From Felis catus (lineage: Eukaryota), in assembly GCF_018350175.1 (NCBI RefSeq), contig NC_058368.1, positions 43,464,001-43,528,000 of the forward strand: a stretch of DNA of 64,000 nucleotides, written 5' to 3'. Shown one piece after another: positions 1 to 64,000 of this stretch. The notes beneath the pieces were generated by a model that did no database searches, had not been told where the DNA came from, and was given only the letters and a program-made list of their open reading frames with translations. Each line of letters opens with the position of its first letter. Positions within the stretch are counted from its first letter, which is position 1. A program made the translations under genes and the position numbers.

Positions 1-94
1 GAAGAAATTTTAGTTTAGAATAGGAGGAAGAATTTATCCCTGGTGAGACACTGGGAGCAAGTAAAGCTCTATAACATGTAACTCACTGGAGAAT

Positions 95-184
95 TTCTTT
101 TCTTTTCTTTTCTTTCCCTTTCTTTTCTTTTCTTTTCTTTTCTTTTCTTTTCTTTTCTTTTCTTTTCTTTTCTTTTCTTTTCTT
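95..184. repeat. (TTTTC)n microsatellite, probably a derived SINE A-tail
   Basis: Pentamer array directly adjoining the tail of a minus-strand SINE. Confidence 0.9.
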
Positions 185-417
185 AAAAATATTTATTTAT
201 TTACTTACTTACTTACTTATTTATTTAATGTTTTAAGAGAGAAAGAGAGGGAGAGGGTCAGAGAGAGGGAGACAGAGAGAGAGAATCCAAAGTAGGCTTT
301 GTACTACCAGCTCAGAGCCCTGTGCAGGACTTGAACCCAGGAACCCACGAACCCTAGATAATGACCTGAGGCAAAATCAAGAGGTAGACACTTAACTGAC
401 TGAGCCACCCATGTGCC
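185..417 (-). mobile_element. Can-SINE
   Basis: tttatttat tail, (GA)n, atgacctgag...cttaactgactgagccaccc head in reverse complement. Confidence 0.9.
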
Positions 418-419
418 AT

Positions 420-454
<35 letters not shown>

Positions 455-651
455 TTGTCATTTTTAAATATTTATTTTTGACAGAGATAGAGTGAGCAGA
501 GGAGGTGTGGAGAGAGAGGGAGACAGACAATCCAAACTGGGCTCCATGCAGACAGCGAAGAGCCTGATGTGGACTAGAACTAATAACAAACCATGAGAAC
601 ATGACCTTAGCCAAAGTCTCATCTCAACCAACTGAACCACCGAGGTGCCCC
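418..651 (-). mobile_element. Can-SINE
   Basis: Second head-to-tail copy ending actgaaccaccgaggtgcccc. Confidence 0.88.
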
Positions 652-853
652 TATTTTTTTTTTTTTATTACTTTAGATAGACAGAGAGAGTGAGCAGGGT
701 AGAGGGATGGGGCGTGGAGAGGGAGGGAGAATCTTAAGTAGGCTCCACACTCAGTGTGGAGACCCATTGCAGGGTTCAATCTCAGGACCCTGATCTGAGA
801 TCATGACCTGAGCAAGAGTTGGAAGCTTAACTGACTGAACCACCCAGGAGTCC
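652..853 (-). mobile_element. Can-SINE
   Basis: Third copy, gatcatgacctgagc...ttaactgactgaaccacccagg. Confidence 0.88.
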
Positions 854-1262
854 TGGGAATTTCTTAATAGAAGGTGTCATTTTAGGATTAAATAACTATT
901 TTAATAAGGAAGACACATTTTTAAATTTGAGTTTATTTGACAATTCTGGGCAAGTCAAGTATTTTACATAATATATTTGGAAGAGATAAGAATATATTGA
1001 ATAATGTATATTATTTAACAATTCCTCATTCATATCATCCCATTTTGTTCCTGCAACAATCTTGCTATATAGTATATGCATATGTAGTATTATTAACCTG
1101 GTTATGATAATAAAACAAATCACAGGATAATGAGAAGTAAGTCCCAATTTTTCTAACTTGTAATCTGGTTTTATTATCATGATAGGTAAGACAAAAACTT
1201 TCTTCTGAAATACTTAAATAATGGAAATAAAAGGTAAGCATTTTTTTAAAATGGTTCGGGGA

Positions 1263-1460
1263 GGGGGTGCCTGGGTGGTCCATTAGGTTAAGTGTCCGAC
1301 TTTGGCTCAAGTCATGATCTCATGGTTCAATTTTTGAGTCGGAGCCCTGTACTGGGCTCTCTGGTGTTAATGCAGAGCCTGCTTCAGATCCTGTCTCCTT
1401 ATCTCTCTGCCCCTCCCCCACTCACATGTGCTATGTCTCTTTAAAAATAAACATTAAGAA
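1263..1460 (+). mobile_element. Can-SINE
   Basis: ggggtgcctgggtgg head, (CT)-rich body, A-tail; imperfect TSD aaaat(g/t)gttc(g/a)ggga. Confidence 0.92.
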
Positions 1461-2367
1461 AAAATTGTTCAGGGATAAATTATCTAGTTATTAGTATCAT
1501 CTCTTTCCTGTATTTTAAGTTCTTTAAGTGGCAATCTTTAATAGCTATAGAGATCACCTTATAAGTCACAAAATATATACTCAATAAATACCTGTTAAAT
1601 AAATGCACAAGTATTCACAGAATTTGTTTTAGTTTAATTGTTTTACTACTATCTTATCAGCTTGTTTTACCCTATCAGAAAATAGGGTTCCCTCTAAACT
1701 TTCTAGTTTCAGAGTGTATAAATATGCATCTATTTAATCTAGGCTATCAAACATCTTTCATCTGGCTAACTTCCAGAGAAAAGCCTTAATCTCTCACAAA
1801 GTAACCAAAGCAAATTCCTAGGGGTGGGTAGAACAAAGTCTGGTGTCTTATATTAAAATATAGTGAAGTATGATACATGAAATTTTAATGGCTAAGTTTC
1901 TAACAAGTATAGGAGTGTCTTAAATGTAATAAAATCCTGAAATGTACATTCAGTGCCATAAGAATATATAACACAAATCTTGAAGAAATCATTTAACAAT
2001 GTATTTTTTGCCCCAAGATTTTAATTATTCTAAATTTAATACCAACACATTTGTGCATGCACATACATAATACAACCAATTAGTATGATGAGTTCTTGAG
2101 GAAAGGAAGATATTGAAGGCATTATAAATCCTTTTCACTTGTTAGAGCACCAAGAGATTAATTCCTACTCATTTTACTGTGTAACCCACCCAACCATGTG
2201 TTACATATCTATATTTTCCCCATTCTTGCTAGTAATGTCTTTCCTCAGGCTCATCTACAAAGAGATACACACTTTCAGGAGAAAGAAACTAAAAGATCAT
2301 GTATATACATCATTTGGAACTGAAAGCACATCTGGAGCAATGCCCCTCAACTTTTAAAAGATCTATA

Positions 2368-4439
2368 TGTTGATGAAGTCCCAGTAGTCCAATAGTTCAT
2401 TTTTGCTTTTATTTCCCTTGCTCCTGGAGACATGTCAAGTAACTAGTTGCTGCGGCCGAGTTCACAGGTTGCTGCCTATTTTCTCCTGTAGGATTTTGGT
2501 AGTTTCCTGTCTCACATTTAGGTATTTCATCCATTTTGAGTTTATTTTTGTGTATGGTGTAAGAAAGCTATCCAGTTTCATTTTTCTATGTGTCACTGTC
2601 CTGTTCTCCCAGCACCATGTGCTGAAGAGACTGTCTCTTTTCCATTGGATACTCTTTCCTGCTTTGTTGAAGATTAGTTGGCCATATATTTCTCTGTCTG
2701 TTTCTGAATTCTCTATTCCTTTGAACTGTGTGTTTTTGTGCCAATCCATACTTTCTTGATGATTACAGCTTTGTAATACAGCTTAAGGTACGGACTTGTG
2801 ATGCCTCCAGCTTTTATTTTCATCTTTCAACATAATTTTGGCTATTTGGGGTCTTTTCTGGTTCCATTCAAATTTTAGGATTGTTTGTTCTAGCTCTGTG
2901 AAGAATGCTGGTGTTATTGTGATAGGAATTGCATTTAATGTGTAGAATGCTTTGAGTAGTATTGACATTTTAACAATATTTGTTCTTCCAATTCATGAGC
3001 ATGGAATGTTCTTCCATTTCTTTATGTCTTTCTCATTTTTTTTCATAAGATTTCTATAGTTTTCAGCATACAGATCTTTTACCTCTTTGGTTAATTGTAT
3101 TCCTAGGTATCCTATGGTTTTGGTGCAACCGTAAATGGGATTGATTCCTTGATATCTCTTTCTGCTGCTTCGTTATTGGTATATAGAAATGCAACCCATT
3201 TCTGTACATTGATTTTATATCCTGCGACTTTGCTGATTTCCTGTATCAGCTCTAGCAGTTTTTTGGTGAAGTCTTTGGGGTTGTCCATGTAAAGTATCAT
3301 GTCATCTGTGAAGAGTGAAAGTTTGACTTCTTTATTGCCAATTTGGATGCCTTTCATTGCTGCTGAGGCTAGGACTTCCAGTAATATGTTGAACAACAGT
3401 GGTGAGAGTGGACATCCTGTTGTTCTCCTGATCCCAGGGGGAAAGCTCTCAGTTTTTCCCCATTGAGGATGATATGAGTTGTGGGCCTCTCATATATGGC
3501 TTTTATGATGTTAAGATATGTTCCTTCTATCCCTACTTTCTTGAGTGTTTTTATCAAGAAAGGATGCTGTATTTTGTCAAATGCCTCTTTTGCTTCTATT
3601 GAAAGAATCATATGGCTCTTATCCCTTCTTTTATTAATGTGGAGTACCATATTGATTGATTTGAGAATATTGCACCAGCCCTGCAACCCAAGAATAAATC
3701 CCACTTGACCATGGTGAATAATTCTTTTAATGTACTGTTGAATTTGATTTGCTAGTATCTGCGCAGCAAAGGAAACAATCAACAAAACTAATAGGCAATG
3801 GACGGAATGGGAGGAGATGTTTGCAAATGACGTATCAGATAATGGGTTAGTATTCAAAATCTATAAAGAACTTACCAAACCCACCACCCCCCCCCAAAAA
3901 AAAACAGTGAAGAAATGGGCAAAAAACATGAACAGACACTTTTTCAAAGAAGAAATCCAGATGGTTAACAGATGGATGAAAAGATGCTCAGTATCACTCA
4001 TCATCAGGGAAATACAAATCAAAACCACAATGAGATACCACCTGACACCTGTCAGAATGGCTAATATTAATAACTCAGGAAACAACAGATGCTGGTGAGG
4101 ATGTGGAGAAAAGGGAACCCTTTTCCACTGTTGGTAGGAATGCAAACTGGTGCAGCCACTCTGGAACAGCATGGAGGTTCCTCATCAAGTTAAAAATAAA
4201 ACTATCCTGCAACCTAGTAGCTGTACTACTAAGTATTTATACAAAGGATATAAAAATGCTGATTCAAAAGAGCAAATGTCCCCTGATGTTTATAGCAGCA
4301 CTATCAACAATAGCCAAATGATGGAAAGAACCCAAATGTCCATTGACTGATGTATGGATAAAGAAGATGTGATATGTGTGTGTGTGTGTGTATGTATATA
4401 TATATTTTTTTTCCAGTGTGTGTGTGTGTGTGTGTGTGT

Positions 4440-4472
<33 letters not shown>

Positions 4473-4982
4473 TATGTATATGTGTGAATATATATATATA
4501 TATATACATACACACACAGACATATACACACACAATGGAAATGAAATACTACTTGGTAATGAAAAGAATGAAATCTTGCCATTTGCAACAACGTGGATGG
4601 AACTAGAGTGTATTATGCTAAGCAACATAAGTCAGAGAAAGGTAACATATGTGGGATTTGAGAAACACAGATTATTCAAAATTCACTCATATGTGGAATT
4701 TGAGAGGCACAACAGATGAACATAGGGGAAGGGAAGGAAAAATAAGATAGAAACAGAGGGAGGCAAACCATAAGATACTCTTAAATATAGAGAACAAAAT
4801 GAGGGTTGCTATAGGGGAGGTGGGTGGGTAGATGGGCTAAATGGATGATGGGCATTAAGGAGGGCACTTTCTGGGATCATCACTGAGTGTCATATGTAAG
4901 AGAAAGAGATGAATCACTAGGTTCTACTCCTGAAACCAAGACTAAAGTGTATGTTAACTAACTTGAATTTACATTAAAAAAA
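2368..4982 (+). mobile_element. 5'-truncated, 5'-inverted (twin-primed) LINE-1: 2368-3760 inverted ORF2 RT region, 3758-4982 forward ORF2 C-terminus, 3'UTR and polyA
   Basis: Minus-strand ORF2 peptides ([29 protein letters not shown]); plus-strand ORF2 C-terminal peptides ([20 protein letters not shown]); polyA at ~4976-4986; TSD aaaag(a/c)tctata 2356-2367/4983-4994. Confidence 0.92.
4372..4533. repeat. Compound (TG)n/(TA)n/(CA)n microsatellite inside L1
   Basis: Directly visible. Confidence 0.95.
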
Positions 4983-5309
4983 AAAAGCTCTATACATATA
5001 TATATGCATCTTTGATGAAGTATGGAATCAGATAATAAAAATAATGATTATTTATATGTTTTTTCCATAGTTTTTGAAGGACATTTGCGCCTTGTCATAA
5101 TTTTATTGGTAAGCATTAATAAGAGCCCATAAAAAATGGATATACCCTGTTCTGTAGTGGAAAGTATATGGATTAGGATGACAACTTTCTACTTATTAAT
5201 GTTGAGCTAGTTAATTATTTCTTAGTTCTAGTTTTCTAATCAATAAAATGAGAGGTGAGAAAGGGATCGTATATTCATTATAGATGTATCCATTATTTAT
5301 TGATATAAA

Positions 5310-5790
5310 AATACTGGTTAACAAACTACCTAACCACTCAGTGCTTTAAAAACAGTAATCTTTTGTTATTACTCAGGAGTCTATGTGGTCGTCAGGATGG
5401 TGCTGTTGATCTGGACTGAAATTGGATCATTGTGTTTGCATTCACTTAGTATATCTGTAATCAGTTGGCATGTCATTTGGACACTCTCTGGTCTAGGACA
5501 CCCTCAGCTTGACTGTTTATCTCTGCTTTATATCATCTTTCAACCTGGATTAGACTTCTTTTCCTCTTTCCTTTAGAATCTTTTTGAGTGAATAAAACTA
5601 CTCTAAGTGTCTTACGGCCTAGACTTGAATCTAATACTCTATTAATCTGTGATTTCTGTTGGCGAAAGAAGAAAAACCATGTTCACTTGGATTCAAGTAG
5701 TTGGGCACAGATGTTATCCTTTAAAGAATGAGCAGAGGGCTCCATTGCAAAAGAAGTGGAGTATTGGGGCCATTTCTGCATTGAACCTAC
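5310..5790 (-). mobile_element. MLT1-like (ERVL-MaLR) LTR relic; boundaries approximate
   Basis: taacaaactacc...gtgctttaaaaacagtaa...ttattactcaggagtctatg resembles the reverse MLT1 end. Confidence 0.55.
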
Positions 5791-5869
5791 TGTTTATGGT
5801 TTTGTAGATTTTAAGTAAAATAATGTATAATATATATACAGTTCTTTGCAATGCTGCAGTCTCCCAATG

Positions 5870-5985
5870 TCCATCCCTTATTTTACATAAGAGGAAACAG
5901 AGATATAGAGAGTATAATTGGTTTATTGAAGGTGACCTAATAATAAAACTCAGATTTGGATCCAGAAACTAGACCTCCTGCTTCC
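5870..5985 (-). mobile_element. MIR fragment
   Basis: attttacataagaggaaacagag MIR core in reverse. Confidence 0.6.
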
Positions 5986-6415
5986 TATGTAATTAGCACC
6001 TCATTCTGGTAGAGTAGATGATATATTGAAATAAATAAAGTAGATGAAACTTGATTATTACATAGTTATGCCTTACTGTGTAGTATTCCTTACAGTGTAG
6101 CAGTATGTGTTGGTGACAGTTTTGTTGCATTCTAATCCTGTGTAATTTAAGGGGCAAATTTTTATTTTATTACTAATTTTAATACCATCCAACCTGTTGT
6201 CATTATCAAGGTCATCTGTAACTTGAAAGAGACTCCAGGAAAATACTTTTTCAATTTTATATGCTTCTGGCTGGAAAACAAAAAATCACATCAAATATAT
6301 TTAAGAAAGTGTCAATTTAAACCCTGACAAAATATAAGTGATAATTTATTTTTACTTAGGCTTATAGCACTTGTTACTCTTATATTTACTTTTTATTTTC
6401 TGTGTAATCTTAAAG

Positions 6416-6870
6416 GTATCAGAAAGAAACATCTCAAATGATTAACAGTATTGGCAAATCTCTAATTGTAATTTGGATGAACCATTGGTCAATACTGTCC
6501 TAGATTCTCCTTTTAAACTTGATAAACCTTCCACTTGCATCAAATGAAAATGAAGCAACCCATGCTAGGCCATGAGTTAGTCATATAATAGCCAAGGGCA
6601 ACAATTCTATTCCTAAAGATAATCATTGTATGGTATGAAATACAATATAATTTTATTTGTACCGTAATGTTATGTACAGTTACAAATATTTCATAAAATT
6701 TATATTCTAATGACAGAAATTTGCATTATTTAAGTGTACCTTGTATAAAGTGTTTGTGTATTTGTAATTAAATGTTGGTATATTTTATTTATTGTATTAT
6801 AAAATTACTTTATAGATATGGTTGTACTTTCAATTTTTATTAAAAAAAGTCTCTGTTTAATTTTTGTGTT
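6416..6870 (+). other. Candidate terminal exon/3'UTR of an unidentified gene
   Basis: Pyrimidine-rich tract with AG at 6414-6415, short reading frames to a stop, repeat-free TGTA-rich stretch, ATTAAA 6839-6844, downstream T/GT-rich tract. Confidence 0.25.
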
Positions 6871-7164
6871 GAAAGAGTAAAAATGCATACTTCCATTTGT
6901 TTCCTTTCTGGATTAGTCTTATCCTTTTTTGAAAATTAAATTTGGATTAGATCTAGGCATGAGGGCATCTGGATTTTGGTGTCCCTCAATACCTCCTCAT
7001 CTTTCTGCTTTTATTGTCTCAGTTTCTGCTCTGACAATCTTAGTACCCAGCAAATGTTTCGCTGTATTATCCTAATAAGACTACTTACCTTAATATGAAC
7101 ATGAATAGAAACTATGATAAACATTCTACATTTCAGGTTAATTTCATAAGGTAGTAAGGGATAA

Positions 7165-7280
7165 GACCTCAGTTATTTTTTCAGCATACTGAATCAGTAT
7201 CTTAAGGGAAGGGGCTTCAGGATCTGTGCAGGATCTGTGTTTTTTAACAAGTGTCCTAAAGAATTCTTATGCCAGGAAAT
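7165..7280. mobile_element. MER5A-like hAT-Charlie DNA transposon relic
   Basis: tactgaatcag...ggggcttcagga...tgtttttaacaag...gaattcttatgc. Confidence 0.55.
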
Positions 7281-8400
7281 ATTTATACTGGAGAATTGAA
7301 AATACATTGAACCAGATGTCACTGGATGTGAATTAGAATCTAAACTTAGTTAATTGTAAATCGTGTAACTGCCAGTAAATCATATCAGACCTCGATTCTT
7401 ATACTATAAAATAATCAAAAGGCAAAATATCACCCAGACTTCTTAACTTTCATTAACTAATTTTGGAATTAAAATGAAGTAAATTTAGAAAATGTTTAAA
7501 AACATTTATACAAATATAAAACGTCAATTTTCCTGTGCTTATGATTGCTGGCGGTACCTACTGTTTGGAGTGTAGCTATTTACTTTTCTTTTCCCTCAAT
7601 AGAATTGGCTGATGGCTGTATCTTTCTGCTGTTCTGTTTTGTTTTGAAATTCAAGTGTGTGATTTAATAATCATAAGAATTAATTTTACCCAAGTAGGAC
7701 ACAGAAAATGTAAAATGTTAACGAGTATCAATGATTGTATACTTCTGAATAAATGTATTTCAAGCTCTTCTTAAAAAGTCAGAAGCTTTGACCTAAATAT
7801 AATGAGGATAAAGGTGATTTTCTACATTTATATGTCATATAGCACTGTCAAAATAAAATATTTATTTTTCATTGATAGAACGTAACTTACAGCATCATTT
7901 CTCTTCCTGCTGAAATATTACCAATTAAATAAAACATGAACTCTAGAGAGAGTTTTTGCTTTCATTTCTCTATATGGATTTCAGAACTCTCTGTTCTGTC
8001 TCCTAGAGCATACCCCAAACTGATTTCTAGCTGTGTATTTTATGCATTCTGGCACTTTGAATTTTGACACAAGCCAAATTCCTGAGTAAGTTAGAATATC
8101 AGGAAGATCAGTGCTTGAGTTTGGGTTCACTAAGTAAACTTTCATCTTCATCAGGAAAACAGTATGAGGGCATTTATAAATAAGGTTCTTTGCTATGAAT
8201 AATAGAAAAGAATAAGGAAGCCCCATAACAGAATTAAGTTTAGCATGAAAAGATGAGAATAAACTTGAATATTATATTCACATTTTAATCAAATTAGATG
8301 CATCTGAACTATTAGTGTTGTATTTTCAAGGATAAGTAAACAATGTTTTATGCTACTTGTCAAATAACTAATCCATTCTGGAACAGGATGATGTTTTTAT

Positions 8401-8649
8401 GTATTTATGTATTTATTTATTTATTTTTTATCTGATTTTTTTTTTTAACGTTTATCTATTTTTGAGACAGAGAGAGACAGAGCATGAACGGGGGAGGGTC
8501 AGAGAGAGAGGGAGACACAGAATCTGAAACAGGCTCCAGGCTCTAAGCGGTCAGCACAGAGCCCGACGCGGGGCTCAAACTCACAGACCGCGAGATCATG
8601 ACCTGAGCCGAAGCAGGACGCTTAACCGACTGAGCCACCCAGGCGCCCC
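8401..8649 (-). mobile_element. Young felid SINEC_Fc-type SINE
   Basis: CpG-rich near-consensus body; perfect 16-bp TSD aggatgatgtttttat 8385-8400/8650-8665. Confidence 0.97.
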
Positions 8650-9700
8650 AGGATGATGTTTTTATTTCTCCAAAATTTAATCTTTATTTTTGGTAATAGA
8701 AGTCTGTATTTAGAAACTTCTCTATACTTTTTTAATCTGCACCCTCTACCTTCCCCTAAGGAAAGGAGAAGATACCATTCTTCTTGGAGGTCAACGAAAG
8801 CAAAGAGTATTGAGGAGTGCCACTGGACTTACCTTGGATCTCTGGGTAGCAATAAGTATACTGGCAAAGCATAGTATTATGATTGTCTTCTTTATCTGGA
8901 GCTAATCATGGCAGTAAGGGAAAAAGAGGGAAAAGTGTAAATGTGCAAAGGAGATGTCTTTAAAGGAGAGAAGGATATAATCAGGAGGAAAGTCATACAT
9001 CCTAGGTGTAACTATGTTTGAACCAACGGTGGGCTCTGGGCACTTGTGCCTCGGAAGAGGGAATAGTTAATGTATGAACTGTTCTAAATTCCCTATGATC
9101 TATGAAATTTCTCATAGGGAATCTCTCTGTGCGGGAAAGATAGATCTTGAATGATTATGCTATTATTTGAAATTCCAAGGTAAATCAATTCCTTGAACTG
9201 AAATTAGGGCCTCTCCTGGCACTAGATTTGAAAGTCTGGCATGAAAATGTGAATGTACATGTAAGGTTGTTCTGTTTTTCAGAAGGATTAGTAAGTAGAA
9301 TCTTTGATAAACTATTCTAATTGAGATTAAGGCCCCAAATTTGTTTCAGGAAGCTTAGCAATATGGAATGATCAGGCACAATGTTTCCCACTCTAGTGAT
9401 ACAAGCCTTACGTGACAAGTCTCTGATGTCTCCATGAAAATGGAGCTTGTACAAAACTAAACTTTCTTCAGTATTTCATGTTGAAATTGCTAAGGAAGTG
9501 AGTCTACCCAGTACTACCTTTCTTTAGCTGCAGAGTTTTTCTGTCTTCCAGGGCAGCATGATGTTATGATGGTGTGGGGGGGGGGGAGGGCAGGGGGTGT
9601 GCTTGGGGAAGTGGAAAGGTCTGTAAGAACGATTTCAGGATAGTTGAAATTAACAACCCATTGCTTCCTGAAAGAGCAGAATAGAGCTCCCTCTTTCATA

Positions 9701-9703
<3 letters not shown>

Positions 9704-9744
<41 letters not shown>
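9704..9744. repeat. (TA)n microsatellite
   Basis: Directly visible. Confidence 0.95.
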
Positions 9745-9749
<5 letters not shown>

Positions 9750-10229
9750 TTATAATTGCTTGACTTTGAGAGAATTGTGTATAATGAATGAAAAAAAAAA
9801 GCTCACCCATCAACAGTTTTTGCAGCTTTATAAACACTGAAAACTTAACGTGAGTACTTTGTTGTTGCCACTTGCATTTCCTTGTTCTTTGGACATTAGA
9901 TTATTTGAAGTGTTTTTAAAGTAATTTTAAGCACGGAAGTGTCTACTGTCGATTATGACAAATGCCTGTCAAGTTGTGAACTATCTAGAAAAGTGTTCAA
10001 ATCTATTAAGAACTCTAATGATATTTTCTATAATTTATTTTACTCTAGGCAGAGGCTGATATGGCAGAATTAAATTTAAGATTGCTCAGTGATACTAGAT
10101 TACCCCAGGAGCTAACATTGACAAAAGTCAAAGAAAAAGAAAAAAAGAGTTTAAAAAGGATACTGCAATTACATTTTTAAATAAATAAAACCAGAAAAAG
10201 ATTTTTAAGGTATTTATTGATTTGTTTTA

Positions 10230-11040
10230 ATTCTTTCAAAGAATCACTGAGTGATTGATCTGTGTTAGGCACTATGTTGAATATTGGGGACCCAGTGAAG
10301 AATCAGCCACTTTCTGTGCTTTCAGGAGTTTTAAAATTTGGTTGTGACGACTGAGAAGTACAGAATCAAATACAATATAAAATAAAAGTATGATTAGGGT
10401 AAGAAGGCCATGGGGTTGCAACTAAACACATCTTAATTGATAGAGTTCCCAGAGGAAAGGTTATTTAAATACTTGGATGGTATAGAGAAATTAGTTTGCA
10501 TAGGACAGGAAGGAAAGGCAAAAGAAAAAGCTATTTCCAGCTGAAACTATAGCATATACAAAGGACCAACAGAATTGGAGTCTTATGAAATCAGTAAACT
10601 GAAAATCATTCTGTATGCTACAACGTAAGAGTGTGAGATAAGCGTGTCAAAAATTGGGATATGGGAGTGTAACAGGATCTTAGGAGAGGGAATAAGAAGT
10701 TTAAGATCATGGGGAGCCAGTGAGTATTTTTAATTAGAGGAGTGATGTGATCAGATATGTGTTTAAAAAAACAAAAAAGGAAAAGAAAAAGTCTCTTTCA
10801 GTCATGGGGAACACTGAAATGAAGGAAGACTGGATAAAGGGAGACCAGATTTACCTGAACAATAATGAGGACAAATTCAAGTATCGCACTTCCAATTCTC
10901 ACTTGAACAGTTGGGGTTTCATGGTTCAAATTGCCAAGATCATAGACCTAGAGAGAACAAGTTTCTTGTGTGAGGAGGTCGAGCTTCGTTTCAAACATTA
11001 TGAATTTGAGAACTCCTATAGGATAGGCATGTGGGAGAGG
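10230..11040 (-). mobile_element. LINE-2 3' relic; boundaries approximate
   Basis: tgtgttaggcactatgttgaatattggggacccagtgaag...ggggagccagtgag...gatgtgatcagatatgtgttt typical of the reverse L2 3' end. Confidence 0.6.
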
Positions 11041-11369
11041 ATTGGGAGGCATCATTGTGAAAAAAATGGTTCCTGTTAACTCAGAAATTAAGAGGAGCAA
11101 CCACTTGTCAGCCAGACCCTATTGTAGTTGACATAAGAGATGGGAAAACAAGGCATCGACAGTTAACCAGTTACCCTCCAGCATACTGACAGACAAATAG
11201 GGAGTAGGTAGGAATTCTCACAAACTTCTTTTATGCTGTTTCTAAATCTGATATAGATAACCTAAGCTATTTATCGTGTTTTTACTTATTTCATACTTAG
11301 AATACTAGTTTATTTGTGTCTGACCTAAATGACCTAGGGACTTTGCTTTTGTGTTATCATGTATGGCAG

Positions 11370-11795
11370 CCAGTGTAAGTGTCTCACCCACATGGTCTCA
11401 GTTCTTCATTCTTTTTATTACCATGTGTTTGTGGATCGTGTGGCTTCAGAGTTTCTTTGCTTTCAACAGCCAGTACCTGTAGCTCCTGAAGCTTGCTTTC
11501 CCCATAAGCCCAGAAAACCTGAAATGCCTATAATTTTACATTATCCTTAGGTGGCCCCCATCAGAGGTGTGGGACTGAAAAATTCCAGATTTCTTGGCAC
11601 AGGTCAGGACAATTTTGAGGCAAAATTTATAACATCTTGAGGATTTCTCCTAAGATCACACCCTTGGTTGGCTTGCTCCCTACTGTTCTGCTTTTTGAGC
11701 TTTTTTGCTGTTTTCCAAAAGGATTTCCATAATAAATCACATTTTTTACAAATTCCCATCTTAGGCTTGACTTCTGGGAATCTCATCCTAAGACA
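11370..11795 (+). mobile_element. ERVL LTR relic (LTR16-like)
   Basis: aataaatcac...aattcccatcttaggcttgacttctgggaatctcatcctaagaca terminus ending CA. Confidence 0.5.
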
Positions 11796-11969
11796 TATTG
11801 TTTTCATGTTCACTTTACCAATCCCCATGTCCTTCTCCATGTAGGTTCACAAAGACCTATGAAATATTTGTGGTTCTATCTCAACATGTACATCTGAAAT
11901 AAGACTCTTGATGGTTCCCAAGATGGTCCTGTTTCTGATCTTTGGGTTATATTATATGGAATAAATATT

Positions 11970-12108
11970 CTTTTTTAAAAAATATAATTTATTGTCAAAT
12001 TGGTTTCCATATAACACCCAGCGTTCATCCCAACAAGGGCCCTTCTCCATGCCCATCACCAACTTTCCCCTTTCCCCCACCCCCCATCAACCCTCAGTTT
12101 GTTCTCAG
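11970..12108 (-). mobile_element. Short 5'-truncated felid L1 3'UTR
   Basis: Reverse complement matches 18890-19015 (aatttattgtcaaattggtttccat...catcaaccctcagtttgttctcag). Confidence 0.85.
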
Positions 12109-12499
12109 CTTTGAATGCATAATAGAGGTAAATGTTTTACATATGTGTATGCACACATGTATGTGTGTGTGTAATAGTAGTAGTGGTGGTGGTGGTGGTG
12201 GTAATTAATCTACTTGTATTTGTCAGAGGACTTCAATTCCAACTGACAGACATCCAACTAAAATTAATCCACCCCCCAAAAAAAAAGGTAATTATTGCAT
12301 GCAACTCCCATCTCCAAATTAAATATTGCAGAATTTGGGATTCAGTCATATCATGAGAAGGCGATGTTCCTCTTGCATGTTTTGCTTGTTTGCTTCAATT
12401 ATGTTCATTCTGACAGGTTCTTTCTGTGAGGAGACACAATGGCTGCTGGAAGCCTTAAGCTTACAGTGTCCTCATAAATCTGGTTTCTACAGCTGCTAT

Positions 12500-13330
12500 A
12501 AAAAATACAATTGCTTGTATTCTCTTTGCTGGTGACCTATTTTTTTTTTAAATCTTTGTCTCCAGAAGCTTTTAGAATTTTCTCTCTTATTCCTGCTGTT
12601 CTGCAATTTCACAATGATTTGTCTTGTTATGGATTTTTTCTTTATTGTGCTGGACTATCTGAAGGCTCTTTACTCTGTAAACTTCTATTGTTCAAGATTG
12701 AGAATCTTTTTTATATTATTATATTGATACTAACTTTACTTCCATTTTTCCCTTTCTCTTTTCCTGAAATCTGAATTGTCTTAATCAAGCATAATGATAG
12801 AATTCTCTTATCATTTCTCTTTTTAATCTCATCTTTTGTTTTATTTTGTGAATAATAATTTCAAGTTTATATTTCACATTTACTGTTTACTTATTTACTT
12901 GCTTATTTTTAAATTCTAATAACTTTTTTCTTATCTAAAATCTTCATTTCTAGAAAAGTGTTCCTTTGTTTCCTGGGTACACTGTCTTTTTAGAATAATT
13001 TTTAAACATCATACTGATTCCTGTATTTTTCTCATTTTCTCCAAATTTCTTTATCTCATTATTGATTTTTGTCTGGTTTTAAATCTCTAGGAACTTCCCT
13101 TAACTGTTTGATTATTCTTGGTTATCCTGGCATAATTAAATGCAAGAGTCAAAGAAACTAATAGAAAAATTTAGTGTATGTGGACAAATTATTATTGATG
13201 GGTGAACTGTATTTTGTGTTGATCAGATAGAGGGCTAGCTCTTTCACTGGGAAATCATGAAAAGCTACTGCCTATAGGTCTTTGCTTTTCCATTTCGTCT
13301 GTTTCGCTTTGTAGAATTCCATAATCATTC
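12500..13330 (-). mobile_element. Ancient L1M-type ORF1-region relic
   Basis: T-rich; gcttttagaattttctctcttattcc...atttcacaatgatttgtct resembles antisense L1 ORF1. Confidence 0.4.
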
Positions 13331-13496
13331 CTCTTGCTAATACCCTATTTACCTCTGTTTTGGAAGACAGTGTGAAAAAAGAGAAAATTATATTTACTTA
13401 ATTATCACCTTAATACTTGTATTTGGTGTCCATGAAATCAAAACCTCTCTTGGTCAAACTTTTCAGAAAGCTGGCCTTTGACAAATTATGGAGGCT

Positions 13497-13760
13497 GTAT
13501 GAATTATTTGCTCTATAACAAGTTACCCCAAAATTTAGTGACTTAAAACAAAAATAATCATTTATTATTCCCCAGAATTTTGGTGAGTCCATAATTCAGA
13601 AACAGTTTCTCTGGGCAGTTTTGGCTCAAGGTCTCTCAATGAGCTTGTAATCAGATGTCTGCCAGGCTTCAGTCATCTGAAGGCTTCACTGGAACTGGAG
13701 AATCTAACTACGGTTGTTAACAGACATAGCTGATACTGGCTATGGAACTAACTGCTTGGG
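13497..13760 (-). mobile_element. MLT1-like MaLR LTR fragment
   Basis: ataacaagttaccccaaaatttagtgacttaaaacaa...cagtcatctgaaggcttcactgg. Confidence 0.7.
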
Positions 13761-14759
13761 ATTCTCTCACTCCCTCGCCCTTTTTATGCATTTAAATTTT
13801 ATATTTATGTATCTAAACTATATAAGTAAGAACTTACAGACTTCTGGGAAGATGGTGGTGTAGGAGGACTCTGGGCTCACTGCATCCTGCTGATCACTTA
13901 GATTCCACCCACACCTGCCTAAATAACCCAGAAAACATCCAGAAGACTAGCAGAACGGATTCTCTGGAAACAAGCGCAGACGAGAGGCCCATGGAAAAGG
14001 GTAGGAAGGGCAGAGAGGCGGTGCGCGCTACAGGGACTGTCAGGAGGGAGCCGTGGCGGAGGGGTGGCCCGCCGGCCAAGCAGAGCCCCTGAGTCTGGCT
14101 TGCAAAAGCGGAGGGGCCGGATGGAGTATGTTCGACAGCAAGTGGGACTTTACATCTGGAAGGTTATAAGCTAACAGCTCTGCTCTGAGAACAGGATGGC
14201 TGGAGGACAACAGGAGAAGGAGTTGTTGAGCCCCAGACAACAGAGCTCAGTTTAGAGGGGAACAAAGGCGCTCCCCAGCGCCATCTCCCTCGCCCATCCC
14301 CCAGCCAAAATCCCAAAGGGAACCAGTTCCTGCCAGGGAACTTGCTTCCACCGCACAAACACCCAACACTGTGCTTCTGCAGATCCATCCCTCTGGCGGG
14401 TCTGACTCCCTCCTGGTGCCACAGGACCCCTCCCGAAATGGATCTCCTAAGGAAAAGCGAGCTGAGCCTGCCCCTCCTGCCCCCGTGCACCTTGCCGATC
14501 CACCCCAGCTAATACTCCACATCCCCAGCACCACAAGCCTGGCAGTGTGCAAGTAGCCCAGATGGGCCACGCCACCCCACAGTGAAACCCGCCCCTAGGA
14601 GAGGGGAGGAGAAGGCATACACCAGTCTGACTGTGGCCCCAGCAGTGGGGTGGGGGCATACATCAGGTCTGACTGCGGCCCCGCCCACCAACGCAAGTTA
14701 TTCAAGACAGCACAAGGGAAGTGCCCCACAGCCCCCCACTAATCCAGGGACCATCCAAA

Positions 14760-15650
14760 ATGACGAAATGGAAGAATTCCCCTCAGAAAAATGTCCAGGA
14801 AATAATAACAGCTAACGAACTGATCAAAAATGATTTAAACAATACAACAGAAAGTGAATTTAGAATAATAGTCATAAAAATTAATCACTGGGCTTAAAAA
14901 GAGTATAGAAGACAGCAGAGAATCTATTGATACAAAGATCAAGGGACTAAGGAACAGTCAGGAGGAGCTAAAAAATGCTATCAATGAGCTGCAAAATAAA
15001 ATGGAGATGACCACAGCTTGGATTGAAGAGGCAGAGGAGAGAATAGGTGAACTGGAAGATAAAATAATGGAAAAAGAAGAAGCTGAGAAAAAGATAAAAA
15101 AATCCAGGAGTATGAGGGGAAAATTAGAGAACTAAGTGATGCACTAAAGAGAAATAATCTACACATAATTGGTATTCCAGAGGAGGAAGAGAGAGGGAAA
15201 GGTGCTGAAGGTGTACTTGAAGAAATCATAGCTGAGAACTTCCCTGATCTGGGGAAGGAAAAAGGCATTGAAATCCAAGAGGCACAGAGAACTCCCTTCA
15301 GATGTAACATGAATCGATCTTCTGCATGACATATCATAGTGAAACTGGCAAAATACAAGGATAAAGAGAAAATTCTGAAAGCAGCTAGGGATAAACGTGC
15401 TCTAACATATAAAGGGAGACCAATAAGACTCATGATGGATCTCTCTACTGAAACTTAGCAGGCCAGAAAGGAATGGCAGGAAATCTTCAATGTGATGAAC
15501 AGAAAAAGTATGCAGCCGAGAATCCTTTATCTAGCAAATCTGTCATTTAGAATAGAAGGAGACATAAAGGTCTTCACAAACAAACAAAAACTGAAGGAAT
15601 TCGTCACCACTAAACCAGCCCTACAAGAGACCCTAAGGGGAATCCTGTGA
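14760..15650 (+). pseudogene. L1 ORF1p (disrupted)
   Basis: ATG ACG AAA TGG AAG AAT TCC CCT CAG start; IGIPEEEERGKGAE and AENFPDL motifs; frameshifts and stops; ends ctgtga. Confidence 0.88.
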
Positions 15651-15698
15651 GACAAAGTACCAGACATCGCTACAAGCATGAAATCTACAGACATCACA

Positions 15699-18600
15699 AT
15701 GACTCTAAACCCATATCTTTCTATAATAACACTGAATGTAAATGGACTAAATGTGCCAACCAAAAGACATAGGGTATCAGAATGGATAAAAAAACAAGAC
15801 CCATCTATTTGCTGTCTACAAGAGACTCATTTTAGACCTAAGAACACCTTCAGATTGAAAGTGAGGGAATGGAGAACTATTTATCATGCCACTGGAAGTC
15901 AAAACAAAGCCGGAGTAGCCATACTTATATCCGACATACTAGACTTCAAGTTAAAGTCTATAACAAGAGATGAAGAAGGGCATTATGTAATAATCACAGG
16001 GTCTATCCATCAGGAAGAGCTAACAATTATAAATGTCTATGCACCGAATACGGGAGCCCCCAAATATATAAAACAATTACTCACAAACATAAGCAACCTT
16101 ATTGATAAGAATGTGCTAATTTCAGGGGACTTTAATACCCCACTGATAGAAATTTATCGATCATCTAGAAACACGGTCAATAAAGAAACAAATTACCTGA
16201 ATGATACATTGGATCAGATGGACTTGATAGATATATTTAGAACTCTGCATCCCAGAGCAACAGAATATACTTTCTTCTCGAGTGCACATGGAACATTCTC
16301 CAAGATAGATCACATACTGGGTCACAAAACAACCCTTCATAAGTATAAAAGAATTGAGATCATACCATGCACACTTTCGGACTACAATGCTATGAAGCTT
16401 GAAATCAACCACAGGAAAAAGTCTGGAAAACCTCCAAAAGCATGGAGGTTAAAGAACACCCTACTAACGAATGAATGGGTCAACCAGCCAATTAGAGAAG
16501 AAATTAAAAAATATATGGAAACAAACAAAAATTAAAATACAACCATCCAAACACTTTGGGATACAGCGAAGGCAGTCCTGAGAGGAAAATACATTGCAAT
16601 CCAGGCCTATCTCAAGAAAGAAGAAAAATCCCAAGTACAAAATCTAACAGCACACCTAAAGGAAATAGAAGCAGAACAGCAAAGGCAGCCTAAATCCAGC
16701 AGAAGAAGAGAAATAATAAAGATCAGAGCAGAAATAAACACTATAGAATCTAAAAAAACTGTAGAGCAGATCAACGAAACCAAGAGTTGTTTTTTTGAAA
16801 AAATAAACAAATTGATAAACCTCTAGCCAGGCTTCTCAAAAAGAAAAGGGAGATGACCCAAATAGATAAAATCATGAATGAAAATGGAATTATTACAACC
16901 AATCCCTCAGAGATACAAGCAATTATCAGGGAATACTATGAAAAATTATATGCCAACAAACTGGACAACCTGGAAGAAATGGACAAATTCCTAAACACCC
17001 ACACACTTCCAAAACTCAACCAGGAGGAAATAGAAAACTTGAACAGACCCATAACCAGCAAAGAAATTGAATCAGTTATCAAAAATCTCCCAACAAATAA
17101 GAGTCCAGGACCAGATGGCTTCCCAGGGGAGTTCTACCAGATGTTTAAAGCAGAGATAATACCTATCCTTCTCAAGTTATTCCAAAAAATAGAAAGGGAA
17201 GGACAACTTGCAGACTCATTCTATGAAGCCAGTATTACTTTGATTCCTAAACCAGACAGAGACCCAGTAAAAAAAGAGAACTACAGGCCAATATCCCTGA
17301 TGAATATGGATGCAAAAATTCTCAATAAGATACTAGCAAATCAAATTCAACAGCATATAAAAAGAATTATTCACCATGATCAAGTGGGATTCATTCCTGG
17401 GCTGCAGGTCTGGTTCAACATTTGCAAATCAATCAACGTGATACATCACATTAATAAAAGAAAAGATAAGAATCATATGATCCTGTCAATTGATGCAGAA
17501 AAGGCATTTGAAAAAAATTCAGCATCCTTTCTTAATAAAAACCCTCAAGAAAGTTGGGATAGAAGGAACATACTTAAATATCATAAAAGCCATTCATGAA
17601 AAGCCCACAGCTAGCATTATCCTCAATGGGGAAAAACTTGAGAGCTTTTTCCCTGAGAGTAGGAACATGACGGGGATGTCCACTCTCATCGCTCTTGTTC
17701 AACATAGTGTTGGAAGTTCTAGCATCAGCAATCAGAAAGCAAAAGGAAATCAAAGGCATCAAAATGGGCAAAGATGAAGTCAAGCTTTCACTTTTTGCAG
17801 ATGACATGATATCATACATGGAAAATCTGATAGACTCCACCAAAAGTATGCTAGAACTGGTACATGATTTCAGCAAAGTTGGAGGACACAAAATCAATGT
17901 ACAGAAATAAGTTGCATTCTTATACACTAATAATGAAGCAACAGAAAGACAAATAAAGAAACTGATTCCATTCACAATTGCACCAAGAAGCATAAAATAC
18001 CTAGGGATAAATCTAACCAAAGATGTAAAAGATCTATATGCTGAAAACTATAGAAAGCTTGTGAAGGAAATTGAAGATATAAAGAAATGGAAAAACATTC
18101 CGTGCTCATGTGTTGGAAGAATAAATATTGTTAAAATGTCAATACTACCCAAAGCTATCTACACATTGAATGCAATCCCAATCAAAATTGTACCAGCATT
18201 CTTCTAGAAGCTAGAACAAGCAATCCGAAAATTCATATGGAACCACATAAGGCCCCAAATAGCCAAAGTAATTTTGAAGAAGACCAAAGCAGGAGGCATC
18301 AGAATCCCAGACTTTAGCCTCTACTACAAAGCTGTCATCATCAAGACAGCATGGTATTGGCACAAAAACAGACACATAGACCAATGGAATAGAATAGAAA
18401 CCCCAGAACTAGACCCACAAAAGTATGGCCAACTCATCTTTGACAAAGCAGGAAAGAATATCCAATGGAAAAACGACAGTCTCTTTAACAAATGGTGCTG
18501 GGAGAACTGGACAGCAACATGCAGGAGTGCTGATGCATAGGGGCACTTGTACCCCAGTGTTTATAGCAGCACTCTCAACAATAGCCAAATTATGGAAAGA

Positions 18601-18720
18601 GCCTAAATGTCCATCAACTGATGAATGGATAAAGAAATTGTGGTTTAAATACACAGTGGAGTATTACGTGGCAATGCGAAAGAATGAAATATGGCCCTTT
18701 GTAGCAACATGGATGGAACT
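15699..18720 (+). pseudogene. L1 ORF2p endonuclease/reverse transcriptase (disrupted)
   Basis: EN motifs TLNVNGLN, CLQETH, GDFNTPL, SKIDHI, SDYN; RT motifs [20 protein letters not shown]; stop at 16533-16535 and several frameshifts. Confidence 0.95.
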
Positions 18721-19042
18721 GGAGAGTGTTATGCTAAGTGAAATAAGCCATACAGAGAAAGACATATACCATATGGTTTCACTTTTATGTGGATCCTGAG
18801 AAACTTAACAGAAACCCATGAGGGAGGGGAAGGAAAAAAAAAACAGGTTAGAGTGGAAGAGAGCCAAAGTATAAGAGACTCTTAAAAGCTGAGAACAAAC
18901 CGAGGGTTGATGGGGGGTGTGAGGGAGAGGAGGGTGGGTGATGGGTATTGAAGAGGGCATCTTTTGGGATGAGCAGTGGGTGTTGTATGGAAACCAATTT
19001 GACAATAAATTTCATTTATTGGAAAAAAAAAGAACTTACAGA

Positions 19043-19510
19043 TCCTAGTTGTTTATGTTGTTCAAATGGTTCTAGGTTTGGCCACTAGGCATTCTTTTCA
19101 TTTGGTTCCTATGTCCTTTTGGCATGTCCTATCCTTCTATTCCTTCCTCTCTTCCTTCCTTCCTTTCTTCTCCTTATTTCTGTCATTTTGAATACCTTGT
19201 GTTGATCCCACGTATCCTGTGGCCCAGCCCTGAAATCAGCGATTGTCCAAGAAGCCCTGGTTCTTTTTATAGGTGAATTCTATTGGAAACCAAGATCTGG
19301 GCACCGTTTGTGTTCATTGCTATTGGAGTATCTTTGGTTCTGGGACTTTTCGGCAGAAAGAAACAGAAGATCTATGCATGTATACCAATCCATGCAGACA
19401 CTTGTATCTGTAATTATTATTGTGTCAGTTTATCTACAATTCAGCTAAACATGAGAGTTTGTAATGATTCCCCCCACTAATGCCATACCACATGAATCAT
19501 TCTAGACTGT
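19043..19510 (-). mobile_element. Old L1MC-like 3' relic adjoining the young L1
   Basis: tttggccactaggc...cccagccctgaaatcagc...ccaagaagccctggttc...gaaaccaagatctgggcac motifs. Confidence 0.55.
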
Positions 19511-19944
19511 TTCAGGGCATTCATTTTGTAGTGGAGAATCCAACTATAGACCCTGAATTTAACACCTCCCTTTAATTAAGTAACAGAAGTTGACCTGGCA
19601 ATTTTGTCAGAAGAATTCCAAGATCCACTCTCAGGGATGGGATCATTTTGTATATTTTTTGTTTGCTTGCTTATTGTTGTTTTCATTTCAGTTTTCTCCT
19701 ATACATGGTTTTCTCTAGTTTAACTTTCTTTAAAGATTTTTTTTTAAATGATCACAGTGGATGATGTAGCAGAATTTAACTGAATTTCAGTATTCTAAGT
19801 ATTAAGATGGGGTCATTAAAATTAACATGTCCAGTTATATTCTGTGTGTTTTAACATCAGTGATACTGAACTGATTAAGATTAGTAACATTTTATAAGTT
19901 GATGCCTCAGATATTAGAGCTGTTTAACATTAGTGTCTCTTGTA

Positions 19945-20163
19945 GGGGTGCCTGTGTGGCTCAGTCAGTTAAGCATCCAACTTCGGCTCTGGTCATGATC
20001 TCTTGGTCCATGAGTTCGAGGCCTGTGTCGGGCTCTGTCCTGACAGGTCAGAGCCTGGAGCTTGCTTCAGATTGTGTCTCCCTCTCTCTTTGCTCCTCCC
20101 CTCCCCCCCCCCCCCCACCCACACTCTGTCTCTCAAAAATGAATCAATGTTAAAAAAAATTAA
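19945..20163 (+). mobile_element. Can-SINE
   Basis: Canonical head; TSD aacatta(g/c)tgt(c/g)tcttgtag 19926-19945/20164-20183. Confidence 0.95.
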
Positions 20164-20719
20164 AACATTACTGTGTCTTGTAGAATTTACCTTACCCTAG
20201 CAGTGAATCACTTTAAAATTCAAATCTCTAAGCAAAAAATTTTGTAAGTGCTTTTTATATTTGACAACTATGTGTGTTTAATTGCAACAATGATCTAATC
20301 ATAAAGCCTATTTCATAGTAAGTAGAAGCATCTGCTTTAATTACAGTGGAATTTCACTGGAAAATAACAGTGGCTTTCACTGGATAAATAAATAAGTAAA
20401 CAAACACAAATAAATAAAGGCACACCATTACCATCCTTATAACCCAATAATAGCCCAATAATTTTTATCTGAAATAGGAGAAAAAATATCCACTACTTGC
20501 ATTAAGACTTAAAATCATATTAAAATGTAAATATGCACAAGATATACCTTTTGAATTGTAGTTCATGTATACTCAAAATCACAAGTTGTTCAATATTATT
20601 TATGGTATTTTCTCTATAGATGAATTTAGTACAATGATAGTAACAATAACCATACAATAACCTTGTCTGCTAAAAGAGAAATAAAGTCCTAGGGAGATTA
20701 AGAGTAGGGTAGGAAAGAC

Positions 20720-20901
20720 CCTAGCTTAAAGTTTCAGACTAATGTACCATATCTGTTACACAACTTTTACCATGTAAAAATGAAAAAACAAAAACAAAAT
20801 AATCTTCTTAAGCCTCAGTTTTCTTGTTTTTTTTTTTATTTTTTAATGTTTATTTATTTTTGAGAGAAAGAGAGAGACAGAGCACAAATGGGGGGAGGGG
20901 C

Positions 20902-20934
<33 letters not shown>

Positions 20935-21190
20935 ATCTGAAGCAGCCTCCAGGCTCCGTGCTGTCAGCACAGAGCCTGATGTAGGGCTTGAAGTAGCTAA
21001 CTGCAAGATCATGACCTGAGCTGAAGTCGGACGTTTAATTGACTGAGACACCCAGACACCCCATCATTTTTCTTATTTGTAAATTTAGTAATTATGTTGT
21101 ATGTATCAAGGATTATTATTAGAATTAAATGAGAAAATATGTGTAAACCTCACTGGTCAGTGAGAAATATGCAGTTTGTTCTATAAATAT
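20720..21190 (+). mobile_element. MIR relic interrupted by a SINE
   Basis: cttaagcctcagttttctt...tgtaaa...attagaattaaatgagaaaatatgtgtaaa. Confidence 0.5.
20830..21062 (-). mobile_element. Can-SINE
   Basis: tttatttatttttgagag...gatcatgacctgagctgaagtcggacg...cacccagacacccc. Confidence 0.95.
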
Positions 21191-22004
21191 TGGTTGTCTT
21201 TCTCTTCCCTAATAGCAGTGAATGAGGAAAAGATACTGGATAAAAGTTAATCTGTTCAGATTAGTTAACGTATTTAATTAAGTTGTCGATTCCTATTCAG
21301 ATAGCCCAATGACTTAAGTCCATTCTACTATGAACCCTCCAAGTGGTCTGTTTTAACTTATATATGAATTTGAAAATAGAGAGTGGATAAAGAAATAAGT
21401 TCTGCCACATTATTTTTCCACACTGCTACTTAGCATTTGATATACTTGTGGAGTGGCCTAGAAAAAGAAAATATTGGGCTCAGTTTCACGGTCCTAGTGG
21501 TATCAAGGAAAGATGTTACACTGGGGCCTGTAATAGCAGTCCTGGAAGTCCACGCATCATCTTTCATTTTCAGACTTCCACATTAGGTTGCCTGGTCCTG
21601 AATAAGACAGGACTAGTAGAAGAGGAAAATTATCTTTATGTATTATATGTATATATCTTGTATATAATATATAAGAGGAAAAAATATAGAGAGAGGAGAC
21701 AGAATTACTAGAACTCTATCATTATCCATTCTCCAAACCATTGAACATATAGATAACATTCTATAAACATAAGTATTTCTAAACATATTATCAGAAACAT
21801 AATCATGCTCAAAATTAGAAAATTATCTCTAAAAGAATTGTCTGCAATTTTGTGATCTTTATCTCAGTTCTCTTTGGTATGTGGCCAATAATCCAGCTTT
21901 AAATTGTCAGAAATTCAAATTATCTTAAAAAGTTAAAAGGTAGAGTTCAAGAGAATCCTTTCAAATTTACATGTTTGTTATATGGTCATATAGATATACA
22001 TTTT

Positions 22005-22213
22005 TTTTAACATTTGTTTATTTTTGAGACAGAGAGAGACAGAGCATGAACGGGGGAGGGGCAGAGAGAGAGGGGGAGACACAGAATCGGAAGCAGGCTC
22101 CAGGCTCTGAGCTGTCAGCACAGAGCCTGACTCAGGGCTCGAACCCACGAACCGTGAGATCATGACCTGAGCCGAAGTTGGATGCTCAACTGACTGAGCC
22201 ACCCAGGCGCCCC
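22005..22213 (-). mobile_element. Young SINEC_Fc-type SINE
   Basis: Near-consensus; TSD tagatatacatttt 21991-22004/22214-22227. Confidence 0.97.
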
Positions 22214-22351
22214 TAGATATACATTTTAATTTGCTCCTACAAAGATTTTATCTGTAGATATCTTAAGATTAAAAGAAGATTTCCATTTGTATCTTGAAAT
22301 GAAAATGTTCTTTAGTTATCTTGAGATATTTGTTTTATAAATTACATAATT

Positions 22352-22574
22352 GGGGGGACCTGGGTGACTCAGTCATTTGAATATCTGATTTTTGATTTCA
22401 GCTCAGGTCATGATCCCAGAATCCTGAGATTAAGCCCCACATTGGGTTCTGCGTTGAGCAAGCGTGGAACTTACTTAAGATTCTCTCTCTCCCTCTACCC
22501 CTCTCCCTACTTGTGCTATCTCAGTCTCTCTCTTTATCTCTCTCTCTCTAAACACAAAATCTTTAAAAAACAAG
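22352..22574 (+). mobile_element. Older Can-SINE
   Basis: TSD aaattacataattg 22339-22352/22575-22588. Confidence 0.92.
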
Positions 22575-23454
22575 AAATTACATAATTGTGTGTGTTCGAA
22601 AATAGGATCACATGCATGCAAATTCATTTGTTTCATTCACTTTGGAAGACACATCATGATGTTAGGTTTGTTAGGTGCAAATATTTAAAAGATCAAATTA
22701 TAAGAATTTGATCATAGTTATTCACAGCTACAAATGATTATATAGTTAGCCCTTCATTTATAGCAACTGCTGAAGGTCTAAGAGCTTGTGAACAGAGGAA
22801 TTCTGTGATAATTATATAATAAAACAAAAGCATTTAGATAGTGCTTGCATTTTAAATAATGTCATTATGTAAGTAGTCTTATTTGATTATAAGAAATCAC
22901 ATGCACTTGGGAATACTGTATTATCTTTTTCTCTGACTGGCTCTTTCTACTGTTTGTTCAACTGTTGTCTGTGTATCCATTCTTAGTCACATTGTTGGTC
23001 AAGATATCATTGGTGTGGTATACTATTACCCCTTGGGATACTGACTGACTGGTTCATAGGGGTTTCCTTTGATAATCACAAGTAACCTTCTCACATTGTT
23101 TCAATAAACTTGGCCTTTTAAACTTCTTGGTAAGTTTCCCATTACTGTCTAGAGAAATGTCCTCTGTTCATTTGTGGACAAATGTATGACCATTAAATGA
23201 TAATTACCATAGCATCTTGTTTCCCCAGGACATACCTCAGCAATTGTTGCATACCATTTCAGTCCATAATCATATCATTATATTTTATATACACACACAC
23301 AACACACACACACACTTCTTACATTATTTTCCAGCTTGAGAGAGAAGTGTTGTTCTCTCTCAGAGACTTACTTCAACTCTACTTTTGACTTTAGGATTAG
23401 AAATTAACATAGCATTTCTCTTCTTAGCAAACTTCCAGAGTTTTGTTTTAGGTA

Positions 23455-23910
23455 TAAGTGGTTGTCTAACAAAGCATCCCAAAGCTTAAAAACGTAATCC
23501 TTTTATTTTCTTACAATTTTGTGAATCAACACTTTCATCTGGATTTAGCTAGACATTATTATACTGGTCACTCTTGGGATAACTTTGGGCTTTGATGTTC
23601 TGGGGCTTGATGAGGGATGAATGACTTAAAATGACCTTACTCACATGTCTGGGTTGGTTCTGGCTATTTACTGGGCCATGCAACCCAGCAGGCTAGCACA
23701 GGTTTCTTCACAGGTCAGTGAAAGGGTTCCAGCCAGTAGCATAGGAGGTATAGCCCCAATGTGTAAGTAGGTTTCAAGCCTCTGTTTGTAATATGTTTTC
23801 TAATGTCTTACTGACCAAAGCAAATATCAAAGCCAAGTGTCAATGTGGAGGGGACTATACAAGGATATGGATACAAAAAAAGATTATTAGACGGCATTAG
23901 TATGTGAGTC
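23455..23910 (-). mobile_element. MLT1-like MaLR LTR relic
   Basis: taacaaagcatcccaaagcttaaaa...actcacatgtctgg...cagcaggctagc...gggactatacaaggatatggatac. Confidence 0.65.
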
Positions 23911-24055
23911 TTCTATATACATTCATGTATTCACATGGTTATTTAAGGTGAAAACTTTAGGGGACAAAATCAGCAGGCTACTTTTCTTAAGTTGACATGT
24001 GGCACTCATCAATTTGGAAAATTTAACAAGGTCTAAAACCCTTTGGTGTTTTGCT

Positions 24056-24288
24056 TTTTTATTATTTTTTAATGTTTATTTTTGAGAGAGAGAGAGAGAG
24101 AGAGCGCGCATGAGGGAGTGAGGGGGAGTAGCAGAGAGAGAGGGAGACATAGAATCTGAAGCAGCCTCCAGGTTCTGAGCTGTCAGCACAGAGCCAGAGT
24201 TGGGGCTCAAACTCACGAACTGAACTGTGAGATCATGACCTGAGCCATAGTTGGACACTTAACCAACTGAGCCACCCAGGCACCCCCC
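24056..24288 (-). mobile_element. Can-SINE
   Basis: TSD ctttggtgttttgct 24041-24055/24290-24304. Confidence 0.95.
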
Positions 24289-24596
24289 TCTTTGGTGTTT
24301 TGCTGACAAAATGTATTGTGAAAACACTGAGGCACTGAGTTTGGTTACATTTTCCTGGGTTGATGCGTATTTACTAAAGTCACAGAATTGATTAGTGAGA
24401 CTGGAACGTCTGTTTGGAATTTTGTAGAGAGAACCATGGCTGTGGTTTGAACTAGCATGATACCAGGTTAAGATCACCCATTTCATAATAGGCACAGCAT
24501 TCCTTAAGGAATATGACCACATGCATTTTTTTATTAACTAAGGTTCTTTAAACCTCTGGACATAGTTGGGCTACTATGTCTCTGAGTTTTACCTAA

Positions 24597-24820
24597 TTTT
24601 TTTAAATGTTTATTTATTTTGAGAGAGAGAGGAAGAGAGTGCACACGTGCACACGAGCAGAGGAGGGGAGCAGAAAGACAGGAAGAGAGGGAATCCCAAG
24701 CAGACTCCGCACTGCCAGCTCAGAGCGCCACGTGAGGCTCAATACCACAAACCGCGAGATCATGACCTGATCCAAAATCACAAGTTGGGCTCTTAACCGA
24801 TTGAGCCACCCAGCTACCCC
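24597..24820 (-). mobile_element. Can-SINE
   Basis: gagatcatgacctga...ttaaccgattgagccaccc. Confidence 0.92.
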
Positions 24821-27800
24821 TATCTAAATGTTTTTATCTTACACTCTTCTATTGAGTCATTTTTAAATATTCACTTGAATATGTTTACATTAATTCATAT
24901 AATATACTAATGTATTTTAATTATTATAAAATATACAAATATACTCTAAAACATAGATTAAAATGATACAATAATAAATACATGTTAGCAGAACTCAAAT
25001 ATTTTCTTACTGTACTGCACTGTACCGACATGCTCATTTGCCACATATGAAGACCACTTGCCTCAGTGTCTGATTTTTCCTCATTTCTAAGTCCAGTCAG
25101 TAATGGTTACTCCCCAGTTTTATAGGTTTTTAAAAAATGTATATTAATATGTCTAATTAACAATATATATGTACTTTTTGTGTTAGGTTAAACACAGGGA
25201 GTTAGTAAGATGATTATATTTCTTTCAGGTGACTTGGCATTGCTATACCTGAATCTTGGTGTTCATTATGTTTTGATCTCAAAAATTAATTCTAGTACTC
25301 CATTTCTCTCTTGCCAAGAAATTGTGACAAAATTACTATATAGTTTATACCCTATAAGTATATTTATCACTATTATAACATTCCCTAAGTATTTTTATAA
25401 TCCAAATTATCAGTTTATGCATGTGTCAAAATGCTCAGTTAAATTTGTAAATATCCTGAAAGGTTGGAGTCCTTCATGACAAAGGAAGTTCTTTAGCAGC
25501 TACACACAAACTATCAGTGATACAGAATATACTTTTTAACACTGATTAATCCATAGGATTCCAAAGCATAAGGAAGTACTTTATAGATTAAATTAATTGT
25601 CTTTCACACTTACAACAAGGTGTTGATAGAATAAGTGTTTTTTTGCTAGTCTAATTTTTAACATGTGGTATTTGCCGAAATGCAAATGTTTGCAACTAAG
25701 AACCCTGTGAAATATGTAAAACAATTCCAATCTTTTCCCAATTTGCAGGAGGAAAAAAATGGGCCAGTCTACTCCTCAAAGTGGCAGTATTTTTTATATG
25801 ATTAGTTTTTTCAATTTATTTCTTCACAGAAGGAAACAGCATTATGAGCAGATGTTTTATTAGAGCAGTATGTTTCAAGACATAATATATTTTATACTAT
25901 ATTCAGTATTCATTTCTATATTCTGGCTTCATTTTAAATTAAAAACAGTACTGAACAACTATCAAATTTCTTAGATTGTCTTGTTAGGAATTATTACATG
26001 ATGAATAGATTATTTGACTATGAACTAATTAACCTTTATCCTAACAATTATGACTTTAGAATATTACATTAGCAGGACAGGAAACAGACATTTATCTAAC
26101 TTTGATGGGAGGCAGGCATATATATATGTGCACGTATATACACAAACACACACACACACCTATACATATGTGTTAATCTGTCACTTGGGAATTTATTTAT
26201 AGTAGAACCAAAATAGATGGCAATGACAGATAAAATTCAGGATCCTTCATCAATGCAAACTTGACAATGAACGGAAACAAATTTAAATCATTGTGTATGT
26301 CAAGTTATAAATTTTCTCTAAGAAGATCAATTATCTTCCAGAAAGATAGATTATATGATGCTGTTTTAGAATTCAAAAAATTTATATTTTATGACGACTT
26401 CTGAAACACCAGTAATTTTGCTGAGCAAATATATGGCCTAATAACTGAAATTCCAGAGTGTAACTAAAGACTGGTAGAGTGTCTAGAATCTAGAAGTTTG
26501 ATTTAGACAATAAAAAAGAAAAAGTATAATTAAGATATAGTTGTCAAGGGAATTTACCTCCCATAGTCATAATGAGTTTTTAATATAAAAGTCACATACA
26601 TTTTTAGAATAAGTAAAGATGTGCAGTTGTTGCTGTTTGGGGAAAAATGTTTTTTTCTTTGAAATGAAATAGATTTACTAAGAAGTTCATATACCTTGAT
26701 CTTAAGGGCAACTTTTTGCATAAGTTTCTTCCGATAATGCTTTTATAAGGTCATATGTTTTTGTAAAGTTTTCAAAAGTAAGATTTTAATCACAATTGGT
26801 TAGAATTACTGTTTCTCATATTCTTTTTTCTTTCCATCACAGTTCCCCTCTGATGGGCAGTACTAAAGAAACTTTAGGCATTTTATGAATCTACATGAAA
26901 GGAAAATGAATTAGAGATCATTTGAGGGTGGGGACAATAGATTATATTTATGTGGTTCATAGAAACTTCCATGTATCTTTAATTCATTGTCTTTGTCTCT
27001 ACTGTAGAAGGGTTCTAGGTATATTTCTATCATTTACTGTGCTAACTCCTCCAGCAAAGTGAATGAATTTGCAGGGTGAGAAACACTATTATAAGAAGAG
27101 AATTTCTTATGATATAAATAGTGGAACATAAACAAGATTGAGCATATATAAAACCAGAAATCACTTTGTTGTGAAGTTATATATAATAGTGTGAAACATA
27201 ATTATGAGAATAAAGCAGATAATTACCAAAAATATTAATTTCTAACTATTTTATTTTGTTGATTTGCCAGTTTTGTAGAATTTTTAACTTTTGTGATCTA
27301 TTTTCTCATTGCAAATAAATACAAACTTGAAAATTAAGTTTTCCATTTTTTTTTCCAACGAGAGACCCCACGTTATATAACCCTGAAGACCCATAAAACC
27401 TGAATGCTCTCTTTGATGAGTACTGTGTTGTATTTTTCTCAATTGAAAGGAGTGTCTTCCATATAGGTGGTTCAAAATATGCGGGGGGGGGGGGGAATTT
27501 TAATTGTCCTACAATGCAGAGATAGTTTCACTTAGTGAAAGGTTGTCATGTCCTAAGGATAAACAATATATGATATACTCAATATTCTTTTCCCCAATAT
27601 AAATTATAAAATGTCTACTGTGTTATGTGTGTGTGCCCTACCTCTCCTTAAGCAAAACCTTGACATTTTATTATGGAAATCTAATATGAATTGTTTTATT
27701 TGTGTTTGAGTATTGCATCTCATGTATTATTAAAATGTAGTCTAGTATTTTTCAGTGCTTAAAATTATTTATGAAATGATCACTTATTGTGATTTTGTTG

Positions 27801-27821
27801 TAAATATAATTTTAGCTGGAG

Positions 27822-27928
27822 ATATGTATGTATATATACATACATATATGTGCATGTGTACTTGCATATGTATATATGCATATGTATATGTATATTTGTA
27901 TTTATATATACAGACATATTTACACATA
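27822..27928. repeat. Degenerate (TATG/TA)n low-complexity repeat
   Basis: Directly visible. Confidence 0.8.
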
Positions 27929-28219
27929 TTGGGAATGGAACCTAATGTATACTAACTTAATCCATGGGCCTAAATGTATTTTGGAGCAAGAATCTTGATA
28001 ACTCTTTTTGATCCTTTGTATTTCTTGTGAAGGCAGAGGTGATTTCCTTATCCATTCTATATTTCTACCTCACACATAAAACAGTCCAACTGGTGAGTTC
28101 ATAGTAGTGTGGGCTTTAACCATGGAGAATATATGTTGTTGACTGGCATCACCTTCAAAGAGCCTTTCAGTGTTAACAACAGAAGAGAATAATAATACTT
28201 CCTAGAAGAGAGGCACAAT

Positions 28220-28350
28220 AATTAACTTTATTTTACAAAAGAGAAAATCAAGGAAAAGTAAGCTTGATTAATTTACCCACAGGTACATAACAAGTTTGGA
28301 GTTTGGATTTGAATTCAAGAGTTAGATTCCAGGGCCTCTACACAAACCAG
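28220..28350 (-). mobile_element. MIR fragment
   Basis: ttattttacaaaagagaaaatcaagg...atttacccacaggtacata...ggatttgaattcaag. Confidence 0.55.
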
Positions 28351-28409
28351 CACTCTAGGAATTCTTGTTTCCACTCAAACCATACCATTGTTCTAATGTC
28401 CATCTTTTT

Positions 28410-28622
28410 TTTTAAGTTTATTTATTTATTTTGACAGAGAGAGAGAGAACACGAGAGCATGGGGTTGAGGTAGAGAGAGAAGGGGAGTGAGAGAATCCCA
28501 TGCAGGCTCTGTGCTGACAGCAGAGAGCCCTATGTAGGGCACAAACCCATGAACCACAAGACCATGACCCGAGCCAAAACCAAGAGTTGATCACCCAACC
28601 ATCTGAGCCACCCAGGCACCCC
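28410..28622 (-). mobile_element. Can-SINE
   Basis: TSD ctaatgtccatcttttt 28393-28409/28622-28638. Confidence 0.95.
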
Positions 28623-28699
28623 TAATGTCCATCTTTTTATCAATCACTGTTATTCTTCTTCACTACCACCCCTTAAATTTGAAAATCACTGCCACTGTG

Positions 28700-29155
28700 T
28701 CATTAACAGTGTGGCAGCCAAGTGAATGTTGCTCTCAGATCTTCAACTGTGGGGACCATAATTAATCAGACATTCTTGTTACTGCTTTCTGAAATACATA
28801 ACCTAATGTGCTGAGACCATATTTGTCACAGTGGTTCCTAACCAGTGACTTGAGCTTAGCAGGGATACCAGGACAAGCTCATTATTGGGAAAGTTGGACA
28901 AATTCTTCCAGTGGATAACTTTGCCTCAGGGATTCCCATTTGGCCTGTCACAATTGTTAAGAACCACACTCCAGTCTAAGACACTTTCATCCTACATTCT
29001 CTCTTTCATTCTTTTCTTCAAAGGGTCAGAGTTGCATCATGGTGTGACAGCTTTCCCACTTACCTTGAGCTCTCTTTCCATTTTCCCTACAGATATATTT
29101 CTTAATTAATTGGCTGGATATGTAATTCCGTATTAGTCTCTACTTCTTGAAGGAC
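28700..29155 (+). mobile_element. ERVL LTR relic (LTR16-like)
   Basis: actttgcctcagggattcccatttggcctg...cacactccagtctaagac...tagtctctacttcttgaaggac. Confidence 0.45.
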
Positions 29156-29221
29156 AATAAATAGTATGCATTCTTACCAGTTATCCAATAACCACAAAGT
29201 GCAGTTTGTTTTCATTGTGTT

Positions 29222-30003
29222 TTAGTATTTCTATTTTATTTTATTTTGTCTTTTATTATTTTTTATTTGAGTATAGTTGACACCAGTATTACATTGGTTT
29301 TAGGTGTACAACTTAGTGATTTGACATGTTTTTGCATTATTCTATGTTCACCACATGTATATAGCTACAATCTATCCTATTACGTTGCTATTACAGTATC
29401 ATTGACTATATTCCTTATGCTCAGCTTTTTATTCCGATAACTGGAGGCTTGTATCTCCCTCTGGCCTTCACTCATTTTCCCCAACTCCCATCCCCTCCTT
29501 CCCTCTGACAACCATGTTTGTTCTGTATATAGTTATGACTCTGCTTTTTGTTTATTTATTTTTTAGATTCCATTTATGAGTGGAATTATATGGTATTTGT
29601 CTCTTAGTCTGATTTGTTTCACTTAGCATACCTAATACCCTTTAAGTTCATCCATGTTGTCTCAAATGGCACAACGTTATATATATATTTATATGTATAT
29701 ATATACATCTCAGATTTTTTTTTTATCAATTTGTCTATTGATGGATACTTAGGTTGCTTCAATATCTTGGCTATTGTAAATAATAGCTGCAATATACATA
29801 AGGGTGCATATATCTTTTTCAAGTTTGTGTTTTCATTTTCCCTGGGTAAATACCCAATAGTAGAATTATTGGATCATATAGTATTTCTATTTTTTTAAAT
29901 TTTTGAGGCACTTCCATACTGTTTTCCACAGTGGCTGTGGATTTATATGCCCACCAACAGTGAAAGAGGGTTTTTTCTCTCCACATCCTCCCTAACACTT
30001 GTT
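29222..30003 (-). mobile_element. Older 5'-truncated carnivore L1 3' end
   Basis: T-rich tail, antisense L1 3'UTR (atttcacttagcat..., ttggctattgtaaataat); probable TSD aca(a/g)agtgcagtt 29194-29206/30004-30016. Confidence 0.88.
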
Positions 30004-33000
30004 ACAGAGTGCAGTTCTTCATTCTTTAGTTTCAGTAGGCAGCATCCTGTCCCAGTTCAAAGGTTGCCTGTGTGTTTATCAATCACTAAAATCATTGTTC
30101 CTTGTCCATTAATACTTTTAGCTAAAGAGCTACGTCAGAGACATTCAGAGACCTGAAATCTGATTTCTAGAAAATAAGTGGTATTCTAGTGTAGTTTATA
30201 TTTCTCATCTTTTTAAATCATTATTCTTGGAAACAGTTTAGCCAAAGACTTAATTAAAGTTTGTGGTTGAATAAATAGATCAGATTTTATTTTAAAAATC
30301 ATGTTTCAGCTATCATTTACTAATATACTAGGTATAGTATAAGTATTGACTGTTTTTACCTGGATACTATGCTATGTTTATGTTATATATAAGCACATTA
30401 AATCAGAATAATAGTAAATCAAATAACATTTGAAAAGGATTGTGTAAGTCATCAGAATAAAAAGATGAATGGATGAAAAATGAATTAAAAGTGTTTCCGG
30501 TGTTCACAGAACTCCCAAAGTAGTGAATCACACAAGTGTGTATGTAATTAATAACAGCATAAGTTGGTTAGGATAGTGGTGATGTACAAAAAAAGAAGTG
30601 AGGTAGAAGTAAGAAAAGTTTAAAGTAACTGTGAATACGAATATAATATTGTTCCTAAGAAGCTGTAAGTATGCTGGAAGATTACTTTTCTAATTTTCTG
30701 TGGAAACATTCTTTTAATGGCATGATAATTTTAAAAGTTAGATCTGGTTAGGTTGGAGGAAAGGCTTTAGAAGGCATACCTGTTCAATATCATGATATAT
30801 TTATTTCCTCAATTAAAGGCCTTAATTAAGAAGCTATGACAAATAGGTGAATGGTCAGGGAATTAATCCTGAAGTGAATATTTATGACCGAAAAGTCTCC
30901 CAAGCGAATTGTCTGCTGATTTGCTAATGTTCATTCTTCCTCAAGAGGACAGGATAATTTAGAAAATATTGTTATACTCTTTTATCCTAATTATTCCCTT
31001 GGAACACAAAAAGGTAGGCTATTTTTATGGAGTTGGGAGTGAGGAGATCATTGTATACAGTATTTATGTTTATTACCAGTAATTTTCCTTCTCACAAATC
31101 TTTTTGTAAATGAGAGGAGTATGGAAGAAGGACCAGCATATGATGGCCAAAAACCTGTATATAATTCCATATCCCTCCCTCCAGATACCCTATTTCCCTC
31201 CACTCCCATACCACCTGCAAAACACATTTATCTCAACTGTATCTCCTCATGTAAAATGGAAGATTTGGGCCCAGTATATCTGTTGGTATTAATTTTCTTA
31301 CATAACAATTTTTATGGTAGTGAATGAATCCACAACTATGAATGTTGGTATTTATTCTTCTAAGGGTGATAGGGACAATTTTCCAAATATTATTTTACTC
31401 ATTCCTAACTCAAATTTTCCCCTTTTATGTATATGAATTTTTGAAACTTTGACTATAGCTAGCAGAGAAAATTTGAAAATGTAGACTATTTTCATCTCCT
31501 ATCAAATTTATGCCGTTAAGGTCTTGAACCAACAGCCATATTTATAGAAATCCAATTTAACACCAGTGTCTCTGAATTTGTGATATGTTAGGCCATTCAA
31601 TCAGTTCCTCTCTTGTTTATCCACAGCTCTTTTCTCTTAACATTGTGATTTATTCTGTCTTCTGTAAGTTTGTACTTTGCATTTTCCATTCTTGTATACT
31701 GCAGAATTAAAATTAATCATATGAGAGATAAAAAGAGAGTCAGAAAGTCCCTTTTCCTTATTCTTTTCAATATGAGCTTCCAAAATGTCCAATTCCTAAA
31801 ATCCACTACAGAAGCTTTCCTTTATTTTCTAACAAGATTTTCAAATAGTGAATTCCATAGGCATTACTACAGACACATAAAGTAGGTTTAAAGAAAATCT
31901 ACTGGGGAAATAAAATACTATGTCCTTAGGAGAAAAATGCTTCTATAAAATGGGACCACTGAGCATGTTTTTTGGTAATGTCTAAGCTAATGAGTATGTT
32001 GCACATCGATCCTTCCCCTCACTCTGGATGTATATTGTTACTGGAGAACCTAGCACCACTAAGGAAGGTACATGGAATTCACTTTGATAAACACAAACCT
32101 GACAGCATTACCTACTGTTCTCTTCCCTTTGCTCAGGTTGGAGAGTGAAGGAGAGGCATTTACCCCTTTGAACAACGAGTAGAACTATGATCTATGATTT
32201 TTGTAGTAATTTCAGGCTATAGTATAAGCTTCTTAATAATCATTATAAAATTTTTCAGAAATGTAAATTGGTATCTTTCTGTTTCTTTTTGCTGGCCATG
32301 TGAAACTTCCTGTTTAAACTACATGGATGGTATATGCATTTGCATTTGCATCGTTTCATTTTCTTAGTATAACAGTGATCCATATACATTTCATATTGTT
32401 GTAGTCCCTTTTTCCTTCTCTATTTTTCTATTTCATATTTTCCTACAATTTCTGCAGCCCATCCTCTTACTTTTTCTTCCATCCTTTTTCTTCCTTCCTG
32501 TCTTTGTTGTTATATTTTTACTCATTCTGTTTTTTTCTATAATTCTTCATTCCCCTCCACATCTTTCATTCCTTTTTTCTTCTGACTTCCCCATTTTTTT
32601 CTCTCTCTCCACGTCTTACATATTTCTAGTGGCAACACGATTTCTCTTTTATCAAAGTGTAAGTACCACATTAAAACTCTATTACTGGTAATAGAGTTAA
32701 TGTGAAAATACAGATTACCTATAATTTATGACAAAGTAATTCTATGTCTTAGTCACTATAATGAGTTGCCAATTTAATTTAAACGTATTAGATATTCACC
32801 AAATGGATACCGAGCTCTTTTTATGCATTTAGTGCAGAACCAATCATTAGTGAATATCTAAAAAGTCATATTGCAAGACTTTTAGCATAATAAGGTTATT
32901 TTGGGTTCTAAACTACAAGAAAAAAAAAGATTAATAACAATAAACTCTTTATACTACATATGGTATCCCCTTTCCTTTTTTTTTTAAGTCTTAGAAATGG

Positions 33001-33129
33001 ATTCATTTGTTTATCTATTTCAACTATTTCGATAGAGTAATGTTAAGATTCCTATAAAGAGATGGTAATGAAGTAAGTTTAATAGGCAGTTCCTGTATTA
33101 CCTGTGTAACTCTCACATATGCCCTTGGG

Positions 33130-34190
33130 GTATTCAGTCATTTGTTCAACACTTAGCACTTGCTAAATGACAAAACCCTATAAGACACCAGGAATGTAGT
33201 GATTAATAAGCCATCATCATTTTCTGGAAGGGTTTATAATCTAGCTGAGGAAGATGGACAAGGGAACAGATAATCATAACACAGCACGATGCAGTAATGA
33301 GAAGCCACAGAGTGATCTGAGCACATAAGAGGTTCTTCAAACCCAGAATGTTAGGAGTTCACGGAAAACTTCCAAGAGACTTGATGTTTCTATTGATTTT
33401 TTAAGGGTGAAATGTTGTTAATGAAGTGAGACAAAATGAAATGGAGATGTAAGTGGGTTAGTGAGGAGCACTCCGGGGAAGGATAGCCTTTCAAAAGCTT
33501 AGAGGCAAGAGAAATTCCAGAAAATGCTTATAATAAAAATAGTTCAGTAAATTGGATACATAAGTTATGAAGTATGTGAGTAGGGTAGGGAGAAAAATAG
33601 CGGTAAGATAGAAATGCATAAAAGTAACCAGGAACTAGATGATGAAGGGCCTTGTGTGCATTAAAAGGAGTTTTGGATTTCACCCTGAAAACCATCAAAG
33701 CCATTGTGGAATCCTGGGCAAAGTAATTCTCTGATCAAATTTGATGTTTTAAAACAACAAAATGTGGAAAATGGATTGGAGAGGCAACATTTGAAGCACA
33801 GAGGCCATTTAGGGGGTGTGGTAAGCTGTTGAATGGTATTGTTGATAGGTTCAGGTATTGAATGGTTCACATGGTGCAGGACCCAATCAACAATAATGAT
33901 TCACTAAGGTAGTGGCAATGGGTAGATTTAAGACAGATTTTGAAGGAGATAGCAGAGTAGGGATTTGGCTTTTGGTTGGATATGGAGTTACAGAAAGTAA
34001 GAGTCAAGAATAAAAGCAGCTGTCTGCTTTAGGAAACTGGGTGTATCACTGTGCCCAACATGTGGTGGGACAAATTGGTATTGCCTTCGTAGGTGGAGTT
34101 GGTGCTATGTGAGGAGTTCTTTTAGGTTCTGTTGATTTTATGGAACTCTGGACTCTTAGAAGTGGAGACATCTAGCAGACAATGAGATAG
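33130..34190 (-). mobile_element. LINE-2 3' relic
   Basis: tattcagtcatttgttcaac...gatgaagggccttgtgtgcattaaaaggagttttggattt...agaagtggagacatctagcagaca. Confidence 0.7.
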
Positions 34191-35107
34191 TTGTGACAGG
34201 GTATTTCACTGTTTTTATGTTTTCACTTCCTATTTTCTTCCTAATACCCCCACTCCCTTCCCAGGGCAGTTTCCTTCAGGAGAGATTTCTAAATCAAAGC
34301 TAACCATGTGAAAAGATTTATACAAAGGATGAGGCTGGGCCTACTGGAAGCAGCTATATGGAGAGAGGAACCTTCAAGATAGAACAAGAGTCACTATTCT
34401 GCTCATCTCAGATCTTGGTGCAAGTCTGTCTTCTGGTGTTACTCTGGGAGCTGACAGGACATCAGATAGAAATTTTATTATATGTATTTCTCAAATTCAG
34501 CAAAATGTGCTTTGTTCAAGAGTAGCAGGTAAACTATTTAACCTCCTGTTTCAAAGCACTATTTAAGTTTGGGAAATACAGGTATCAGTGACTGAAGGGT
34601 AGTAGTCTTCCTCTGTTTCTGAATAAGTATCCTGTATTCTTATGAGTTCCCAGAAAGATGCTCCCCATACTCCAAACTTTACTTGATCATAAAACCGATA
34701 ATGAATATTCTAAGATTCAGATGAGACAGACCTTGAATCTGACTTATTTTTTTAGACATTGAAGTACTATGATCTTTGTCACATTCCCAAACATAGAGTA
34801 AGATTTACACCTGGTACATATTGATGTGAATGTCATAAAAAGACTTTTGCTAAAACATAATGCATATAGTTGGAGTAAAATTAGGGTAATGAGTGACTGA
34901 ATTTTAAGATCCCGGATAAACAGCAGATTTTTGCTTTGCTTTTCAATTATTTTGTTTAACTTTTGCATAATAAAATTTCCCTAATTCAATGCCTACATGA
35001 AATGCTCATATCTTCCACATCTAGATGTATGACTTTCATTCCTCCCCACCCACTATGTCCTATGTGGGTTTCCTCCATCTGTACAACTCAGAGGTGGGCT
35101 CTCAAGG

Positions 35108-35558
35108 TGTATTAGTTTATTAGGGTTGCTGTAACAAAGCATTGTCATTGAGTAGCTTGAACAACAGACATTGTCTCCAATTTCTGGAGACTAGAATTCT
35201 GAGGTGTCAGAGTTGGTTTCATCTGAGGGCTGTAAGGGAGAATCTATTCTGCACATTTCTTTTAGTTTCTCGTGTTTTAGTACAACCTTTTGTGTTTCCT
35301 GGCCATAAATGCATCACCCTAGTCTCTGCTTTCATGTTCACATGTATCCTGCCTATGTGCCTGTTTGTCTCTGTCCAAATTCCCCCCTTTTTAAAGAATA
35401 CTATCCTTATTGGACTAAGGTCCACCCTATGACTTTATTTTATCTTGATTACCTGTATAAAACCCTATTTTAAAATAAGGTCACGTTCTGAGTTACCGGG
35501 GTTTAGGACTTTAACATACCTTTTTTTTGGGAGGGGGGAGTATAATTCAATCTGTAAC
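35108..35558 (-). mobile_element. MLT1B/C-like MaLR solo LTR
   Basis: tgtattagtttattagggttgctgtaacaaa...aaataaggtcacgttctgag...ataattcaatctgtaaca with TG...CA ends. Confidence 0.85.
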
Positions 35559-35859
35559 ACAAAAGTATCCTCAGAAGACAAGAAAACCCCTATAATGTTG
35601 AGTTCCTCTCCTTCTTCCAGAATATTTTCTTTTGATTTTTCCACCTCCAAAAAGGGGAAAGGAGAGAAACACCTTTGCCACTTGACCCTTGTGATAAATT
35701 GCTGCTTCTACCATGACTTTTTCTCTTCCACAAAAGTGGAAGATAGAAAATGGAGAACAATAATAAAAAGAAAATCATTATCACTTCTCTAATTTAACAC
35801 TACATTTACTAATCTTCTCCCCTTCCAACAGGGAGCTGGTAGTATTATCTCTCCATGAC

Positions 35860-36022
35860 TCTTAGAACTAGGTGGTCTGGATGGTTTTAATTTCATCTCT
35901 GCTTTCTACCAGTTATGTAACTTTAGTCAATCTGCTTAATATTTGTGCCTCAGTTTCCTTATCTATAAAATGACAGTAATACCAATATCTACCACGTAGT
36001 GTAACTCTGAGAAGTAAATGAA
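35860..36022 (+). mobile_element. MIR
   Basis: tgtgcctcagtttccttatctataaaatg core. Confidence 0.7.
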
Positions 36023-36030
36023 TCTATCTA

Positions 36031-36077
<47 letters not shown>
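36023..36077. repeat. (TCTA)n(TA)n microsatellite
   Basis: Directly visible. Confidence 0.95.
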
Positions 36078-36079
<2 letters not shown>

Positions 36080-37059
36080 AAAAGAACTAAGGATCATAAT
36101 ATAGCACAGAAGACTATCATCTAAATATTGTTCTAAAGAATGTTAAAGCCATTGCTAGAAACTTCTATTAGTGTAAGTGCTATGTGACTGGAGGACATAC
36201 TTTACTAAACTGTATTGGGTGATAAGACTCTTCAAAGAAGGAATGCTTATGTAACAAAATCTAAACTACCTTCTAGAGAAGATGAGTTGGGTTAAAAGAA
36301 GGACATTATTTTGCTGAGTGGGATATCCAAATTTCAGGAAAAAAGCTGAATCATAAGAATGAACTTAAAAAAGGCCAAAGCCACCATCAGCAACTTTTCC
36401 TCTCTGCCTTTTCTCACGAGTGCTCAATGTTTTCTTTAAAGAAATTTGGGACAAATTGTTAAAGAATATTTCTTTGAAGGATTGCTAACCTATTAACTTG
36501 CCTGCAACCCACATTTCTGAGCCTGCTAGAATTTCCTCTTAACTCTTCACTCCAAGTGTCAAAGTGATTCTTATTCCTGGTTTTTGGTATTTCTCACTAC
36601 AAGTGTTTAAAGTTCACTACAGGTTATGTAAACTGTTGAGTGTAGACCTGTGTAACCTTGTTCCTGTGACTAAAATGGTTTAAAAAATAAGTTGCAAAAT
36701 AGAATTCTGGAACACACCTCGTCTGTAAGTTAGGGATTTACTATACAATGTTATACAATCAATCCATGTCTGAAAAGATGAGCAGTCCACTTTATCAAAT
36801 TGATGAGGTATCTTAAAGCATTGAAGTAAGATCCTTACAACATTATACATTTTTTGTGTCACCCCTCATTCCTTTCCTTGTTTTCTTCTTCCTTCCTTCC
36901 TCCCTCCCTCCTTCCCTGTTGCTTTTTTTTCTTTCTTTTCCTCTCTTCTGTTCTCTCTGTCATTTTGCTTATTTAATCTATTTCCATTTAAATCTAAACT
37001 GATATCCTTAAAAAACTAACTTTGAAAACAACCTCTAAAAAAAACATGTTCTTCTTAGG

Positions 37060-37215
37060 AACTTGTCAGGTCCTAGTTCTCTCTGTGCCACTTACTAGCT
37101 GCATGACCTTGGGCAACTTAAATAATCTCTCAGGTTTCAATTTTTTCATCTGTAAAATGAAGTGGGTTGAATTGGGTGATCTTTAATGTCTTTTTTCTGC
37201 TTTAAAAAGTCTGAG
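37060..37215 (+). mobile_element. MIR (MIR3/MIRc-like)
   Basis: gccacttactagctgcatgaccttgggcaac...tcatctgtaaaatg. Confidence 0.8.
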
Positions 37216-37879
37216 TCTAAGTATGGTAACACTGATTTCTGAACTAGTGCCAATTAGCCATGTTATAATTCTATTTAAACCTTGGAAGATATTGGAAAAC
37301 TAGAGCCTTAAATATAGATGATACCAATTAAAATACACTTTTATAATTTTTATTATAGTATATTTTTAAAATAAAAATTGATTACTAAGTATCAGAAAAT
37401 TTAAAAAAAATATGAGAAAAAGTTATTCTGTAAAAAGTCATTCTAAACCTGTGAGCTTCACTGAAGTAAAATGTTTCTACCAAGGAAATTCCATCATTGT
37501 ATTTGATTATCATTCAATTTTAAGACCTTGATAGCTGGAGCCAGAATGTAAATTATTAATACTAAAATTAATAGAGATCTATTGTGGAGGGAGGACCAGA
37601 ATAAAATTATTTATATTTAGTTGTGCTGATGCTAGTGTACTTAGATCTTTTTTCTCTATAGATTATAGATTTTTAAAAATAATTTTCCTGTATCCAAGTT
37701 TAAATCTTACTGTATATGACACACTCATATTCAAGAGACATTAAACAGTGGCACAACTCTTACACAAATAGATGGGTTGTGGTGGGGAGGAACATTTAAA
37801 TACATATAACTATTACCCTCAATAAGTGTGTATTACATCCTATTAGCCTTAGTGAGGTATTATAATCTAACAGTTCTGA

Positions 37880-38350
37880 ACCATGTTCACATTAATATGC
37901 AAATGGAATTAGAAAAAAAATTAAATGAAAATGAAATTTGGAAGCTAATTGACATTTTTGTCACAAAAGCGCAGAGAAACACTATTTATGGTTTAATGGT
38001 AAAAGGCTAATGTGTCATCCTACAGAGGGGGCCACATCAATCTCAGCTACAGTTATTTCCCGAAGTACAGTGCAAAGTACTGTTTGTGTATGCAAGTTGC
38101 CAGCCTTCCTCACGTAGGTGGTCCCATCACTGTAAACCTGCACTAAATTGCTCCCATCCATTATACACAGTGGCTGCCTGGATGACTGCCTGGCACTGAC
38201 TTACACAGGCCATCTATTCCTGTCAGAAATATGATATGTCACTGACAAAAGCTTAATTACACTATTAATTAATAGGACAATTTTCAAAATGCCTTGAAAT
38301 GCAGCTTGACACTCATTAGTGCCATTTATGAATAATTTCTCCCAGGGAAT
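37880..38350. promoter_or_regulatory. Candidate conserved enhancer-like element
   Basis: Repeat-free island with octamer ATGCAAAT (37897-37904), CTAATTGACA, TTTATGG, and several TGACA/TGTCA and TAAT motifs. Confidence 0.35.
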
Positions 38351-38607
38351 AGTACTCTGAAGAGCACTTTAAAACAAAATACAGTTTTAAAATGAAGGTA
38401 TCTATAAAACAAAATAAATATGTGGTTAGAAGCTGCTTCCCCCATCTCTCAGATACGATGTATTTGTTCAACAGTGGGAAAAGATATTTTTTAAATATTG
38501 TAATTATTATTACAGTTTTGCCAGAGAATGCCCCATTACCTATATTTTTGTGCTCACTTTAGAAATTCACGCACTTGTTTTTACTATTTTAGAATATTAA
38601 TTACTTT

Positions 38608-38810
38608 TTACTTTTTTTTCCATTTTATTTATTTTGAGAAAGAGAGAGAGCAGGGGAGGGGCAGAAAGAGGTAGAGACAGAATCCCAGCCAGGCTCTAAT
38701 GCTTTTAGCAGAAAGCCCAACACAGGGCTCAAACTCATAAACTGTGAGATCATGATCTGAGCTGAGACTAAGAGTCAGATGCTCAACCTACTGAGCCATC
38801 TAGGCACCCC
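38608..38810 (-). mobile_element. Can-SINE
   Basis: gagatcatgatctgagctgag...ctgagccatctaggcacccc. Confidence 0.92.
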
Positions 38811-40229
38811 TTAATTTTGCAAAGCACACCATATTTTAAAATTTAAATAGTATCAATGCATTAACCTCAAAATAGGTTTCTCAATATTTATTAGAATGAA
38901 ATACATCTCTTTTGTTCCCTCAGTTTTCTATGTCTTAGTGATATCATATATGGCAGGAAGAAAAGTCAAAAGCATGAATTCAGTTGGGGTCATGATTTTA
39001 CAATTCATTCTTACTTATCCACCCTGTTGATTCTTTGACTCACTAAATTTTTGTCATATTTCTTTTAGGTCAGCAACCTACCAACTCAGGGTACTTTACT
39101 GCAATCCATGATAAAAAGTATATAAGAAACAATTTAATGTTACATATAATGCCATCCCCCCACCCCCAGATCTCTTTTTACAGTAAAGCCAGCATATCTA
39201 AATTGTTTAAAGCCACAGCACATGGTGCATAATTAATACCCTCTTTGTTACTATTTGTTATTTAGCTTTGGCATTTCTATGATTACTGCACTATATTATG
39301 GCAAACTGGATGGGATAGTAATGTTAAAGCCAAGATAGTTTCTTCTTAAGGATAAAGGGAAGAATTACACATCTTAGATAAGGACCTATGACTGGAAAAC
39401 AGAAATGGGTGACAGAATGAGAATAAGACCTTCTTTGTCTAGATGTAGAACATGTCAGTGTGTCTAGATGTGACTGGTTTATTAGATGTTACTTTTTATC
39501 TCAATGTGGGCTAAGAGATCATAAGTCATGATCACAACCTGGTACCCATAAAGTTGTATCACGCCTTGACAGCTGATTCTTGGCAGTGTTGAAGGAGAGG
39601 TTATCAAATTATCTGTAAAAGTATTTCAGATAACCTATGCCAGTTCCATTTGGAGATTATTCTGTTCCTCTAAATTCCACATCCTTACTGTCTTTCAAAT
39701 CCATGTACACATTCCTCCACTTCCCCAATATCTTAGTTCATCCCTTTAAAATCTCTCTCAATTGTATTACTGCAAAAAACTCTTTTCCAATTTTCTTGAT
39801 TCCAGTAATGTTTATATTCAATCTATTTCTATATTATATAACAACTAATTTTCTCATATAAAGTAGGAAACACTGATTCTTGGCTATCATAATCTTGGAA
39901 GAGGATGGAGAAGTCTGTAGTCAAATGGGATTGGAAAACACTGCATAATAAATCTCCCTCTGTGACATTGGTAATAAATGTCAACACATTAATATAACCA
40001 TGCAGTTTTTTGAATTAAAGAATTGTATTTAATTGTATTTAACCCAGTGGCTCATTTATTGAAGACAGAAGCTTTGCTTTATGTTCTAAGAAATAAATGT
40101 GGTCATGACATTGTGATGCTTAACCTCAAAGACTACCAGTTGATTACAGAATACATTCCCAAGTCTTGGCATTTTCTTCAAACTTTTTTTAATATTTAAT
40201 TTCTCATCACGTGTCCATTCCTACTTCAT

Positions 40230-40800
40230 ACTGTCTCTTTCTCCACATACTTTGTTCAATCTATATTGAACAAATACTAATACATTGATCTTTTCTTCTC
40301 ATTTCTAAGGTGATGTATTTGTTGCTCTTTCTGCATGGAATAATTTTCCCCATCCTAACTGACTAACTTCTGGCCTCAGAAAGCCTACACTAACCATCAA
40401 GACCTAGGGTACAATCCCCTTATATGTACCTCCATAATATTTTTTGCTTACTACTGTACTTTTTACAAATACAGTAAATCTAGGGGCGCCTGGGTGGCGC
40501 AGTCGGTTAAGTGTCTGACTTCAGCCAGGTCATGATCTCGCGGTCCGTGGGTTCGAGCCCCGCGTCAGGCTCTGGGCTGATGGCTCAGAGCCTGGAGCCT
40601 GTTTCTGATTCTGTGTCTCCCTCTCTCTCTGCCCCTCCCCCGTTCATGCTCTGTCTCTCTCTGTCCCAAAAATAAATAAACGTTGAAAAAAAAATAAAAA
40701 AAAACAAAAACAAATACAGTGAATCTACATTTGAGGGCAGGGCATATAGTTTACTCTACATTGTGTCCTTGAAATCCAACATGGTGGTGAGTATGTTAGA
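40230..40800 (+). mobile_element. LINE-2 3' relic interrupted by a SINE
   Basis: ttgttgctctttctgcatggaataattttccc...tttgagggcagggcatatag. Confidence 0.45.
40483..40709 (+). mobile_element. Young SINEC_Fc-type SINE
   Basis: ggggcgcctgggtggcgcagtcggttaag, CpG-rich; TSD acaaatacagt(a/g)aatcta 40465-40482/40710-40727. Confidence 0.97.
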
Positions 40801-40811
40801 TTCTAGATAGA

Positions 40812-41013
40812 TTTTTTTAAGTTTATTTATTTATTTTGAGAGTGAGAGAGAATGGGGGAGGGGTTGAGAGACAGGGAGAAAGAGAATCCGAAGCAGGCTC
40901 CATGCTGTCAGCACAGAGCCCAATGTGGGGCTCTATCTCACAAACCCTATGATCGTGACCTGAGCCAAAATTGAGAGTTGGATGCTTAACCAACTGAGCC
41001 ACCCAGGTTCCCC
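40812..41013 (-). mobile_element. Can-SINE
   Basis: ttaaccaactgagccacccaggttcccc. Confidence 0.92.
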
Positions 41014-43102
41014 TGGATGAATTTTTTTCAATATGTCATATAATAAATTGGCTGCAAGATTGAGATAAATAGCATATGAGATATTTCAATGAAGAGGAAA
41101 AACTAAAAAAAAAAAAAATCATTTTTTTTTCTAATTTGGAAGACCTTGAGTTTTGTGTTGGTTAACTATTAAATAACATAATGGTCATCTTGGGAAAAGT
41201 TACTTAATATCTCTTTAGATGTTGTAGAAAGAACTGAAGACATGGAAAGGACAACAGAGTAATGAAAAACAAGGAAAAATACTTTGAGTTTATAGACATA
41301 GTAATCAGATTTCTCCAGTCCATTTTTACGGCTTTTTGTATCTCCAAATTTAACATAGGTCTTGTTTTTCAAATTAGTGTCCCTTGTTTGTTCTTACAAC
41401 TTTAAACACAAGTACCAAAAGAAGGCAAAATTGTGATGTATTAGTAAGGGAAAGGAATTAAATTCTCTGTTGTATGATTCACTCACTCTCTTCACCAGGA
41501 CGATGCCCCCAGGGAAAAGAAAGATGGAAAGTGGCTAAATTTTATCTTCTTATAAATAGGACTTCTTTGTAAATAGACAAATGAGGATACTTACTTGGGG
41601 AAAGAATTTATCTATGAAATATCCTTGGCATAATGTCCCTGTACTTGTCAATTCTAGTATATAGAACTGAGAATCTATAGAACTAGTTTTCTGCAGAATG
41701 TCACATAAACTACTAAATATTCTAGGATATAAATAATACCACTAGTGTGCCCCACTATGTGAGGGCCCTTACAGACATCATTCTAAGCCAGAGGATCACT
41801 TCCAATGCAGGAAGAAAAATGCTGAAAACCTGTCCATAATGTTCCTATGCCATTTCTGCTTCATATGAGCTTCTTTCTTTATCATCTTTATTGTTGAAAG
41901 TATTTCATAAATATTGATACTAAGATCCCTGACTTATTTGAGTCTGATTTAAGTTGCTGATCCTGTGTTTGCTCAAATCAATAATCAAATTGTTTTGGCT
42001 TCCTTAAGTTTCCCAATTGTTTTCTCTTTTCCTGTCAAAGATGCTGTTCCTCTCCTATCTCTTACCCTTTCATGCCTTAAACTGTTAAATTTTTTGAAAG
42101 TTAAAACAATTGATACTGATTTAACTGAGCTATTCACATTTATAAATAGCTATTAAAGCAGAGTAGCTTGGGAAAATAGTGGAGTAGGAGGACCCTAAGC
42201 TCATCCCATCCCATCTTTGCAATTCGATATCACTCACATCTGAGTTAACAGACTGGAGAGCAATCAGAAGACTGGCAGAACAAATTCCACAACTAAATGT
42301 AGAAATAAGCCACATCTGACAGGTTAGGAAGAGCAGAAACTGTGATCAGAAGCTGCCCATAGGAGGGAGGAACTGCAGGTATGGAGAGGGGAAAGCACCA
42401 GGGAAACCACATGAGAAGACAGATCCCCATAATGTCTGGCTTTGAAAAACAGAGGGACCAAATTTCTTGAGTTTATATAACCAGCTGCACTTGGAGCCTA
42501 TAGCTTAAAAGTCAGCTGACTCAGTAGGTAAGCCTGGAGGGTAAAATCTGGGTCCCCGACCTTAAAGAGACAGCAGCCCACAGAGAGGTAACATAGAAGC
42601 AACAGTTTACACAACGCCTGGGGTAATGGGAGGTAGATCTGTGTATATGAATTTCAGAACATGTTGGGGTACTTCTCTGAGAAAAAGAGCTGGCAGGCCC
42701 TGTTTTCCTCCCCTACTCTCCAGCATGAACACAGAGTCACCTGCAGGAATAGTGGCTGCACAGACACTTGCTACCTAACATGCTACCAGTGTGTCTTGCT
42801 GTTGAGCTCTCCTGAGAACTCACCCACTTCAAGCATGCTGGAAACACAGACACAGAGAGATGGACAAAATGAGGAGAGAGAGGAATATTTCCCCGGTGAA
42901 AGAACAAGACAAAATCACAGCAGAAGATCTATATGAAATAAGTAATATGCCTAACAGAGAATTTAAAGTAATGATCATAAAGGTATTCACTGGACTTCAG
43001 AAAGGGGCAGAAGACATGAGTGAGACTCTTGACAGAGAAATAAAAAAATAACATATCAGAAATGAAGTACTCAATAAATGAAATAAAAAATACAGTAGAT
43101 GA

Positions 43103-43303
43103 GGGGAGCCTAGGTGGCTTAGTCAGTTGACACTCTGTCTTCAGCCCAGGTCATGATCTCATGGTCCTTGGGTTCAAGCCCTGCATCAGGCTCTATGCTG
43201 ACAGCTGAGATCCTGGAGCCTGCTTCAGATTCTGTGTCTCCCTCTCTCTCTGCCCCTCCCCTGCTTGCATTCTGTCTCTCTATCAAAAATAAATAAACAT
43301 TTT
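43103..43303 (+). mobile_element. Can-SINE inserted in L1 ORF1
   Basis: TSD aaaaatacagtagatg 43086-43101/43304-43319. Confidence 0.95.
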
Positions 43304-44257
43304 AAAAATACAGTAGATGGAATAAACAGTCACTACAGGAAGCAGAGGAATATATAAGTGACTGGAGGATGGAGTAATGGAAAGTAATCAAGTTGAACAG
43401 GTGAGAGACAATGCTGCATAATGAGAATGGACTTAAAAAAGTCAATGACACCATTGAATGTAATAACATTTCCATTATAGGGATCCCAGAAGGTAAGATA
43501 GAGAAAGGGGGGCAGAGAATGTATTTGAAGAGCTGGGAACTTTCCAAATCTGTTGAGGGAAACAGAGAATTGGATTCAGGAGACAGAAGGATCCCCCAAT
43601 AAATTCAACCCAAAGAGGTCCACACCAAGAAACATAATGATTAAAATGGCAAAAAAAAAATAGTGATAAATAATTTTAAAGGTTGAAAGAGAAAAGAACA
43701 CAGTTATATACAAAGGAAACTTCAATAGGCTATCAGCTGATTTTTCAGCAGAAACTTTATAGGCCAGGAAAGGCACTATATATTCAAGGTGCTGAAAGGG
43801 AAAAATCTGCAGTCAAGAATACTCTATCCAGCAAGACTATTCTTCAGAATAAAAGGAGAGAGAGTTTCCCAGATAAACAAAAGTTAAAAGAATTAATGAT
43901 CACTAAACCAGTCCTACAAGAAATGTTAAGGGGGAAAAATGTTAAAGGGGACTCTGTGAGTGGAAAACGAAAACCATGAGTAAGAGTAAGAAAATTAGGA
44001 AGTGCAAAAGCAAAACAATTCAGACACATGTAACTGTAAAAAATTATTCAAGAGAAATACAAAATAAAAGGATACAAAATCTTGTATCTTGACTCAAATA
44101 TCTGAAATGGAGAGGAGAGAGGACTAAAGAATGCATTCAAAATTAAGTGACTATCAGCTTAATAGAGAGTGCTATAGGAAGAAGATGTTATATATAAATG
44201 AAATGGTAACCACAAATAAAAAAAAAGCAGTAATGGATATGCAAAAAAAAAAAATTA

Positions 44258-44383
44258 GGGGCATGTAGGTGATTCAGGTGTTTAAGCGACCAACTCTTGA
44301 GTTTAGCTTAAGTCATGATTTCATGGTTTGTGGGATCAAGCCCTACATTGGGCTCTGAGCTGAAAGCATGAAGCCTGCTTGAG

Positions 44384-44429
<46 letters not shown>

Positions 44430-44470
44430 CTCTCTCTCTCTCTCAAAGTAAATAAACTATAAAAACAAAC
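44258..44470 (+). mobile_element. Can-SINE at an L1 internal deletion junction
   Basis: ggggcatgtaggtgattcag head, long (CT)n, A-tail; no TSD seen. Confidence 0.9.
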
Positions 44471-45048
44471 AAAACCCAAAAGTAGAAGAAGGAAATAATA
44501 ATGATTAGAGCAAAAATAAACAAAATAGAAACTATAACAACAAAAATTAGAACAGATCAGTGAAGCCAGGGACAGGTTCTTTGAAAAGATCAACAAAATT
44601 TATAAACTTTTATTTAGCCAGACTCATTGTCAAAAAACAAAAACAAAACAAAAAAAGGACTCAAACACAGATTCAAAGTGGATTAAGGACCTAAATGGGA
44701 GACCTGGAACTATAAAAATCTTAGAAGAGAGCATAGGCAGTAATTTTTCCAACATCTGACATAGCAACTCTTTTCTCAATATGTCTCCTGAGGCAAGGGA
44801 AGCACAAGCTAAAGTAAACTGTTGGGAATCTATCAAAATAAAAAGCTTCTGTGCAGCAAATGAAATAATCAACAAAATTTAAAGACACCTACTGAATGGG
44901 AGAAGATAATTGCAAATGACATATCTGATTAAGGGTCAGTATCCCCTCAATATAATACATCACATTAATAAAGAAAGTATAAGAGCCATATGATCATTTC
45001 AACAGTTACAGAAAAGCACTTAATAACATTCACTCATGATAAAAACCA

Positions 45049-45595
45049 TCAACAAAATAGGATTAGAGGGAACATACCACAACATAATAAAGGCCACACC
45101 TGAAAAACACACAGCGAATGTCATCCTAACTGGGAAAAACAAAAACAAAAACAAACAACTGAGAGCACTTCCTCTATGGTGAGGAACAAGAAGGAATGAT
45201 CCCTTTCACCACTATTACTTAACATAGTACTGGAAGTCCTAACCATAGGAATCAGACAAGAAAAAGAAATAAAAGGCATCCAAATCAGCAAGGAAGAAGT
45301 CAAACTTCCACTATTTGCAGATGGCATGATACTCTATATAGAAAACCTGACACTCCATCCCAAAACTGCTAGAACTGATAAATGAATTCAGTAAAGTCAC
45401 AGGAAACAATATCAGCATACAGCAATCTGTTGCATTTCTATACACAGATAATGAAGCAGCAGAAAGAGAAATTAAGGAATCAATCCCATTTACAAATGCA
45501 CCAAAAACTATAAGATACCTAGGAATAAACCTAGTCAAAGCGTTGAAAGACTCTGAAAACTATAAAACACTGATGAAAGACATTAAAGATGGTGC

Positions 45596-45639
<44 letters not shown>

Positions 45640-46598
45640 AGACATTCCAAGCTCATGGATTGGAAGAAAAAATATTGTTAAAATGCCTATACTGTCCAAA
45701 GCAATCTACACATTTAATGCAATCCCTATCAAAATACTACCAACCTTTTTTACAGAGCTAGAACAAACAATCCTAAAATTTGTATGGAAACACAAAGGAC
45801 CCCAAATAGCCAAAGTAACCTTGAAAAAGCAAAGCAAAGCTGGAGGTATCACAATTCTGGACTTCAACTTAATATTACAAAGCTGTAATATAAACAATAT
45901 ATATGAAAGGTGTAATCAAAACAGTGTAGTACTGACACAAAAATAGACACATAGATCAACACAACAGAACAGAAATCCAGAAATGAACCCACAACTATGT
46001 GGCCAATCAATCTTTGACAAAGTAGGAAAGAATATCCAGTGAGGAAAAAAAAAAGTCTCCTGAACAAATGGTGTTGGGAAAACTGGACAGAAACATGCAA
46101 AAGAATGAAACTGGACCATTTTCTTACACCATACACACAAATAAATTCAAAATGGATGAAAGACTTAAATGTGAGACCTGAAACCTAGAATCCTAGAACA
46201 AAGGCAGTAAACCTCTTTGACACTGGCTATAGCAACTTCTTACTCGATATGTCTGCTGAAGCAAGGGAAACAAAAGCAAAACCAAACTGTTGGGAATTCA
46301 TCAACACAAAAACCTCTGCACAGCAAAGGAAACAATCAACAAAACTTAAAGACAACCTACGGAATGGGAGGAGATACTTGCAAAGAGCATGATAAAGAGC
46401 TCTTTGTATCCCAAATACATAAAGAAATCATAAAACTCAACACCCAAACACAAATGATCCAATTAAGAAATGAGAAGATGTGAATAAAGAAGACATCCAG
46501 ATGGACAACAGACACATGGAAAGATGCTTGACATCACTCATCATCAGGGAAGTGCAAATCAAAACTACAAAACGACTCCACACCTGTTAGAATGGCTA
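45049..46598 (+). repeat. Left arm of a near-identical inverted repeat (L1 ORF2 sequence)
   Basis: Reverse complement of 57076-58672; identical ORF-track peptides in both arms, e.g. 46217..46483(+) = 57191..57457(-). Confidence 0.97.
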
Positions 46599-48159
46599 AA
46601 ACAGAAAACATAAGAAACAACAAGTGTTGGACAGGATATGGAGAAATAGGAACCCTTGTGCACTGTTTTTGTGAGTGCAAACTCTTGCAGCCATTCTGGA
46701 AAACAGCATGGTGTTTCCTCAAAAAATGTAAAACAGAACTACCTTCTACAATAACTGTACCACTGTGTATTTACCAACAAACAAACAAACAAACAAATAA
46801 AAAACACTAATTAATAGGGATTCATGCAGTCCTGTTTATTGCAGCAGTATTTACAATAGCCAGATTATGGGAGTAGCCCAAGTGCATCAGTAAATGAATG
46901 AATAAAGAGGAAGACACGCATACACACTGAAATATTATTCAGCCATAAAAATGAATTAAATCTTGCCATTTGGAACAACACTGATGGAGATATAGAGTAT
47001 AATGCTAATGCTAAGTGACATAAGTAGTTAGAGAAAGACAAATACCATATGATTTTATTCATATGTGGAATACAAGAAACAAAAAAATGATCAAAGGGAA
47101 AAAAGTGACAGAGGGAGAGAACACAAACTAAGAACCAGACTCTTAGCTATAGAGAATAAACTGTTTACCAGAGGGTAGATTTATGGTAGAATAAATGAAA
47201 TAGGTAATTGGGACTAAAGTGTACATTTGTCATGATGGGCACTGAGTAATGTACAGAATTGTTGAACCACTATATTGTATACCTGAAACTAATGTAACAC
47301 TGGATGTTATTATATTGGAATTAAAACTAAAAACTTAGTAAGATAAATAAATAAGTATATAAATAAATAAATATGTAAATATATAAATAAAAAAGCATTT
47401 AATAAAAAAATAGCCATTAAAGCACTGGGCATAACGGGAAGAATACTGATAACAGAATTCCAGCTTTATCATACTTTGTAAAATGGTTTTGTTTTAATGG
47501 ATTTCTTGTTTCATTATTTTATCAACTAAACTAAAATGGTTTCTGATTTCTTTGCAGGTCTCAGGGTGTGTATGGCATTATAAGTCTCCATATCTGAACC
47601 AAATTTTTGGTGTGGGCCATGGTCACTGCAAGTGACCATGATAATTAACTACCTCATGTCTATATTAGTTTACTAATTTCTGTATTAGCAAGTTTACTAA
47701 TTAATTATACTTTTAAATTAAAGAATGAGGAAATCTAGTCAGTCTGTATATTTTTTTACTCTAGAAAGAGTGCTAGTCATCAGAATTTTGGCATCAGCTA
47801 TTTTAGACTAGTGTTTTAGTGCATTTCAAATCACATTTCATAAAAAGGCCTTCCTTCTTACATATTACATCTGTTTCTGTTTACATCTTACATCCCTTTG
47901 GGACTTCCCAGAAATTTTTTCTTCAATCACTGAAATAAGGTATTTAAATAAATTAAATAAATACATTATTAAATTAAATAAAGAAGAACAGAAATAATTT
48001 ACTTATAGGCAGGGGTACTGATAAGAAATACAATAAACAAGATAGTTAGCTCAAAAATATCTAAGAAATGGAAAAGACAATGCTACAATAGATGATTTCT
48101 GGGCATTAGTATGTCTTAAGCACTAGGTTTCCAAGAGGATTAAAAAATAACCAAGATTT

Positions 48160-48380
48160 ACTGAACATATATAAGCACCACACATTGAGATTCTTTATAA
48201 ACGTTAGCTAATTCATCCTTGAATTGATTTTGAGGTGTTTATTTTTATCCTTATTTTATAAGAGTTTGAGACCCAGAGAATTTCATTGCCTTCAACAAAG
48301 TTTCATAGCTAGCAAGCGATAGAATTGGGCTTCATATCTACATCTTTCTAAATCCATAGCCCATACATGAACATAACTAT
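48160..48380 (-). mobile_element. MIR relic
   Basis: atttactgaacat...atttttatccttattttata...tttgagacccagagaa...catagctagcaag. Confidence 0.6.
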
Positions 48381-50349
48381 TGAATTCGTCAATTACATTA
48401 CACTGTGCATTAAAAATAACAAGAACACTTTTGCACCCATAATTTTATTTTAAATGTCATAGTGACTTGAGTACAGGATAATAGAAACTGCAGGATAATG
48501 TACCAAACTGCATGTTCCCTTAACCATTCTATGTTCCTCTCAACTCTTAATCAAGTAATCACAGATTTGGAAGGGGCTTAAAGGATCAGCTAATAGACAC
48601 TCTTCCCTGGGCATGATAACTGATATAAAGCATCCTCTACGATCAGTGCCTTCTTTCCCTTTTTTCTTCTAGGTACTATGCATCTCCATTTTGCAAACCA
48701 ATGATCCTTTTGTGGTGTATGCTCTATGATGCTAAAGAATATAAGCAAACAAACACTTAACATTTTATAAATAAACTCATGTACTTTTTTCTAAGTGAAT
48801 AATTTGTAAATTTAACATATGAAACTAAAAGCAATTTTGTGATTTACTGGAATTCATTATGCTAACCACAGTGTCCACTGTCTACTTTTATCCCTAGGCA
48901 ATTTTACTCCCCTTTTGTTGTGTTCATTTAGTTTTCTCTATCATATGTTTGTTATCTGTTAGTAAGTCATTGCAGCCTGTTTTTCAGCTTTAGGGGAGGA
49001 CAAATAATTTGGATTACTATCATAATTTGGGAAATATAATTAGTATGACTTTGTCAAGATGGTGTAAATAAGGAGAGTCACACCAGTCCCTAAGTTAGTC
49101 TCTCTCTCTCTCCTTGTTTTATTTGTTTTATATAGTGACTTAACTTGAGCTTAGTAGAAGAATACAGAAAAAAAGCTGCAAAAACCATACTTTAAGTCAC
49201 TGGCAGATTCTTCAGAGACTGACTTATTAAATACATATATTTATTTTTATATCTGAGTTTAAAGACTAAATTTACCACATAATATTCATATTTCACATGT
49301 ACATTTTGAATTGTAGATAATTGGTCAATATGGTCCTTCTGCACTTTAATCTTTAGCAGAAATCTGTCTGTAGTAAATTGTTCCCATTTAATTTCAACTA
49401 ATTCTATACAATAGGGTCCAATGCATTTTGACCTTAGTCTTCAGTGAGGAATGTATAAGATTGGTAATGTATATAGTATTTTCATTAGGCACTTACATGT
49501 GCAAGTGTTAATTATTAAAAAGAAAGAGAAAACAAGAACATATGATGCAAATATGATACTGCTTACCAGATATATAGTAGGATATAATTGATGATTTGTC
49601 TAAAAATCAAGTTACACTAGACAGTTCCATATCTATTTTAGTGGCATGTCAACATTGTGGCATTATATTACCTTTCATATAAAATTTCACTGTTCTAGAA
49701 GTAAATGCTGCCAATTTTTTTGTTATTTTTGAGTTACTGTTTTGATCAGTTTATTATTTAAATGTAATGCACTAAAGTTAATAATTTACATAATGGGGAA
49801 AAATACTGGAAACCAATTTTTAGTATCAACTATGTGACTGTTTAACCTTGAACTCAGGTCAATATTCTTGGGATTCCATTTTATTGAGATTTAGAATCAG
49901 AGTAACAGACCTACCCTGCTAGATACAATGGGATATTGTAGGGAATAGTTACATAGCATCTGTGTTAGCCGTATATTTATCAGAAATAGTAAAAGAGGAG
50001 CTTATAGAACTTGAAAGGTAGAAGGGGAGTGCATAATGAGGAATAACATAATTAAATAATTAAAATCTAAAGCAATGGATGTATTTAGCCTTGTGGGTAA
50101 AATCTTTGACCCTGTGACATCCAAGTTTGCTAGAATCCTAACTGTCTTATCATGGTTGAGATGTAAACTGAAATAAAATGATGAAAAGCTAAAACAAACA
50201 AACAAACAAAAACTAAACAACCAAAAAAACTAGAATCTGCAGAACCTTATTTATTATTTATAACTTCCTGACACCATATTTCACAGGAGAAGCTAGGATG
50301 GCAGGGTGGAAAATGTTGAATTTAAGTAGAAATAGTCAATTACCAGGTG

Positions 50350-50641
50350 CATCTAGGATGAACTACATTTGGGAAATCGTGCTGTTAAGTCCTTCTCTGT
50401 GAGGGCTAATTATTGTTTACCCTAAGAACATGTATACAATGGCTTGTGTCTGCTTGCCTATGAAAGGGGTAAGATTTCTCTTTGCCTTTGCAATCTTTTA
50501 GGGTACTGCCTGTGATGTATGCTACACTCTGGTTTAATGCTTATTCCATAATAAAACTGTTTTTTTCTCTACTACCTTTGTGGAGATGTTTTTTTGAATT
50601 GGGAAAAGATTTCATTTTTAATCATATTTGCCCAAAAAACA
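50350..50641 (+). mobile_element. MER34-like ERV1 LTR 3' part
   Basis: ctggtttaatgcttattccataataaaactgttttttt...ctactacctttgtggag...atatttgcccaaaaaaca. Confidence 0.65.
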
Positions 50642-51411
50642 GCAATATTTGTGTGTGTGTGCACATGTGTGCACACATATCTGCCCATTTGGGAAACTGT
50701 CAAAGAAAAAATGAGAATACTTGTATATTATTATATTGTATTCAGTTTAAATGGCTAATTAATTCTATTAGCTATTACATACATAGAGAACCCACTGTTC
50801 ATGGATAATTAGCTAACAATTTGATATTATACTTCTACTTTAAGGAGATATATAAAATAAACATTCTCCTTATTTTTTAACATGTATGTGCCAGATTTTA
50901 CAAATGTTGCCCAAAGCCACAGTTATTATAATCCACATTTTAAATAGTCCCATAACTTAACAGCTATCTATTGTTTAATTAAATTTCTGGCTCAAGATGG
51001 AGCTGTTCCTGCCCAACTTGCCACATCAACAAACTGAAACTTAGATGACTTTTGTGTCCCTATAAATGCTGTAAATTATGTAGTGATTATTCTTTCTACA
51101 GAAAAGCAAAAAATATAGGATGGCTGTAGGTGGGATTTTAAAATCTCAATAAAAGTTGCTAATTTGAAACCTAAGATGGGACATAAGTAGAAAGGCTGTT
51201 TCTAAGGTCACCTTCTGTTACCATCCTGAATTAAATGCACTTTGGGATAATATGAAATATTGCACTAGAAAATACACTTTGGAAAAATTCTAGTTGTATG
51301 TAACAGTGTGAGACAATAGGCCACGTTTTCTAACCAAAAAACAAACAAATTTGGAGGGGACAGCTCAAGAAATAGTAATGTGTTAAAATCTCTTTAAACA
51401 TCTAATATATA

Positions 51412-51439
51412 TATTTTTAAATGTTTATTTATTTTTTTT

Positions 51440-51485
<46 letters not shown>

Positions 51486-51606
51486 AGACACAGGATCCAG
51501 GCTCTGTGAGAATCTGACACAGGCGGGGGTTCGAACCCAAGAACCTTTGAGATCATAACCTGAGCCGAAGTTGGACACTTATGAAGCCAAGCCACCCAGG
51601 CATCCC
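51412..51606 (-). mobile_element. Can-SINE with expanded (GA)n
   Basis: gagatcataacctgagccgaagttggacactt...gccacccaggcatccc. Confidence 0.9.
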
Positions 51607-51913
51607 ATAAAATCTACATTTTTAAAACACTGGAAAGTTCCCAGTGCAAATTACATGTTTACCATACTTTTATCTCTTCCTCAGAAGAATCCTATTAAAA
51701 AGGGGGATGGGACAGATGGCTCACATCTATTGTTGATTTTGTAAACATTTTAAACTCAACTTACTGCATATTTTGCAGTGATCTGAAACATCTTTTACCA
51801 ATACCTATTTGCATTCAGTTGCCATTTGTTCAACCTATCAGGTATTTTTCTATGACTTTCTTTCTAACCTAAATGAAAATGATCCTGTGGACTATTTAAA
51901 CCTTGACTATCTC

Positions 51914-51914
51914 T

Positions 51915-51977
<63 letters not shown>

Positions 51978-52158
51978 TTTTAGAGAGAGAGTGCAAGCAG
52001 GGAAGAAGGACAAAAAAAGAAAGAAAATCTTGGGAGGGAGAGAGAATCCATGCTGAGTATGGGGCCTGATGTGGGGCTCGATTCCACAACCCTGGGATCA
52101 TGACATGAGCCCAACGAAGAGTCATTCATTCAATAGACTGAACCATCCAGGCACCCCT
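51914..52158 (-). mobile_element. Can-SINE with (TTTA)n tail
   Basis: gggatcatgacatgagc...actgaaccatccaggcacccc. Confidence 0.9.
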
Positions 52159-53663
52159 CAGATTTATTTTTAAAAACTGAATTTTATTATTTGATTAATG
52201 ATCTTATTTTACTTTTTGATGAATGGCATGTGACTGAAATGGAATGATTAAATGTAACCGAATAAAATGTCAGTTTACAACATCTTAAGACCTAGAATTA
52301 TCTCTGAGCTCCCTAAATCTCAGTTTGATTACTTTCACACCAAGATTCAAATGTTGCTATAAAAATAAAGACAAAAGACAATCTTGGGTAGACTATCCAC
52401 CACTTGAATTAAACTTGCTGATACTTTTATCTAGCCGTTAAAGTTTTCAAAGGATAGATATATTTTCTTTCTGAATTGTAGTATGCAAATTACTATTTTG
52501 TTTCTGTAAAATCTCACATGTATAGCCCCAACAATGTTTTTATGGGGTTGTCACTTGCTTTAATGAACACAGTTATGCACTGAGGAGTACTTAGTTCTGT
52601 TATAATGTGTCATATTATCAATTCCATTATAAATGTATCAACTAAGAAACTGATTCAGCAGCAGGGTAGTTGTTCTATTATAAAATTAACTTTCGGATCC
52701 AAAAAGGCCACATGAAAACTAAATGTGCCTATTATTATTAATAAATTTATTTCATTTTGATGTTGCTTATCAAACATTTTATGTTTATTTTTTCAATGTT
52801 TTTGGACACTACAGAAGTTGAAAACTACAAAAAATTGTTTTTGAAATTTTCATTAAGTTCTTGGCAAGAAAGGCAGAATTCAAGGAGATATACTTTTAAA
52901 ACATAATTAGCATTGATTGAATCTGTACATATAAATCCTAAAACACAGTCTTGTGATACTTCCCTAAGAGTCAATACCTGTAGGGCCACTTGAATTTGAC
53001 TAAAAACATTTAAAATATATTGCCAATAGTTTAGTGATATTGAGGTAGGTAAAGGAAGTAGAATAATACCTGCTGCAGAGAAAACAAGCAATTTTGAAAC
53101 AAAAATTCCGGGTCAGGAAACTAGAAATTTTGGAACCTACCTGTTAGTGCCTAAATCAGTGTATTGAGAATCTATCATACCAATTCTTTAACTTTTGCTA
53201 ATATTTACTTTGAAAATTTAAAATAGCAATAAGCCAGTGGTTCACCTGACCACATGGAGGGAATATGACACTGCTACTTCGAAAATATCTATTTGGCCAG
53301 CTGATCTGATATTTAAAAACTATACCACATGTCATACTGAAATATACTGGACAGCCATCCCTCTGAAGAATAGCATGATTGGAATAAAAAGGCCAATACA
53401 AATTATGTTGTCTCACCCTAAATGATTTGTAACTTGCAAAAAGAAATGGAGCAGTCATTCCAATCTTTATTGGTATCTAATAGATAATCAGCACCTTTTG
53501 AAATTATGTTATATCACGATAATTACAAGTTTCTAATTTTAAAATAGATGAATTAAAATGAACATACTTTTTAAACATGTTAATATGTGAAGTTTTTAGC
53601 AGGCAAATAAAAACAAGAAGGGAAATTTTTCATTTAAAAACTATATGTCTGCATGGTATTTTA

Positions 53664-53891
53664 TTTTATTTTTTAAGTTTATTTATTTATTTTGAAAGAG
53701 AGAGAGAAAGAGTGTGTGTGAGAGGGCGAGAGGCAGAGAGAGAGAGAGAGACAGAGAGAGAGAATCCCAAGCAGATTCCATGCTGTCAGCACAGAGCCCA
53801 ATGCAGAGCTTGATCTCATGTACTGTGAGATAATGACTTGAGCTGAAGTCAAGAGTCAGATGCTTAACTCACTGAGTAACTCAGGCACCCC
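53664..53891 (-). mobile_element. Can-SINE
   Basis: Typical body; atggtatttta repeated at 53653-53663 and 53898-53908. Confidence 0.92.
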
Positions 53892-56711
53892 ATTTATATG
53901 GTATTTTAATGCAATGAGCATGCATTACTTTTATTATTAGAGAAAAGAGACATATATGAAGAACTATGTGAAAATTGTAGTATTCTATATAGTATTTTAT
54001 ATATTAAGGGACATAACTATATAGCTTTGAAGGAATTTAGAAGTAAATGAGACTGCAAAGTCTTTATTGGGAGGATCTTGCATGAAAATTTGCTCTAGAT
54101 TTAAGCACTATGGAAATTTTATCCCATAATCAGAGAAGATGAGGTTTTAACCTGGAGCCTCACTCATTTTGAAAGTCATTCCAAGGATGCATTGTTATTA
54201 TAGGAATATCTGGGTTTAGCCAGGTTGTACCAGTGAAATGAGATTCATGCCCCAGAGGCAAACATTGAGGAAAAAAAAAAAGAAACATATTTTTTTTTAA
54301 GTGAAAAAAGCAGACCATCTTTAGGAGGGCAAGATACATTATGTTCTTGACCTAAGAAAGCTATAGGATAAAGGCTCTTTGCTGAAGGACAAATGTAGAA
54401 AGAATACATGGCAAAAAATATTATTTTTCTATGGGAAAATAAACTACCCAGAGACCTAACAAAACTCAACTGACCACAGGGGGCCATTCAGTCTGAGACA
54501 GATTCCTACAGCTAGAGAAGCAGAACTAAAGTCAGTCAAAGGCCAGAGATCCAATCAGAGAAATGTCAGTTTGAAAAATAGTGAGAAAAAAGTACCATGT
54601 AAGCTTGGAGTTTCAGAAGCTCCTTGGCATTTGCCTGGATAAAAAAGTTAATGGCTTTAGCAGAGCTTTTTTTTTTTTTTTTTTTTTTTTGATGAATAGT
54701 TTCGGGGAAGAACTGGCAGATAATAATGGAGTAGGGAAGGAAGTGAAGAAGCAGTCTTTGGTGATGGGAAGAGAAGGGATCCAGAACAATTGTGGAGAAC
54801 ATTTTCTTCATTTTATTAAAAGACAAAGTTGAACACACCAGAAAGATAAAAGCAAGATGGTAAGCTGAAAGTGGAGAAGTAATTGTAAGGGAAAGAAGGT
54901 ACCAAGTACCAAGTGCAGGTGCTAAGTCAAGTTGAGGACAGTAGAAAACTAGGATGTGTAGGGAAAAGTAGTAATCACAAGGCAGTGCTGAAAACCACAA
55001 ATTTGCTTTCCAAGTTATGTATGTCAGCACATAGCAAGAAGTCGTAGTTATGATAGAGGGCAAAAGGGAAAGGAAAGCACGGATTTGAGCATTTACAATA
55101 ATTAACCTAAAATCTAAAGTAGATAAAGAGGAGTATGAAGAAAATTTGCAGCTGAGGAATTGAGAAAAAGTTTTTCTAGTGCATCTGGATAAGTTGGCTG
55201 TCTTGATCAAGTTGGAGTATTGGGAGGTTGGAGGGAGAGGTGGGTTGTAAACCACCTAACAAGCTCTGTAATTCAATATAGTTTACCAATAGTGTTAGTG
55301 TATCTTCAGTTCATAATGGAAGATGTGGAGCTTCAACACAGTACATGTTTGATTGAACAAATAGTTAAACCAAAATGAAGTGCTTTATTACTATTAGTAT
55401 TAGTCCTGAAAATAAACCTGTTTGTAGCTAAGTTTCATGAAAAAGTACCACAATCTTTGTTAATATAATAATAAAAACCAGGAGGAGATTTTTGTTTGGT
55501 TTTTGTTCTTTTTTTTTTTTTTTTAATACAGCATTAGCTTTGCCATCAACTCTATGGATTTTAGGCCACATAGATCTTTTACTGGGAAACACAGACTATA
55601 AGCTATCCAGTTACTTGCTAATGATGTCAAATTTGATTTCCCTGCCATTCAAGTAGTCTCAAAAGTATGCTGATACAGCTGATATTTGAGAACATGAGGA
55701 ATAGGTTTCCTCTTGTTTCCTTAAAATTTTCCAAGATGCATTCTTGTATTCAGTTAGTTCACTGGAAATTATATACCTGAACCACATTACTGTCCCACCA
55801 CCACTACAAAATGCCTCTACAGAATAACCTTTATTATTTATGCTTAGTCTTCACCCAGAGATGCTATTAAAGCAGAAAAAAGAGAAATGTCCCTTATTAT
55901 TAGGAATATAATTGATTTGACAGCTCCCTGAACCACTATGCAAAAGTGTCTATGGCAGATCACTCTAAGAATCCTACAGGTGGAGGTTTTATTCCTCCTG
56001 ATGGCTTACTTTAGTTTGGGCTACTAGATAATTAAAGTTCCCTCACATTTCTTTGCCCAGTTTGCTCAGTTCCTGAACTTCTGCCCTTGTCTTATCTTTC
56101 TTTCTTGCTTTTTTTTTAAATTATTTTTTTCTGTATTTAATGTAAGACTTCCCAAAATGATTTTGTAACTGACAATCTATCCATAAAAAACATAGTAAAT
56201 CAGCTAATCATTCCTTGAATCAAATCAAATAATTTTTATTATTTATCAAAAAAATTAAATTATTTTTGACTAAAAAAGTTTAATTCTATTGGTTTATTTT
56301 TGTATTGTTAGTTTGTATCTAAGTTTTTATTTAAATTCTAGTAACATACAGTCTAATATTAGCTACAGATACACATTATAGTGATTCACCACTTCCATAC
56401 AATTCATGGTGCTCATCACAAGTACACTCCTTAATCCCCATCACCTATTTCACCCATTCCCCCAGCCCTCTGGTAAACATCACTGTGTTCTCCTTAGTTA
56501 AGAGTCTGTTCCTTGGTTTGCCTCTCTCTCTCTCTCTCTCTCCCCCCGCCTGCCTTTGTTTTCTTATTCTGTTTCTTAAATTCCACATATAATTGAAATC
56601 ATTTGGTAATTGTCTTTCTCTGACTGACTTATTTCACTTAGCATAATGCTCTCCAGCTCCCTCCACGTTGTTGCAAATGGCAAGATTTCATTCTTTTTGA
56701 TGGCTGAGTAA

Positions 56712-56723
56712 TATGTATGTGTG

Positions 56724-56772
<49 letters not shown>
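56712..56772. repeat. (TG)n microsatellite in L1
   Basis: Directly visible. Confidence 0.95.
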
Positions 56773-56773
<1 letters not shown>

Positions 56774-57075
56774 ACATCTTTATCCCTTTATTTGTCCATG
56801 CACACATGGCCTGTTTCTGTAATTTTGCTATTGTGTATAATGCTATTATAAATACTGAGGTGCTGTATCCTTTTGAAATAGTATTTTTGTATCCTTTGGG
56901 TAAAGACCTAGTACTGCAATTGCTGGATCAGAGTAGTTCTATTATTAGTTTTTGAGGAACATCCATAATCTTTTCCAGAATAGTTGCAACAGTTTGCATT
57001 CTGACCAACAGTGCAAGAGGGTTTTCCTTTCTCCACGTCCTCACTGACACTGGTTGTTTCTTGTGTTGCAGATTC

Positions 57076-58034
57076 TAGCCATTCTAACAGGTGTGGGGTC
57101 GTTTTGTAGTTTTGATTTGCACTTCCCTGATGATGAGTGATGTCAAGCATCTTTCCATGTGTCTGTTGTCCATCTGGATGTCTTCTTTATTCACATCTTC
57201 TCATTTCTTAATTGGATCATTTGTGTTTGGGTGTTGAGTTTTATGATTTCTTTATGTATTTGGGATACAAAGAGCTCTTTATCATGCTCTTTGCAAGTAT
57301 CTCCTCCCATTCCGTAGGTTGTCTTTAAGTTTTGTTGATTGTTTCCTTTGCTGTGCAGAGGTTTTTGTGTTGATGAATTCCCAACAGTTTGGTTTTGCTT
57401 TTGTTTCCCTTGCTTCAGCAGACATATCGAGTAAGAAGTTGCTATAGCCAGTGTCAAAGAGGTTTACTGCCTTTGTTCTAGGATTCTAGGTTTCAGGTCT
57501 CACATTTAAGTCTTTCATCCATTTTGAATTTATTTGTGTGTATGGTGTAAGAAAATGGTCCAGTTTCATTCTTTTGCATGTTTCTGTCCAGTTTTCCCAA
57601 CACCATTTGTTCAGGAGACTTTTTTTTTTCCTCACTGGATATTCTTTCCTACTTTGTCAAAGATTGATTGGCCACATAGTTGTGGGTTCATTTCTGGATT
57701 TCTGTTCTGTTGTGTTGATCTATGTGTCTATTTTTGTGTCAGTACTACACTGTTTTGATTACACCTTTCATATATATTGTTTATATTACAGCTTTGTAAT
57801 ATTAAGTTGAAGTCCAGAATTGTGATACCTCCAGCTTTGCTTTGCTTTTTCAAGGTTACTTTGGCTATTTGGGGTCCTTTGTGTTTCCATACAAATTTTA
57901 GGATTGTTTGTTCTAGCTCTGTAAAAAAGGTTGGTAGTATTTTGATAGGGATTGCATTAAATGTGTAGATTGCTTTGGACAGTATAGGCATTTTAACAAT
58001 ATTTTTTCTTCCAATCCATGAGCTTGGAATGTCT

Positions 58035-58091
<57 letters not shown>

Positions 58092-58672
58092 CGCACGCGC
58101 ACCATCTTTAATGTCTTTCATCAGTGTTTTATAGTTTTCAGAGTCTTTCAACGCTTTGACTAGGTTTATTCCTAGGTATCTTATAGTTTTTGGTGCATTT
58201 GTAAATGGGATTGATTCCTTAATTTCTCTTTCTGCTGCTTCATTATCTGTGTATAGAAATGCAACAGATTGCTGTATGCTGATATTGTTTCCTGTGACTT
58301 TACTGAATTCATTTATCAGTTCTAGCAGTTTTGGGATGGAGTGTCAGGTTTTCTATATAGAGTATCATGCCATCTGCAAATAGTGGAAGTTTGACTTCTT
58401 CCTTGCTGATTTGGATGCCTTTTATTTCTTTTTCTTGTCTGATTCCTATGGCTAGGACTTCCAGTACTATGTTAAGTAATAGTGGTGAAAGGGATCATTC
58501 CTTCTTGTTCCTCACCATAGAGGAAAAGCTCTCAGTTTTTGTTTGTTTGTTTTTGTTTTTGTTTTTTGTTTTTTTGTTTTTTTTTTTCCAGTTAGGATGA
58601 CATTCGCTGTGTGTTTTTCAGGTGTGGCCTTTATTATGTTGTGGTATGTTCCCTCTAATCCTATTTTGTTGA
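57076..58672 (-). repeat. Right arm of a near-identical inverted repeat (L1 ORF2 sequence)
   Basis: Reverse complement of 45049-46598; length difference lies in the (CG)n(CA)n and A-rich tracts. Confidence 0.97.
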
Positions 58673-60495
58673 GAGCTTTTGTCCAGAATGGATGTTATCG
58701 AGTGCTTTACTTGCAAATTTAAATGAACATATGGGTCTTATACTTTTATTAATGTGATGTATTATGTTTTGTCAATTTGTGACTATTGAACCACCCTTGC
58801 AACTAAGGAATAAATTCCACTTGATTGTGGTGAATGATTTTTTTAATGTATTGTTGGATTTCTTTTACTAGTATTTTATTGAGAATTTTGCATCTGTGTT
58901 CATCAGGGATATTGGTCTGTAGTTCTCTCTTTTAGTGGTGTGTTTATTTGCTTTTGGTATCAGTATAATGCTGTCCTCTTAGATGAATTTGGAAATTTTC
59001 CTTCCTTTTCTTTTTCTTTTTTTTTTTTTTTGAATATTTTGAGAAGAATAGGTCTTAACCCTTCTTTAAATGTTTGATAGAATTTGCCTGTGAAGCCATC
59101 TGGTCCTGGAATGCCTTCATTAGGAGTTTTTTGATTACTGGTTCAATTTCTTTGCAGGTTATTGGTCTGTTCAAATTGTCTTTTTCTTCCTGTTTCAACT
59201 GATAGTTTCTATGTTTCTAGGAATTTGTCTATTTATTCCATGTTATCCAGTTTGTTGGCATTTAGTTTTTCATAATATTCTCTTTTATTTGTTTGTATTT
59301 CTGTAATTTTTGCTTGTTATTTCACCTCTCTCATTTGTGATTTTATGTATTTGTCTCCTTTCTCTTTTTGATAACTCTGATAGAAATTTATCAATTTTAT
59401 TAATTTTTTCAAAGAACCAGCTCCTGGTTTCATTGATCTTTTCTATTGTATTTGTTTGATTAGTTTCTATATCATTATCTCTGGTCTCATCTTTTACTTA
59501 TTCCTTCTGCTGTCCTTAGGCTTTGCTGTTCTTTTTCTAGTTCCTTTTGGTTGTTTATTTGAGATTTTTCTTGTGTATTTATGTAGGTCTGTATTGCTAT
59601 ATACTTCCCCCTTAAGATGGCTTTTGCTGCATCACAAATGTTTTGAACATTATATTTTCATTTTTTTTTGTTTCCATGTATTTTTTTTTCTTCTTTGATT
59701 TCTCATTTGACACATTTATTGTTTTGTAGCATGTTGCTTAATCCATGTATTTATGGTCTTACTATATTTTTTCTTGTGGTTGACTTCTAGTTTCATAACA
59801 TTGTGGTCAGGAAAGGTGCATGGTGTGACTTCAATTTTCTGTGTTTGTTGAGGCCTGTTTTGTGATCTAATATGTGGTTTATTCTGGATAATGTTCCATG
59901 TGCACTTGAAAAGAATGTGTATTCTATTTTAGGATGAAATGTTTTAAATATGTCTTTTAAGTTCATCTGGTGTAGTGTGTCATTAAAAGCCATATTTTTC
60001 CTTGTTTTTTTTCTTTTTAGATGAGCAGTTCATTGTTATAAATGGGGTGTTAGTCTCCTATTATTATTGTATTATTATCAATTAGATCCTTATGTTTGTT
60101 TTTAATTGTCTTATATATTTGGATGCTCCAGGTTGGGTGCATAAATATTCAAAATTGTTATATCTTCTTGCAGGATTGTCCCCTTTATGATAATATAGTG
60201 TCCTTATTTGACTTTGTTACAGTCTTTGTTTTAAAGTAATTTGTCAGATATAAGTATTGCTACTCCAGCTTTCTATTGACATAAATTTGCGTAATAAATC
60301 TTCCTCTGTCCCTTCACTTTGTCTGCAGGTATCTAGGTCTGAAATGAGTCACTTGTAGGCAGCATATACATGGATCTTGTTTTTCTGTTTTTGTTTTATC
60401 TATTCTCACACCCTATATCTGTTGATTAGAGCATTAGTCCATTTACATTCAACATAATTATTGCTAGGTATGTATTTATTGCTATTTTATTACTT

Positions 60496-60699
60496 GATTT
60501 TAGTTTATTTTCATTTATTTTGAGAGAGAGATCGAGAGCAAGCAGGGGAGGGGCAGAGACAGAGGGAAACAGAATCCCAAGCAGGCTCCATACTGGCAGC
60601 ACAGAGACCAATGTGGGGCCTGAACTCACAAATGGTGAGATCATGACTTGAGCTAAAATCAAGAGTTGGACACTTAACTGACTGGGGCATCCAGGCGCC
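60496..60699 (-). mobile_element. Can-SINE inserted near the start of L1 ORF2
   Basis: TSD attttattactt 60484-60495/60700-60711. Confidence 0.95.
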
Positions 60700-63334
60700 A
60701 TTTTATTACTTCTTCTGTCATTGTTTCTGGAGATTTTGTCTGATTCCTTCTTGTCCTTGTCACTTTGGGGCTTTCCTTTCACCCAAAGAGTTCCCTTTAA
60801 TATTTCTTGCAGTGCTGGTTTAGTGGTCATGAAGTCCTTCATTTTGTGTTTGTTGGGTAAACTCTTTGTATTCTATTCTGAGTGATAGCCTTGTTGAGTA
60901 GAGTATTTTGACTACAGGTTTTTCCCATTCAGCACTTTGAATATATTATGTCATTCCCTTCTGCTGTGCCAAGTTTCTGTTAAGAAATTTCCAGCTAGAC
61001 TTGTGGGCTTTTCCTTGTAAGTTAAGGATTCTTTTGTTTTGCTGCTTTTAAGATTTTCTCTTTACCATTATATTTTGCAAATTTAATTATAAGATGTTTT
61101 AATGTTGGCGTGCTTTTGTTGATTTTGATGGGAGTTGTTCATGCTTGCTGGAAGTGGACATCTGTTCCCTTCCCCATATTAAGGGAGTTTTCAGCTGTTA
61201 TTTCTTAAAGTAAATTTTCTTCCCCCTTTGTTTCTTTTCTTTTTCTGAGGCTCCTATAATACAAATGTTATCATGCTTGATGGAGTCACTGATTTCCCTA
61301 AATCTATTCTCATGTTGCGTAATTCTTCTTCCTCTCTTTTGTTCACCTTCATTACCTTCCATTACTTTATGTATGAACTTAATGACATACGACTATGTCA
61401 CTAATTTGTTCCTTTATTTCTTCCAGCCAGCTATTCATTGCATCAAGCCTGTTTGCATTCTCATTTAATACACTCTTTATTTCTGACTGATACTTTTTTG
61501 AAATTCTTTTATGTCTGTAGGAAGGGTCTCCCTTTTGTCTTCTATTATTTTCTCAAGCCCCATAAGTATCCTTGTGATTGTTGCTTTAAATTCTTCATTA
61601 GGTATGTTACTTATATCTCTTTCTCTTCCATCTCTGGCCATGGTGGCCTTATCTTGTTCTTTCATTTGGGATAAATTCATCTGTCTTCACATTTTGTGTA
61701 ATTCTCTGGCTTCTTCTCTGTGTTAGAAAAGACAGTTATGTCTATTGATGCTGAAAGTAATGGCCTTAAGAAGAAGAGATGATGTGGTGTCCAGGTCCTT
61801 GTGCATCAGGGATTTTTTTTCCAGTGTATGCTGCATACACTCTGCTGTTATGTTTTCACTGCTGTATCCTTTAGGCCAGTCATCTACAGAGGCTCTCCTT
61901 GCCTGTTTTAGGCAGTGTTTGGGTCCTGGCCTGAATGTAGCGAGTTTTAACGAGGTGTGCCCTGGACTAATTGTGAAATGAGCTGACACCACCTCCAACA
62001 AAACTTAGGCCCTGTAGAACTCTGTGGTTTTGATATGTGGTGTGAGGAGGGTTTTGTTTGTTTGTTTGTTTGTTTGTTTGTTTGTTTTTGCTGGTCTTCT
62101 TGGGTAGGAGCCCACTGTTCTGAGACTGAGAGACCATCCCACCAGAGTGCAGAGTGCTGGAGGTGAGGTCTTGGTGTAAGTAAGTTAGGCAGTCAGTGTT
62201 GGCATTGCACTGCTTCCCAACGAGTGGCTCCATGTTTATGCTGTGGGGTAGAGGAGGGGAATGATGCTCATCAGCTCCTTTTTTCCCAGAAAACTGTCTC
62301 TGTGAAAGTTGCTTCTTAGGGTTGCACTCTGAGAAGAGTGAATAATCTCCCCACTCTGTGCCCCAGGCACTGTTCAGATTGCTGTTTCCATGTTGTCTGC
62401 CCCTGGGTTGTTTGCCTGCCTTCTTTCCAAGAGAAGCACAGTATCCTCATGGCTCTATCCCAACCAAGCCCATTGATCTTTATAACTTCAGGCTTTAAGC
62501 TCTGTTGGTTGCAAGAACTCACAAAATCCAACCCCTCTTATTTCCCAAGCCAATGGCTTTAGGGTAACATTCTCCTTTGTGCTTTCCCCTGTGTGCTCCT
62601 CTCTCTTACACCCTTCTCCAGGGCCATAGCACCTACCTTCTGCAGCACCCACAATCTGTTTCTTCCCTAGACTACATCTCCGCACTTCCTATCTTCTTCA
62701 AATTGGACTTTTCTTTCCCTTTAGTTGTGGAGTTTAGTTGTTCTGTCAGTCTTCAGGTTGATTTTGTGGTATTTAGGAAGATTTGATAGTTATCTAGTTG
62801 TGTTCATGGTACAGGCTGAGCCTAGGGTCCTCTTATTCTGCAGCCATCTTCCTCTCTAGTGTATTGTTAATTTTGAAATCTTTGTGTGACAGTAGCATGT
62901 TTTAAGAGTGAATTTCAGGTGTTTCTTCTTCTAAATACTTAAAATATTAATTTATTAAACATGACTTGTTTATTATTTGAGTTTAATGTGGTAACTATAG
63001 CCTTGCCTCAATTATGAACTTTTAATGATTTTGGTCTATGAAATTAAGAAAGTCAAGTACTTGTCTTATTATTAAGTACTCAGATTAAACAAATGTTTTA
63101 CATCTTGTATATCTTGTAAATTCTTTGTGTAGAGTAGTTTTAGATGACTTAAGTGTTTATGTACCCATACCTATATGCATAGTGGTTTCACAAGTATTGA
63201 AAATTTCAAGACCCACTGAATAACAAATTTGATACTGTGTTAAAGTGATAAATATAAATATCACATAAAATTACATCTGAAAAATGTTTAATTTATGTGG
63301 AATTAACCAGACAGGAGATAAGAAACCACTGTAT

Positions 63335-63355
63335 ATCTATCTATCTATAGATAGG

Positions 63356-63386
<31 letters not shown>
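63335..63386. repeat. (TCTA)n(TAGA)n tetranucleotide microsatellite
   Basis: Directly visible. Confidence 0.95.
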
Positions 63387-64000
63387 TCAAAAATACTATG
63401 TTCAGTCAATAAAAAATCAGGACAGTCTTCTCCAGTCCTAAGTCTCATCGCCCTCAGAATGGATCACAAATATTTTGCTGTGTTTTCAGGTAGCTATCTC
63501 TGTATTTCTAAAGACCATGTTTTTCCTCCTTTGTATTTTTCCTCCTTCCCCCTTTTTGTCTCCCTTCTCTCTCTCCCTTTCTCTTCAAATTTTAGACATG
63601 ATTTTTTTTGAGTATTGCTTATGTCTAATATAGACATTTCTACATTAGAAGGTTAGTATCAAATACCTTTTCTCATATCTAACCCCAAATCACACTTTCC
63701 CTCTGTCATACTCCCATTATAATTAGATTCGAATATGTAGCACAATCAATATTTTGTTTTCATATTATTACAATCTTCAGTTTTAAATCATAGCTCACCT
63801 ACATAGTGTATAAGTATTCGATTTCAGTTTTGGTACACATTAGTTCGTTTTTCATGGTTCATATATTTTCATTTACTAATATTTTTGTTCTATGTAGTAT
63901 GATTAATCAATCCCTTGGTTGTAGTTTCCTGACTTGATATTTTCTCTTTGCACAAAAACCTTATGTTCCCTCAGAACGTTCAAATCTTTGTCTCATTTTC

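Follow-up and report, generated by a model that had tools for sequence, protein, structure and literature searches.

The 64,000-nucleotide stretch of Felis catus DNA analysed here (the window) contains two decayed L1 elements in inverted orientation that share a 1.55-kb tract of near identity, and this tract is probably the product of non-allelic (ectopic) gene conversion between two L1 remnants of independent origin. The event is of a known kind and a clean example of it; it reveals no new mechanism. A gapped alignment revealed 45049-46598 on the forward strand (arm A, the converted tract in L1-A) to be the reverse complement of 57076-58672 (arm B, its counterpart in L1-B on the reverse strand), with 1545 matches and five substitutions over the 1550 bases of arm A (99.7% identity). 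The substitutions lie at 45134, 45167, 45168, 45242, and 46577 of arm A, and the centre of the tract (45243-46576, 1334 bp) has zero substitutions between the arms. Three simple-repeat indels make arm B 47 bases longer; they fall in an A-run and a (CAAA)n repeat after 45133 and 45156 and in a (CG)n(CA)n repeat after 45608, with the (CA)n arrays of the tract centre differing by 10 units. An earlier note on this DNA had placed the inverted arms at the same positions, which gapped alignment reproduced exactly to the base, and its list of edge substitutions and repeat-length changes comprised all five substitutions found. The inverted pair was recovered both by a repeat search and by self-BLAST of the window, which aligned 44949-47373 with 58768-56287 at 86% identity over 2530 columns; among the 14 intra-window pairs listed, the arm pair alone exceeded 81%.

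Both elements have the properties of L1 remnants, namely homology to the ORF2 reverse transcriptase, A-rich 3' ends, and very many dispersed genomic copies, with first-look genomic candidates for four pieces numbering 19,940, 13,493, 9,266, and 14,099. Arm A is decayed ORF2, in which 45351-45758 matches residues 716-795 of human L1 ORF2p (E 1.8e-17 to 1.3e-16; 5 distinct PDB sequences); by extrapolation from the sequence match, the arm may correspond roughly to ORF2p residues 620-1130. Five short stop-free pieces of the tract matched no Pfam family. Outside the tract, L1-A comprises a 5' stub at 44949-45048 (+), where the element is 5'-truncated, and a 3' part at 46599-47415 (+) holding the end of ORF2 and the 3'UTR, with an A-rich tail at ~47340-47415. 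L1-B comprises a 5' part at 58673-61700 (-), whose upstream limit is approximate and which includes a weak trace of the ORF1 C terminus, below the Pfam cut-off, at 60429-60872 (-), and a 3' part at 56240-57075 (-) with an A-rich end near 56240-56290. The arms are separated by 10,477 nt (46599-57075). Within this spacer, the sequence between both L1 3' ends (47416-56239) contains an open frame of 229 codons that matches nothing in Pfam; Rfam gave no family there, nor any match in the window as a whole. A third L1 fragment at 44671-44916 (+), 130 bp upstream of L1-A, is homologous to the tract interior at 78% and is not homogenised, serving as an internal unconverted control.

At both ends of the tract, identity falls from 99.7% to 73-78% within a few bases. 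The adjoining 100 bp on the left, which are the sole collinear homology to L1-B on that side, align in register at 78% (78 matches, 17 mismatches, and 5 gaps), and the 775 bp on the right, up to 47373, align in register at 73% (564 matches, 153 mismatches, and 58 gaps). In these alignments the register is kept within 1 nt across both boundaries and nothing has been added or lost at the junctions. A high-identity tract thus sits inside collinear low-identity flanks as an in-register replacement without net insertion at its ends, the arrangement by which gene conversion is recognised. The earlier note had described the two L1s as heavily diverged outside the arms, which holds, and their 3'UTRs as different, which holds less well: the 3' ends are still alignable to ~47373/56287 and are therefore not unrelated UTRs. 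The disabling changes common to both arms might also be explained by one already-decayed source that gave rise to both, through either retrotransposition or inverted segmental duplication. The probability of such an origin is close to nil, as the identity stops inside each L1 and diverged homologous L1 continues in register on both sides, which contradicts it. Moreover, the tract ends without poly(A) or target-site structure, and no third copy above 82% was present among the best 40 of 19,940 candidates scored.

The longest exact runs between the flanks of L1-A and L1-B are 19 and 15 bp. The uninterrupted homology usually required for mammalian recombination far exceeds these lengths, and runs of at most 19 bp in flanks of 73-78% identity count against gene conversion. 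An excerpt of PMC8230782 gives 89-100% as the optimum of similarity, a range that the flanks do not reach, which would make the founding event a homeologous exchange of an unusual sort. The short exact matches, together with a template that is close by and inverted, would suit a replicative template switch between the inverted L1s (microhomology- or homeology-mediated break-induced replication) in place of classical homologous recombination. We consider such a switch unlikely; the junctions are in register within 1 nt and have neither gained nor lost sequence, as in homology-guided repair, although both routes leave products that are indistinguishable by sequence.

The two L1s are independent insertions, paralogues and not one recent duplication, as judged from their unequal 5' extent and from the random level at which their flanks share derived states. 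To the left of the tract, the homology stops at 44949, the truncation point of L1-A; L1-B, by contrast, stays collinear with other L1 copies for over 1.1 kb past the tract. Of the 103 and 95 derived sites in the two right flanks, 9 are common to both, giving a normalised value of 0.091, as compared with 0.094 +/- 0.039 in random copy pairs (n = 150); the derived states common to both show no excess over random pairs and no clustering near the boundary. When each flank was compared with the genome, the other flank was absent from the best 40 scored matches. The p-distance between the right flanks is 0.274, with own divergences of 0.146 and 0.134. These distances fit the star phylogeny of one family, and would also be consistent with long-term concerted evolution, in which exchange has proceeded since the L1s were young and the tract is the remnant of a wider conversion domain. 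Concerted evolution would have the merit of needing no exchange between partners of 73-78% identity. It is nonetheless highly unlikely, since the A-B mismatch outside the tract is flat, at ~0.16-0.26 from the first 100 columns outward, with no zone of intermediate divergence, and since shared derived states are neither in excess nor clustered at the boundary.

The tract is itself old and carries decay of its own. Among the best 40 of 19,940 candidates scored, the closest genomic matches other than the arms themselves are 75-82% identical to it, and its divergence from the majority state among other copies, at 9-10%, is that of a typical copy. FADG is seen in the tract, and two insertions, a (CG)n(CA)n microsatellite at 45590-45635 (+; ~58039-58085 in arm B, where it is 20 nt longer) and a 24-nt insertion at 45887-45910 (+; exact copy at 57764-57787, -), are private to it, each being found in 0/20 other copies. 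FADG and the two insertions, which the earlier note had reported as common to both arms, were thereby confirmed. The claim in that note of copying at the DNA level is likewise upheld by these insertions, the in-register replacement, the 73-78% flanks, and the 75-82% identity to the other copies scored. The divergences from the majority state were 8.8-10.1% for the tract, 9.9-12.1% for the left flank of L1-B, and 13.4-14.7% and 13.8-15.7% for the right flanks of L1-B and L1-A, respectively. Reading the tract as an "island of low decay" was judged not robust, because the reference sets were each selected on one region, the ratio of core to right divergence spans 0.58-1.32 in 14 other copies as compared with 0.63-0.65 here, and the tract versus the left flank of L1-B alone gave p = 0.41. 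Divergence references were required to have BLAST coverage of at least 1000 bp for the core (20/48 kept) or at least 600 bp for the right flank (39/48 kept). For the core/right comparison and the W-to-S comparison described below, 6/20 references were dropped for lost collinearity (L055, L061, L064, L066, L067, and L069). Copies were compared by pairwise and fast alignments.

Under the gene conversion that we favour, the two L1s would be separate, ancient insertions arranged tail to tail in inverted orientation, with L1-A on the forward strand from 44949 to ~47415 and L1-B on the reverse strand from ~61700 down to ~56240. At a far later time, 1.55 kb of one element would have replaced the homologous part of the other with the register unchanged, presumably in a non-reciprocal manner. 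The likely route would be repair of a broken or fork-collapsed L1 from the inverted template, which lies on the same chromosome at a distance of 10.5 kb. Copying may have run from L1-B as the source into L1-A, although flank comparisons give this direction only a slight lean. In the eight copies closest to the tract, right flanks were nearer that of L1-B than that of L1-A in 8/8 (mean +0.035). In the same test, in which some pairwise alignments were spurious, 19/20 copies picked by the right flank of L1-B (+0.030) and 5/20 of those picked by the right flank of L1-A (-0.012) were nearer L1-B. The latter two groups of picked copies showed no difference in core identity to the tract (9 versus 12 copies; Mann-Whitney p = 0.30; Spearman coefficient 0.30, p = 0.12). 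The absence of substitutions in 1334 bp suggests, at a mammalian rate, that homogenisation of the tract centre dates back less than about 0.5 My, in agreement with the earlier description of the copying as recent.

The spread of the substitutions is unlike simple decay after the event, with the largest gap covering 1334/1550 bp (P = 3.3e-4, or P = 2.1e-3 with the dinucleotide counted once). All five are close to an edge, at most 194 bp from the left one or 22 bp from the right one. It is possible, though on balance doubtful, that after the founding conversion a repeated and perhaps GC-biased conversion between the arms has maintained the 1.55-kb island as a mini-palindrome, differences surviving at the rarely converted edges. 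Consistent with this, changes private to the tract are rich in W-to-S, at 55:33 as compared with 89:106 for the flanks of the tract (odds ratio 2.0, p = 0.010), and a GC bias is described for sex-chromosome palindromes in excerpts of PMC3723533 and PMC8981503. However, a single event whose heteroduplex ends underwent patchy mismatch repair explains the edges equally well, the W-to-S test was one among several tried and similar ratios occur in some other L1 copies, and the (CA)n arrays of the "clean" centre are 10 units apart. The ongoing, palindrome-like conversion proposed in the earlier note keeps the edge clustering and the W-to-S hint on its side, with the flat flanks, the lack of excess in shared states, and 1.55-kb arms of separate origin standing against it. 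A rather improbable extension is that an exchange between L1 fossils ~75% alike produced a perfect 1.55-kb inverted repeat that is now self-sustained by repeated GC-biased conversion and able to flip the 10.5-kb spacer; if true, it would be a snapshot of the birth of a palindrome from dispersed repeats and not from a duplication.

An error of assembly or polishing, with the true sequence of one arm being diverged, would also produce two near-identical arms, and here the support from read words covers 46400-56399, where 20/24 runs listed (11 studies, one species label) contained 0.90 or more of the words sampled; of arm A, this interval takes in just the final 199 bp. Such an error is very improbable. 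The arms differ at five substitutions and three repeat lengths and so are not a computational copy of one another, and we infer that an in-register swap of a 1.55-kb, 25%-diverged segment corresponds to no known failure of polishing or collapse. Among the best 40 candidates scored, the two near-identical places in the 71-contig genome are both on this contig. We take the assembly to be correct at this locus and gene conversion to be the probable origin of the tract.

For the dating of transposable elements, the locus is a very clean natural example of old, dead L1 copies that do not always decay independently, and both divergence-based ages and phylogenies of element copies can be locally distorted by such exchanges. 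It indicates that copying is possible between partners whose identity outside the tract is no more than about three-quarters. The event has created a long perfect inverted repeat, through which the spacer could become inverted and which, if transcribed, might give rise to double-stranded RNA.

The arms of palindromes are halves of a duplication, many kb in length, around a comparatively short spacer. Here, the arms are 1.55 kb, stem from separate L1s, and flank a spacer of 10,477 nt; the arm identity of more than 99% is that of a palindrome. As portrayed in excerpts of PMC3723533 and PMC8981503, sex-chromosome palindromes resemble the cat locus in having inverted arms more than 99% identical, differences at the edges, and a hint of GC bias. 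They differ in their many-kb arms, as compared with 1.55 kb here, where the spacer is ~7 times as long as the arm, and in that the cat arms derive from two separate insertions with no duplication, on a 239-Mb contig of autosome size, the longest contig among those of the loci retrieved. LINE-LINE pairs subject to non-allelic homologous recombination, as excerpted from PMC4344489, are comparable in form, inverted L1s with more than 1 kb at more than 96% identity being the class scored as inversion substrates; unlike those pairs, the cat arms owe their identity secondarily to conversion and not to the youth of the elements. Non-allelic conversion between copies of transposable elements has been reviewed, with raised rates for copies within 10 kb, in the excerpted text of PMC6598467. 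As in the Alu-Alu and LTR-LTR conversions outlined there and in part of PMC8230782, a dispersed copy has been overwritten to give a mosaic element with sharp ends, whereas the cat partners are inverted remnants of old L1 ORF2 only 73-78% identical outside the tract, and the tract, at 1.55 kb, is several-fold longer than a whole Alu (about 300 nt). Tremblay et al. 2000, cited for break repair between homeologous LINEs in an excerpt of PMC7407515, offers a parallel to the break proposed here in one L1 and mended from a diverged L1. In that study the break was induced in cultured cells, whereas the cat event would be germline and apparently fixed, with its donor in cis 10.5 kb away.

Arm A (45049–46598, +) was found by base-by-base listing to be the reverse complement of arm B (57076–58672, −), with five substitutions (arm A positions 45134, 45167, 45168, 45242, and 46577) and an excess of 47 bases in arm B, spread over three simple-repeat indels. 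The centre of the tract (45243–46576, 1334 bp) contains no substitutions. The arm coordinates and substitutions listed in the earlier note agree exactly with this alignment, and two further features that it reported were confirmed in the sequence, namely the change of the RT motif FADD to FADG and an extra 24-nt motif, exact at 45887–45910 (+) and 57764–57787 (−), where none is expected by chance. A repeat search of the window returned inverted pairs jointly spanning 45010–46725 and 56949–58711, and self-BLAST extended the match to 44949–47373/58768–56287 at 86% identity over 2530 columns, the sole pair above 81% among the 14 repeat pairs listed. In the gapped alignment, ∼45212–46590 gave 97–100 matches per 100-column step, save for two steps with simple-repeat indels, dropping to 65–78 on either side. 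The near-identical inverted tract is real as far as sequence can show. Among 24 sequencing runs found, with one species label throughout, 20 (11 studies) contained a fraction of 0.90 or more of the words sampled from 46400–56399, an interval that reaches no further into arm A than its final 199 bp. Two microsatellites, (TC)30 at 44386–44444 and (AG)33 at 53697–53763, account for a weak inverted pair (79%, 159 nt) with no relation to the L1 tract.

The arms lie within two L1 elements arranged tail to tail, L1-A (44949 to ∼47415, +) and L1-B (∼61700 to ∼56240, −), with A-rich tails near 47340–47415 and 56240–56290, respectively. L1-A is 5′-truncated at 44949, with other, non-collinear L1 pieces upstream; the piece at 44671–44916 is 78% identical to the tract interior and was not homogenised. 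L1-B remains collinear with other copies for >1.1 kb past the tract and includes a weak trace of ORF1 (60429–60872, E 0.0028, under the Pfam cut-off). Its 3′ part also holds a (TG)29 array (56714–56772, −), a separate microsatellite outside the converted stretch that BLAST aligns to the (CA)n of arm A. Elsewhere in the window, a third and far better preserved L1 (14000–18540, +; ∼71% to L1-B) has a 294-aa open frame matching Exo_endo_phos (E 4e-19) and a 266-aa one matching RVT_1 (E 6e-17) and took no part in the exchange, and an L1 remnant at 2389–4400 (−), with RVT_1 in 3372–3860 (E 3e-10), is 69–80% identical to the window's other L1s. The spacer carries a 229-codon stop-free frame (54569–55255, −) without a Pfam family, the L/S/F-rich translation of which resembles a chance product of pyrimidine-rich DNA.

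The tract itself is old L1 sequence with private decay and not a young element, judging from its comparison with other copies. A stop-free stretch at 45351–45758 matches residues 716–795 of human L1 ORF2p (five distinct PDB sequences, E 1.8e-17 to 1.3e-16); no Pfam families were found in five short pieces of the tract. When the 2.43-Gb genome (71 contigs, with the window at C1:43464001–43528000) was searched with 45212–46590, scoring covered 40 of the 19,940 first-look candidates, which makes all counts lower bounds; the query itself and the partner arm were recovered, with all others scored at 75–82% identity. At ∼9–10% of well-supported sites the tract departs from the majority state of other copies, a level typical of the family, and its (CG)n(CA)n and 24-nt insertions are missing from 20/20 aligned other copies. 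GATGGC, the codon form of the FADG change that the earlier note took as private decay, is present in two of the other copies spanning that site. The tract at first seemed less decayed than any of the three flanks, but this difference was lost after allowing for the choice of reference sets.

Outside the tract, L1-A and L1-B gave 78 matches, 17 mismatches, and 5 gaps in the left flank (44949–45048) and 564, 153, and 58, respectively, in the right flank (46599–47373), with longest exact runs of 19 and 15 bp. The mismatch level is flat outward, starting with the first 100 columns beyond the tract. Genome searches with the two right flanks gave best other matches of 72–80%, and the partner's right flank was not found in the best 40 scored matches of either search. 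Alignment with 39 other copies revealed nine derived sites common to the right flanks of L1-A and L1-B (out of 103 and 95), scattered and away from the tract boundary; normalised sharing was 0.091, compared with 0.094 ± 0.039 for 150 random copy pairs, 47% of which reached the L1-A/L1-B value. The lack of excess sharing, together with the absence of a zone of intermediate divergence from the flanks, argues against long-term concerted evolution of both L1s from insertion onward. Ectopic gene conversion between these two L1 fossils, which lie in inverted orientation, best explains the arrangement; 1.55 kb would have been replaced in register within independent, diverged elements, the signature of non-allelic gene conversion. 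The DNA-level copying proposed in the earlier note thus has good support.

The direction of copying leans weakly toward L1-B as the putative source. In all eight copies picked as nearest the tract, the right flank was nearer that of L1-B than that of L1-A (mean +0.035). Copies picked by the L1-B right flank were nearer it in 19/20 cases (+0.030), and those picked by the L1-A right flank in only 5/20 (−0.012), with no difference between the two sets in core closeness to the tract (p = 0.30). Judged against other copies, the derived base lies in arm A at four of the five differing sites and in arm B at one.

At a substitution rate of 2.2e-9 per site per year, the absence of differences over the 1334 bp of the centre bounds its most recent homogenisation at ∼0.5 My; the whole tract (5 in 1550) would give 0.7 My, and the edge zones taken by themselves (5 in 216) ∼5 My. 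The probability of a substitution-free centre under uniform scatter is 3.3e-4, or 2.1e-3 with the adjacent pair counted once. This edge pattern fits either a single event with patchy repair at the heteroduplex ends or later, shorter conversions within the tract, and "ongoing" conversion is unproven. Among the private changes of the tract, W-to-S is in excess (55:33 versus 89:106 in its own flanks, the left of L1-B and the right of both elements; odds ratio 2.0, p = 0.010, in one of several tests tried and with similar ratios in some other copies), and its S-to-W rate is 0.094 versus 0.166–0.223 in the flanks. The W-to-S excess may reflect GC-biased conversion, although it is not robustly established.

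The analogy with sex-chromosome palindromes, also drawn in the earlier note, is loose. A similarity optimum of 89–100% is quoted in PMC8230782, and LINE pairs enriched at NAHR breakpoints are given as 95–96% identical in PMC4344489; against both, the low flank identity of L1-A and L1-B and their lack of a long exact run are unusual. Consequently, a homeology-guided template switch is a live mechanistic variant, which sequence alone cannot separate from gene conversion. Break repair between homeologous LINEs is credited to Tremblay et al. 2000 in PMC7407515, and non-allelic gene conversion, known for TE copies, is said in PMC6598467 to be commoner within 10 kb. Ectopic conversion between TE copies is thus an already documented type of event, of which this pair is a further instance.
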